Source: Octopus vulgaris
Taxonomy: Eukaryota
DNA length: 64,000 bases
Direction: 5' to 3'
Assembly (NCBI GenBank): GCA_951406725.2
Contig: OX597822.1
Location: forward strand, 37,820,001 to 37,884,000
Of the stretch, positions 1-64,000 are shown piece by piece (the first letter of the stretch is position 1; each line of letters opens with the position of its first letter). Under the pieces are notes generated by a model that saw nothing but the letters and a program-made list of their open reading frames with translations, was not told the origin of the DNA and made no database searches. Both the position numbers and the translations under genes were made by a program.

Positions 1-410
1 TTTATTTTTGTAGTTAATCCTTTAAAATCCAGCCGATAGGATGTTAAATCTGTTCTAAGAAGCTCATTGAGATGATGTTACTGAGGATAAGGAAATATTA
101 CTGAAGACGGCAAGTTGTTTGACTTGAAAGATTTCATCACAGAAGAGATTCATAGCAGAGATAGCAGCTCCGCAAAAAAAGAAAAAAAAGAAAGAAGAGT
201 TTTTGTTTTCTGGAGATTAGGACAGTACTTCTGTGATTTGCTTTCAGAAACAGATGAACATTTATATTCTATTTTCAGCTCCAGTTGAATCTCAGTAAGT
301 TCTGGCTATCTGACCCAAAATGTGCAATAACAGGACATCCATTCAGAAATAGATCTATCGGTAGCGCCGTGGGAAATTGAAATTTGTCCTTTGCTCGTCG
401 AAAATTTGAG

Positions 411-555
411 CTCTCGGCCCATGGGTAATTCTGTAATCTTTACTCACTAATAAAGTGTCAATGCACGAAAGCCTCGGCCCTTGAGTCACTCTGTTACTTC
501 TTCTGATTAATAAAGGGTCAATGTATGAAACTCTCGCCCCTAGAGTCGCTCTAAC
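411..555. repeat. Degenerate 60-bp tandem repeat, about 2.5 units
   Basis: Units start at 411, 471 and 531 (ctctcggccc / gcctcggccc / ctctcgcccc). Units 1-2 share taataaag.gtcaatg.a.gaaa. Confidence 0.75.
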
Positions 556-902
556 TTCAGCCGCCGACCATTATTATACTTTTCGTCCAGAAATGTGGAA
601 TTCTGCTAAAACGGACAGGTCAGTAAACAACCTCGCCACTACATTAATGTAAATCTTAATGTAAATTTTTTTGAATTCATAATATTCTGTACTGAACTTT
701 TTTTGATAATTCCTCCTGGAAATTACCCTGAGATGTATAATATATTTGTTTTAATCTTTTCTGCCCATTTTTTCAAATATTCTCATCATACTGTTGTACT
801 TTTTTATGTCCTTAACATGTCCCTGTTACCAAAGACTGTATATATACATGTAATGTGGCAATTTGCAACAACCAATAATTAACGCAACCAAACTTCCATA
901 TG

Positions 903-947
903 TTACTTTTGACAATCTTTTTCCAAAGAGTGAAACCGGTTAAGTAA
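903..947 (+). ncRNA. Minimal type I hammerhead ribozyme motif, U3-A8 core variant
   Basis: Stem I ttactt(903-908)/aagtaa(942-947); core TTGACAA; stem II cttt(t)/(a)agag with a first-position U.U mismatch; GAAA-CCGG-TT with palindrome AACCGGTT; about 45 nt upstream of (TA)n at 988. Confidence 0.6.
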
Positions 948-985
948 ATAAACATCTCTTAAATTGCATTTTCAAACCTTCTTTC

Positions 986-1047
<62 letters not shown>

Positions 1048-1048
<1 letters not shown>

Positions 1049-1411
1049 GGCGCAGGAGTGGCTGTGTGGTAAGTAGCTTCCTTACCAACCACATGGTTCA
1101 GGGTTCAGTCCCGCCGCGTGGCACCTTGGGCAAGTGTCTTCTATTATAACCTCGGGCCGACCAAAGCCTTGTGAGTGGATTTGTTTGACGGAAACTGAAA
1201 GAAGCCCGTCGTATATATGTATATGTCTGTGTTTGTGTGTCTGTATTTGTCCCCCCCCCAACATAGCTTGACAACCGATGCTGGTAAGTTTACGTCCCCG
1301 TAACTTAGCATAGAATAAGTACTAGGCTTACAAAGTCCTGGGGGTCGATTTGCTCGACTAAAGGCGGTGCTCCAGCACGGCCGCAGTCAAATGACTGAAA
1401 CAAGTAAAGAG
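1048..1411 (+). mobile_element. SINE family A (tRNA-like head, CORE-like box, internal microsatellite)
   Basis: A-box-like gtggctgtgtggt, B-box-like gggttcagtccc, ccttgggcaagtgtctt box, tail ccagcacggccgcagtcaaatgactgaaacaagtaaa; more than 10 copies in the window. Confidence 0.85.
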
Positions 1412-1432
1412 TATATATATAAGTACAGGATA

Positions 1433-1750
1433 GTGAAGGCGCATGACTCAGTGGCTAGATCGTGAGGTTGTGAGATCGATTCCCGAACTAGGCTGCGTAC
1501 TATGTTCTTGAGCAAGACACTTTATTTCACGTTGCTCCACTTCACTCAGCTGTAGAAATGAGATGTGATGTCACTGGTGCCAAGCTGTATCAGCTTTTGC
1601 CTTTTCTCTTGGATAACATCAGTGGCGCGGAGAGGGGAGGCTGGTATGCATGGGCGACTGCTGGTCTTCCACAAACCACCTTTCTTGGATTTGTGTCTTA
1701 GAGGGCAACTTTCTAGGGACAATCCTATGGTCATTTATGACCGAAGGGGG
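1433..1750 (+). mobile_element. SINE family C
   Basis: gaaggcgcatgactcagtgg head and tgttcttgagcaagacactttatttcacgttgctcca box; near-identical layout at 14579-14918. Confidence 0.8.
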
Positions 1751-1859
1751 TCATTAATATACACAGGCACATGCATATATTTCTCAATATTATCGTTAAA
1801 GACGTTACGACAAATATATAAATTTCTATTTTGTCCACGCCTCTCTCTTCCTCTCTCTG

Positions 1860-1896
<37 letters not shown>

Positions 1897-1961
1897 TCTC
1901 TCTCTCTCTCGCACACACACAACACACTCTCTCTCTTCCTGCCTGTCTGTATGCATGTATG

Positions 1962-2262
1962 TCCGTATGTCGTTGTCAGCTTAATCTCGGTATCCGAGAA
2001 CTTAGTTTCCTCTTCGCTGAACGCTTCCTTTACTGTGATGGCGTTATTGACTCTGTAGACCAATCGTTGCATAGAACAGTCGATGGCATTGCAATGGTAA
2101 TGTTGGCGGAGGACGAGGTTGGCTTTGTCGAGCCTTTCTCTCCTGTCGTTTCGTTTCTTCTTTTTCTCTTCTGGTTGCTTCTAAACTCTTGGTTCCGATG
2201 GTGATGCAACGCTGCTACTTGGTACGGTCTCAGGTTTATGTTTCAAACGATTTAGGCTCAAG
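1962..2262 (-). mobile_element. RTE-clade LINE, decayed 3' fragment
   Basis: Minus frame ...CITIGTKSLEATRREKEETKRQERKARQSQPRPPPTLPLQCHRLFYATIGLQSQ*RHH resembles the RTE ORF C-terminal helix and zinc-finger tail; short 3' UTR; bordered by TATG-type repeats. Confidence 0.7.
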
Positions 2263-2585
2263 AATGTATGTATGTATGTATGTATGTATGTATGTATGTA
2301 TGTATGTATGTATGTATGTATGTATGTATGTATGTATGTATAATTGAATGCATGTGTGTGTGTGCATGTATGTTATACAAACTCGCATTTCTCCAATAGG
2401 ATCGTTATAGACATTTAGTCACTTTATACAACTATCGAAAACAAGAAATTCTTTCATTTTCAGAAGTGTTAGCTTTATAATTTAATTAAATGTTTTTAAC
2501 GAGTGTGTAGAGATATTTATATATTTATCTGTGTAGAAACATTCATGCGTACTGAGAAAAGACAGACAAATAATTAAAAGAGGGT

Positions 2586-2879
2586 CCCAGCTGATACGAT
2601 CAACGGAACAGCTTGCTCGTGAAATTAACGCGCAAGTGGTTGAGCAATCCACAGACACGTGCGCCCCTAACGTAGTTCTCAGGGAGATTCGGCGTGAAAC
2701 AGAGTGTGACAAGGTTGGCCTTTTGAAATACAGGTACTACTCATTTTTGCCAGCTGAGTTGACTGGAACAACGTGAAAAAAAGTGTCTTGCTCAAGGACA
2801 CAATGTGTCACCGGGAATTGAACTCACGACCTTTCGATCGCGAGCCGAATACCCTAATCACTGAGCCACACGCCTTCAC
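2586..2879 (-). mobile_element. SINE family C variant
   Basis: Reverse complement has gtgaaggcgtgtggctcagtg head, gagttcaattccc B-box and tgtccttgagcaagacac box; 3' part shared with 35576-35942. Confidence 0.8.
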
Positions 2880-2958
2880 AGACATACTGTTGCCATGCAC
2901 GCAAGAATGTATCTGCGGGTGCGTGTAATACGCGTGTGTCATTATATAGAGAAAGAGA

Positions 2959-3147
2959 AGGCGGCGAGTTGGCAGAAATGTTAACACGCCGGGAGAAATG
3001 CTTAGCGGTATTTCGTCTGCTGCAACATTCTGAGTTCAAATTCCGCCGAGGTCGACTTTGCCTTTTATCCTTTCGGAGTCGATAAATTAAGTACCAGTCA
3101 ATTGCTGGGGTCAGTGAGATCGATGTGCCTATAAGAGAAAGGATTAT
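2959..3147 (+). mobile_element. SINE family B
   Basis: aggcggcgagttggcagaa...gagttcaaattccgccgaggtcgactttgcctttt; about 10 copies in the window. Confidence 0.8.
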
Positions 3148-3227
3148 GTAGAGAAAGACAAAGAGGGAGAAGAGAGAGAGGGGAGACAGGGGAGGAGAAA
3201 AGAGAGAGAGAGAGAGTAGACAGGGGA

Positions 3228-3258
<31 letters not shown>

Positions 3259-3269
3259 GAGACAGGGGA

Positions 3270-3305
<36 letters not shown>

Positions 3306-3337
3306 ATGGGAGAGAGAAAGAGATAGAGCAGAGAGTT

Positions 3338-3387
<50 letters not shown>

Positions 3388-3810
3388 AACAGGCAGAAAG
3401 AATGAAGATTCATATATTTTCTTCTAATGTTGCAATAAGCTACTTCTTTTAAAACATCTACCGGTCTGTCTTTCAATCGCTGTTTTTACCTCGAGTGCTC
3501 ATCCGATACACAAGTAATGTAGAGAACTTACAGTTACCGTCCATCTTAGTTTTCTTCATTTAATCTTTTCAGAAAAACCGTTGAATAATTATTTTTCTCA
3601 TTTTTTCTTACCGATAGAGTAAGTACCAGGCTTACAAAAAATAAGTCCTGGGGTCGATTTGCTCGACTAAAGGCGTTGCTCCAGCATGGCCACGGTCAAA
3701 TTACTGAAACAAGTAAAAGAGGGAAAAGAAGGTAACGTCAAAATATTTTCATTGAAGTGTGTTATGGTTAATTGCAGCTCTTTTCTTTCTCCACAAATTT
3801 TGTTTCAGAC

Positions 3811-4155
3811 ATGATGGAGAGGCAATTAGAACAAAAAAAGTGAGCATTTTCGATCCATGCTTCTCTTCACTTTCAACCAAGGTTCCAAAGCAGTCAAAAC
3901 CGCTGGAAACATTTCTGCTACGTTCGGAGTAGGCGCTATTACTCAAAGAACTACACAGAAATGCTTTTTACACTTCAAGGAGGAGAAATTCGAGCTCACA
4001 GACCCTCCGCCAACATGTTCAGTTCAATGAGGATCTATTGAGTATGCTCATCAACGGGGATCGGTGCCAATCCACGTCGGAATTACACCAGCAGATTGGA
4101 CACTTTCATGATATTGTCATCCATCACCTTCACTCGATGGTTAAGGTTAAAAAAA
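3811..4155 (+). pseudogene. Mariner transposase N-terminal HTH remnant
   Basis: Frameshifted translation EHFRSMLLFTFNQGSKAVKTAGNISATFGVGAITQRTTQKCFLHFKEEKFELTD...HHLHSMVKVKK matches the Mos1-type N-terminal DNA-binding region. Confidence 0.8.
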
Positions 4156-4467
4156 CCCACTTTGTATAGAAATAAATGGGGGTGATGGTGGGACGATCGA
4201 ATTTATTTGATAATCCAGTACTTGTTTAAAATACATTTGGATCGTATTCAGCGTGCTGCAATCACTGTTTGGACAATAATTTTTAAAAGACAAAACAAAT
4301 TACCCGTACATTAGCTAACGTATAAAAGATACGAGGAGTTTTCATCAAAGTGATCAAATTGACATACCACTAAGATTCCGTTTTGAACTGCAGTTGAACA
4401 TGTGATTTCGTGACTGCCTTTTTAAAGCTGCTAGAAGTGGCTTCTTCTTGAGCAGGTAGGTGTATAT

Positions 4468-4822
4468 TCTTTTCTACCCTAGGCGCAAGGCCTGAAATTT
4501 TGGGGGAGGAGACCAGTCGATTAGATCGACCCCAGTACACAACTGTTACTTAATTTGTCGACCCCGAAAGGATGAGAAGCAAAGTCGACCTCGGCGGAAT
4601 TTGGACTCAATGACTTCATAAAAATTCTTTTTACTATAGTCAAAACGCCTGAAATTTTGGTGGGGAGGAGACTAGTCCATTACATCAAAGCCAGTACTCA
4701 ACTTGTACTTATTTTATGAACTCCGAAAGGATGAAAGGCAAAGTTGACCTCGGCGGAATTTGGACTCAGAACGTAAAGACATTTCGCCTGGCGTGCTAAC
4801 GTTTCTGCTAACTCGCCGCCTT
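4468..4822 (-). mobile_element. Two adjacent SINE family B copies
   Basis: Two copies of aaaggatga...caaagt(c/t)gacctcggcggaatttggactca (about 4468-4609 and 4625-4822). Confidence 0.8.
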
Positions 4823-5706
4823 CATGTAGGCGTATATTAACACAGAAATGATAAATCAAACGGATTGGCTAGATTTGACAAGCACATTTAATTTAGCTAT
4901 ATAATAACAGTTATAGTTAACTGATATAAACTTCTGTTCCCGTTCTTTCACTAAGATTTCCATAAGTACAATCCATTTTAGATTAGTTAAATACATTCCT
5001 ACCATTGAAACTTAAAATATCTGCTAATAGAGCGGATTCCTGTGATTTAGAATAATCCAACGTGCAAGGATGACAACTCTGGAGTTGTCGCATAGCGTTT
5101 TAGGAGAAACGGCACTGACCCCCAATGTGATCTCGGGAGTCACTTTTAGAAGCTTTAGGAGCTACGAGTCACGTGCTGCTTCCAGTTTGACCACCATCGC
5201 TCTAGTTTTCCAACTATACAAGATCAGAAATTTAATGGGAAGGGAGCAGAAGTTTTTATCAAGAATCCCGGTGTTTTGACTAGAACTTTATTTTTATCAG
5301 TCCTGAAAAGATGAAAGATAAAGTCAACTTCAACGAGATTTGAACTCAAAACATAAAGAGATGTGACTAAACACCTCAAGGCATTTTGTTCGATGCTCTA
5401 AGGATTCTACCAACCATCGCCTATACCGCTCTAACAACAACAACAACGACAATAATAACAGTGACAACAAGAACAACGACAATAAAAATAATAATCAATA
5501 AAAAATATTTTTGAAGAAAACCACAAAAAAAAACAACAAAAGAATCACCGAGCTAATTAATTAAGTGAATTGTCACATTAATTAATATAATTTATTGACA
5601 TTTCAATGACCTTTGCTGTGTTAGGTTTCAGTAAACGTTACAACTTCATAGGCTGTTTATTTAAACCAGATCTAACAATTAATTGACTGCAGACGATTTA
5701 AAACAT

Positions 5707-5875
5707 TCACACACACACATACGCATACACACACGCATATAGACACGCGTGCATACACACACAAATGCACACGCGTGCACATACATGTGTACACACACAC
5801 ACGTATGTACAAGCACACAAATACACTTACGCACACACATACACTCGCAAAATTATTTACACATGTAGTCAGGCG

Positions 5876-5933
<58 letters not shown>

Positions 5934-6685
5934 CATACATATATACACATACACATGTACATGCAATCATACACAACCGCACTCACACACATACATATAC
6001 ACGCAGATAAACGCACACTGATACACGTATGCGCACACATGCATACACATACGCATAGATACACGCATGCATATACAGACATGCATACATATACACATGT
6101 TCACACATACACACATACAGGCAGATAAATACACACGTAGATACATTTGCGCATACACACACTCACACATCCGCACACACACGTACACACACAGACGCAC
6201 ACACGTACACACGCAGACGCACACACGCATATACATACATACATACATACATACATACATACATACATACATACATGCATACATACATACATACATACAT
6301 ACATACATTCATACATACATACACATATGCTCTCAAACAACGACACGCGCATACATATACATACATAAACAAACATAATGCAATCAAATACGTTTATATA
6401 CACTCATACACACACGTACGTACACATATCTGCACGCACATAAACTTATACACATACACACGCACAGAAACTTACACATTTACACACACATATGCACATG
6501 TATACGCAGATAAACACACACAGAGATGCACATGCACACATGCACACATATACACATATACACACGCACGCACACATAGACACACACACTTACACGCTCA
6601 CACACACACATATACACATATACACACACAATCATACACCCACAGACTCACACATACACACGCGCGCGTACACATGCGCACGCGC
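5707..6685. repeat. Compound (CA)/(TA)/(TACA) microsatellite field
   Basis: Directly visible; the source of the spurious His/Thr and Val/Cys ORFs. Confidence 0.95.
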
Positions 6686-7099
6686 CGAACCATTCACATA
6701 GAGGATTACGATTTTGTATTTCTTGATATACAAAATGTGAGATGGTCACATTTGGAGTGTTTTATAATTTTAGGCCTGCCCGATCTGGGTCGACTTGGTG
6801 CTAAATAGCAACAACAATATTACAGCCACCCTTACCCTAATACCCACAGTACCAACTTCATAGTGGGGTGTCTCTATGTGGTCAAGCAATCTGCTAGAAA
6901 TAGTTGCTAAATCTCCCTCAAATCGACTCTCAGCTGTCTTTAGAAAGAGACATATTTAATAAATGTAATCGTGGGTTCTCTGTTATGTTTAGGAAAAATA
7001 TGGGATGGTCACGGCTGGAATAATTTTTGGTGATAGCTATTAGCTATGCTTGATCAGATTTGACATGGAGGTTGGCTAAACTACAACTACTAGCAACAT

Positions 7100-7346
7100 C
7101 AAGAGCGTCACCATCGCTATCTCTCTCACCACCGCCGTCACCGCCACTGCCGTCTCAGCCGCCGCTGCCACCACCAGTACCAGCACCACATCCATCACCA
7201 CCACCACCACCACCACCACTTTTACAACCACAATCACAAACACCACCATCGCCTCCATCACTGCCACTAGTACCACCAGCACCACTATTACAACCACAAC
7301 CACCACCAGCACCACCAGCACCACCACCACCAGCACCACCACCAGC

Positions 7347-7377
<31 letters not shown>

Positions 7378-7620
7378 CCAAAGCCACCACCTTCACCACC
7401 GCCACTATTGCAACCACAATCAAAAACACAACCACCACCACCACTACCGCCACCACCACCACTACCATACCACTACCATACCACTACCACCGCTGCTAAC
7501 ACCATTGTCACTACTATCTCAACCATCAACCACTGCCACCAACACAGCCACCGCTGCTACCCCCACGCCGCCTCCCCAACGCCGCTGCCCTCACGCCCCC
7601 ACGCCCTCTACTACTACTAC
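7100..7620. repeat. Degenerate (CCA)n low-complexity tract
   Basis: Directly visible; explains the poly-Pro ORF 7060-8169. Confidence 0.9.
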
Positions 7621-8184
7621 TACTCTCTTTATATTTTTGGCAACTCTCTCTCCATTTCTCTACCTCTCTCCTCCTTTTTCATTCCCATTGTACTTTATTG
7701 TGTTCCCTCTCTAAATTATCATAACTCTCCCATTTTATCCCCAGTTCCTGCCTCTCCGTTGGTGTTTCTCCCTTACAAACACTACCTCCTCCCTTTCCTC
7801 CTTTTATTCCTCTCCTTTCTTAACATTATCCTTCTCCTTTTACTTCACCTCCTTTATCAACATCTCTCTCTGCTTCTCACATATCCCCCTTTCTCCTCCA
7901 TTCACACTTCATCCTCTATCTTATTCTCTCTCTCTCTCACTCTCTCTCACTCGCCTTGTCTCTGCTTCCCTCTTCACTCTCTCTTTTCAGTCTTTCTGCA
8001 CCTCTTTCTCTTTCACTTTCTCCTCTCTCTCTTCCCCCTCTCTCTTCTCGTCCACAATAAGGGTCTCAGCCTCCGCATGGAGGATTGCACAACAGTATTC
8101 TTCAGAGTCACTGGCAACCATGGAGTAAGAGACACAAACGGCAGAAGGATCATCCTCAATACTCGTTAATTCCTGAAAAACACT

Positions 8185-8595
8185 GGATTGGTTGTTTCTA
8201 TGATTGGTCGATTAGTTTGATCGATCGGCTGATTGATTTGTTGAATGATTGGTAGATTGGTTGACTGATTGGTTGGTTGGCAGATTAATTGGCTGCTTGG
8301 TTAACTGTGTAGTTGGTTGATTGTTTGTTTGATTGTTTGATTGGTTGATTGGGTGTTTGATTGGTTGGTTGATTGGTTGGTTGGTTGATTGGTTGGTTGG
8401 TTGATTGGTTGTTTGATTGGTTGGTTGGTTCATTGGTTCATTGGTGTTTGATTGGTTGGTTGATTGGCTGTTTGATTAGTTGGTTGGTTGATTGGCTGTT
8501 TGATTAGTTGGTTGGTTGATTGGTTGTTTGATTGGTTGGTTGGTTGATTGGTTGTTTGATTGGTTGATTGGTTGATTGGTTGATTGGTTGGTTAG
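8185..8595. repeat. (TTGG)/(TTGA) tetranucleotide repeat field
   Basis: Directly visible. Confidence 0.9.
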
Positions 8596-9092
8596 TACCA
8601 CATGCACTTCTTCCTCCAAGTCAACAAAGCAACCTCAACATGGTCTCTCGCTGGTTCACACCTGGAAGACACAGTGTTGAAGTCCCATGTTACACGCAAA
8701 GAAAAGACAAACTCACAAACATCACATTAATCCAACAGAACAACATTTCTAATCTCCATCAGTGACAGACATTTTCAAAGACTTACTTTTGAAAAAGAAA
8801 AAGAACTTTAGGCGCAGGCATGGTTGTGTGACTAAGAATCTTGCTTCGCAACCACGACTGCTTCTTAAAGATAAACGCACACGCACACAAAGATAAAAAC
8901 GACTGTATCATTAGTCTCAGCCGCAAACACTGTGCTAGATTTCTTAGTATCAATGATAAATACACGGGAGCAACAACCATCGCATCTGGACGGAGTTCAC
9001 ATTACTCGTGTCAGCTGTGGTCATTACCAGAACTTGTAGATGCAGAAAAACTGACAAGTCAACGGAGGGTTAGAAAATGCTCACATTGTTCG

Positions 9093-9457
9093 CAGCTATG
9101 GTTGAGTGGTTAAGAAGCTTGCTTCCCAACCACGCGGCCTTGGGTTCTGTCCTACAGTGCAGCACCTTGGGCAAGTATCTTTTACTATAACCCTAGGCCG
9201 ATCAAAAGCTTGTAAGTGGTTTCGGTAGGCGGAAACTGAAAGAAGCACGTTGTCCATCCATCCATCCATACATATATACATACATATATGAGTGTCTTTC
9301 TGTTTGGTCCCATCACCGTTTGACAACCCGTGTTGGGTGGTTTACGCTCCCGTAACGTAGCGGTTCGGTAAAAGTGGTTGATAGAATAAATGCTAAACCC
9401 TTTCAAGGCGTTGCCCCAGTGTGGCCGCAGTCCAATAACTAAAAGAAATAAAAGAAA
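9093..9457 (+). mobile_element. SINE family A
   Basis: Same head, box and tail as 1048-1411, more diverged. Confidence 0.8.
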
Positions 9458-11034
9458 ACAGATTGTGCTCTGCACTCCATACGATACAACCCTGCATGCT
9501 GGAGGGTGCAGCGTGACCCTCGACTTCGATAGTAATAGTGTGACTGTAGCATGGTCTTAAACGTGGCTGACATGTTTCATCTAGGTAATACGATGACGAC
9601 GTTACAAAACACGTTGACGACATTGTGTATCTAGAGCAGGAGTCGGAGAACCGGGATAAATTACCCCAAATAGGGTAAAAATGACATTCATGGGGGTAAA
9701 GAGAACTCAGTAGAATTACATAAAAAACATGTTTCTTGTTACGGAAGAAATGTTTCTTCTGGTAACACTGCATCTGTCCAATGTGTGAATAATTGTGTGA
9801 ATAAATTCGTATAAATAGATTCAGTAAACCTTTTGAATTCAAAGATTCTGGGATTTCCTTCCTTCCTTCCTTCCAAATCAAGGGGGTAACGTCGGCGTAA
9901 ATGAATATATTTTGGGGGTAATTGATTGAAAAAGTGTCCCGACCCCTGATCTAGACAATGTGGCGGTCTTCATTACGATAATGACACGGTGTATCTGAAA
10001 GACTTGGATCTGTAGAAGCATCTGGATGTTCGATAAGGCCTGTCCTGGGTCTAAACGCCATCACCATCTTCCAAGCTATCATTTTCGTTGAACACGCATC
10101 ACCGCCACTGTCGCCGCCGCCGCTGCCACCGCCGCCACCACCACCACCACCACTACCACAACCACCACCACCGCCGCCACCACCACCACCACCACCACCA
10201 CCACCACCACCACTACAACCTCTGCCACCACCACGACTACAACCACCACCACCACTACAACCATCACCATCACCACTACAACCACCACTACCTCCACTAC
10301 AACCACAACTACTACAACCACAACCACCGCCACTACAACCACCATTACCACCACCACCACCACTACAACCTCTTTGCTATTACCAACACTACACCATGAC
10401 ACCATGCCAATATAGCACCGCACTTAAACCTCCACACCACTTCACACTACGTCACATCAATGCGCCAGAACCCCATACCACCACATCACACTACTACCAC
10501 CATCACCACCACCACCACCACAACACCATTACAAACTCTCATATTGGTGAAGCTCACCAAATGCAATATAATTAATGGGTTAATGTCACTCTGTGGTGGA
10601 GTAGTGGCAGTAGTGGTGGTGGGGTGGTGCGGGTGGATGGGGCGTTGAGGGCGGGTGGGTGAAAACGGTGTGGGGATGAAGTAGCTTGGTGTTGTGGTGC
10701 GGTGATGGTGATGGTGATGGTGGCGAGTGGCAGGTAGCGCATGGAGCGGTTATGTGGTGGCGATGTGTGATGCTGGAAGTGTGATGTTGTGGCGTGTTAC
10801 GGTGGTCCTAGTGTATTCATGATGGGAGTGAGGCGTGGGGGAGCACTGGCGGTGATGGTCGTGTGGTAGCCTCTGACATTGGCGAGTAGAAACGCAGGTG
10901 CAGTGAGTGTAATGTGATGTGGTGGCAGTGATTGTGTGCTGTCGTGGTGTTTATTTATATATATATATACATACATATACACACGCACGCATGCACACAC
11001 TCACACGCACACAAACATATATACTCTTTTACAC

Positions 11035-11242
11035 TTTTAATTGTTTCAGTTATTTCACTGCGCCCATACTGGAGCACCGCCTTTCGTCGAACAACTCGAC
11101 CCCAGGACTTAGTCTTTGTGAGCCTAGTACTTATTCTATCAATCACTTTTGCCGAACAGCTACGTAATGGGAACGTAAACACACCAACATCGGTTGTCAA
11201 GCGATGGCGGGAGGGGGTGACAAACACAAAAACACAAATGCG

Positions 11243-11274
<32 letters not shown>

Positions 11275-11400
11275 AACGAGGGGCTTCTTTCAGATTCCGT
11301 CTACCAAATCCACTCACAAGGCTTTGGTCGGCCCGAGGATATGGTAGAAGACACTTGCGTAAGGTGCCACACAGGGAGACTGAACCCGGAACCATGTGGT
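11035..11400 (-). mobile_element. SINE family A
   Basis: Reverse complement of the family A body, with internal (TA)n. Confidence 0.8.
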
Positions 11401-11505
11401 TTGGATATACATACATACATACATACATTCATACATACATACATACATACATACATACATACATACATACATACAGATATGTATATATACATACATACAT
11501 ACATG

Positions 11506-11981
11506 ATGATGGCCATCCACTCGTGACCGAGGAAGACCATTGCCGACCTTCAGGAACATTGTGCGCTCTAGGACTAACTTATATTTTGCATTTGCGGCTC
11601 CGTTGGTGGCTAATGAGCCCTGCTCTTGACAAGCATACACGACTGCAAACATTGCAGACCAAGCTTTCCCCATTCACTATACGAGCCGTGCGCTTTCGCA
11701 CAGCTCGCCTAAGTTCTTCATGCTGGATACGCGCTCTCTCAAAAGTGTCGATCCCCTCCTTAACCTGCTTCCTCCATCAGTGGCGATGACAGGCATTGTT
11801 CTCCCAGTCAGTGACCTGCATATCAAAGGCCTTTAACGAGGACTTAACACAGTCCTTAAATCGCAGCCTTGGTTTCTGCCGGAGTCTCCTTCCATTTACA
11901 AGTTCTCCATAGAGCATCTGCTTAGGAATCCTTCTATCCTCCATTCTAATAAGGTGTCCAGTCCAATGCAACCGGTGCTTG
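11506..11981 (-). mobile_element. RTE-clade LINE, 3' fragment
   Basis: KHRLHWTGHLIRMEDRRIPKQMLYGELVNGRRLRQKPRLRFKDCVKSSLKAF...*WRKQVKEG...CNVCSRVCLSRAGLISHQR is a typical RTE C-terminus; one in-frame stop; (ATAC)n on both sides. Confidence 0.9.
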
Positions 11982-11997
11982 TACATACATACATACA

Positions 11998-12030
<33 letters not shown>

Positions 12031-12088
12031 GTATATATATATACATATACACACACACACACACACATATATATATACATACATATAT

Positions 12089-12154
<66 letters not shown>

Positions 12155-12278
12155 GTTTGTGTGTGTGTGTGTGTGTGTATGTATATATGTATTTCTATAT
12201 GAATAATATTTTGTCTAATGACTAATTCGTCCTTTGTGCTGGGCCACTGGTAGTAATCTATATTATTACCTTTTTTTG

Positions 12279-12322
<44 letters not shown>

Positions 12323-12330
<8 letters not shown>

Positions 12331-12937
12331 AATAATATAATGGGGAGATTTATCCGATAGACATCAATTTATTAATATATTGCTAAAATTCTATCTACAG
12401 TTGTTTTACATGCTCGTCTCGCTCAATAACAAAATTAATAAAATAAAATTGAATTTCGAAAATAGTAAGCCGAATATTTCATCAGGGTGAAAATTAAAAC
12501 ACAGAAGGAATCACATCATAATTTATTATGATGTTATTCCTTCCATGTTTTAATTCTCACCCGATGAAGTATTTAACTCGCTATTTTCAAAATTCAGTTT
12601 TAATTTATCAATTTTGTTATTGAGCGAGTTGTGCATGCAAAACAATTGTAAGTAGCAGGGAATTTCGAGAATATGGTAATAAATTGATGTCTATCTGATA
12701 AATCCCTCCATTGCCTACTATATTGGAATATTGGGATATATCCATATATATCGAAGTGAAGCAATTATTGATCTCCGTAACATACTAAATTGGTGCCTAT
12801 TATTAAACAATAAACGCCAATACTATTAAGTAATACTGTAATACTGGATTCCTGAACATTTCATAGTTATATAAAATTAAACCGGTGAAGCTTGGATATT
12901 TACAGCTCCTTTTAAGAGGTATCTGTTTTCCTCAAAA

Positions 12938-12940
<3 letters not shown>
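12323..12940. mobile_element. (TA)n-embedded element with about 200-bp-arm palindrome and decayed hammerhead motifs
   Basis: 12323-12522 is a diverged reverse complement of 12526-12730 with almost no spacer. Arms carry c(t/c)gatga...aaaacaa(t/c)tgta. (TA)n on both sides. Confidence 0.7.
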
Positions 12941-12990
<50 letters not shown>

Positions 12991-12992
<2 letters not shown>

Positions 12993-13073
12993 CCTTTTAT
13001 CATAAGATATATATATATATATATGCCTTTTATCATAAGATATATATATATATATATGCCTTTTATCATAAGA
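12991..13073. repeat. 33-bp tandem repeat: tgccttttatcataaga + (TA)8, three units
   Basis: 17-mer starts at 12991, 13024 and 13057. Confidence 0.9.
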
Positions 13074-13110
13074 TATATATATATATATATATATGATACA
13101 TGTATAAGCG

Positions 13111-13279
13111 TAGGCGTAGCTGTGTGGTAAAAAGCTTGCTTTCCAACCACGTGGTTCTGAATATTCAGTTCTGCTGCAGGGCATCTTGGATAAGTGTCTC
13201 CTACAATAGGCTCAGACTGACTAAAGGCTTGTGAGTGGATTTCGTAGTTGGTAGACGGAAACTGAAAGAAACCCGTCGT

Positions 13280-13310
<31 letters not shown>

Positions 13311-13329
13311 CATACATACATATACACAG

Positions 13330-13361
<32 letters not shown>

Positions 13362-13562
13362 GTGTGTGTGTGTGTGCATACGTGCGTGTGTCTTTGTGTC
13401 TGTGCTTGTCCCCCCCCCCCACCGCTTGATAACTGGTGCTGGTGTGTTTACGTGCCCGGTTCGGGCCAAAGAGACCAGTAGAATAAGTACCTGGCTTTAA
13501 AAAATATCAAAGGCGGTGCCCCAGCATGGCCGCAGTCTAATGACTGAAGTAAAAAAAAAATA
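13111..13562 (+). mobile_element. SINE family A
   Basis: Family A head and tail with an expanded internal (TACA)/(TATG)/(TG) tract. Confidence 0.8.
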
Positions 13563-13680
13563 AAAGTAAAATGTATGTATGTATGTATGTATGTATGTAT
13601 CTATGTCTGTCTGTCTGTCTATTATATCATATTATATTATATCATATTATATTATATTATATCATATATTATATATATGT

Positions 13681-14040
13681 ATTAAACAAATGACAAGAGA
13701 ATAAGTATTACATAATGTAATTCATTAGCTTGCAGCTGTTTCTGCCATAAGAAACAGCTGCATGCTGAGTGCTTGCATATCCCCCTTCTGGTTTCCTTGG
13801 ATCTCCTTTTCTAAATAAGCTTACACTTAATTTTAGAAGCTCAGACGAAGCTATAAATAACATGGTGTACAAGCACTCAGCTCTGAGTTCACTGTATCTA
13901 TGAGGTACAGAGTGCACTGTATCTATGAGATACAGAAACAGCTTTAAGCTGATGAAGTTGCTTACGTAATTTCTATTCCCTTGTCGTTTATTTAGTTTCA
14001 TATTATGCTCTGTACTCAACTAATGCTTTATCCTGAAGCA
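13681..14040. mobile_element. TA-adjacent inverted-end element with decayed hammerhead motif
   Basis: 13681-13744 is inverted relative to about 13933-13997. Palindrome agcttgcagctgtttct/agaaacagctgcatgct at 13727-13766. Degenerate agct-CAGACGA...GAAACAGCTTTA-agct at 13838-13950. Confidence 0.55.
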
Positions 14041-14097
14041 TATGTAAATTACATTCTAACACCAGGTTAGTAGTAGTAGTAGTAGTAGTTGTTGTAA

Positions 14098-14134
<37 letters not shown>

Positions 14135-14578
14135 TTGATTCGGCCCCATGCGACTTAAAGTTTCATTGGTTTCTTGCAGAAACCTTGCCTGTCGGGTTCA
14201 GACGAATGGAGAGATGCAGAAAGTCCAAGATGGCTACAGGAAACTGGGCTGCTATCGGTCAAAGCAGGTCGACTAGTGCCATTAGAACTGAGATCGATAT
14301 TCCGGTGATACCAGATGAATTAAAAAGGAGAATTTCTTAGACCGCGCGGTTTGACAGTAAGTTAGTGGCGCCTTGCTGGCTGACCGATCTTTGAAGGGAC
14401 TTACAAAACATCAGATATATGGAAGTGAGGGTATGTGTGTCATATCACGTAACAGGGTCACGCAATACACGGGTAATGTGGAAACTACCTCGAGTCTCAT
14501 CCTATACAGTATTTTGCTTGTACACCTAGCGCATCTTTTTCCACTTGCATAATATTCTTTTATGTGTTTCAGCCCAAA

Positions 14579-14918
14579 TGAAGGCGCATGGCTCAGTGGT
14601 TCGAGCGTCGGGCTCACTATCATGAGATAGTGAGTTCGACTCACTGACCAGACTATGTGTTGTGTTCTTGAGCAAGACACTTTATTTCACGTTGCTCCAG
14701 TTCACTCAGCTTTAGAAACGAGTTGCGACGTCACTGGTGCCAAGCTGAATGGGTCTTTGACTTTCCCTTAGATAACATCGGTGGTGGAAGCTGGTATACA
14801 TGGGCCATTGTTAGTCTTCCATAAACAACCTTGCTTGGACTTGTACTTCGGAGGCACAATCCCATGTTATCTAGGGGCATTCCCATGGTCATTCATGACT
14901 GAAGGGGGTCTTTACCCT
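14579..14918 (+). mobile_element. SINE family C
   Basis: tRNA-like head ggctcagtggtt...gagttcgactc; body matches 1433-1750. Confidence 0.85.
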
Positions 14919-14974
14919 ATGTATTTCAGCCTAAAGGCTGTAGCCCTGCTGGGGCATATATATATATATATATA

Positions 14975-15600
14975 TTAGTTTTAAGATACGTATTGCGAAT
15001 TAGTGTGTAATGCCACACATCCTTTTCCAAGTAAGTTTTATCTTAATAATTACGATGCGCACGCTTATTCTATCTCCCTCTCTTGTTCTTCTTCCTTTCT
15101 GTTTTTCTCTCCCACCCTTTCCCTATTCTTTCCCTCTTTCTCACTCTTCCTCCTTGACTCTCGTTGATCACACTCGACTAACGGCTATTCTATCTTTCTT
15201 CCACTTCCTTCCTAAAGACAAGACGTGCTTTTATCTGTCTCTTCTCAAAGCTCGTTTTTCCAGCGTTCAGCACCATCGTCTTGACTTAACAGCCCTCACC
15301 GTTTGTTCACCTTCTGCAAAAAATCCCAAATTTTATTTAATTTGCTTTACGGGAAGGACTGTTTTAACGAAGTCGCGTCTTGTCCTAACCTTTGAAATGC
15401 GGAGTAGATAAAACAGGGGACAACTGAGGAAGGGAATGTTCTTTATGTTGCATGTCTCGTTTCTCTGTCTTTTTCGTTGTTCAAAAAAAGTTCGTTTTCT
15501 ATGTTTTTTGTTTTTTATGTTCTCGTTTCTCATTCTCTTCACGTTTTTTTTGATGTCCTGTACCCATATATGCATGTATATATACATATGTATCTAGGTA
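14975..15600 (+). mobile_element. (TA)n-embedded non-coding interspersed repeat
   Basis: 15385-15600 matches 42480-42690 in reverse orientation (gaaa(t/c)gcggagtagat...tgtcctgtacccatatatgcatg). Confidence 0.7.
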
Positions 15601-15668
15601 TGTACATATATGTATGTATATATGCATATATTTATATATTATTTATATTATATTATATTATATTATAT

Positions 15669-15719
<51 letters not shown>

Positions 15720-15722
<3 letters not shown>

Positions 15723-16206
15723 CAAGATAGAGGACGCCGTGACGGCGTCGGCCTATCTGGTGACGTTGATGTTCGCCTGGGGCTAAATGCAACAGTGACA
15801 CCCCCACCACCCTGCCCTGTACCTAGCCATATTCAGTTGGCTATTGTCCCTTATATTATGGAGCAGTCACTGTCTATATCTCATTTAGAGAATTATTATT
15901 GCTGTCGAACAGATTTTCGAAATCAGTAAATGTATTTACTTGAAAATCTTTATATATATCTTGCACGGTGAATCGTTCGTCGAGAGGCGGTGCCTACCAC
16001 ACGTTAATAATAGGCAATACACCTTGAAACCTAGGTCCGTGTGTGGCATCCGCTTCTTGGGGAATGATCTCCCTTTGCAAGATAGAGGACGCCGTGACGG
16101 CGTCGGCCTATCTGGTGACGTTGATGTTCGCCTGGGGCTAAATGCAACAGTGACACCCCCACCACCCTGCCCTGTCCCTAGCCATATTCAGTTGGCTATT
16201 GTCCCT

Positions 16207-16213
<7 letters not shown>
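15720..16213 (+). mobile_element. Retrozyme-like unit: about 355-nt monomer with 140-nt terminal direct repeat, in (TA)n
   Basis: 15720-15859 equals 16075-16213 (one visible mismatch); pure (TA)n on both sides; several hairpins; HHR-like motif inside. Confidence 0.75.
15963..16042 (+). ncRNA. Hammerhead-like motif with altered, expanded 5' core
   Basis: Stem I gcacg/cgtgt; stem II gaggcg.tgccta/taggca...cacctt; GAAA-CCTAGG-TC; 5' core reads GTGAA-tcgttcgtc-GA instead of CTGANGA. Confidence 0.45.
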
Positions 16214-16262
<49 letters not shown>

Positions 16263-16267
<5 letters not shown>

Positions 16268-16468
16268 TAAACAAACGGCGTAATGTATACTGAATGTAAA
16301 AATGAACGGGAGACAAACAGAAAGTCCATAATTCTTCATCAGTTATCGACCAACGACACTGTTCAGTTTCGCACCTTTAACAATAAAACTGTTTCCCAAT
16401 TGGCGGTGCCCGCAAAAAATAGTTTTCTTGCGTACATTCAGTATACGTTATGTTGTTTGTTTATACAT
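16263..16468. repeat. 36-bp imperfect inverted repeats bounding a 206-bp unit next to (TA)n
   Basis: atgtttaaacaaacggcgtaatgtatactgaatgta versus tacattcagtatacgttatgttgtttgtttatacat. Confidence 0.7.
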
Positions 16469-16744
16469 CTTTTCATTTATTAGGTAATGGAACGCAACAA
16501 ACACTGAATTTATATATATCAGCGATAGAAACAAACAAGTTGAGAAGCGTCAGCGGCGAAAGGAAAACAACGGAAATGCAGAGCGCCGATCTACCCTCTT
16601 GGTATACAACTACTGCGACAGAAGCTGCGCTTCAATCATAGGAAGAATCAGCCATGAAAGAAGCTGCATGAAAAGGAGCCCCTGATATGCTCGATTAAGT
16701 GACCTCTAAGCTAAATTGACCGTCTGCATAGACGAAAAGGGCCA

Positions 16745-17841
<1,097 letters not shown>

Positions 17842-18124
17842 ATATTAGTTTTAAGGTACGTATTGCAAATTTCATCTGAGAGAACAAGCTTAAAAATGAC
17901 TCGTTACAATGAAACTGATACAAATGAATATGAGACTGTTGTATACACCCCGCGACACGCACCCACCACTTTATTTGAAACTGTTAATTTTTTTATTTAT
18001 GTATCTAATTTTGAATATATTGAGTTTATATGCTTTGTGCCGTGTCCACTTTTAAATTCGTTGGTAAGCACACGCTTTGTAGTAGATGTGGCAAACCTTG
18101 TGGCAAATAAAGTAAAAAGAATTA

Positions 18125-18208
18125 TTGTCATCGTCATCATCATCATCATCATCATCATCATCACCACCACCACCACTATCATCATCATAGTCGTCGGCGT
18201 CGTCGTCG

Positions 18209-18241
<33 letters not shown>

Positions 18242-18299
18242 CCACCATCATCATCATCATTACCATTATCATCATCGTCGTCGGCGTCGTCATCATCAC

Positions 18300-18352
<53 letters not shown>

Positions 18353-18692
18353 CCATTATCATTATTATTATTACTAGCTTCACCATCACCACCGCCGCCA
18401 TCACCATCACGATCATGATCATGCTCATGATAAACATGATCACCATCATCATTCTTCTTCTTCTTCTTCTTCTTCTTCTTCTTCTTCTTCTTCTTCTTCT
18501 TCTTCTTCTTGTTCTTCTCCTCCTCCTCCTCCTTCTTCTTCTTCTTCTTCTTCTTCTTCTTCTCCTCCTCCTCCTCCTCCTCCTCCTCCTCCTCCTCCTC
18601 CTCCTCCTCCTTCTTCTTCTTCTTCTTCTTCTTCTTCTTCTTCTTCTTCTTCTTCTTCTTCTTCTTCTTCTTCTTCTTCTTCTTCTTCTTCT
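18125..18692. repeat. Compound (ATC)n/(CTT)n/(CCT)n microsatellite
   Basis: Directly visible. Confidence 0.95.
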
Positions 18693-18812
18693 TGCTCGAT
18701 GCAGTCGCTGCTTCGGTTATTGTAGTTTTTTATTTAAAGTTTCCGTTTGTTTCTAGATATTCCTTGTAACTTTCTATTGTTGTTGCTTTTGTTTCATCGT
18801 TGTTCCTGTCTT

Positions 18813-18844
<32 letters not shown>

Positions 18845-18994
18845 CCTGCTATTCCTTTTCCTTCTTTTTCTTTTTCATATCTGTTTTGTTTGTTTTTCTG
18901 TAGATGGCGCTGATTGTTGTTCTTTGTTGTTAAAATTTTGGCACCGATGCCGTTGTTGCTGTATAATAGTAGTAGTAGCAGTAGCAACAGCAGC

Positions 18995-19035
<41 letters not shown>

Positions 19036-19142
19036 CAGCAATAGTAGTCGTTGTTATTATTATTGTTATTGTTGTTCATAAACCACCAAGAAGCCATTCT
19101 AAAACAAAAGATGTTATAAATACTGTCGGGCGAAACACGCCA

Positions 19143-19227
<85 letters not shown>

Positions 19228-19540
19228 TGTGCGTCACGTCTGTGTGTGTATGTGTGTGTGTGTCTGTGTTGGTGTGTTGGTGAATGTGAATGTGTGTGTG
19301 TATGTGTGTGTTTACATAAATCTGTATAGTTTTTGCTCTGAATGAATTTGTGCTTGTTGGGGCTGTATGCGTATGTACGTGTATGTATGTACGTATGTAT
19401 GTATGTATGTATGTATGTATGTATGTATGTATGTATGTATGTATGTATGAATGTATGTACGTATGTATGTATGTCTTCGGTTTTGACTATGCGTGTTTGT
19501 TGTCATGTTTGCATGCGTTTGTTGATGCATGTATTTGTAA

Positions 19541-19609
<69 letters not shown>

Positions 19610-20047
19610 CACACTCACATATATGTATTTACACATGAATAATGGTACTGCTATGGCTCAGCAGAATTATACACACACACATACACACACACACATACAC
19701 ACACATATGCATGCATGCACACGCACATTAGTGTACATACTTATATACATATAGATAGAAACATATGCGTATATACATATTCACATAAACCGGTGCACTC
19801 ACAAGGACGCTTGAAATAATTGGAAAATGAAATTATTTCAAGAAAATAACTCAAGTTTACTTATACATTATTATATACAAACATGCACGCACACACACAC
19901 ACACATATATACGTCTGCATGTGTGTATATGTGTGTGTATGTGTGTGCGTGTATTTGCAGGTCTTGTTCGTCTCAACCGAGAGAAAAATTCTCTATACAT
20001 TTATGAAGATGGTACTCCGCCCGTTGCTTCCCGGGTTTTCACGTGTA

Positions 20048-21265
20048 TAAGGTGGTAGCAAAACGTTCCTGGACTAGTTCTGTAGCGCTCCAAAAGATGG
20101 CAGCATACGGTTGCGTGCGCAGCGAGAGCTAGCAGTGACCTTCATGAGGCGGTGTGCTGAGTGACATCGCTGCGTTTACTTCGCAAGGTGTGAAATTTGT
20201 GTTTTTGTGATCATGTGTATGCTGTAGACTGCGATTTTTGCCATGGATATAAAGCTGGAACAAAGAGCCAACGTGAAATTCTGCGTTAAACTTGGTAAGT
20301 CCGCTACAGAGACATTGAGCATGCTACAGAAAGCTTACGGCGACGAGATAATGGGTCGTACGCAACGTTTTTGAATGACACAGGTGCTTCAAATACAGAA
20401 GGTCCCTGAAAGATGATGAGCGATCCTGAAGACCTGTCACCGCCGGAAATGAGGAGAAAATTCATCAGCTTATGCATATAGAATGTCGGAGGAAAATCAA
20501 CAACGTTTTTGACCGAATCTGTGGAGCGCGAATAAGAAGATTCTTCACGACTGCATTGCACTTTGTCAACGAGCTCTCCTCACTCGCGAGTTTCTCGCCT
20601 AAAACAACATGGTACCGCTTCTGGATCCGCCCTACCCGCCATATTGACCACCCCCGGTCTTTCCCAAGGCGAAAAGACAACTCAAAGGTCGCCGTTTTGA
20701 AACCGTTGTCGAGATCAAGGGCGAATCGCAGCAGGTTCTTGAGCATGTTTTAGCCAGCTTACGGTATCGAGGACATGGGTCGTACGCAATGTTTGGAGTA
20801 GCAGTGGCGTTTCAAAAACGGAAGAAGGTCCCTGGAAGACATGAGTGATCTGGAAGACCTGTCACGAACATCACGCCCAGAAATGTGGTATTGTGCATCG
20901 AGTATTCGTTCTCCAGGGTCAGACCGTTAATCGAAAGTTCTACTGCGACGTTTTGAAGCGTTTAAGGGAGGACATTCAGCGAAAGTGACTGCATCTGTGG
21001 CGCGCGAAAAATTGGATTCTTCACGATGACAACGCACCCTATCACTGAGCTCTCCTCACACGTGAGTTTCTCGCCCAAAACAACATGGTATCGCTTCAGC
21101 ACCGGCCCTATTCGCCAGATTTAGCATCTGCAGACTTCCATCTCTTCCTCACTTACCGAAAACGACTTCCAAGCTGGATTCCCAAAGTGGCAGGAAGGCA
21201 AGGATCGTTGTACTGTTGCGGAAGGTGACTATTTCGAAGGAAATTATGTTAAAATCTAGGTAAAT
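20048..21265 (+). mobile_element. Mariner (DD34D) element, decayed, fusion of two internally deleted copies
   Basis: TA plus TIR-like start; MDIKLEQRANVKFCVKLGKSATETLSML from 20243; GIVHRVFVLQGQTVNRKFYCDVLKRL; WILHDDNAP; HRPYSPDLASADFHLF; ends GDYFEGNYVKI*. Confidence 0.9.
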
Positions 21266-21414
21266 AACTCTTTTACTCTTTTACTTGTTTCAGTCATTTG
21301 ACTGTAGCCATGCTGGAGCACCGCCTTTAGTGGAAATAAGCAATAATAAATCTCTGAGCAAGATATAAACAGTAGCCGCACGACATCGTGAAGTATATTT
21401 GCCACATGTATTAT

Positions 21415-21688
21415 ATTACGTGACCAACCAGATTATTGGATGTTGTTATACATTGCTGGTCACAATGCGCTTTGCATCATTTTAGCTTTCGAATGATGCC
21501 ACCGTACTGGTTGGGCAAGCAGGCCAGCAGTCCCTTCTGAACGGAAAGTTAATCTGTTACAGGGTTGCCTAGTGGACTAGAGCAAAATGAAATGGAGTGT
21601 TTTGCTCAAGAACCCAATCTGGGAATCAAAATTGCGATCGCAAGATCGTGAGTGCAGGACGCCTAACCATCAGCCCACGTGCCTTCAC
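21415..21688 (-). mobile_element. SINE family C-related copy
   Basis: ttttgctcaagaac box and cacgtgccttcac terminus in reverse orientation. Confidence 0.6.
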
Positions 21689-21700
21689 ACACACATGCGC

Positions 21701-21759
<59 letters not shown>

Positions 21760-21987
21760 CAAGAGAGTGGGAGTAGATTGATTACTTTCACAAAAGATAT
21801 AATTTCATTTTTTAACAACTACAATTTTGACTTCGATGTATTTCGCACGGGTTTTGTCTTAAGCTGGTAGTTTTACGGTGAAAGCAAGAAATTCTTCATA
21901 TTTTCCATAATTCGTCATTTAAAATTATTCTGTTAGTAGATAAATTGTGCAATTATTTTAATGCATTTTATGAAGGTAATACTAGTT

Positions 21988-22157
21988 TCAAAGTTTCGCA
22001 CAAAGCTAGCAATTTCGGGGGAGCGGGTACTTTATCGACCACAAAAGAAGGAAAGAATGAAAGGCAAAGATTACCCCAGCAGAATTTGGATTCAGAACGC
22101 AAAGACGGACGAAATACTGTTAAGCATTTTGTCCGGCGTGCTAACGATTCTGCTAGC
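21988..22157 (-). mobile_element. SINE family B
   Basis: gaatgaaaggcaaag...gcattttgtccggcgtgctaacgattctgc. Confidence 0.7.
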
Positions 22158-22299
22158 TGACCGCCTTATTTTATATGAATGTAATGTATATCAGAATTTG
22201 AAGGCAATGAGCTGACAGAATGGTTAGCACGCCGGGCAAAATGCTTAGCAGCATATCGTCCAGTTCTACGTTAAGGATTTACATCTGTACACCATGCTT

Positions 22300-22545
22300 C
22301 CGAAGATTTCCTGAAGATGGGGCCCCAACCCTGAAATACTGAAATATAAGGTAAAAATACAAACGATTGAAACTTGTATTATTTCTTATAACTTGCATTG
22401 TTTTGGCTTTATGCTTCCATCGATAATAATCAATTTTTAATGAACCCGCTGGCTGTTTGCTATATCAGCGTCTGAAAAGATGCTGAACTTTTATATATCT
22501 TGGTAGCGAGATTTTACTGGTATGTAGTGAGCGGTGCTTTCCATA
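22300..22545 (+). mobile_element. Short repeat starting with a hammerhead-like motif (copy 1)
   Basis: Homologous to 29025-29270; atttc-CTGAAGA-tggggccccaaccct-GAAA-TACT-gaaat at 22306-22345. Confidence 0.65.
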
Positions 22546-22726
22546 GATGAGGTCCAAAGTTAGCAATGGAGGTCGACTTTGCCTTTCACCCTTTCGAGGT
22601 CGATAAAATAAATACCACTCCCCCTAAACTCCATGCCTGTAACAAAATCTGAAACCAATATTAATTAGAATGTGTCTTCGTTCATTTGTTTTAAAAATTA
22701 GGCCTGTCCCAACAGTGATTAAGATA

Positions 22727-22953
22727 TCTCTTTTACTCTTACTTGTTTCAGTCATTTGACTGTGGCCATGCTGGAGCACCGCCTTTAGTCGACCAAATCG
22801 ACCCCAGGACTTATTCTTTGTAAGCCTAGCACTTATTCTATCGATCTCTTTTGCCGAACCGCTTAGTTACGGGGACGTAAACACACCAGCATCGGTTGTT
22901 AAGCGATGTTGGGGGACAAACACAGACACACAAACACAGACACACACACACAC

Positions 22954-23024
<71 letters not shown>

Positions 23025-23157
23025 TACATATATACGACGGGCTTCTTTCAGTTTCCGTCTACCAAATCCACTCACAAGGCTTTGGTCGGCCCGAGGCTAT
23101 GGTAGAAGACACTTGCCCAAGGTGCCACGCAGTGGGACTGAACCTGCAACCATGCGG
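22727..23157 (-). mobile_element. SINE family A
   Basis: Well-preserved reverse-complement copy with internal (CA)n. Confidence 0.88.
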
Positions 23158-23745
23158 TTCCTAACTACAATAACTTTTTTAGAATACGTTATCGCAGTGG
23201 AGCTCGAACTTGAGGTCACCATTTAACCAGTTGGATTGTTTTTGTTATTCGGTGTTTTCCATAATTTTTACAAATTTATGTTTTAGAAACTCTATCATTA
23301 CAAATAAAAATAAAGATCCTTTAATTTATATTTGTCGGAATTTCGGAATATCTGTCATACACACACTGGAATTTTTCGGGGTTGTTTTTTCGGTGTTTTT
23401 CCGCATTTTACAGTATTCCACTCGCGGCTGAACTTTCGGTAAAAATTTTTAATCCACGCTTTTTTAAATGTCTATCTATCTCCTCTTCATATCTTCGGAA
23501 CGCAAGCCGCCACTTTTTTCTGGTGATGTTATAGTTTCCACATTTTGAAACACTTATAATCCGTATTTTTACACAAAATTTCATGGAAAAGCTATCATGA
23601 ATAAATCAGAAATTCTGGGTATTTTTTTTTCGGGATTTAAATCATGAAAATTAAAATTGAAGTTTTTTTCTCTAAAAATGCTTATTACATGTGTTTCAAA
23701 ATGTGAAATACTATAACATTGAAAATATAATTGTGAAACATACTT

Positions 23746-24275
23746 AAGGCAGCGAGCTGGCAGAAACGTTAGCACGCCGAGCGAAATGCTTAGAGGTATT
23801 TCGTCTGCCGTTACGTTCTGAGTTCAAATTCCGCCGAGGTCGACTTTGCCTTTCATCCTTTCGGGGTCGATTAAATAAGTACCAGTTACGCACTGAGGTC
23901 GACATAATCGACTTAATCCGTTCGTCTGTCCTTAAAGAAATAGGTATTTCGTCTGTCTTTACGTTCTGAGTTCAAATTCTGCCGAGGTCGACTTTGCTTT
24001 TCATCCTTTCGGGGTCGATTAAATAAGTACCAGTTACGCACTGAGGTCGACATAATCGACTTAATCCGTTCGTCTGTCCTTAAAGAAATAGGTATTTCGT
24101 CTGTCTTTACGTTCTGAGTTCAAATTCTGCCGAGGTCGACTTTGCCTTTCATCCTTTCGGGGTCGATTAAATAAGTACCAGTTACGTACTGGGGTCGATA
24201 TAATCGACTTAATCCGTTTGTCTGTCCTTGTTTGTCCTCTCTGTGTTTAGCTCCTTGTGGGTAGTAAAGAAATAG
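23746..24275 (+). mobile_element. SINE family B with internal 148-bp triplication
   Basis: ggtatttcgtctg units start at 23795, 23943 and 24091. Confidence 0.88.
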
Positions 24276-24365
24276 ATTAGGGTATTCGGCTCACAATCAT
24301 AAAGTCGTGAGTTTGATTCCCGGCGGCGATTCCCTGAGAACTTCGTTAAGGGGTACGCGTGTAGA

Positions 24366-24556
24366 GATGCCGGGCGAGATGCTTAGCGGTATTTCGTCCG
24401 CTGCTACGTTCTGAGTTCAAATTCCGCCGAGGTCAACTTTGCCTTTCAACCCTTCAGGGTCGATAAAATAAGTACTAGTTGCGTACTGAGGTCAATGCAA
24501 TCTACTGGCCCCCTCCGCCAAAATTTCGGGCCTCGTGCCTAGAGTAGAAAAGAATT
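24366..24556 (+). mobile_element. SINE family B
   Basis: atgcttagcggtatttcgtcc...gagttcaaattccgccgaggtcaactttgcc. Confidence 0.8.
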
Positions 24557-24904
24557 ATGAAACATGCTTAGAACAACCAAACTTGGCGTACAGCTAGATA
24601 AGTCTCCTTTGCCAAGCAATAAAAATGCGTTACTTGCTTATATATGCTTCGTCAAAGATTCTCCTTTAGTTCAAAAACAATCATTTGTAAGACAACTAGA
24701 AAGAGATACAAAAGAGGAGCCAGTATTTCGTGTTTGAGCAATAGGTGGGGCACATCGATGGCAGGATGTCATCGCTGCTTCATCAGTTTATTGAAAAAAG
24801 TTATACCAAGCCTGTTTACAGCACACTCTTCAATCCACAGGTAAGATCTGGCTCATAAAATACAAAACGGATAATGAGATGAAATGAATAAGACATCTGT
24901 ACAT

Positions 24905-25118
24905 TTTTTTCTATTCTAAACACAGGGCCGAACTTTTTGGGGAGGGGGCCAGTCGATTAGATCGACTCCAGTACGCAACTAGTACTTAATTTATCGACCC
25001 AGAAAGGATGAAAGGCAAAGTCGACCTCGGCGGAATTTGAACTCAGAACGTAACGGCAGACGAAATACCTCTAAGCATTTCGCCCGGCGTGCTAACTTTT
25101 CTGCCAGTTCGCTGCCTT
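24905..25118 (-). mobile_element. SINE family B
   Basis: Reverse-complement copy ending ccagttcgctgcctt. Confidence 0.85.
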
Positions 25119-25444
25119 AAGATATCTGTACATTATCGGATTTAAGTGACAAAAACTTGTACAGCCCTTTCTCACTCTCCCGGTTACCATTGTTGGTTCC
25201 TGTGAGAAGAATTACAAGATATCTGGTGCTATTTTGGCTGCAAGTTTTACGTCAGAGTATCTTTCTCCTAGAAGTGCTGCCTTCTTCACGGCTTTGTTAA
25301 AAAGAACGGGACTTTCCTCTACCCCTGAGAAATCTATTTAACCCCTGACTGGTACTACCGCTCCAGGTCAGAACGAACCGGGTTGACTTAAGAAATCAAT
25401 GAGCGATGTTATCAGAGCAGTAAATAAAATCAAAGCATATGCTC

Positions 25445-25604
25445 TGTGGAATGACGTCAGCAGCTGGGTGCGTTGACCGGAAGCTGGGGCAACCGGAAGG
25501 GGCTGCAGTGAGGCGTGTGCAGGCAGCGGGGATTTCGGCTTTTCCAACGTGGCTCGTCGAGGTGTTAAGACGTGTGAAGACGTTGCTAAGGTTGGGTGAA
25601 GCAG
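25445..25604 (+). repeat. 5' LTR (first 160 bp only)
   Basis: Matches 28158-28318, then runs straight into RT-coding sequence; rest of LTR, gag and protease are missing. Confidence 0.9.
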
Positions 25605-27860
25605 GAAAACAGGGTGAGCTGTTACCAGCATACCCTGAAAGGCCACGCCAGGGTTGAGTTTGAAGACGAGGTGGATCGGTGGATCGAGGAAGGGGTCCTT
25701 GTCCCTTGGAAGGAGGAGGTAACGGGCAGAGTGCTACCCCTGATGGCGGTGGTGCAGCCTACGAAGGGAAAAGTCAGACCGGTGTTGGACTTCAGGGAGC
25801 TAAACCAGCATATATCGTGTCACACGGGAGGTGAGGCGACAGACGTTTGTGGGGAGACGTTACGTGCGTAGAGACAGTCGACCGAGGCAGCGACGATTGT
25901 CGACTTGAAATCGGCATACTTGCAGCTCCATGTGAGCGACAAACTGTGGCGATATCAGCTGGTGCAGTACAAAGGCCGGATGTACTGTTTAACCAGGCTG
26001 GGTTTCGGGCTGAATTCCGCTCCGAAGATCATGGCGGCATAGGGAAAGACGGCAAGATTAGAAAACGACATTTTGGTGGACGAAACTGTAGTGCCAGCCA
26101 ACGAGGTAGTTAGACATCTGGCGAAGTTCGGACTGATTGCGAAGCCACCGGAGTCGATGGAAGGAGGAGAGAGATAGATTGGGTGAATTGGTGTTCCAGA
26201 GAGGGAATGAAATCCCAGAGCTGAGTTCCAGCGTCAGCAGGAGAGAGCTGTTCTCGGTGTGTGGGAAGTTGGTCGGTCACTACCCGATCGCCGGATGGCT
26301 GCGCACGGCGTGTAGTTACACCAAGAGACAAGCAGAGGGGAAGAGTTGGGGCGACAAGGTGGGGGAAATGACGGTGGCGATGATGCAGGAAATCCTAGAG
26401 AGGACGAGAGCGGAAGACCCGGTCAGGGGGAACTGGTACGTGCCCAAGACGGAATGCGGGACCGTCTGGTGTAATGCTAGCAGTATAGCGATAGGGGTTG
26501 TGTTGGCAATCGAAGGTGCTGCGTTGGAGGACGCGGCCTAGCTTCGGAAAGCAGATGATTTCAACCACATCAATGTCGCCGAATTAGACGCGGTGCTGAA
26601 AGGGGTGAACTTGACCCTGAAATAGGGGCTGCGCACAATTGAGATCCGGACGGATTCGGCCACTGTGCTTGGCTGGGTAGTATCGGTGATCACCGGTGAA
26701 AGGAGAGTGCGGACGAAAGGTGCCGCGGAGATGTTTGTGAAGCGCCGTCTTGGAGTTCTAGGTGAATTGATCGCCGAGTTCGAACTGAAGCTGAATGTGG
26801 TTTTCGTGCCTTCGGAGAAAAACAGCGCGGACGCACTGACCAGGGTGAAAAGAGCGTGGTTGGAAGAACCGGAGGAGGCCCGGAAAGGGATAGCTGTGGC
26901 GTGTCGGTTGGATGACTGCGAACTGAAGAGACTGCATGCTATGCATCACCTGGGTGTGGACAGGACCCTGTATCTGGCGAAGAAAATTGATGCTGACGTC
27001 ACTAAGAGAAGCATCCGGAAGGTGGTCGGGAGCTGCGACAGGTGTCAGTCCATCGACCCTGCTCCGTGTGGGCATGAACAGGGAAGCCTTTCGGAGGAGC
27101 AGAACTGGAAAAGGCTAGCTGTGGATGTGACACACTACCGTCAGGGAATGTACCTCTCCATGGTCGACTGCGGGCCAGGCTGTCTGGCAATTTGGAGGGA
27201 GTTAAGAACGGGCATTGCTGACGAGATCGCGCAGATCCTGAACGGGATATTTTTATAGAGAGGTCCCTTGGAAGAACTACTGATGGACAACGGGGCGGCG
27301 TTTCGTTCGGAAGCATTGAGGGTTATGCTTGATCGGTGGAATGTGCGTCGTTTGTTCAGAGCAACGTATAGGCCGAGCGGTAACGGGATCGTGGAGAGGC
27401 ACCATCGGACAGTCAAGGCCATAGCGGAAAGAGGGCACATTTCGCCGCTTGAAGCAGTTTTTTGGTACAACTTGTCTCCCCGATCCGGACAAGCTGAGGA
27501 ATCTGTGCCGCAGAAAGCTGTGTTCAAATATGAATAGAGGCACCCGGGCAAAGCGCCGGAGAGTCACGAGGAAGAGAAGGGACCCGTTCGCGTGAAAATA
27601 GGGGAGGAAGTCTGGGTTAAGCCACCAAAGGCGCGCTGTACGTCTCAATGGAGCAGAAGAACGGTGACGGCAGTCAATTCCAGAAACAACGTATCCGTGG
27701 ATGGAATGCCGCGACACGTCTTGGACCTTTGCAGGATTGTCGCTTCGACGGACTACGATTCTGGAGAGGGGGAGAACGAGGTGCCCAGCTTAAGAAGATC
27801 TCGACGCGCAAGGCGCCCTCCCGGTTGGATGGTCGACTATGACATGGAGCGGAGAGATTG
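25605..27860 (+). pseudogene. Gypsy pol remnant (RT, RNase H, integrase)
   Basis: KVRPVLDFRELN; SAYLQLHV...CLTRLGFGLNSAPKIM; RNase H VWCNASS...HINVAELDAV...RTDSATV; integrase HHCC (HAMHH...CDRC), LAVDVTH, LMDNG, NGIVERHHRT; several stops and deletions. Confidence 0.92.
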
Positions 27861-27864
27861 TGAT

Positions 27865-28085
27865 CTTGTAGGCCATCTTCTGATATTCTCTTCTCCTTCT
27901 CCAATTCAGAGAGGCTTGAAAACTGGAAGAATTGAAGGCGGCTTGTGTTAAATTTGAATTACTCTAAATTGGATAGAAACGGGGAAAGGGCTGGTTTTAC
28001 TTTGATAAAGTTTCACCTCATTTCCAGTTGCAAATTAACTTCATTGATCTTTGTGAATGCCATGTAAGCAATGTTACGTTAGCAA
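27865..28085 (-). repeat. 221-bp inverted copy of flanking hAT sequence 28608-28828 inside the Gypsy element
   Basis: Reverse-complement match of equal length, bracketed by a 60-bp direct duplication (27808-27867 and 28082-28141). Confidence 0.92.
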
Positions 28086-28157
28086 GGTGCCCTCCCGGTT
28101 GGATGGTGGACTACGACATGGAGCGGAGAGATTGTGATCTTTAAGATCAGGGTGGCG

Positions 28158-28437
28158 TGTGGGATGACGTCAGCAGCTGGGTGCGTTGACCGGAAGCTGG
28201 GGCCACCGGAAGGGGAAGCAGTGAGGCGTGCGCAGGCAGCGGGGATTTCGGCTTTTCCAAAGTGGGTCATCGAGGTGTTAAGACGTGTGAAGACGTTGCT
28301 AAGGTTGGGTGAAGCAGCTGCTATCTTTAGCGTTCGGGTCGGGGCTGTGACGAAGGATCCGTTACCACTGAAGGGTCTCTATCGGAGCGAAGAGAAGGTA
28401 GGTGCCTTTATATATCAACTATCTCGCACACACCACG
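28158..28437 (+). repeat. 3' LTR (280 bp)
   Basis: TGTGG...CCACG followed by the TSD; TATA-like tttatatat near the 3' end. Confidence 0.9.
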
Positions 28438-29024
28438 TGCTCTCAATTCCTGTCTGAGAATGATAAAGATTTTGAACATTTATTGTTGCTCACAGAATTT
28501 CGAAGGTTGACAAAAGGGAAACTGTCAGAGATGTGTTCATTTCCTTTTTAAAACAATTTTTGAATTCTTCCAAGATTCTAATTAACTAAGAAACAGCTAG
28601 CATGGGATTGCTAACGTAACATTGCTTACATGGCATTCACAAAGTTCAATGAAGTTAATTTACAACTGGAAATGAGGTGAAACTTTATCAAAGTAAAACC
28701 AGCCCTTTCCACGTTTCTATCCAATTTAGAGTAATTCAAATTTAACACAAGCCGCTTTCAATTCTTCCAGTTTCCAAGCCTCTCTGAATTGGAGAAGGAA
28801 AAGAGAATATCAGAAGATGGCCTACAAGTGTATTAGTCAAACTAAATGAGCCACACAGAGAAATTTTCGATAGATTTCAGGGTCTTTATTTTTGCTTAAA
28901 ATACCAGGCTGGGTGATTAATATCAATTCCTAGATATCAGAAGTAAGTAAGATGGAAGAATAGTGGCGAAAGATTTTCGGAGAAATGATGTTAGAGTAGA
29001 GAAATCAACTCAAAACGCGATTTC

Positions 29025-29270
29025 TCTGAAGATTTCCTGAAGAAGGGGCACTAACCCCGAAATACTGAAATATAATGTAAAAATACAAACTATTGAGACT
29101 TGTATTCTTTCTTATAACTTGCATTGTTTTGGTTTTATGCTTCCATCGGTAATAATTAATTTTTAATAAGCCTTCTGGTTATTTACGACATCAGCGTCTG
29201 AAAAAATGCTGAAATTTTATATATCCAGGTAACGAGATTTTACTGGTATGCAGTGAGCAGTACTTCTCAC
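29025..29270 (+). mobile_element. Short repeat starting with a hammerhead-like motif (copy 2)
   Basis: atttc-CTGAAGA-a-gggg-cactaa-cccc-GAAA-TACT-gaaat at 29032-29071; downstream sequence homologous to 22345-22545. Confidence 0.65.
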
Positions 29271-29577
29271 ATATGATGCTTTTAGTTGTACACCACTTCA
29301 AACACTCTATACATACATGTGTGTGTGTGTGTGTGTTTGTGTATGTACACGTTTGTTCACATGTTCAGAACCACATCTACGCACACTCACATATATTCAC
29401 ACATGCGGGCAGACATATATTCTGGATTTTCTTAAATTGTGACTCAATACACAAAGCAGAGTATGTATCTTTTTTAAAAACCTGCACCTTTTCAGTTCTT
29501 AATCCTGAGTCGATTCGTTCGACCAAAGGTGGTGCTCCAGCATGGCCGCAGTCCAATGACTGGAATAAGTAAAAGAG

Positions 29578-29637
<60 letters not shown>

Positions 29638-29820
29638 TCATCTGAGTAATAACCTCATAATGTGCATTTCAAAGTTCCTATACAGATATCGGCTACCATA
29701 TGCCACCATACTCCATGTACTGAATATACACATGAAAATTCTTTGGTGAACGCAAAATTCATACAAAATAGCTTTAATCACAAAACAACAATTGTTTCTG
29801 TGCATTGCTCTCAAAGCCAC

Positions 29821-29950
29821 TCACCTGATGACGTGCGGGTATATAACTACTGCTGGATGATATTTATTTGCATAATAATTAAGTAATAATATGAAATAGA
29901 AAATTCAGCGACTAACAACTGTTATTAATGCACAGAAACAATTGTTGTGA
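29821..29950 (+). ncRNA. Type I hammerhead motif with about 95-nt loop in stem II
   Basis: Stem I tcac/gtga; CTGATGA; stem II gtgc...gcac; GAAA-CAATTG-TT (palindrome AACAATTGTT). The 3' half is also present inverted at about 29772-29806; unit lies between TA tracts. Confidence 0.72.
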
Positions 29951-30826
29951 TTTGTGATTAAATCCTATTCATTCCATCTTCTTAATATATGTATATATAT
30001 ATATATATCTATATATCTATATCTATATAGTGTGTGTGTGTGCGTGTGTGATTGTGTTTGAGTGAGTGTGTGTGTGTGCGTGTATAAACATACACATGTG
30101 TGTTTACGTACATATTTAATGGTAGATGCATTTTTGTGTTCGTTGTGTCGATCTATCCAAACCATCAGCTGATATACTTCACTTTCGCTTTCAGTAACAT
30201 CCTTTCCATTATAACAAGCTTCTCCGAAGAAACAAATAAATATTCTTCTTTCAGCTCTTGACCCAAACTTTCTGCATTCTACAATGCCGAGTAACGATAA
30301 GAAAACCGCCGAGAGAATGTTTCTGCTTTTTGGCTCTTTTGCTAGTTTTCTTGAATTGTCTCTTATAGCCTTGGTTTCCTTTCTTTCATATCGTTTTCTT
30401 TTGTTTTCTAGGTCTTTTCTCTTCTTTTGTTTTGCCTCTCTCCTTGCAACTCTTGTGAAGGGGGTTATCTGTTATTGTTGCCTTTGCTAAGGGTGCTTGG
30501 TTAACATTTCCTGCCTTGAAGAATTTGCAGGGGTTCCGTAGGTAGATGCGATAAAAGAAGACAAATGTACCTACGTAGTATTTATATTCTCCGAAACGGA
30601 TCGTACAAAACCGAACATAACAGACGCGAAGTTATACAATTGTATATAATTACAAAGGCAAAAATACATACATGTATGTGTGTATGCAAACGCACGCATT
30701 CACAAGCATGTGTTATATATATATACATACATACACACACATATACATATAAATACGTATAAATGTGCGTATATATATATATATATACATACACAGTCAC
30801 ACACATGAATATGTATATATAGATGC

Positions 30827-30953
<127 letters not shown>

Positions 30954-31366
30954 CATACGTTTATATTATATATATTTATCTATATTTATACGTTCTTACA
31001 AATATTCACTCATACATGCACACATACATGCATACATGCATGCATACATACATACATACATACATACATACATACATACATACATACATACATACATACA
31101 TTACGTACATATAGAATTGATGATTTATAACTGGGAGGAAGTTCAGGAACGGCAGAAGCAATTTCTGAGTAAGAACTTTGTATAAAGACAAGACATTTGG
31201 GCAACGGAAAAGAACAGGAAGGAGGAAGACAATAACAACAACAGCAACAGTAACAACAGCAACAGTAACAACAACAACAACAACAATGGTAATAATAATA
31301 ATGAGGGTGACGATAATAATGATAATAGTAATAATAATAACAATGAGGATGATGATAATGATGATG

Positions 31367-31428
<62 letters not shown>

Positions 31429-32492
31429 GATGATGATGATGAGGAGGAGGATGATAATGAGGATGATAATAATGATGAGGAGGAGGAGAAGGGAGAGGAG
31501 GAGGTTGAATGAATGGAAGATGAGTTGTAAAACAGAAAAAAAGGGGATATTTGAATATATGTTTTAATGGAGTAATGGCGGCAATTAGTGAATAATGGCC
31601 GCGGTCGTGGAGAAGTGTGGAGGTGTGGCGGTGTGGAGGAGTAATGGCCGTGTGGTGTTGGTGATGTAAGGATAGAGGTGTGGTGAGGGTACCGTGTTGT
31701 GGTTGGGGATAATGGTGCTTGTACAGCGGTGTGGTAGAGAAGTAGTTGTGTGTGCTTGTGGTAGTGCAGTAGTGGTCATAACATAGTGTTGGTGGCGGTG
31801 GTGGTGGCGGTGGCGGCGGCGGCGGTGGTGGCAGTGGTGGGGGGTGGGATGATATTAGTATAGTGGAGGGTAGAGTAGTGGTCGATGAAGATGATGGTGT
31901 TGGGGGTGGTGTGTTTGTTGGTTGTAGTTGTGCGGTGGTGTACTCATGGTAGTGATAGTGTGGTTGCAGTGGTAGTCGTGGTTGCTGAACAGGTGGTGGT
32001 GGTGTCGTTGTAGAGATGTAAGTGCATGAGTGGTAGATGAGAAATTGGAAGACAGAGAGAGAGAGAAAGAGAGGGTGCGAGAGAAATAGAGAGAGAAGTG
32101 AAAGCGAGAGTCAGAGAGGGAGAGACACAGAAAGGAAGAGAGAGAGACTATGTGTTTGAGTGAGAGGACTGGAGAGATAGTAGGAGACAAAGAAAGTGGA
32201 TGTGTGTGTGTTTGAATGAATGAGATGAAATGTAGAATAGAGAGAGAGGGGGAGAGAGAGTGAGAGAGAGGGAGAGAGGGAGAGGGAAAAAGAGAGAGAG
32301 AGAAAAGAGAGACAGAGTTTATACGGGTGTTGGGAAGAGATGAGAGAAAGAAAGAAGTTATAATCCTACTACACTGATATTATTCTGCCTGCTTCAAGTA
32401 CAGTAATTAAGATATATTTTTAAGCAAAAATTTTGTTTTGATGCTTACTTCGGCCAAAAATCTCATTCAGAGTAGATATAATTGTTATGCAA

Positions 32493-32712
32493 TAATCCTT
32501 TCTATGCTATAGGCACACAGTCTGAAATTTTGGGGAAGGAGTCGAGTCGATTGCATCGATCTCAATGCATGTCTGATGCTTCTTCTATCGACCTCGAAAG
32601 AATGAAAGGCAAAGTCTACTTCGGTGGAATTTGAACTTATTACGTAAAGGCGGACGAACTGCCGCTAAGCATTTTGCCCATCGTGCTAACAATTCTGCCA
32701 GACTGCCTCCTT
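32493..32712 (-). mobile_element. SINE family B (diverged)
   Basis: gaaagaatgaaaggcaaagtctacttcggtggaatttgaac...tgctaacaattctgcca. Confidence 0.75.
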
Positions 32713-33016
32713 GTTATCTAACAATGCAATATTTTTCGGGAACCCTGGTGGGCATTTCCTAGAATAATTTGCATACCGGGAGACAATATCACTTGTTACC
32801 TGGATTAATTTTTTTTTTTTATACTTCTATCGTTCGTGTTCTAGTTGGTGTCTAAATTGTCTTTAAAAGACGTTACGCTAAGAATTCATATATTGCGACA
32901 ACGGTGTTTTGAATGCCTGACTTGTTCGGATAGTTTTTATTTCTTTTTAACCTTATAAGCGATTTCTTTTTTCAAATAAGCACTTAACGGTTATGGTCTT
33001 GATTTACACACACACA

Positions 33017-33095
<79 letters not shown>

Positions 33096-33110
33096 GTAAC
33101 AACATGTACA

Positions 33111-33255
33111 CACTAGCGGCCCGCTCCGAGTAGCACTTTTAAAGGGACGGCACTTTTGGGTCCGCTGTATGCAATATGTGTTTTTTATGGGGCCCGGGGG
33201 GAGGTGACAAATGGAAGGGTCGCCCCAGGTGGCATACACTCTAGCTACGCTAGTG
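33111..33255. mobile_element. hAT-type MITE (145 bp)
   Basis: TIR cactagcg/cgctagtg; 8-bp TSD catgtaca/tatgtaca (7 of 8). Confidence 0.75.
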
Positions 33256-33440
33256 TATGTACATCTACATTGTGAAGGAGTTGGGGAAGACGACGAGTAG
33301 CAGAGTCGTTACCGCACTGGAAAAATGCTTCCATTCTGGGTTCAAATGCTGCCGGAATCAACTTCGTCGTTTCAGGGTCGATAAAATAAGTACCAATTGA
33401 ACACTGGTCGTCGGTGTAATCGACTTACACCCAAATTTTG

Positions 33441-33584
<144 letters not shown>

Positions 33585-33605
33585 GTCTGCCTATCTATCT
33601 GTCTG

Positions 33606-33653
<48 letters not shown>

Positions 33654-33800
33654 ATAATCTATCTATCTATCTATCTAATAATCTATCTATCTATCTATCT
33701 ATCTGTCTCTCTCTCTCTCTCCACGCACACACTCACACACACACAAACACACATGAGGCTAGTACTCATTTCACGAATGAGTACCAGTGCAGGAGAATAG

Positions 33801-34024
33801 GGCGTAGGAGTGGGTGTGTGGTAAGTAGCTTGCTTATCAACCACATGGTTCCGGGTTCAGTTCCACTGCGTGATATCTTGGGCAAGTATCTTCTACTATA
33901 GCCAGAGGCCGACCAAAGCCTTGTGAGTGGATTTGGTAGATGGAAACTGAGAGAAGCCCATCGTATAGTATATATATATATGTGTGTGTGCGTGTGTGTT
34001 TGTTTGTCCCCCTACCCTCGCTTG

Positions 34025-34026
<2 letters not shown>
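33801..34026 (+). mobile_element. SINE family A, 5' half
   Basis: Head and box present; breaks off at cgcttga where (AAT)n begins. Confidence 0.8.
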
Positions 34027-34089
<63 letters not shown>

Positions 34090-34090
<1 letters not shown>

Positions 34091-34533
34091 GCAATAAAAA
34101 CATGGTTTTGGTCTCTGAGGACAACTCCAACAGAATTAAATTTATGTCTAATAATTCTAACATCAAGAATTCTATATACCAGTGTAAAATTTCTTGTGGT
34201 ACCGATGTCTACTTCTACATTGGTGCATCCTCTTCCCAGTTATCTAAGAGAATTTCAAATCATTATTCATCATTTAGGGATATCAGTAAACGTCATAGCA
34301 CAGTGTTAAGTGAATTGGTTTGGTATCTTAAAGACAACAATAAGGATTTTAGGTTAGATTGGTTCATCCTGTCCATATCTTTTCCTTATGATAAGGGCAA
34401 AGGATTTCGTAACATTTGCAACTCTGAACTCTTCCATATCTTCTTCTCTAAGAATCACCTTGTTAATACACTTATAGAGCGACCTTACAAATGTAAGCAC
34501 TGGCAGAAACATATCTTTAGCTCATATAAGTGA
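34090..34533 (+). pseudogene. PLE GIY-YIG endonuclease domain (open frame, no RT upstream)
   Basis: SIY...YIG motif and conserved R, H, E and N positions; clearly homologous to the domain at 37755-38200 on the minus strand. Confidence 0.85.
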
Positions 34534-34808
34534 TTTTGCCAGTCTTTATAGTTTGAACAGTTAGTTTAACTTGCACTTTACTTCAATAGAAAAATCTACT
34601 TCCAAGCCTTTGAACATTTTTTCAACCAATGTATCCCTCTTTATTTGTTCTCTACTTATTATTTCTTTACCCCATCTCTTTCTAGTATCTGCCTTTGACG
34701 TCGAATCTACTAACGGTTTTCTTAAAAATACTTAATAACGTTCTGTTTATCATTTATGCAGTCATCGAAATTGTTATAATGTCTTGTTGTTGAGATATGC
34801 TCTCTTTT

Positions 34809-34889
34809 TTTCCTGATGAGAAGATTGCATTTTACACCGTTTATTCCTTTGGAATAAAACCAATGTTGTCTTCGAAACATATGTCGAAA
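34809..34889 (+). ncRNA. Minimal type I hammerhead ribozyme, canonical core
   Basis: Stem I tttc/gaaa; CTGATGA; stem II gaaga/tcttc extended by gcatt/aatgt and tttattcc/ggaataaa; GAAA-CATATG-TC, predicted cut after C34885. Confidence 0.9.
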
Positions 34890-34933
34890 GTAAAAGAATT
34901 TGAATAGCATCTGCGTTCAACTCCATTTATTTA

Positions 34934-35002
<69 letters not shown>

Positions 35003-35005
<3 letters not shown>

Positions 35006-35525
35006 TTGGCAGAGTTAGCGGTTGTAGTAACCGTCTTAGGGATATTAGCATCCGTACTTACTATCGGTATCAATTAACTATGCTGTTCCTGGGCATGGGT
35101 ATGCAGGCACACTACGCTGATCGGGTGCAGGTAACAATAGAATAAGCAAAAGTTTATCAGGAATAAAATTTAAATAATCAGAAAATTGAGAAAACCTTTG
35201 ATCAACAAACAAATTGACCAACATTGATTATTTTTTTTAATACAAAACATGACATAACGTTTCTTACGGCCGTTTCCGCTTCCAATGTTAGTTAGTGCTT
35301 CCGAAAGAAATTCTGAAAATAAGATATTGGCAGAAAAACAAATTACTCGAAACGTATTGATGAAAGGGCAGAACATAAGTCAAAATTTTAATATTTTTCA
35401 AAGAAATACCTTTGCCTACATCTTTGAAATAGATAAAAATATATTAAAACAATTTCAATGGTTTATTGTATTTCAATCATCTATCATAATACCTTAACGT
35501 ACTAAAATTCAGAAATTATGTAAGT
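35003..35525 (-). mobile_element. (TA)n-embedded non-coding element with 3' half of a hammerhead
   Basis: TA tracts on both sides; minus strand GAAA-CGGCCG-TA-agaaa at about 35260-35277; no CTGANGA partner found. Confidence 0.5.
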
Positions 35526-35575
<50 letters not shown>

Positions 35576-35577
<2 letters not shown>

Positions 35578-35942
35578 TGGCACTCCGTCGGTCACGACGA
35601 CGAGGGTTGCAGTTGATCCGATCAACGGAACAGCCTGCTCATGAAATTAACGTGTAAGTGGCTGAGCACTCCACAGACACGTGTACCCTTAACGTAGTTA
35701 GCGGGGAGATGCAATGTGACACAGGTCGCAACAAGGCTGGCACTTCGAAATGCGAGTACAACAAAAACAGGAAGAAAGAGTGAGAGAAAGTTGTGAAGAA
35801 AGAGTACAGCAGGGTTCGCCACCCCCCTGCCGGAGCCTCGTGGAGCTTCAGGTGTTTTCGCTCAATAAACACCCTGGGAATCAAAACTGCGATTCCAAGA
35901 CCGCGAGTCCGTTACCCTAACCACTGGGCCATTGCGTTTCCA
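35576..35942 (-). mobile_element. SINE family C variant
   Basis: gatcaacggaacagcctgctcatgaaattaacg shared with 2586-2879; tRNA-like head at the right end. Confidence 0.78.
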
Positions 35943-36223
35943 CACACACACACACAAAGTTACTTAGAAGATATGTGAACCTCATAAAGGGATGGTTACA
36001 TCCAAGGAAACATTGGTTCTATACCTAGTGTTTTGGGAAATGAACTTTACTGAAATCTATAGGTATATACTAAGCGTATAATTCATGTGCAGTTAATTGA
36101 AGGAAAGAAAATGGAGAGTTAAAAGTTAATCATTATGTATTATTAAAAGTAAAGATTACCAATTTTTTAATAATAAATAATTATTTATTTTAAGTCTCCA
36201 TTTTCTTTCCTTCAATTAACTGA

Positions 36224-36324
<101 letters not shown>

Positions 36325-36356
36325 CATACATATACGTATGTATATATGTATGTGTA

Positions 36357-36411
<55 letters not shown>

Positions 36412-36604
36412 ATATATATGTATATATATACGCATACGTATATATATACACACATATGTATATGCATACACACACACACTCACGTACCAATCTTGATACT
36501 GTGTCAACCAGGCTTCCCGTTGATAAGCCGCTGATTTTTAATGTGTTTAATACTAATGGCATGCAAATAGCTCCAGTTCTCTGGAATTGTCAAGTGATGC
36601 AAGT

Positions 36605-36647
36605 ATCGCTGATGAGACCCCAATAAATGTAGAAAATCGATTAAGGC
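36605..36647 (+). ncRNA. Decayed minimal hammerhead motif
   Basis: CTGATGA, short stem II ac/gt, GAAA-ATCGAT-TA (palindrome AATCGATT); stem I pairs poorly; about 100 nt before (TA)n. Confidence 0.4.
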
Positions 36648-36741
36648 TGTTTATCATGTTTTCAGTCTACGGAGTAACAGGTAAAATTGACATATTTGTG
36701 TGTCTACTATGTAGGTCTATGTTATATGTTATATGATATAT

Positions 36742-36795
<54 letters not shown>

Positions 36796-37083
36796 TACAT
36801 ACATACATACATACTGTTACACATTCATATCTATGTGTATACGTGTGTAGAATACATCCCCACTTTGGCACTATTTGTTAGTGAACAGTACGAACTGTGT
36901 TTTAAAGTAAACAGTATTAATACGCTGTGTCTAACGATATATAGGTGTCGCTGCGCTGAAAGTAGCGCAGTTCGTGTAACATGGAAAAGTAAATAAACAC
37001 GTAAAAGAATAACTATATATATATATATTTAGTGAGGGAAGAAATGGAGCTGAACGAAGATTTTACAAAGTTCCTTTTTATTA

Positions 37084-37167
37084 TTTTCTACATATGTTTC
37101 AAAGGCTGCAAAGTCCCTAATTCGGATTGAATAAGGAGACCATTTTGCAGCTTTCTCTCCAGGAAAA
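37084..37167 (-). ncRNA. Minimal hammerhead motif in PLE 3' UTR (core CUGGAGA)
   Basis: Minus strand: ttttc-CTGGAGA-gaaagctgcaaa...tttgcagccttt-GAAA-CATATG-TA-gaaaa; same position and same ACATATGT palindrome as 34809-34889; A6 reads G. Confidence 0.75.
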
Positions 37168-37754
37168 TCCAGGAACTTAAATCTCCAACAAAATGCGCAG
37201 CAAGCTTTTCGACAAACGCTCTCTAGGAGCCCATGGTATGAATGGCACAAAACTGTCTCTCAATATGCGTTGACGTCGGGCTGGGTGAAAGCCGACGAAA
37301 AAGTCCGTTGAGATAATTCGAGGTCAAAATCCGGTTAACATGGGGGAGGGGAAGAATTACAGAAAACCAAAGAGTGTGAATATATTCTGTATGACTAGTG
37401 TTAATATTCGAAATGTTTTAAGAATGAGTGCTATCGTGTTTGGGTGTGAGAAATTGCCTACATGTATGTGTGTGTGCGCCTATGTATGTGTGGCAGTATG
37501 TTTAGGAAGCTGCTAGGGAGAAATATATAGCAGCTATTAATGGTCAAGCAGCTGAAAACAAACCTGTGTCTGTGTGTTCGTCTGTGACCAGTTTATAGAG
37601 AGATGGCTTGTCAACAATGGGAGTATACATCCCTGATAGTATTACTAAATAAGTAGCAGTTCATACGCTAAAAGGGGAGTAATTTCCCCTTACAAATTTA
37701 ATTCAATTTTTTTTTTCCTTTCTTAGGACTTCAAGGGGTTAATTATCTTAGACT

Positions 37755-38391
37755 TCATTGGTATGCAAGAAATGTGTGCCGCCTCCAGTGCGGACATCTA
37801 AAAGAATTTTGCAAAATCGAGTTAACAAGCTGCCCTCGGGCGAACAAAATGTGAAAAAGCTCCGAGTTGCAAAGATTACAGATTCTTTTGCCTCTATCAA
37901 ACGGTCAGACATCGATAAAATCGACCATTCCAGTCTAAAGGTTGAATTCGCGTTCTTCAAACGCCAGACTAATTTACTTAGCCCGGTCGCGTGTTGCTTT
38001 CCAAAATCGCGAAACGTTGTGAAGTGATTCGATATTCTAACGGCCAATTTCGATGATGAAGCTCCGATATACAAGTAGACAACTGATTCAGTATAAACTC
38101 TGCATTGGTAAATGGCGTTTCTAATCTTGGAATTACTAGGTAAGAACCTTATTCTATTGGGATTGGCTTCCGATATTAATACGGCGTTCTTATTACTATG
38201 ATGATTGTAAGAACTACGGCTGTCTTCGACATTATACACCCCATTATCAATACTATTTAATGGAATATCACCTGTATACTCCCTGCCACTGAGAACGCTG
38301 TGATTGCTAATGTCCGTGATACTACTGTTGTTAAAACCGCTGCTAATATTGTTGTTGGGACTCCCTACATTAATGACTCGGTCAGTGCTCT
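37755..38391 (-). pseudogene. PLE linker and GIY-YIG endonuclease, one frameshift
   Basis: AIYQCRVYTESVVYLYIGASSSKLAVRISNHFTTF...LSKLVWRLK, frameshift near 37905, then PFDRGKRICNLCNSELFHILF...RCPHWRRHTFLAYQ*. Confidence 0.88.
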
Positions 38392-39936
38392 CACTAGAGA
38401 AGAAATTGATATAATTCTAGTCGCCAGAAAATCATTTATAAAGTTTGAAAATAAGTTGTGGGTTCGTAAGGATACTCCCAACGAGTTCGATGTACCTATG
38501 GGTAGTTCAGATAGCGCGCAGATTGCCGATTTGGTCGGAATCTATATTCTCTATGAATTATCCGACCAATTCCCGGACATCGGTGGCGGCCTATATCGTG
38601 ACGATTGTCTGTTTTACCTACAAAACACCTCGAACAAAATCGTACAGAAAACTAAAAATAGATTAGCTAGGTTCTTTAATAGGATGGGCATGAGTATAGT
38701 TTTTGATAACGAACTTACTAAGGCTAATTTCTTAGATGTCACACTAAACCTCCATAGCGACTCTTACTGCCCCTACCACAAACCTTCCACTAACTTAAAG
38801 TATGTCAGTGTTTTCTCGAACCACGCTAAAACTATAACAGACAATTTGGTTAAAAATATTTCTCAAAGATTAACTAATTTGTCTGCCAATGTCGACATTT
38901 TGGGGCAGAAAGCGGAATTTTATAACGCCGCCCTGTCTAAAGCCGGTTATAGGGAGAAGGTAGTATATATAGATCCGGCCCTTCCGAAGCCAGCATTCTG
39001 TCATCAGGATAAGGCCAGCTACAATAACATAAATAATATAAGTAGTGATGGTAGCCTGAGGAATGTCGAGACAAGTACATCTAGAATAAATATAGATAAC
39101 ATAAATAAGTTGCGGTCCAGGGGAGGCCATAGTAAGCCAAAACCTATTATTCAACCTAGAAATACCCACCTTAATGTTAGAGTTGACTCCCCGACCCAGT
39201 ACAAAAACAGGAATAAATATATTTGGTTTGTAATTCCCTTTGGTAAACAAATAAGATCTAACCTACCCCTGCAGTTTCGCCAAGCCATTGCCAGTAATTT
39301 TCCCAGAAATTCGAGATATTACTCCACTGTTAACTCACATAAAGTTAGGATAGCCTTCTCCAATACTAAAAATCTTTCACAGATAATTTCCTCCCATAAC
39401 AATAAGCTGCTAAATAAGACCCTCTCACCCACGAACGGAGACGCAGCTCCGTCTAATGCCAGCATAACGCGCAGTAATAATAATAATAATGATAATAGAA
39501 CCGGCACAGATATTAGCAACCTCCATACCAGCCATGGAGTTAATAATAGGAATAAAGATAAGAGCAATGGTTGCGGCATTAACGTTAGTATTGGTAATAG
39601 GGATAAGAGCGCTGACCGAGTCATTAATGTAGGGAGTCCCAACAACAATATTAGCAGCGGTTTTAACAACAGTAGTATCACGGACATTAGCAATCACAGC
39701 GTTCTCAGTGGCAGGGAGTATACAGGTGATATTCCATTAAATAGTATTGATAATGGGGTGTATAATGCCGAAGACAGCCGTAGTTCTTACAATCATCATC
39801 GTAATAAGAACGCCGTATTAATATCGGAAGCCAATCCCAATAGAATAAGGTTCTTATCTAGTAATTCCAAGATTAGAAACGCCATTTACCAATGCAGAGT
39901 TTATACTGAATCAGATGTCTACTTGTATATCGGAGC
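38392..39936 (+). CDS. PLE reverse transcriptase (5'-truncated, uninterrupted frame) with Asn-rich linker
   Basis: ARKSFIKF...FDVPMGSSDSAQIADLVGIYIL, LYRDD catalytic motif, NFLDVTLNL, PYHKP...YVSVFSNH, IWFVIPF. The first about 30 and last about 39 codons of ORF 38300-40054 are junction artefacts. Confidence 0.88.
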
Positions 39937-40206
39937 AAAATGGTCTCCTTATTCAATCCGAATTAGGGACTTTGCAGCCTTTGAAACATATGTAGAAAAT
40001 AATAAAAAGGAACTTTGTAAAATCTTCGTTCAGCTCCATTTCTTCCTTCACTAAATATATAAAACTTCAAATTTCCGCACTAAGGCACGGTTTTGAGACC
40101 CCATGGTCGTAACCTCAACCGTGATTTTTCTGTTGTGATTTTTGCTACCCAGGTATCGGTTATAATTTGAATAATCCGTAACAAGATAATTCATTTATCC
40201 ATTTCA

Positions 40207-40263
<57 letters not shown>

Positions 40264-40713
40264 AATGAGAATTACATAATACTGTTTGCAGTGTAAAAAT
40301 GATGTTACTAACCTGTTTTAGGGAAGATTTGTTTCCTAGTGTGTTAGCATGCAGTGCACACCGCACGCTGATATAAAACCCCCACAACTTTATCCTTTAC
40401 GGAAAGAAAACAGACCAACGAACACAACACTGTATATACCTACACCCTCAGAAAAAATTATAAATACGACACCGCTATACATACCACACATCCTATGCCA
40501 CATCCCCGTCCCCGCAGGGACACAACATTATTAATACACACTTTCCCCACTTCAAGCTAACTCTTACCGGCTTCAGAGCATACCTAACCAAGGGACATAA
40601 CTCCTAGCCAAATCTCCTGGTCCATTTATCGTTTCACCAGCAGCCGCTGATGTTTGTGCTAATCTACCTCCGACAATAGAGAGCAGTAACCATATTCACT
40701 TCCATAGCGTCTA

Positions 40714-40791
40714 TCTCTGATGAGCGTAATTATATAATTGGATTGTTAGCTGAGATTTCATTGTATTTTTGCACGAAACTGATTGGTAAGA
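40714..40791 (+). ncRNA. Minimal hammerhead motif (CpG-decayed) in a (TA)n-embedded element at 40261-40905
   Basis: tct-CTGATGA-gcgtaa...ttgcac-GAAA-CTGATTGG-TA-aga; stem III is two CpG transitions from the palindrome CCGATCGG. Confidence 0.68.
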
Positions 40792-40904
40792 GCAGCCGTG
40801 ATGGATACTTAATACTATAAAATTCGGATAATATATCCACTCTACAAACAGTTATATGAGTGCATCTTCTCCTTGACTTATGGTCTCTTAGCTGACTCAC
40901 GTGC

Positions 40905-40967
<63 letters not shown>

Positions 40968-40970
<3 letters not shown>

Positions 40971-41532
40971 TACACTATTTCAGTTTTACGTCCCTAATGT
41001 AATGTGAGATAATACTTTCAGTACTATTTCGGTTACAAATTAAACTTAATTTCCAATCACATATTTGCATTTCAAAAATTCAACATTATATATTCTTTGA
41101 TTAGAGGTTATGTTAACCTCGTGAAGGGATGGTTTCATCCAAGGAAATACTGGTTCAATACCTAGTATTTTGGGGGAATTAATTTATATATAGGTATATA
41201 TATATAAAAACATATTGTTTATATTCATATAAAAGAAGAAAAAGAAAATGAAGATTGGGAAGTTAATAATTGTTTATTATTAACAGCAAATTAATCATCA
41301 TCCTTTACAGCTGTTTCAATTAATACTCTTGGATGTTTTATACGCGTCTATGGATTCAGTCTGCTGTAGTGAATCCATAAGCACATAAAACATCCAAGGG
41401 TATATATTTTTTCTCCTCTGAAGATATTATACTCAGTTCATATAAATTTAATATTTACTTAATATTTACTGAGTATTAATTGAAACAGCTGTAAGGGATG
41501 ATGATTAATTTGCTGTTAACTTCCCAATCTCT
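40968..41532. mobile_element. Inverted-end HHR element
   Basis: 41254-41330 is inverted relative to 41470-41530; about 35-bp hairpin at 41323-41403; 41110-41175 is homologous to 35973-36040. Confidence 0.72.
41414..41497 (+). ncRNA. Minimal type I hammerhead ribozyme, canonical core
   Basis: Stem I cct/agg; CTGAAGA; stem II attatactcagt/actgagtattaat (12 bp, one bulge); GAAA-CAGCTG-TA, predicted cut after A41493. Confidence 0.85.
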
Positions 41533-41533
41533 G

Positions 41534-41564
<31 letters not shown>

Positions 41565-41605
41565 CTTCTTCTTCTTCTTCTTCTTCTTCTTCTTCTTCTT
41601 TATCC

Positions 41606-41640
<35 letters not shown>

Positions 41641-41754
41641 CATACGTACATACGCGAGCGCATGTGTGGTACTAGACATGAAACGAATGGATTTAACATA
41701 CTTGGGGATTTAACATACGTGTTTCTGTAGCAAATTTATTATTAAGACATTGAA

Positions 41755-42150
41755 GTGGCCGTGTAGTAAGAGGCTTGCTTCGGATCCAGGTTCAGTCCCA
41801 CTACGAGGCATCTTGGGCAAGTGTCTTCTAAAATATCCTCGGGCCGATCAAAGCCTTGTGAAAAGATTTGGTAGGCGGAAACTGAAAGTCTGCCATATAT
41901 ATATATATATATGTATGTATATATCTATGTGTGTGTCTTCCTGTCTGTGTTTGTCCCCACTACCGCTTGACAACCAGCGTTGATGCGTTTACATCTCTGT
42001 AAATTAGCGGTTCGGCATAAGACACCGATAGAATAAGTACTATGCTTAACGAAATATGAGTACTAGGATCGATCCATTCGACTGAAAATTCTTCTAGGCG
42101 GTGCTCCAACATGGCCGCAGTCTAATGACTTTAAACAGGTAAGAGATAAA
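41755..42150 (+). mobile_element. SINE family A
   Basis: Head, cttgggcaagtgtcttcta box and atggccgcagtctaatgact tail. Confidence 0.8.
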
Positions 42151-42479
42151 ATCGATACAATTTGGTATGCAATGACTATGCAAGATCATATATAATTGTG
42201 CAGTAAGGTGTTGACGTAATATTGTCACATCTCCAGATGATACTCCATTAGAAGTTTATAAGGCGATATACCCCGGTGGGATTATGGATGCGCGTGCACA
42301 CACACATGTATACATATACATACACACTCTTGTATATGACTGTATGCATGCATATTTATTCTTTACGCACACACATACCTACAATCTATCATTCTGTAAT
42401 ATGTGTGTGTGTATATGTATATGTAAATATATATATATACGAAAATAATAAATAAAACATATGCATATATACATGCATA

Positions 42480-42690
42480 TATGTACGTACCTTTATCTAT
42501 ATGTATATATACATGCATATATGGGTACAGGACACCCAAAAACGTCGAACAGAATGAGAAACGAAAACATAAACACAAAACCAAGGAAATGGACATTTTT
42601 CTTAAACGAAAAAAATAAGACATACAACACAAGGAACATTCCCCTTCTTCAGCCGCCTCTGTTTCATCTACTCCGCGTTTCGAAGGTAGC
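42480..42690 (-). mobile_element. Second copy of the 14975-15600 repeat 3' end
   Basis: Reverse-complement homology to 15385-15600; TA-rich flanks. Confidence 0.72.
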
Positions 42691-42710
42691 ATATACATAT
42701 ACATACATAC

Positions 42711-42758
<48 letters not shown>

Positions 42759-42768
42759 GGCCCTGAGG

Positions 42769-42807
<39 letters not shown>

Positions 42808-43211
42808 TAGATAGATAGACATATATATAGAGAGAGAGAGAGGGAGAGAGGGAGGGAGAGAGAGAGGGAGAGAGAGAAAGAAATATATAGACAGATAGAT
42901 ATAGATATATCACGTGATCATGTGATCGACCAGATTATCAGATGTTGTTATACATCACTGGTCACGTGTGTTTCCCATCGAGCAGTAACAAGGATGTCCA
43001 GATATCAATACGTTACGGCCGTTTCGAGAGGGTCCATTTAATCGATCATTGAAAACATTACAGCAATTTGAAAGAAACCGCATGTCCTTGTTACTTATTT
43101 ACATTCTGTTCACCTAACTTGGAGCTGTGCGGATTATACCGAACTGGCTTAGTGCCTCAATTTAAGTGTTTAATTCAACTGAATCTTAATTATATATATA
43201 TATGTATATAT

Positions 43212-43274
<63 letters not shown>

Positions 43275-43291
43275 TATATATATATACATAC

Positions 43292-43727
<436 letters not shown>

Positions 43728-43865
43728 CTAATACAAAACTCATATTAGACTCCTCACTCGAATCACTGTTGAATCAAGATTTTAACGGCAGTTTGTCCAT
43801 AGCACTTACTTAACGTTACCTGCCACTCTTTGGGTCTTCTAGATACCAATACATCTCATATATAT

Positions 43866-44014
43866 AGGCGCAGAAGTGGCTGTGTGGTAAGTAGCTTGCT
43901 TACCAACCACATGGTTCCGGGTTCAGTCCCACTGCGTGGCACATTGGGCAAGTGTCTTCTACTATAGCCTCAGTTTTAGTAGACGGAAACTGAAAGAAGC
44001 CTATCGTATATATG

Positions 44015-44094
<80 letters not shown>

Positions 44095-44300
44095 AGTGTG
44101 TCTGTGTTTGTCCCCCACAACATTGCTTGACAACCGATGCTGGTGTGTTTACGTCCTCGTAACTTAGCGGTTCGGCAAAAGAGACCGATAGAATAAGTAC
44201 TGGGCTTACAAAGAACAAGTCCTGGGATCAATTTGCTCGACTAAAGGCGGCGCTCCAGCATGGCCGCAGTCAAATGACTCAAACAAGTAAAAGAAAAGAA
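43866..44300 (+). mobile_element. SINE family A
   Basis: Near-complete copy with internal (TA)n(TG)n and a (GAAA)n tail. Confidence 0.88.
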
Positions 44301-44565
44301 AGAAAGAAAGAAAGAAAGAATATATATATATACACGGATGAGCGTTTGTGCGTACGTGTGTACGTTTTTAACCACATGTGTATGAGTGTGCGAACTTGTG
44401 CAACCGTGTAGTCATACATGTTAATCTTTTATAAATGTATTGTAAATGATAATACAAGACAGATAAGATATAGAAAACTGTTTATTTTTAGAAACAGATA
44501 TTTGCATGATGAAATGTTTTCATTGAACAATCTCGGAAAAAGATTACACACACAGACACGCTCAA

Positions 44566-44619
<54 letters not shown>

Positions 44620-44675
44620 AACATCAAGAATTCCTAATTTTTCTGACACTTGATATCCTTTTATTCGTCTTCTAA

Positions 44676-44885
44676 GCTGACAGATTCGTTAGCACGCCGG
44701 GCAAAATGCTTAGCGGCATTTCTTCTAACTCTACGTTCTCAGTTCAAATTCCGCCGAGGCCGACTTTACGTTTCATTCTTCCGGGCTTGATAAAAGAAGT
44801 TCCACTTGAGCACTGGGTCAGATGTAATCGACTTGTCCCGTCCCACAAAATTGCTGGCTTTGTGCCAAAATTTGAAACCAATATA
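44676..44885 (+). mobile_element. SINE family B
   Basis: cgttagcacgccgggcaaaatgcttagcgg...ttcaaattccgccgagg. Confidence 0.78.
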
Positions 44886-44958
44886 CTGGCATTTGTCTTT
44901 GTTGACTAAATTAATGTCACTTGCCACTGTTATCTTTCTCTGCACATCTTTGTTTTAA

Positions 44959-45173
44959 CCCTTTACCTTTTTAACCGGTCGTATCTGGCTAAAATATTCT
45001 GCCTGCTTTATTTTCAAAATGGTCAGTTCTGGCTTCTCACACCCACCCTACAATGTCATTCTAAAAATAAACAATTACATCAATAAAATAATGAAGCTAC
45101 AATTCATAATTAATTCAAAACAATGTGAATAAAGAAGCATTAACTTTGAGAGAGTAATCTGAATGTTAAATGG
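44959..45173. mobile_element. piggyBac-type MITE
   Basis: TTAA at 44955-44958 and 45174-45177; termini cccttta / taaatgg (imperfect). Confidence 0.65.
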
Positions 45174-45531
45174 TTAATTATGCAAACTACATTAGGCCAT
45201 AAATGTTTCAAATTCTGTTGTATATGTCTACACCCTATATCTGCTGGAGTCAAGGTAGAATAACTGCTGAGCTAATGACGATTTTTGTCACCTACTGTCT
45301 TTTTGTCTCCAAAAAAACCCCCCAAAAACTAAGATACTGAATTTTTCCTTAATGAGGCATGAGATTATCTCCCCTTCTCATTCGTTGTTGCTCACAATTC
45401 CCACTAGGGGCTTGTTTTACATTCTTTGGAAGCCAAATTACTTTGAATAAATCAACCAGTTATCTTGTATGGCATTTGATACACCTTTATTCGTATTTGC
45501 TGCCCAAATTTGTGCCAATAGCCAGGTGTTT

Positions 45532-45622
45532 CATGATAAACAGCCCCAGAAAACTTAAGCAATACCATATATATACATATAGACATGCATACATGTATAT
45601 CACCCGACACATTAAATATCCT
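45532..45622. repeat. 91-bp sequence with an exact inverted copy at 47840-47930
   Basis: catgataaacagccccagaaaacttaagc...cacattaaatatcct; both ORF-track entries contain MINSPRKLKQYHIYTYRHAYMYITRHIKYP. Confidence 0.92.
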
Positions 45623-45638
45623 AGGTTCTGTTTTTAAT

Positions 45639-45692
<54 letters not shown>

Positions 45693-45844
45693 ATATGTGT
45701 AATCTTTAATAACGGATAAGATGAGCATAATCTACTCACCCCCTGAAACTTTAAACCGTCTGGAGCTGAGTGAGACTTGTTAAAAATATACATGACTCCC
45801 ACCAAATGTATTGAGTGCTACTTTCTTTCGTTCACTTGCTCTTA

Positions 45845-45894
<50 letters not shown>

Positions 45895-46424
45895 ATTAAG
45901 GGTTAAGCAACAAATGGTTCTCTTTCCATACCGAAACTACTTGGTAAAATTTATTAATTATTAAATTAATAATTCTTTACCCTTTATCTGTAATATATAT
46001 ATACATGCATACATACACACACACACACATATACACACAGACACATATATATGCATGCATATGGAGTGGGGCTGGTGTAGGTGTTGTTGGGAGGGGGGTG
46101 TCTTTGTGTCTATGTTCGTCTCCTCCCTAATGCTTATCAATCGATGCAGATTTTTTTACCCCTGTAACTTAGCAGTTCGGTTAAAAGCCTGACAGATTAA
46201 AGTACCAGACTTTGAAAAAAAATTCCTATGGTCGATCTGCTCGCCAAAAGCACCGCAGAGCGGTGCCCCAGCATGTAAAACTTAAATGATTATCAGAAAA
46301 GATATTTGAACCAAAATTAATTTCTCACATGGATACAAGTTTAGATATTTATAGAGACCTAATTGATTTATTTGGTAATTTTACATGATGGAATATGTGT
46401 TATCTGCTTAGCACAGGCTTAGCT

Positions 46425-46805
46425 GGGTGGAAAGAAGCTTGCTTGCCAACCACATGGTTTCGAGTTCAGTCCCACTGCGTGGCACCTTGGGACAGTGTCT
46501 TCTACTAAAGCCTCGGGCCGACCAAAGCCCTGTGAATGGATTTTGGTAGACGGAAACTGAGAGAAGCCCGTCGTATGTATATATGCGTATGTGTGTGTGT
46601 GTGTGTGTGTGTGTGTATTTGTGTTTGTCTCCCCATCATCGTTTGATAACTGATTTTGGTGTGTTTACGTCCCCGTATCTTAGCGGTTCGGCATAACAAA
46701 CCGATAGAATAAAAACTAGGCTAATAAAGAATAAGTCCAGGGGTCGATTTATTCGACTAAAGGCGGTGCTCCAACATAGCCGCAGTCAAACACTGAAACA
46801 AGTTA
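46425..46805 (+). mobile_element. SINE family A
   Basis: Complete head-box-microsatellite-tail layout. Confidence 0.85.
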
Positions 46806-46841
46806 AAAAAACAAACTTATTTACATGGTAACATTGACTGG

Positions 46842-47222
46842 TAGGGCCGGATTAAGACCTACAGAGGCCCTAAACACTTGAAAGATTTTGTTGTTCCCAT
46901 GTATATGTAATTCAAACATAAACTATAATAAACCATGGAATAAATTTTTATTGTTCAAAATAAAACGAAACTAGCAATACGATGGAAAAATAATGTTTAT
47001 TTTGGTATACTTCTGCTTTAAATATATTTGAAAAGTTTTCTCCTGTGACACCATGAACACTTCGAAATTATATTTCCGGTCATATGAACCACATGGAATA
47101 TCATTTTAGCAATTATAAAGTGATTTCTTTTGTGCCGTAAACCATTTACCCTTTCTGTGGTGTCTCCTTTTCTTATTGCCCTAAGCACGTGCTTATTTTG
47201 CTTAATGGTTAATCCAGCGCTG
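46842..47222. mobile_element. hAT-type MITE (381 bp)
   Basis: TIRs tagggccggattaa / ttaatccagcgctg; 8-bp TSD ttgactgg / tagactgg. Confidence 0.78.
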
Positions 47223-48136
47223 TAGACTGGACTAATGACGGATGTCTTTGACATGGATGCTGTACTGGGAACTATACCTCACATAGTTTGACTGAGAATT
47301 CATTGTCTTGGTTATGGTACGGTGAACTGTAGCATACCATGGTACCGGTCTGGACATTTCAGCTGTTGAGTGTTTGGGTCATGGTAGAATGAACTGTATC
47401 ATCTTACAGCCGGGTGGACTGGACGGTTGAAAGTTGACTGTCAAAGATTGCTTGTAGAGTGAGGAAGAGGAGGAGGAGGAAGAGGAGGGGGAGAAGAGGA
47501 AGACGTAGAGCGAGAACAATGACGAAGAGAACAGAGAAGAAGAAGAAGAAGAAGAAGAAGAAGAAGAAGAAGAAGAAGAAGAAGAAGAAGAAGAAGAAGA
47601 AGAAGAAGAAGAAGAAGAAAGTAAAATGAGAAGAGGAAGGACATGAAGTAAGAAGAGAATGAGGAGGAGGTGGAGACATGAAATGTGGAGACGATGACAC
47701 AAAGAATTCAGAAGAGGATAGGCGACTAAAGAACTGACAAGGAGAATAGAAGACTACAACAATCATTTTTTAGGGAGGGGAAGAAAATTGGATGAGGGTG
47801 GCGGTGGGGGGAAATAAAATTGAGTGTAAAGCCTAGAAGAGGATATTTAATGTGTCGGGTGATATACATGTATGCATGTCTATATGTATATATATGGTAT
47901 TGCTTAAGTTTTCTGGGGCTGTTTATCATGGAATAAATTTGAAGATGTTAGAAACACAAACAACCTCCAGCAATATAAGATAACCATTAATGGACTTGAA
48001 GTGGGAGTAGATATGTCGTCTGCAGCGTCTCGAATGCGGAGACTGATTCATCGAGAAATAGCAATTGTCATCCGTTCTATTTCGTATCATCAATGTTGAC
48101 GACGTGTATAATGCTGTGTATATGGCTGTGTGCCAC

Positions 48137-48179
<43 letters not shown>

Positions 48180-48212
48180 CATACATACATATATACATAC
48201 ATACATACATAT

Positions 48213-48256
<44 letters not shown>

Positions 48257-48307
48257 CATATATACATATATATATATATACACACACATATATATACACA
48301 TATACAT

Positions 48308-48339
<32 letters not shown>

Positions 48340-48410
48340 TTGTGTGTGTGTGAATGTGTGTATGTGAATATATAAATATATATTTATATATTATATCTAT
48401 CTATCTGTCC

Positions 48411-48484
<74 letters not shown>

Positions 48485-48680
48485 GTACGTGTGCGTTGTG
48501 TGTGCATGCATATAAGTGCGTGTGCATACGTGTCAGCGTATGTCTGTGCTTGTGTTTCAACGTGCAGATATGTATGCGTATATGCGCATACGAAATGAAG
48601 GACGCAGTGTGATGTGTGCGTGCAGATACATTTACGCACACAAATTTACTAGCGCACGCATGTGTGCATGTGCGTATGAA

Positions 48681-48748
<68 letters not shown>

Positions 48749-49696
48749 TAAATACATGGAGATATAGTAATACATACAAATAGTTACACGTATACGCACA
48801 ATGTCATACGTGAAAACCTACATCACAATAACCTTCCTCTCCCCTACCACAATGACATGCATATGTAATGTGTGTATGCTGTGCGTAAGCGTACTTCAAT
48901 ATATGTATACGTAAGTATGCATGTGTGTGTGTCTATTGCATATATATGTGTCTATGTGCACGTTTATGTACACGTACCTATGCGTATATTTGTGTTGTGT
49001 GAGTGAGGTTTTAAAAGTAGTGGAGGTGGCTAGAGATGGTACACACACAGACACACACACACATATATATATGATATACACAAGCACACATACTCAATTT
49101 AAACGAAAACACAGGCATGTATGTATGTATGTATGTATGTATGTATGTATGTATGTATGTATGTATGTATGTATGTATGTATCTATGTGTGTATATCTAT
49201 ATAGAGCACTGACAGTCTTCACTTCCGTACCTTCCTTACATGCAGAAGATGGCGTTAGTGGATGAGGAGGCTTTGAGGTAAAGAGAAGCAAACTCTGTAA
49301 GAGATGTACCAGCAGCAGCTGCAGCAACAACAACAGCAGCAACATCAGCAGCTGGCATGCCAAAGCGGTGGCGACGGTGATGGTGTCGCGTTGTTGCGGT
49401 GGTGAGAACAATTTGTCTGTGAAAGACGTTAGTGGGCTTCTTTTGAAAGTATAACACTTAGGGGAGGTGGTGGTTGGAGATTGTGGTGGTGGTGGTGGTG
49501 GTGGCTGGTGGTGGTAGTGTTAGTAGTGGTGGTGGTGGTGGTGGTGGTGGTATTAGTAGTGGTGATAGTAGTGGTCGTGGTGGTGGCCAAGGTGGTGGTT
49601 ATGTTGGTGAACGTAGCGTGGACGATTGGGAAAAGATGCTATGGCGCAGAAAGCATAGCAAAAAAAGTGATAATAATAATAACAATAATAATAATG

Positions 49697-49765
<69 letters not shown>

Positions 49766-49777
49766 TCAATAATGATG

Positions 49778-49890
<113 letters not shown>

Positions 49891-51149
49891 AAGAATTTCT
49901 TTATTAACCACAAGGTCTGATAAAATATCAAGGATGGTAAGGAAATTTGATGTATTTTTGAACTGATGACGAATAAAAATAACAAATTCTAATAAAAATA
50001 ATTCACGAGAAAAAGTCATCGACAAAGAAGACAGCCCTGGCCGGAAGTACTGTATTGTCGTCCTTTATTGTAATATGGCGCTACTTCCGGAAGAGGAAAC
50101 CACAGACTGAAGTTGTGATTGCATCTTGTGGCATTGTTCAATTGACGATTTCCTATCGTTCTCCGCCATTAGTTTTGTAATTGTTGTTGTTAGTGACAGT
50201 GGTGGTGGTGGTGGTGGTGGTGTGCTGCTGTTGTGATTGATGGTGGTGCGTCGGTAGAAATTGTATATATTTGGTATTGGTGTTGTTGATGATGCTGTTG
50301 CTAGCAGTGTAGGTGGAGGTAGTAGCGATGTTGTCGACAGAGATGATGGGGTGGAGTATTGATGATGGAGTGCCGTTGGTAGTAATATATATATATTTGA
50401 TGTTGGGGTGGGGTGAGTTTGGTAGTGGTGTGGGTTGTTGATATTGGTGGTGTTGGTAATTTCGAAGCTGGCGATAGTATTGGTTGTGGTCGTGGTGATG
50501 ACGGTGGTGGTGGTGGTGGTGGTGGTGGTGGTGGTGATGGTAGCAGTGGTGGTGAAGATGTTGATAGTAGTTGCATATCAATGGTGGTTTTGGGTCACTG
50601 TCATGGCGTCGGACACATCAAAAATCGGAAATCGAGGTCGCCGGCATTATTGTAGAGGAATACCAAGAGACAACGGGAAAGTGAATATGTCCGGACGAGT
50701 CAATGGGCTGGCAACTTGACATTGGGAGAGGTAATGCCACACCGACCAAGGGCCAGGTTAGAAGCAGAACTCCGATGTGAAAAAAAAAAGACTGACAAAA
50801 AGACACGAGAAGGACGGTGAGTCTCAATCAGGAACGGTTTGAAGCTTTGTGTGAAAGGTCCTGGGTAAGTGACTAACATCCTCATCGCGTCAGTCATACT
50901 TGACACAGGAAACATCTGATCCTGTTCCAGCTTCCCATGAAAGGGGATTTTCCGGTGACCAGGATGTCCATCTGTTCTCTTAAGGCGACGGGAAAATCCA
51001 TGGGGCGTTGAAGAAAAATGGGGTGATAATGGGATGGCCAAGAGGGGCGATGGATGTTAAAAAACTCACAATAATGGATTAATTAGGTTAATTTTTTTTT
51101 GTGAAATACAGTTGTTTTGAAATTGCTACAGAAAATGGTCTATGTTTGT

Positions 51150-51229
51150 GATGGTGAGTGGTAGGGGGCGCTAAGAATGTGGCCTCGGTGTCAAAGGGAC
51201 GGCAGCCCGAAAAAGTTTGGGAAGCACTG
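51150..51229. mobile_element. hAT-Charlie-type terminal fragment
   Basis: Ends in aaaaagtttgggaagcactg, resembling Charlie/Buster termini. Confidence 0.45.
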
Positions 51230-51489
51230 TCTTAAGGAGTTTTCGGAATGCTGTGGCTGATGACAGCAAGACATGCACTGAAAGTGACACACAATGAGAT
51301 ACATTGGACAGCGATGACGGTGAACAGGTCTGTTTGCCATTGATGTGACCCATCTTTCTGCAGCTCGTCGCTGTGACTGAGTTGTAGCCATGAGTCAAAA
51401 GCGGATCAAGGCTGAACGATCGGTGTCTGAAACGTCGTCAGATGATCACTGCACTCGAAGAGCGGAACGATAACACTAATAGAAAATGA

Positions 51490-52013
<524 letters not shown>

Positions 52014-52036
52014 TCATCATCATCATCATCATTATT

Positions 52037-52152
52037 GAGTGAGAGAGCAGTGCATCCAATCAAAATGACACTGGGGTAGAAATGTACGAAGCCCAGTATA
52101 CCCATCATGACTACCCGTCTGATTAGGGTACACCAAGCACATGCATCACAGT
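52037..52152 (-). mobile_element. Short copy of the (TTA)n-inserted repeat seen at 16781
   Basis: gagtgagagagcagtgca...gggtacacca.gcacatgcatcaca shared. Confidence 0.7.
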
Positions 52153-52154
52153 CA

Positions 52155-52209
<55 letters not shown>

Positions 52210-52723
52210 GATAATTATTATTGTTGTTGTTGTTGTTGTTGTTATTCGCTTTTGGCTGAATTTTCTTCGTTTGTTATCGCTATGTATGTGCTATATAAAT
52301 TGTTATTTTCTTTGCTCTTTCAAGTTTTTGTGTTCCTCGAAATTTTGTTTGATCCTTTCGTTGCGAGATCAACCATTATTGCCAGGAGTTAGGACGTCTA
52401 GAGTTTTAGCTTGTGCTCCCATGGAAAATACGTTTCTCATTTTTGTCTGAAAAATTTAAGAAGGAAAGAAAAAGAATATAAACGCACGTAGGTTAGGGTA
52501 GCCGACTAACAAGGCACGGTAGGGGGGACAACTGGACGAGATACAAGTAGCAAAGGGAATCCTCACTTTCTGCTTAAATCTTTCATTGAAGAAGACCTTC
52601 TCCCTCTTTCAATCAACAAATCAATAACCATGACCATCACCTCTGTCACAAATACCATTAAGGAGAGTCGGCATTAGTAACAACCAGAAAAGCGGCAGCA
52701 GTAGCAGCAACAGCAGCAGCAGC

Positions 52724-52776
<53 letters not shown>

Positions 52777-52877
52777 AAACAGCCACAGCAACGTCTGCAC
52801 TGTGGTCTTCTTTGTTTCGTCAGCAAAATCAAGCCAGGACTCTCACCCTCCCTTTCTATCATTCTTTCCTATTCTTT

Positions 52878-53140
52878 GGAGGTGAATGGCCTAGTGGTTA
52901 AGGGTGTTGCACTCATGATCGTAACATCGTGGTTTCGATTCCCGGACCAGGCAGTGCATTATGTTCTTGAGCAAAACACTTCATTCCATAGTGCTCCGTC
53001 CACTCAATTGTAAATGATTAACCTTACAACGGATTGGCGCCTCGTTCAGGGGGAACGTTGTCATCTCGGTCATTTATACTACATGAAAACCAGGCAGCCG
53101 CCCCTATGAATTCTTGGACGCGGGAGAGTTCTTACTACTC
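52878..53140 (+). mobile_element. SINE family C-related copy
   Basis: tggcctagtggtta A-box, ggtttcgattccc B-box, tgttcttgagcaaaacactt box. Confidence 0.72.
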
Positions 53141-53286
53141 TTCTCTTTGCCTTACTAAACATGTTATCGTTCTAATTGATTAATCATCTTGTGTAAGACA
53201 TTGATTGATTAATCATCTTGTGTAAGACAAAATTGTCTGAATCCAGATGCCTTTAAATTGAACACGGGAACGGTCAACATGGCATA

Positions 53287-53386
<100 letters not shown>

Positions 53387-53402
53387 GTCTGTCTGTCTGT
53401 CC

Positions 53403-53434
<32 letters not shown>

Positions 53435-53491
53435 ATATATATATATATAAGTATATACACATACACATACATATATTTATTATATATATAT

Positions 53492-53942
<451 letters not shown>

Positions 53943-53987
53943 ACATATATACACATATACATACATACATACATACATACATATATG

Positions 53988-54025
<38 letters not shown>

Positions 54026-54026
54026 C

Positions 54027-54059
<33 letters not shown>

Positions 54060-54083
54060 AGTGCTTGTGTGTGTATATATGTA

Positions 54084-54766
<683 letters not shown>

Positions 54767-54779
54767 CATACATATATAT

Positions 54780-54875
<96 letters not shown>

Positions 54876-55740
54876 CATGTAGTGATACGTGTATGCATGT
54901 ATATATGTATATATATATAATTCCTTCTTTTCCATTCGGTCAAATTCTACGTTCATTTTTTTCTCTTCATTTCTAATTATCTCCTTTCTCCACATCTTCA
55001 TCATACACAAACTTCTCCCATGCACCCATTACCGTCTCTTGTCATTCTATCATTCTCTCCCCCTCTTTATTTAATTAAATAAAGTTCTGATTTATTCGTC
55101 CTCGTCCCTGTATTGCATAGCTCCGTCTTTCTTCTGTCCACCTTTCCTTTTCTACTTTATTACACTCATTCAATCTTCCTCTCTTTATCTTTATTCCGAC
55201 CTTCATTGGTATTTCAGTGTTTCTTCTGAATGCTGGATGATTGCTGCCTATCTCGTGTTTTCTCTCCTCCTCCTCCTCGTCGTCGTCACCGTCGTCGTGA
55301 TCATCATCATCAACATCACCCCCCCCCGCCACCACCACTTATCACCATAACCTTTCTTCCACTCTCCATCATTCTTTCACTCTTCCACCTGTTTATTCAT
55401 ATAGTTAATCCACCATTCCTTGCAAAACTTCATTTGTCTCTCTTCCACATCTTTCATCACAGTCACTGCTTTCTCTTTCCAAATTCCTATAGTATGATTA
55501 GGAATTATTTGAAACCAACACATCAAAGAAGATGACACATGATTTGACATAACACTAAACTTCCATTTATTCGGTACTCAAATAACTGGAACCCTCAAGC
55601 AAATGGGACCCAGAAAAAAATTAAATAAATATGTTGTTAATTAGATTAAAGAGAATGTGTGCTAATTTGAGTTAACTAATTGAATGTCATTAAAAGCAAA
55701 TTTCTACAGTATCTAAAATGGATCGTTGCTTCTCAAAGTA

Positions 55741-55859
55741 CCAGGGTGTAAGAAAAGTTTTGAGCCTTCAAGGCTTTTGCGCTTTGAAGTCTTGTACCTT
55801 CATCAGAAGTCTTGCACGATGTTTTTTTTCCCAGGCTCAAAACTTTTTATACACTCCCG
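55741..55859. mobile_element. Mariner-type MITE (119 bp)
   Basis: TA TSD; imperfect 27-bp TIRs ccagggtgtaagaaaagttttgagcct / aggctcaaaactttttatacactcccg. Confidence 0.8.
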
Positions 55860-56143
55860 TACAGTACAGTATATTGTTTTATTGTATTTACAGTACCTGC
55901 ATTTTATTAGGTTGATAAAACTTGTACTTCACTATAAATATTTATTTCTTCCTAATTCCCTTATTTCTTCTGTATTCAGAATATTAAAGATTATCCTGAT
56001 GTATACATAGAGTTTTAATGAGTTTTATACGATGCTATGGTAATTTAAAAAGTAACGTTCTGATATTCGGAAAATTTAATAATCTGGCAACCCTTATGTT
56101 CTAGTGGTGACGAGTAGGTGGAAGTTTGCTGCACACACACACA

Positions 56144-56215
<72 letters not shown>

Positions 56216-56742
56216 TCGAAGTGTACAGTATTATATATATCCATTAGTCAATCTTGTAAATCGGTTTCGCACAGGGTATGATACTGGATGTCACGTAGCA
56301 GTTCGGTTAAGTAATACCGCGTATTCGTCATAGCTGGGATGTATGGAAAAAATATGGCAGTTGTTTTCTGTTGTTGGAGGTGAAAAAACACATCCAGTTT
56401 TTTAGGTGCTCAAGTAGAAGTAGCACTAATTGTGTCTTTAACAGTCACTGTTACACGAAAATAGTCGTAAATGGGACAGAAGTAACATCAAAAGGTGCAA
56501 ATGAGTTACCAAATGTGCGGAAGTATGCGGAGTGGCAGAAGGTCTCTTCAGATCCAGATTCAATAGCCATAAATTCTTCAATATCTCGGAGAGACGAAAT
56601 GCCACTGCCCTGGTCAGGCATGTATAATCGTCAATGGAAAGTACAAAGGATATGCTATAAAGAGGAAAACATGTATGTATGAGTGTATATACATACATAC
56701 ATACATACATACATACATACATACATACATACATACATACAT

Positions 56743-56894
<152 letters not shown>

Positions 56895-57189
56895 CAGCGA
56901 GCACTAGGTAGTTGATTATAAAACAAAATACGAGGGAAAAGTATACAAAAATCCCAGGAAAACAGTAGCGCTTTGAACAAGATAACATCAAAGAAATAAG
57001 GCATAAAACATCAGGCCTAATGATGTAGCCGTGGTGGACGACTACATGCCAGTCTCATGTGACAGCTGTTCGTGCCGTCTACAACATCCCACAGATTTAG
57101 TGAGTCCTTGAAACTGCAGGGGCCACCGGTGGCTGAGTCCTCTTACTGACGATTTCCTAGACACAACAGTTCATAGGTTTTGTATCAAT

Positions 57190-57500
57190 TCGCCTTAGTC
57201 TTGCCCGGCATAAACTGCCTTCTCCTCATTACGTAGGATAGTAACATCGTGCGCCACACATCTTGAGCTGCTTGGTGATGGCCAACATCAACTCGCTGGG
57301 GTTGTCGTTGATGGAAAAACCCGGCCGTCCTTACGACGTGTAATCGCTGAAAATCTCTTTGACCAAGGATAACACGTCCCCATTGAGAGGACTCGCCTCT
57401 TTTTTGACTCCTAACACAAAGAACCCAACCACACTTCAGAGCTGGCGATCTCCAAATCACTGTTGTTGACACAGCTACAGTCACAAGCTCAGCGTCAAAG
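57190..57500 (-). pseudogene. Highly decayed Tc1/mariner-superfamily (maT-like) transposase N-terminus
   Basis: Frameshifted pieces NNSDLEIASS, SFVLGVKKE, NGDVLSLVK, VRTAGF, INDNPSELMLAITKQLKM. Confidence 0.45.
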
Positions 57501-58995
57501 TGGAATTTACCGTGATGACGGTTGTTGATATATCTGAAAGAGAAATGAAAAAGTTTAAATTTGGCAAATGTCATGTAACATTACGTTTGGTTGTCTTTGT
57601 TTATAAATAACCTGTGTAACCTCTCTGTATGTATGTGTGGGTATACGTGTGTATATGTATGTACCTATGTATGTGTCTGTTATCTCCATATGCATGTATA
57701 TATGCATGTATTTGTGTGTTTGTGTGTATATGCATGTAAATGTACTCGTATGTGTGTATGTATGCATGCATATATGTGTACGTATGTGCTTATATGTATG
57801 TATGAATTAGTGAAAAATAATCAAAAGCGTTATCAATGCATGTGGCTACTCGACACGTTAAAAGCAGCAGCGAAATCACACCCTAGGGAGTTGCAAAAAG
57901 AAAAAAAAATTTAAATAATAACAATAAATAAAAAGAGAAAAAGCAACTTTATATATGAAGTAGAAAGTAGATGATGAGATAACCACCACCACCGCCACCA
58001 ACAATAACATCACTACCACCATCACCACCACCACCACCACCACCACCACCACCACCACAACCACCACCACCACCACCACCACCACCATGACGCTACCACA
58101 ATAACCATCACCATCAGCACACTACAACTGCAACATTGTAACCACCACCGCCGCCGCCGCCGCCACCACCACCATAACACTACAATGATCACCATCATTG
58201 CTACATCAACATCACTACCACGGCCAACACAATCACTAACCCCCATCACCACCCCACTACCACCCCCACCACCACCACCACAACTACCCCCCCCCACCAC
58301 AAACCACCAAGTCTTTCACTACAATCACTGCCACCAGCCACGCCAGCGCCGCCACATAAAGACGATGTCTCCCTGGTAGTAAAATGCTTGGGACGGTGAA
58401 ATGTGGAACCGTTGACAAGTGTGAGGCTTCAGCTTGCTATGGATGCATAGAAGTGAAACCTTTCATATGGCCTATATAAGGAGGAGCGGAAGGAAAACGT
58501 GTGTGTGCGTGTGTGTGTGGGGGGAGGTGATGTGGTGGAAGTTGGGGGTGGGTGGGAGAAAGGTGACCACATGAGGAGGAGGAGGAACAAGAGAAGGAGA
58601 AGGAGGAGGAAGAAGAAGAAGAAGAAGAAGAAGAAGAAGAAGAAGAAGAAGAAGAAGAAGAAGAAGAAGAAGAAGAAGAAGAAGAAGAAGAAGAAGAAGA
58701 AGAAGAAGAAGAAGAAGAGGTACTGCAGAGAAATACAATGGTAGTAGCGGTGGTGGCGGTGAGTGGAGAGTGATAGAGTGAGTGAGAGAGAGAGAGGGGA
58801 TAGGAAGAGTGAATGAGGTTTGGACGTGATGCAGGTTGATAGTAATAGTAGTAGTGGTGTTAGTAGTCGTGGTGGTGGTAGTGGTGGTGGTGGTTGTGGT
58901 AGCAGTGGTGGTGGTTAAAGAGGTAATGATGATGCTGGCTGTTGTATTAGTGGTTACGGTAATTATGATGGTGGCGATGATAGTAGTAGTAGTAT

Positions 58996-59048
<53 letters not shown>

Positions 59049-60095
59049 AGTAGTGATGGTAGTGGTTGGGATAGCGATAGTAATGGTCGTGTTTATAATG
59101 GTAGTAGTGGTAAGTGGTAAGTGGTAGTGGTTGTGGTTGTAGTTGCAGTGCTAGTTGGCGTGGTATTGGTAACGGTAATGATGATAATGATGATAGCAAT
59201 GGTCATTGTAATAGTAGAGATAATGATGGGAGTGGTGGTGATGGTGGTGGTTGTGGTGGTGGTAGTGCTGTTGCTGTTATTGTTTAACTCCAGATTTTGC
59301 TGCTATTTCTAGCAGTACAAGTGACTGCATAGAGGTTCCTTCCGAAGATTAGAAAAGCAAATATGAAGATGATGTAAAGCAATTAATATATTTTAATATA
59401 CCTCGGTCTCTGTCTGTCTGTCTGTCTACCTGGTTGTCTGTCTATTTCTTTATCTCTTGTTATTTCTCTCTCTCTCTAATTTCTGGAAGTGTGCGTGTAT
59501 ACACGTACACACACACATATACCTTCCCCCATATACGTCTCTGTGTGTCACACACACATTCACACACACACACACACACGCACGCACACGCACACATACA
59601 CGCGCGCGCGCGCCTACATATATTTTCCCCAATACATCTTTCAATATATCTTTATTAGTCACAGTGCTGACTATTCTAAAGAAGCGCTTAATGAAATCTA
59701 ACCTAATACACACACACACACACATCTACACATACACACACACATACACATGCGCACACACACATACACAATCAAAATATGCCATGCCATAGTGCGTACG
59801 AATATTAATATTAAAACGATATCAGTTTACTGTAGACTTGGTGTTTTGTTTCGATTGCTAATTCAATCTCATCAGTGAACAAAGAAACTGTCTATATAGC
59901 AGTCTTATAATTACAACTTTGTGCTATTCCATGTTATTATTGGTGAGATAGTAATATAGCAACCAGATCTGTTGACTGGCACATTTTCACAAAATATGCA
60001 AAATTTACCATACGGACACAATTTATGCACAGAAAGTACTAAAATGGTTCGAAATACTAAGAGCAACAGCTATTTTCCAACAAATTTGTAAATAC

Positions 60096-60258
60096 AGGCA
60101 CAGGTGTAACTGTGTGGTAAGATGCTTGCTGCTCAGCCACATGGTTCCGGGTTCAGTTCCACTGCGCGACACCTTGGGCAAGTGTCTTTTACTATAGTCT
60201 CGGGCCGATCAAAGCCTTGTGAGTGGATTTGGCAGACGGAAAGTGAAAGAACCTCTTG
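60096..60258 (+). mobile_element. SINE family A, 5' half
   Basis: Head, B-box and accttgggcaagtgtctt box. Confidence 0.8.
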
Positions 60259-60262
60259 TTAT

Positions 60263-60293
<31 letters not shown>

Positions 60294-60393
60294 CATAAGA
60301 GAACAAAAAAGGGTCATTCAATATGTGACCGCGTGTGTATCTTGGCGATTTTTACCCTCCGTCTTCCCTTCCTTGGATCTTTCCTTTTTCTAT

Positions 60394-60428
60394 GTTTGTG
60401 ACGAAGAGCTCAGCTCGAAATGTTAAAT
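60394..60428 (+). ncRNA. Decayed ultra-minimal hammerhead motif
   Basis: gttt-GTGACGA-a-gagc-tca-gctc-GAAA-TG-TT-aaat; two changes from CTGACGA...GAAACGTT; about 100 nt before (TA)n. Confidence 0.55.
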
Positions 60429-60848
60429 CGTCCTTCTTTCTTTCCTTTCCTGAGCGTCCAAAAAGCACTTGTTCCACGTCCTCGCGTTGTTGTGTTTTCC
60501 CTTTGTGTTTTCATGCTTGGATTAACGATATATATATATATTAGTGTACATTTAAACACAAAAGAGGCGACCTTTAACAGGCAGCCTTACATGCTAGAAG
60601 GAGCAGTCAAAACATCCAAAACCACATTTAAGAGCAATTTCGAAGGGAATGAACAATATGAACTTTTACCTTTTTTTTTACAGCCATACCTAGGTTTCGA
60701 ACTCTAATTAGCAAATAAAATAATTTGCTAGGCGAAGTTCTCATCAGTGGCTACACCAAAACACTAACATATAATTTAGAGACAGAATAGCACGTGTCTC
60801 ATCATTATATATTATAATTTTTCAAATTCACCGCGCAAGCGCGGTTTC

Positions 60849-61018
60849 GATCGTTGGTGAGTGAAAAGTGCCGAATTAACTTCCGAAATGACTAAAATCA
60901 TATTCATAAATTAACATAGGATAGCAAAATTTTAGAAATTTCACTACCAGCATCTATAAAAGTCAATAGACAACATATTTTCGGAAGTTAATTCAGCACT
61001 TTTCATTTGCTGCCGATT
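60849..61018. repeat. About 40-bp inverted repeats bounding a 170-bp unit (MITE-like)
   Basis: tgaaaagtgccgaattaacttccgaaa / tttcggaagttaattcagcacttttca. Confidence 0.7.
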
Positions 61019-61052
61019 AAAATTCTACAATATAGTATTTTGTGTGTGTGTG

Positions 61053-61458
61053 TGTGGTCCCACACAATAATATCTGGTCGATTGTGTTTTGACTTGGTGG
61101 TTATTTTTATTTTCAAGTTTCACCAAGACTCTCTTGACTCATCGGCCATCGGAGTCAATATAGTCAAGTTCGTGATGGAAGTTTTTATTTTTCTCATCCC
61201 GTTCCAAACTGTTCTCATCTCCGCTCAATGCCTCATGTGAAGATGGTGTCTAGAAGACAATCTTTCGCAGTTAGCAATAACTTTGGCTGGTGTCTTCAGC
61301 TTTGGGTTTGCAAACCCTACATTTGTTGTCGGCCAGTGCCTTTTGCTTTGAATACTGCAGGTATTTGGTGTGGATTGCTTGTTCTTGAATTGTATGGAGG
61401 TAGCCTTCAAAGTGGAATGTCATAAACTTATCGGTACTCTATGCCAATGTTTTGATAA
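61053..61458 (-). mobile_element. R4/Dong-clade LINE internal fragment (zinc knuckle and start of RLE)
   Basis: FEGYLHTIQEQAIHTKY...NKCRVCK...(frameshift)VIANCERLSSRHHLHMRH and KHNRPDIIVW. Confidence 0.8.
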
Positions 61459-61479
61459 TATCTATCTATCTATCTATCT

Positions 61480-62466
61480 TAGTGGAGGGGAGGTACGACG
61501 ACGATCTCGGTGCAAACCTGGGCGTCGACGAGGAATACCTGACCCGCCTGTTTCAAACGACTTTCGGCCCGGGACCTATGGACAACTTCCAGAGATCCCT
61601 GGCCTGGCGGTGCTACCGAGAAGCGCTACCCGTTCGGGATAAGCTCTATAGGCATGGCTCGAGAAACACGGGGCCGACCTGCCCGAGATGCGGGCAGAGC
61701 GACGAAACCGCTCTGCACGCAATCGTGCAGTGTCCAGCAATTTCCCACCTGTGGGCTTATGTCGAACGACTGCTGTCACGTGTGGGACGTGTCGGTTTAT
61801 CAGCCGAGTCTATCGTTAATATCGTCACGCCTCCTTCCTTCAAACGGGAAGGAAGAGCTATTTTTATCATACTTGTGGCTATGGCGAAAGAATGTATCTG
61901 GTGGACGCGCCTGAAAGGATTAGAGACAAACACTTTCCTCTCTGGTCAATCTCTCATCAACTTCTTCAAGTATCACTTGAGGAGGAAAGTGAGAGTAGAG
62001 AGGCAAGTTTTGTCTAGTGAATGTTTTAAAAAAAGATGGGTGAATGTAACAAGGATGGCACGTATGAATGACGAAGCCACCTTGACTATGATTCTATGAA
62101 CCATAAAAATTAATACAGAGAGTTGCTTATTTGCAAAAAAAAAAAAATAATAAAAGAAAGAAATATAACATGTGACTTCACTGACCGAGGTTACCGTGGT
62201 CTTTTCCGTAGGCTTTTCTTTCCACGGGTAAACCTCACCTGTCCTCCCCTTTACACTTCATATTGACATTTCTGTGATAACGATCCCTATTGATCAATTA
62301 TTTTCCTCTCCCCCCTTTTTTTAACCCCCCTTTTTTGTCCTCTTTCTCTCCTTTTACGATCCCTTTTGATCGAAACTCCCCCCCTTTTTTTTTAATCTTC
62401 AAAAGAAAAGCTCTACCTTGTAATTTGTTCTATCTGTGTGCAGCCCTGTTTGGCTAATAAAGAAAC
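61480..62466 (+). mobile_element. L1/Tx1-clade LINE 3' fragment inserted in (TATC)n
   Basis: Open frame to 62099 with zf-RVT motif LAWRCYREALPV...TCPRCGQSDETALHAIVQCP..SHLW; 3' UTR hairpin gaggttaccgtgg/ccacgggtaaacctc; ends aataaagaaac; (TATC)n on both sides. Confidence 0.88.
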
Positions 62467-62467
62467 A

Positions 62468-62612
<145 letters not shown>

Positions 62613-62747
62613 GTGTGTGTGTGTGCGCGCGCGTGTATATAAATATATATATATGGAGAGAGAGAGAGAGAGAGAGAGAGAAGAGAAAATTGTTAAGAGC
62701 CAATGCACACTAATTTCTACTGATTAATAATGAAAACACCAATAGGA

Positions 62748-62819
<72 letters not shown>

Positions 62820-62825
62820 TATATG

Positions 62826-64000
62826 CACTGCATTTCAGATTATTAATGATGTAACTTTCTTTTATCTTTTGTAGAAACTACACGTTGGAATTTAACAAAA
62901 TTTCCATAGAATAATAGCAACAGTTATATGCGCTTAGTGTGTAAAAAACGTGACGTTTTGCACATATGTAAACAAACGGCGACCATTTGCATGATTTCCA
63001 CGAACTTTCAGTGTTCCAAATTATTAGCGAGTGGTCTGATAATTGTGTAATTATAGGTCGTAAAAGTGACTTAACTGCTTCAGAGAAATCTGTTATTCTG
63101 TTATTACTTGCAGAAGGTAAATCAACATTAGAAATATCTAAAATAATTGGAAGTTATCGCAAAACTATGAAAAAATAAATTGTTGCAGCTTCTACATAGA
63201 TACGTATGATAGCCGACGAGAATCAGTCGAGGGCTGTTTCTCAATGTTCTCTGCCACGAATGAAGCGTGAAGCTGTGAAGAACCCAGGTCTTACAAGTGG
63301 AGAACTTTTCAAGTGCATTAGTGAAACAACTGTGTTCAGAACTACCCGATGTTGTCTTCTGAAAAAGGTCGGCAAACTAATGACATCAGTTAAAAGGCTT
63401 CCTTTAAACAAAATACACATACAAAATCGTCTGAAATGGGCAGATGATAACATGAAGGTTGATTTTTCAAAAGTTTTGTTTACGAACGAAACTCGTGCTA
63501 CTCTTGATGGACTGATGGCTGGAGCAAGGGTTGGGTTGTAAATGAAGGAGATCATCATCAATGCTTGAGAGCAGGAGGAGGCATCATGATTTGGGCAGGT
63601 GTTATTGGAGCTATGGTTGGTCTTTGGAAAGTGCCTGACGGTGTTAAAATGACTGAAGATGCTTACATAGCTTTCCTGAAGGAACACCTTGAACCTTGGT
63701 TAAAAATGCAAAGAATCACCTCCAAGACAACCATAATATTTATGCAAGATAATACGCACTCAGCGAAGAAAACTACAAAGTGTCTGCAACAATTAAGCTT
63801 CTGTTGACCTCGGAAGATGAAGTGGCCTGCCTGTTCCTCCGACGTAAACCCAATAAAAAATCTTGTGGGGTACTCTAAAGCGACGAATTTACGAAAATGG
63901 ACGCCAATTTACGAGTAAGGGTGGCAGGCAATATTAGATGTATCTCATGGTATAACATCAGAGATCCAGAAATTGGCATGTTCAATGGACCACCACCTTT
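62826..64000 (+). mobile_element. Tc1-family transposon, decayed, runs off the window end
   Basis: GRKSDLTASEKS...GKSTLEISKIIG, DFSKVLFTNETR, GGGIMIWAG, IIFMQDN, WPACSSDVNPIKNL; stops and frameshifts; starts after a TA tract. Confidence 0.9.

What the first reader, a model, noticed from the sequence alone, without database searches (positions are those of the whole stretch)
37025..40060. Head-to-head PLE insertion with 3' termini at both ends: twin priming in a palindromic target
Both outer ends are the element 3' terminus next to TA. Inside, a minus copy truncated in the linker meets a plus copy truncated in RT. The plus copy jumps from the YIG motif into stem II of the ribozyme at a 2-nt gc microhomology. 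The 331-bp arms differ at only about 5 visible sites. Established: PLEs often show inverted 5' segments. Inference: because (TA)n is self-complementary, both sides of the break can prime at the RNA 3' end, giving TIR-like ends. The same geometry appears in miniature at 12323, 13681, 29770, 41254 and 43292.
Basis: partly seen in the sequence, partly recalled or inferred. Interest (0 to 1): 0.72.

Follow-up and report, generated by a model that had tools for sequence, protein, structure and literature searches.

The report
Head-to-head Penelope retrotransposon insertion
This is a broken jumping-gene insertion, probably from an octopus, made of two partial copies joined back to back inside a TA repeat; the layout is already described for this class of elements, and the one possibly new point is that its lineage lacks a zinc finger thought to help find TA repeats.

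Summary
37029-40054 is one insertion of a Penelope-like element (PLE) with a C-terminal endonuclease. A 1363-nt minus copy meets a plus copy truncated in RT. Both outer ends are the 3' terminus, next to TA. The arms differ at 5 of 331 and 1 of 127 sites. The plus copy lost 914 nt at a GC microhomology inside hammerhead stem II.

The geometry is published. Craig 2021 lists Penelope-13_HM (Hydra clade, (TA)n, 3045 bp) with a 5'-truncated inverted copy.

'Twin priming' is the wrong term, because the arms overlap and both start at the 3' end. Dual priming (0.45) and fold-back of one cDNA (0.35) both fit and cannot be separated here. A palindromic target is neither necessary nor sufficient.

Of the five miniatures, two fit fully, one plausibly and two only half; none matches this family by BLAST.

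Side finding: this endonuclease and a relative at 34093 have no cysteines where the Hydra CxCx5C linker sits (77 of 77 homologues have at least 2). They diverged under purifying selection and still end in TA.

The parts
37014..37028 (.). Left target (TA)7T tract
37029..38391 (-). Minus copy, 5'-truncated in the Asn-rich linker: linker, GIY-YIG endonuclease, 3' UTR, hammerhead, 3' terminus (may reach 38393 with the sibling allele)
37089..37162 (-). Type I hammerhead motif with long stem II; core CUGGAGA (non-canonical), triplet GUA
37750..38230 (-). GIY-YIG endonuclease region (AIY..YIG, R, NH, CxxC-E, N, CxH); one frameshift near 37905; no cysteines in the linker before the motif
   Evidence: fold shown for the 59%-identical relative
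38384..38393 (.). Central inverted junction; inferred microhomology of about 4 to 10 nt (from protein relatives, not seen directly)
38392..40054 (+). Plus copy, 5'-truncated in RT: RT with YRDD, thumb, Asn-rich linker, start of the endonuclease; open for 514 codons up to the deletion; then 3' half of the hammerhead and 3' terminus
39606..39936 (+). 331-nt inner arm, inverted copy of 38061-38391
39935..39936 (+). GC microhomology at a 914-nt internal deletion (YIG to hammerhead stem II)
40055..40061 (.). Right target ATATATA
34090..34935 (+). Separate insertion of a related family: intact endonuclease, canonical hammerhead, ends in TA, no inverted arm (used as comparator)

Best explanation
One retrotransposition event by a Hydra-related PLE with a C-terminal endonuclease.
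1. The GIY-YIG endonuclease cut both strands of a TA tract (inferred).
2. Each free 3' end primed reverse transcription from the same 3' start site of an element RNA, probably two RNAs on a dimer: dual priming (inferred).
3. One cDNA stopped in the linker and the other in RT (shown by the sequence).
4. The two cDNA ends were joined at a short complementary stretch and second strands were filled in, leaving the 3' terminus at both outer ends (junction shown; microhomology inferred).
5. The plus copy lost 914 nt at a GC microhomology, during copying or later (deletion shown; timing unknown).
The insertion is dead: no intact endonuclease, no canonical hammerhead core, no 5' end.
For: - Geometry.
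- RT identity: 3471 relatives at E<=0.001; among 68 homologues of >=600 aa, DK[TS] in 63 and RW[KR] in 45.
- GIY-YIG fold for the 59%-identical relative: Z 8.9, rmsd 2.4 A over 89 residues to I-TevI; Z 8.7 to T4 EndoII.
- A purified PLE protein nicks and extends both strands from the same start sites and is predicted to dimerise (PMC11167929).
- A 'tail' on only one of two inverted ends is published, which fits two separate starts on RNA (inference).
- The minus arm holds 914 nt that the plus arm lacks, and the plus arm holds 1214 nt that the minus arm lacks, so neither is a plain copy of the other as it now stands.
- The chimeric reading S-A-L across the junction fits the RT of relatives: 25 of 2434 control 9-mers score as high against 11 nearest relatives.
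Against: - Nothing here shows two different RNAs. All 6 coding differences between the arms are non-synonymous (0 synonymous in 110 codons; P=0.26 under neutrality), and the polarisable ones seem to fall on both arms. This looks like decay of identical arms, as fold-back also predicts.
- The miniatures at 12327-12725 and 36085-36227 have nearly equal arms with 14-16 nt spacers, and 41323-41403 is a palindrome at the junction. Both patterns suit hairpin priming better than two independent truncations.
- The microhomology rests on protein relatives and was noticed post hoc.
Confidence: 0.45

Rival explanations
1. Fold-back. One TPRT from the right-hand end copied to the RT region. The cDNA 3' end then annealed to its own linker segment and copied itself back to the terminus and into the TA primer, which annealed to the other side because TA is self-complementary. 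The 914-nt deletion came later and shortened an unstable long palindrome.
For: Same geometry. Inferred inverted microhomology up to 10 nt. Arm differences look post-insertional. Near-symmetric miniatures and a junction palindrome. Microhomology deletions are common in Penelope copies.
Against: Needs the deletion to be post-insertional. The plus linker now differs from the inferred pairing stretch at 2 of 10 positions. In vitro both strands are primed.
Confidence: 0.35
2. Self-priming on an antisense transcript, the model of Arkhipova et al. 2013 for head-to-head PLEs with junction palindromes.
For: Proposed for this geometry. A 4-bp hairpin sits at the junction.
Against: The junction fold is no better than shuffles (z -0.86). 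Purified PAc uses sense RNA with internal start sites.
Confidence: 0.1
3. Two separate insertions, or a later rearrangement between neighbouring copies, brought two 5'-truncated copies together.
For: The window is rich in PLE ends, and 5.1% of it is (TA)>=3.
Against: No TA or host DNA at the central junction, arms only 1.3% apart, and both ends stop at the same base.
Confidence: 0.07
4. Assembly or read artefact (fold-back chimera).
For: PLE inverted structures trouble assemblies. No reads were available here.
Against: The inverted match stops at the element terminus and does not run into the flanks. The arms differ at 6 of 458 sites. Each arm has its own lesion: a frameshift in one, a deletion in the other.
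Confidence: 0.03

Closest known systems
Penelope-13_HM (Hydra clade; Craig et al. 2021, PMC8557442, Files S1 and S2)
   Same: (TA)n target, about 3.0 kb, 5'-truncated inverted copy at the 5' end (nt 1-966), hammerhead near both outer ends on opposite strands.
   Different: Here the plus copy has a 914-nt deletion, the one remaining hammerhead core is non-canonical, stem II is long, and the CxCx5C linker is absent.
Hydra-1_Obim (Octopus bimaculoides; Craig et al. 2021)
   Same: Octopus, C-terminal endonuclease, TA insertion, no pLTR, similar RT motifs by eye.
   Different: A different family: its hammerhead sequence differs, it keeps the CxCx5C linker, and it has no long Asn-rich insert in the alignment rows seen.
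Adineta vaga Pen2a/Pen2 insertions (Arkhipova et al. 2013, PMC3846280)
   Same: Head-to-head inverted ends, overlap at the inverted junction, internal microhomology deletion, Asn-rich insert between RT and endonuclease.
   Different: Those have pLTRs and 9-10 bp TSDs; here any TSD is hidden in TA and no direct pLTR is present.
L1 twin priming and dual priming (Meyer et al. 2010, PMC2837659)
   Same: Both strands prime; inverted product joined internally.
   Different: Twin priming uses an internal site and leaves an internal deletion. This locus duplicates the 3' part, matching the geometry of dual priming, which that paper postulated but could not demonstrate.

Membership tests
EN+ Penelope-like elements (C-terminal endonuclease) | Single ORF with RT followed by a GIY-YIG endonuclease | tested here: met
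   RT to YIG in one frame, 514 codons; GIY-YIG fold for the relative. Pfam is weak: GIY-YIG E 0.023 for the relative, none for this copy.
EN+ Penelope-like elements (C-terminal endonuclease) | Type I hammerhead near the 3' end | tested here: met
   5 cores in the window against 0-1 in 20 shuffles. 3 compensatory stem-II pairs against the relative, 85.7% of cells paired against 35-49% when slid, but 56 of 500 shuffles reach it. Core here is non-canonical.
EN+ Penelope-like elements (C-terminal endonuclease) | 5'-truncated tandem or inverted arrangement | tested here: met
   described
EN+ Penelope-like elements (C-terminal endonuclease) | 30-40 bp tail at one end | tested here: not met
   Both ends stop at the same base; the tail is described as optional.
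Hydra clade | CCHH absent; CxxC and CxH around the conserved E and N | tested here: met
   CNLC..E, N and CPH in the minus copy
Hydra clade | CxCx5C linker before GIY-YIG | tested here: not met
   0 Cys in the 30 aa before the motif, against >=2 in 77 of 77 homologues scored and >=4 in 74; present in all 9 Hydra rows of Fig. S7. So it is filed as Hydra-related, not as a member.
Hydra clade | RWK and DKT motifs N-terminal to RT | not testable with these tools
   That region is truncated here; among homologues, DK[TS] in 63 of 68 and RW[KR] in 45 of 68.
Hydra clade | Insertion into (TA)n | tested here: met
Hydra clade | Groups with named Hydra RTs in a tree | tested here: inconclusive
   The tree of 182 rows has no named Hydra reference; comparison with Fig. 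S7 was by eye only.
Twin priming (L1 sense) | Second priming at an internal RNA site; two fragments with an internal deletion | tested here: not met
   Both outer ends are the 3' terminus and 458 nt are duplicated.
Dual priming | Two RNAs, each primed at its 3' end on opposite strands | tested here: inconclusive
   Geometry fits; two distinct templates not shown.

The most novel reading that the evidence does not exclude
An octopus lineage of Hydra-related PLEs lost the whole linker zinc finger, went on evolving under purifying selection (pS 0.93, pN 0.24 over 135 codons between two families), and still ends in TA at both insertions seen. The linker finger would then not be what directs PLEs to (TA)n, against the association drawn by Craig et al. 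2021; targeting would rest on the GIY-YIG core or on the RNA end. The caveats are n=2, possible mobilisation in trans by finger-bearing families, and a TA-rich genome.
Probability: 0.45. Interest if true: 0.5.

Novelty: new member of a known kind. Interest (0 to 1): 0.3.

Why it matters
How PLEs make inverted ends is still open (stated in PMC8557442). This locus is a clean, young example, but it does not settle the question alone. A family-wide allele comparison between arms would separate dual priming from fold-back.

Practical points:
- Such ends mimic terminal inverted repeats and can be filed as DNA transposons or MITEs (inference).
- Family fragments are annotated as host genes: 'myb-like protein I' and 'GATA zinc finger domain-containing protein 14-like'.
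- The missing linker finger offers a natural test of what targets PLEs to TA repeats.

Tried and rejected
Searches that gave nothing:
- Rfam found nothing at gathering score in the window and only 3 chance-level hits at the locus.
- Pfam gave no family for either copy.
- The PDB sequence search with the RT profile was empty.
- Foldseek gave no match at E<=0.001; the best rows were GIY-YIG nucleases.
- No close full-length family member was found: none among 901-2570 aa proteins, 3 distant hits among short ones. The junction microhomology could therefore not be read at DNA level.
- The flanks match only microsatellites, and the right flank matches nothing, so target-site deletion or duplication is unresolved.
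- The L1 rearrangement preprint 10.1101/2024.12.14.628481 (passages) did not help.

Superseded runs:
- A first hammerhead scan was too strict; replaced.
- A first pair count had a mis-registered structure; redone.

Ideas rejected:
- An ORF start in the terminal segment: the frame that stays open to the terminus shows no family N-terminal motif by eye.
- A special junction hairpin: z -0.86.

Left unchecked: cluster membership and names for most homologues, the protein Atlas view, viral and metagenome contig collections, and any eukaryotic genome or reads.

Full report
OBSERVATION. Self-comparison finds two inverted pairs: 37022-37148 with 39935-40061 (126 of 127 identical) and 38061-38391 with 39606-39936 (326 of 331), with 1214 unique nt between the inner arms. 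Both outer ends stop at the same base, 37029 and 40054, and run into (TA)7T on the left and ATATATA on the right. The inverted match ends within the TA and does not enter the flanks. A related copy at 34090-34935 ends at the homologous position in TA, so this is the 3' terminus of the family. The plus copy jumps at a shared GC (39935-39936) from the YIG codons into the 5' strand of hammerhead stem II; 914 nt are missing.

WHAT THE ELEMENT IS. The plus frame is open for 514 codons from 38393 to the deletion: RT with YRDD, thumb, a long Asn-rich linker and the start of the endonuclease. It has 3471 relatives at E<=0.001. The nearest, at 93% identity, is an Octopus sinensis protein named 'myb-like protein I', so the host is probably an octopus (inference). 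Among the 68 homologues of at least 600 aa out of 229 held, 63 have DK[TS], 45 RW[KR], 62 CxxC-E, 57 CxH and 44 a strict CxCx5C. These are the Hydra-clade traits of Craig et al. 2021. The minus copy carries the full endonuclease with one frameshift near 37905. The intact relative, 59% identical, folds at pLDDT 81.7 and matches I-TevI (Z 8.9, rmsd 2.4, 89 aligned) and T4 EndoII (Z 8.7); the top four rows include the UvrC GIY-YIG domain. A structural scan finds 5 hammerhead cores in the window against 0-1 in 20 shuffles. The one here has CUGGAGA, where the relative and the Hydra cores in File S2 have CUGANGA. Stem II shows 3 compensatory pairs against the relative, but with three rows this is weak: 56 of 500 shuffles reach it. 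The insertion is inactive.

CENTRAL JUNCTION. Against the plus arm the match stops at 38391 with no visible overlap. The sibling P0001 reads E-S-T where the plus arm reads K-S-A, which equals the minus copy and extends it to about 38393. Reading the RT frame leftward through the junction gives S-A-L-T. In the smallest tree group around this RT, 8 of 11 rows with data have L and 5 of 11 have S at those places (3 of the 14 other rows lack the region). Only 25 of 2434 control 9-mers score as well. A microhomology of 4 to 10 nt is therefore likely, but it is inferred, post hoc and not seen in DNA.

ARM DIFFERENCES. All 6 coding differences are non-synonymous (P=0.26 under neutrality). Tentative polarity from P0001 and the distant relative puts 3 on the plus arm and 2 on the minus arm. 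An open 514-codon frame at this divergence is unremarkable: a stop arose in 36% of 2000 simulations. The pattern fits identical arms that decayed after insertion, and gives no sign of two different templates.

MECHANISM. Dual priming (0.45): a purified PLE nicks and extends both strands from the same internal start sites, needs no homology to the cut DNA, and is predicted to dimerise. Fold-back of one cDNA followed by a later deletion (0.35) gives the same layout and better explains near-symmetric miniatures. Antisense self-priming (0.10) is the published model of Arkhipova 2013. Separate events (0.07) and artefact (0.03) fit poorly. 'Twin priming' fails its definition, and the both-3'-ends case is 'dual priming'. 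The claim that TA self-complementarity causes the geometry is not supported. Of 5 strict hammerhead ends, 3 have an inverted arm (29825, 37162, 41418) and 2 run into TA without one (34813, 60747; scores 25 and 32 against a null median of 26, n=150). Adineta Pen2a has inverted ends at an Asn-coding target. Under fold-back, however, a symmetric target would help the final join (inference).

MINIATURES. 12327-12516/12531-12725 match at 156 of 188 columns and 43298-43370/43553-43624 at 67 of 72; both have TA near both ends. 41252-41328/41471-41530 match at 59 of 60 with ends 45 and 75 nt from TA. 29767-29806/29927-29969 (39 of 40) and 13683-13744/13933-13994 (48 of 62) have TA at one end only. Arm lengths vary, but none of these matches the main element, so they appear to be other families. 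Hammerheads on opposite strands 100-700 bp apart are already reported (PMC4209133).

PRIOR ART. [quoted passage not shown] Its supplement lists Penelope-13_HM (Hydra clade, (TA)n, 3045 bp, inverted copy nt 1-966, hammerheads on both strands) and an Octopus Hydra family. Arkhipova 2013 calls head-to-head the commonest arrangement and reports junction overlap, microhomology deletions and Asn-rich inserts. A search for 'twin priming' with 'Penelope' listed 3 papers, none about PLEs by title. None of the 15 papers listed for 'dual priming', 'retrotransposon' and 'Penelope' held the first term, but 651 matched two terms. Subscription reviews and Repbase text were not searchable, so absence from print is not shown.

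SIDE FINDING. Both window endonucleases have 0 cysteines in the 30 residues before the GIY motif (the relative's stretch is 26 residues long). All 77 homologues in which the motif and CxxC-E were located have at least 2, and 74 have at least 4. All 9 Hydra rows in Fig. S7, including the Octopus family, keep the linker. Between the two window families pS is 0.93 and pN 0.24 over 135 codons, so the finger-less enzyme stayed under selection, and both insertions end in TA, which covers 5.1% of the window. Craig et al. linked the linker to TA targeting. The only paper found for Penelope, Octopus, Hydra and GIY-YIG was that one. Caveats: n=2, possible trans-mobilisation, and Penelope/Poseidon elements also lack a linker. 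Because this defining feature is not met, I file the element as a Hydra-related C-terminal-endonuclease PLE, not as a Hydra member.

WHAT WAS READ. PMC8557442: passages, section 11, supplement parts 2, 58, 59 and search hits. PMC3846280: passages and section 6. PMC11167929: parts 1-2 of 4. PMC4209133: part 1 of 4 and passages. PMC2837659 and 10.1101/2024.12.14.628481: passages. 10.64898/2026.07.22.740005: part 1 of 5; its supplements were not seen and may list similar miniatures. Figures were not visible. Hammerhead numbering and the octopus SINE label are recalled.

VERDICT. Real and accurately seen, but a known PLE geometry with a near-exact precedent; the mechanism label needs correcting. 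Interest 0.3.

Noticed in passing
window 37750-38230 (-) and 34093-34530 (+): Both endonucleases lack the Hydra CxCx5C linker, show purifying selection between them, and end in TA.
   Followed up: partly
Its left flank 35964-36153 is 75% like 41101-41290, the flank and left arm of the 41254 miniature, so the two may descend from one composite repeat.
   Followed up: partly
window 16263-16468 and 23526-23719: Further short inverted-arm elements; 16263 abuts TA and has hammerhead-like core pieces in permuted order.
   Followed up: partly
window 39605 and 39611: Two of the seven arm differences lie within 7 nt, inside the inferred junction microhomology, and both are apparently derived in the plus arm. 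Unexplained.
   Followed up: partly
window 41323-41403: Palindrome exactly at the inverted junction of the 41254 miniature, as described for Adineta Penelopes.
   Followed up: no
window 60687-60747 (-), 40717 (+), 36609 (+): More hammerhead-like cores 135-206 nt before TA tracts with no inverted arm; only 60747 passes the strict scan.
   Followed up: partly
window 34025-34090: An (ATA)22 microsatellite sits at the 5' end of the related copy, in the Asn-coding frame; it may be an expanded part of the Asn-rich linker.
   Followed up: no
P0001, P0158: PLE RT fragments annotated as 'myb-like protein I' (O. sinensis) and 'GATA zinc finger domain-containing protein 14-like' (O. bimaculoides).
   Followed up: partly
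window 27865-28828, 25445-25604/28158-28317, 45529-45622/47840-47933: Young long repeats in other elements: a 221-nt inverted pair at 97%, a 160-nt direct pair at 95% in a GC-rich, retroelement-like stretch, and a 94-nt inverted pair at 99%.
   Followed up: no
window 23794-24229: Tandem of about 3 units of 148 nt, belonging to a SINE-like repeat dispersed through the window.
   Followed up: no
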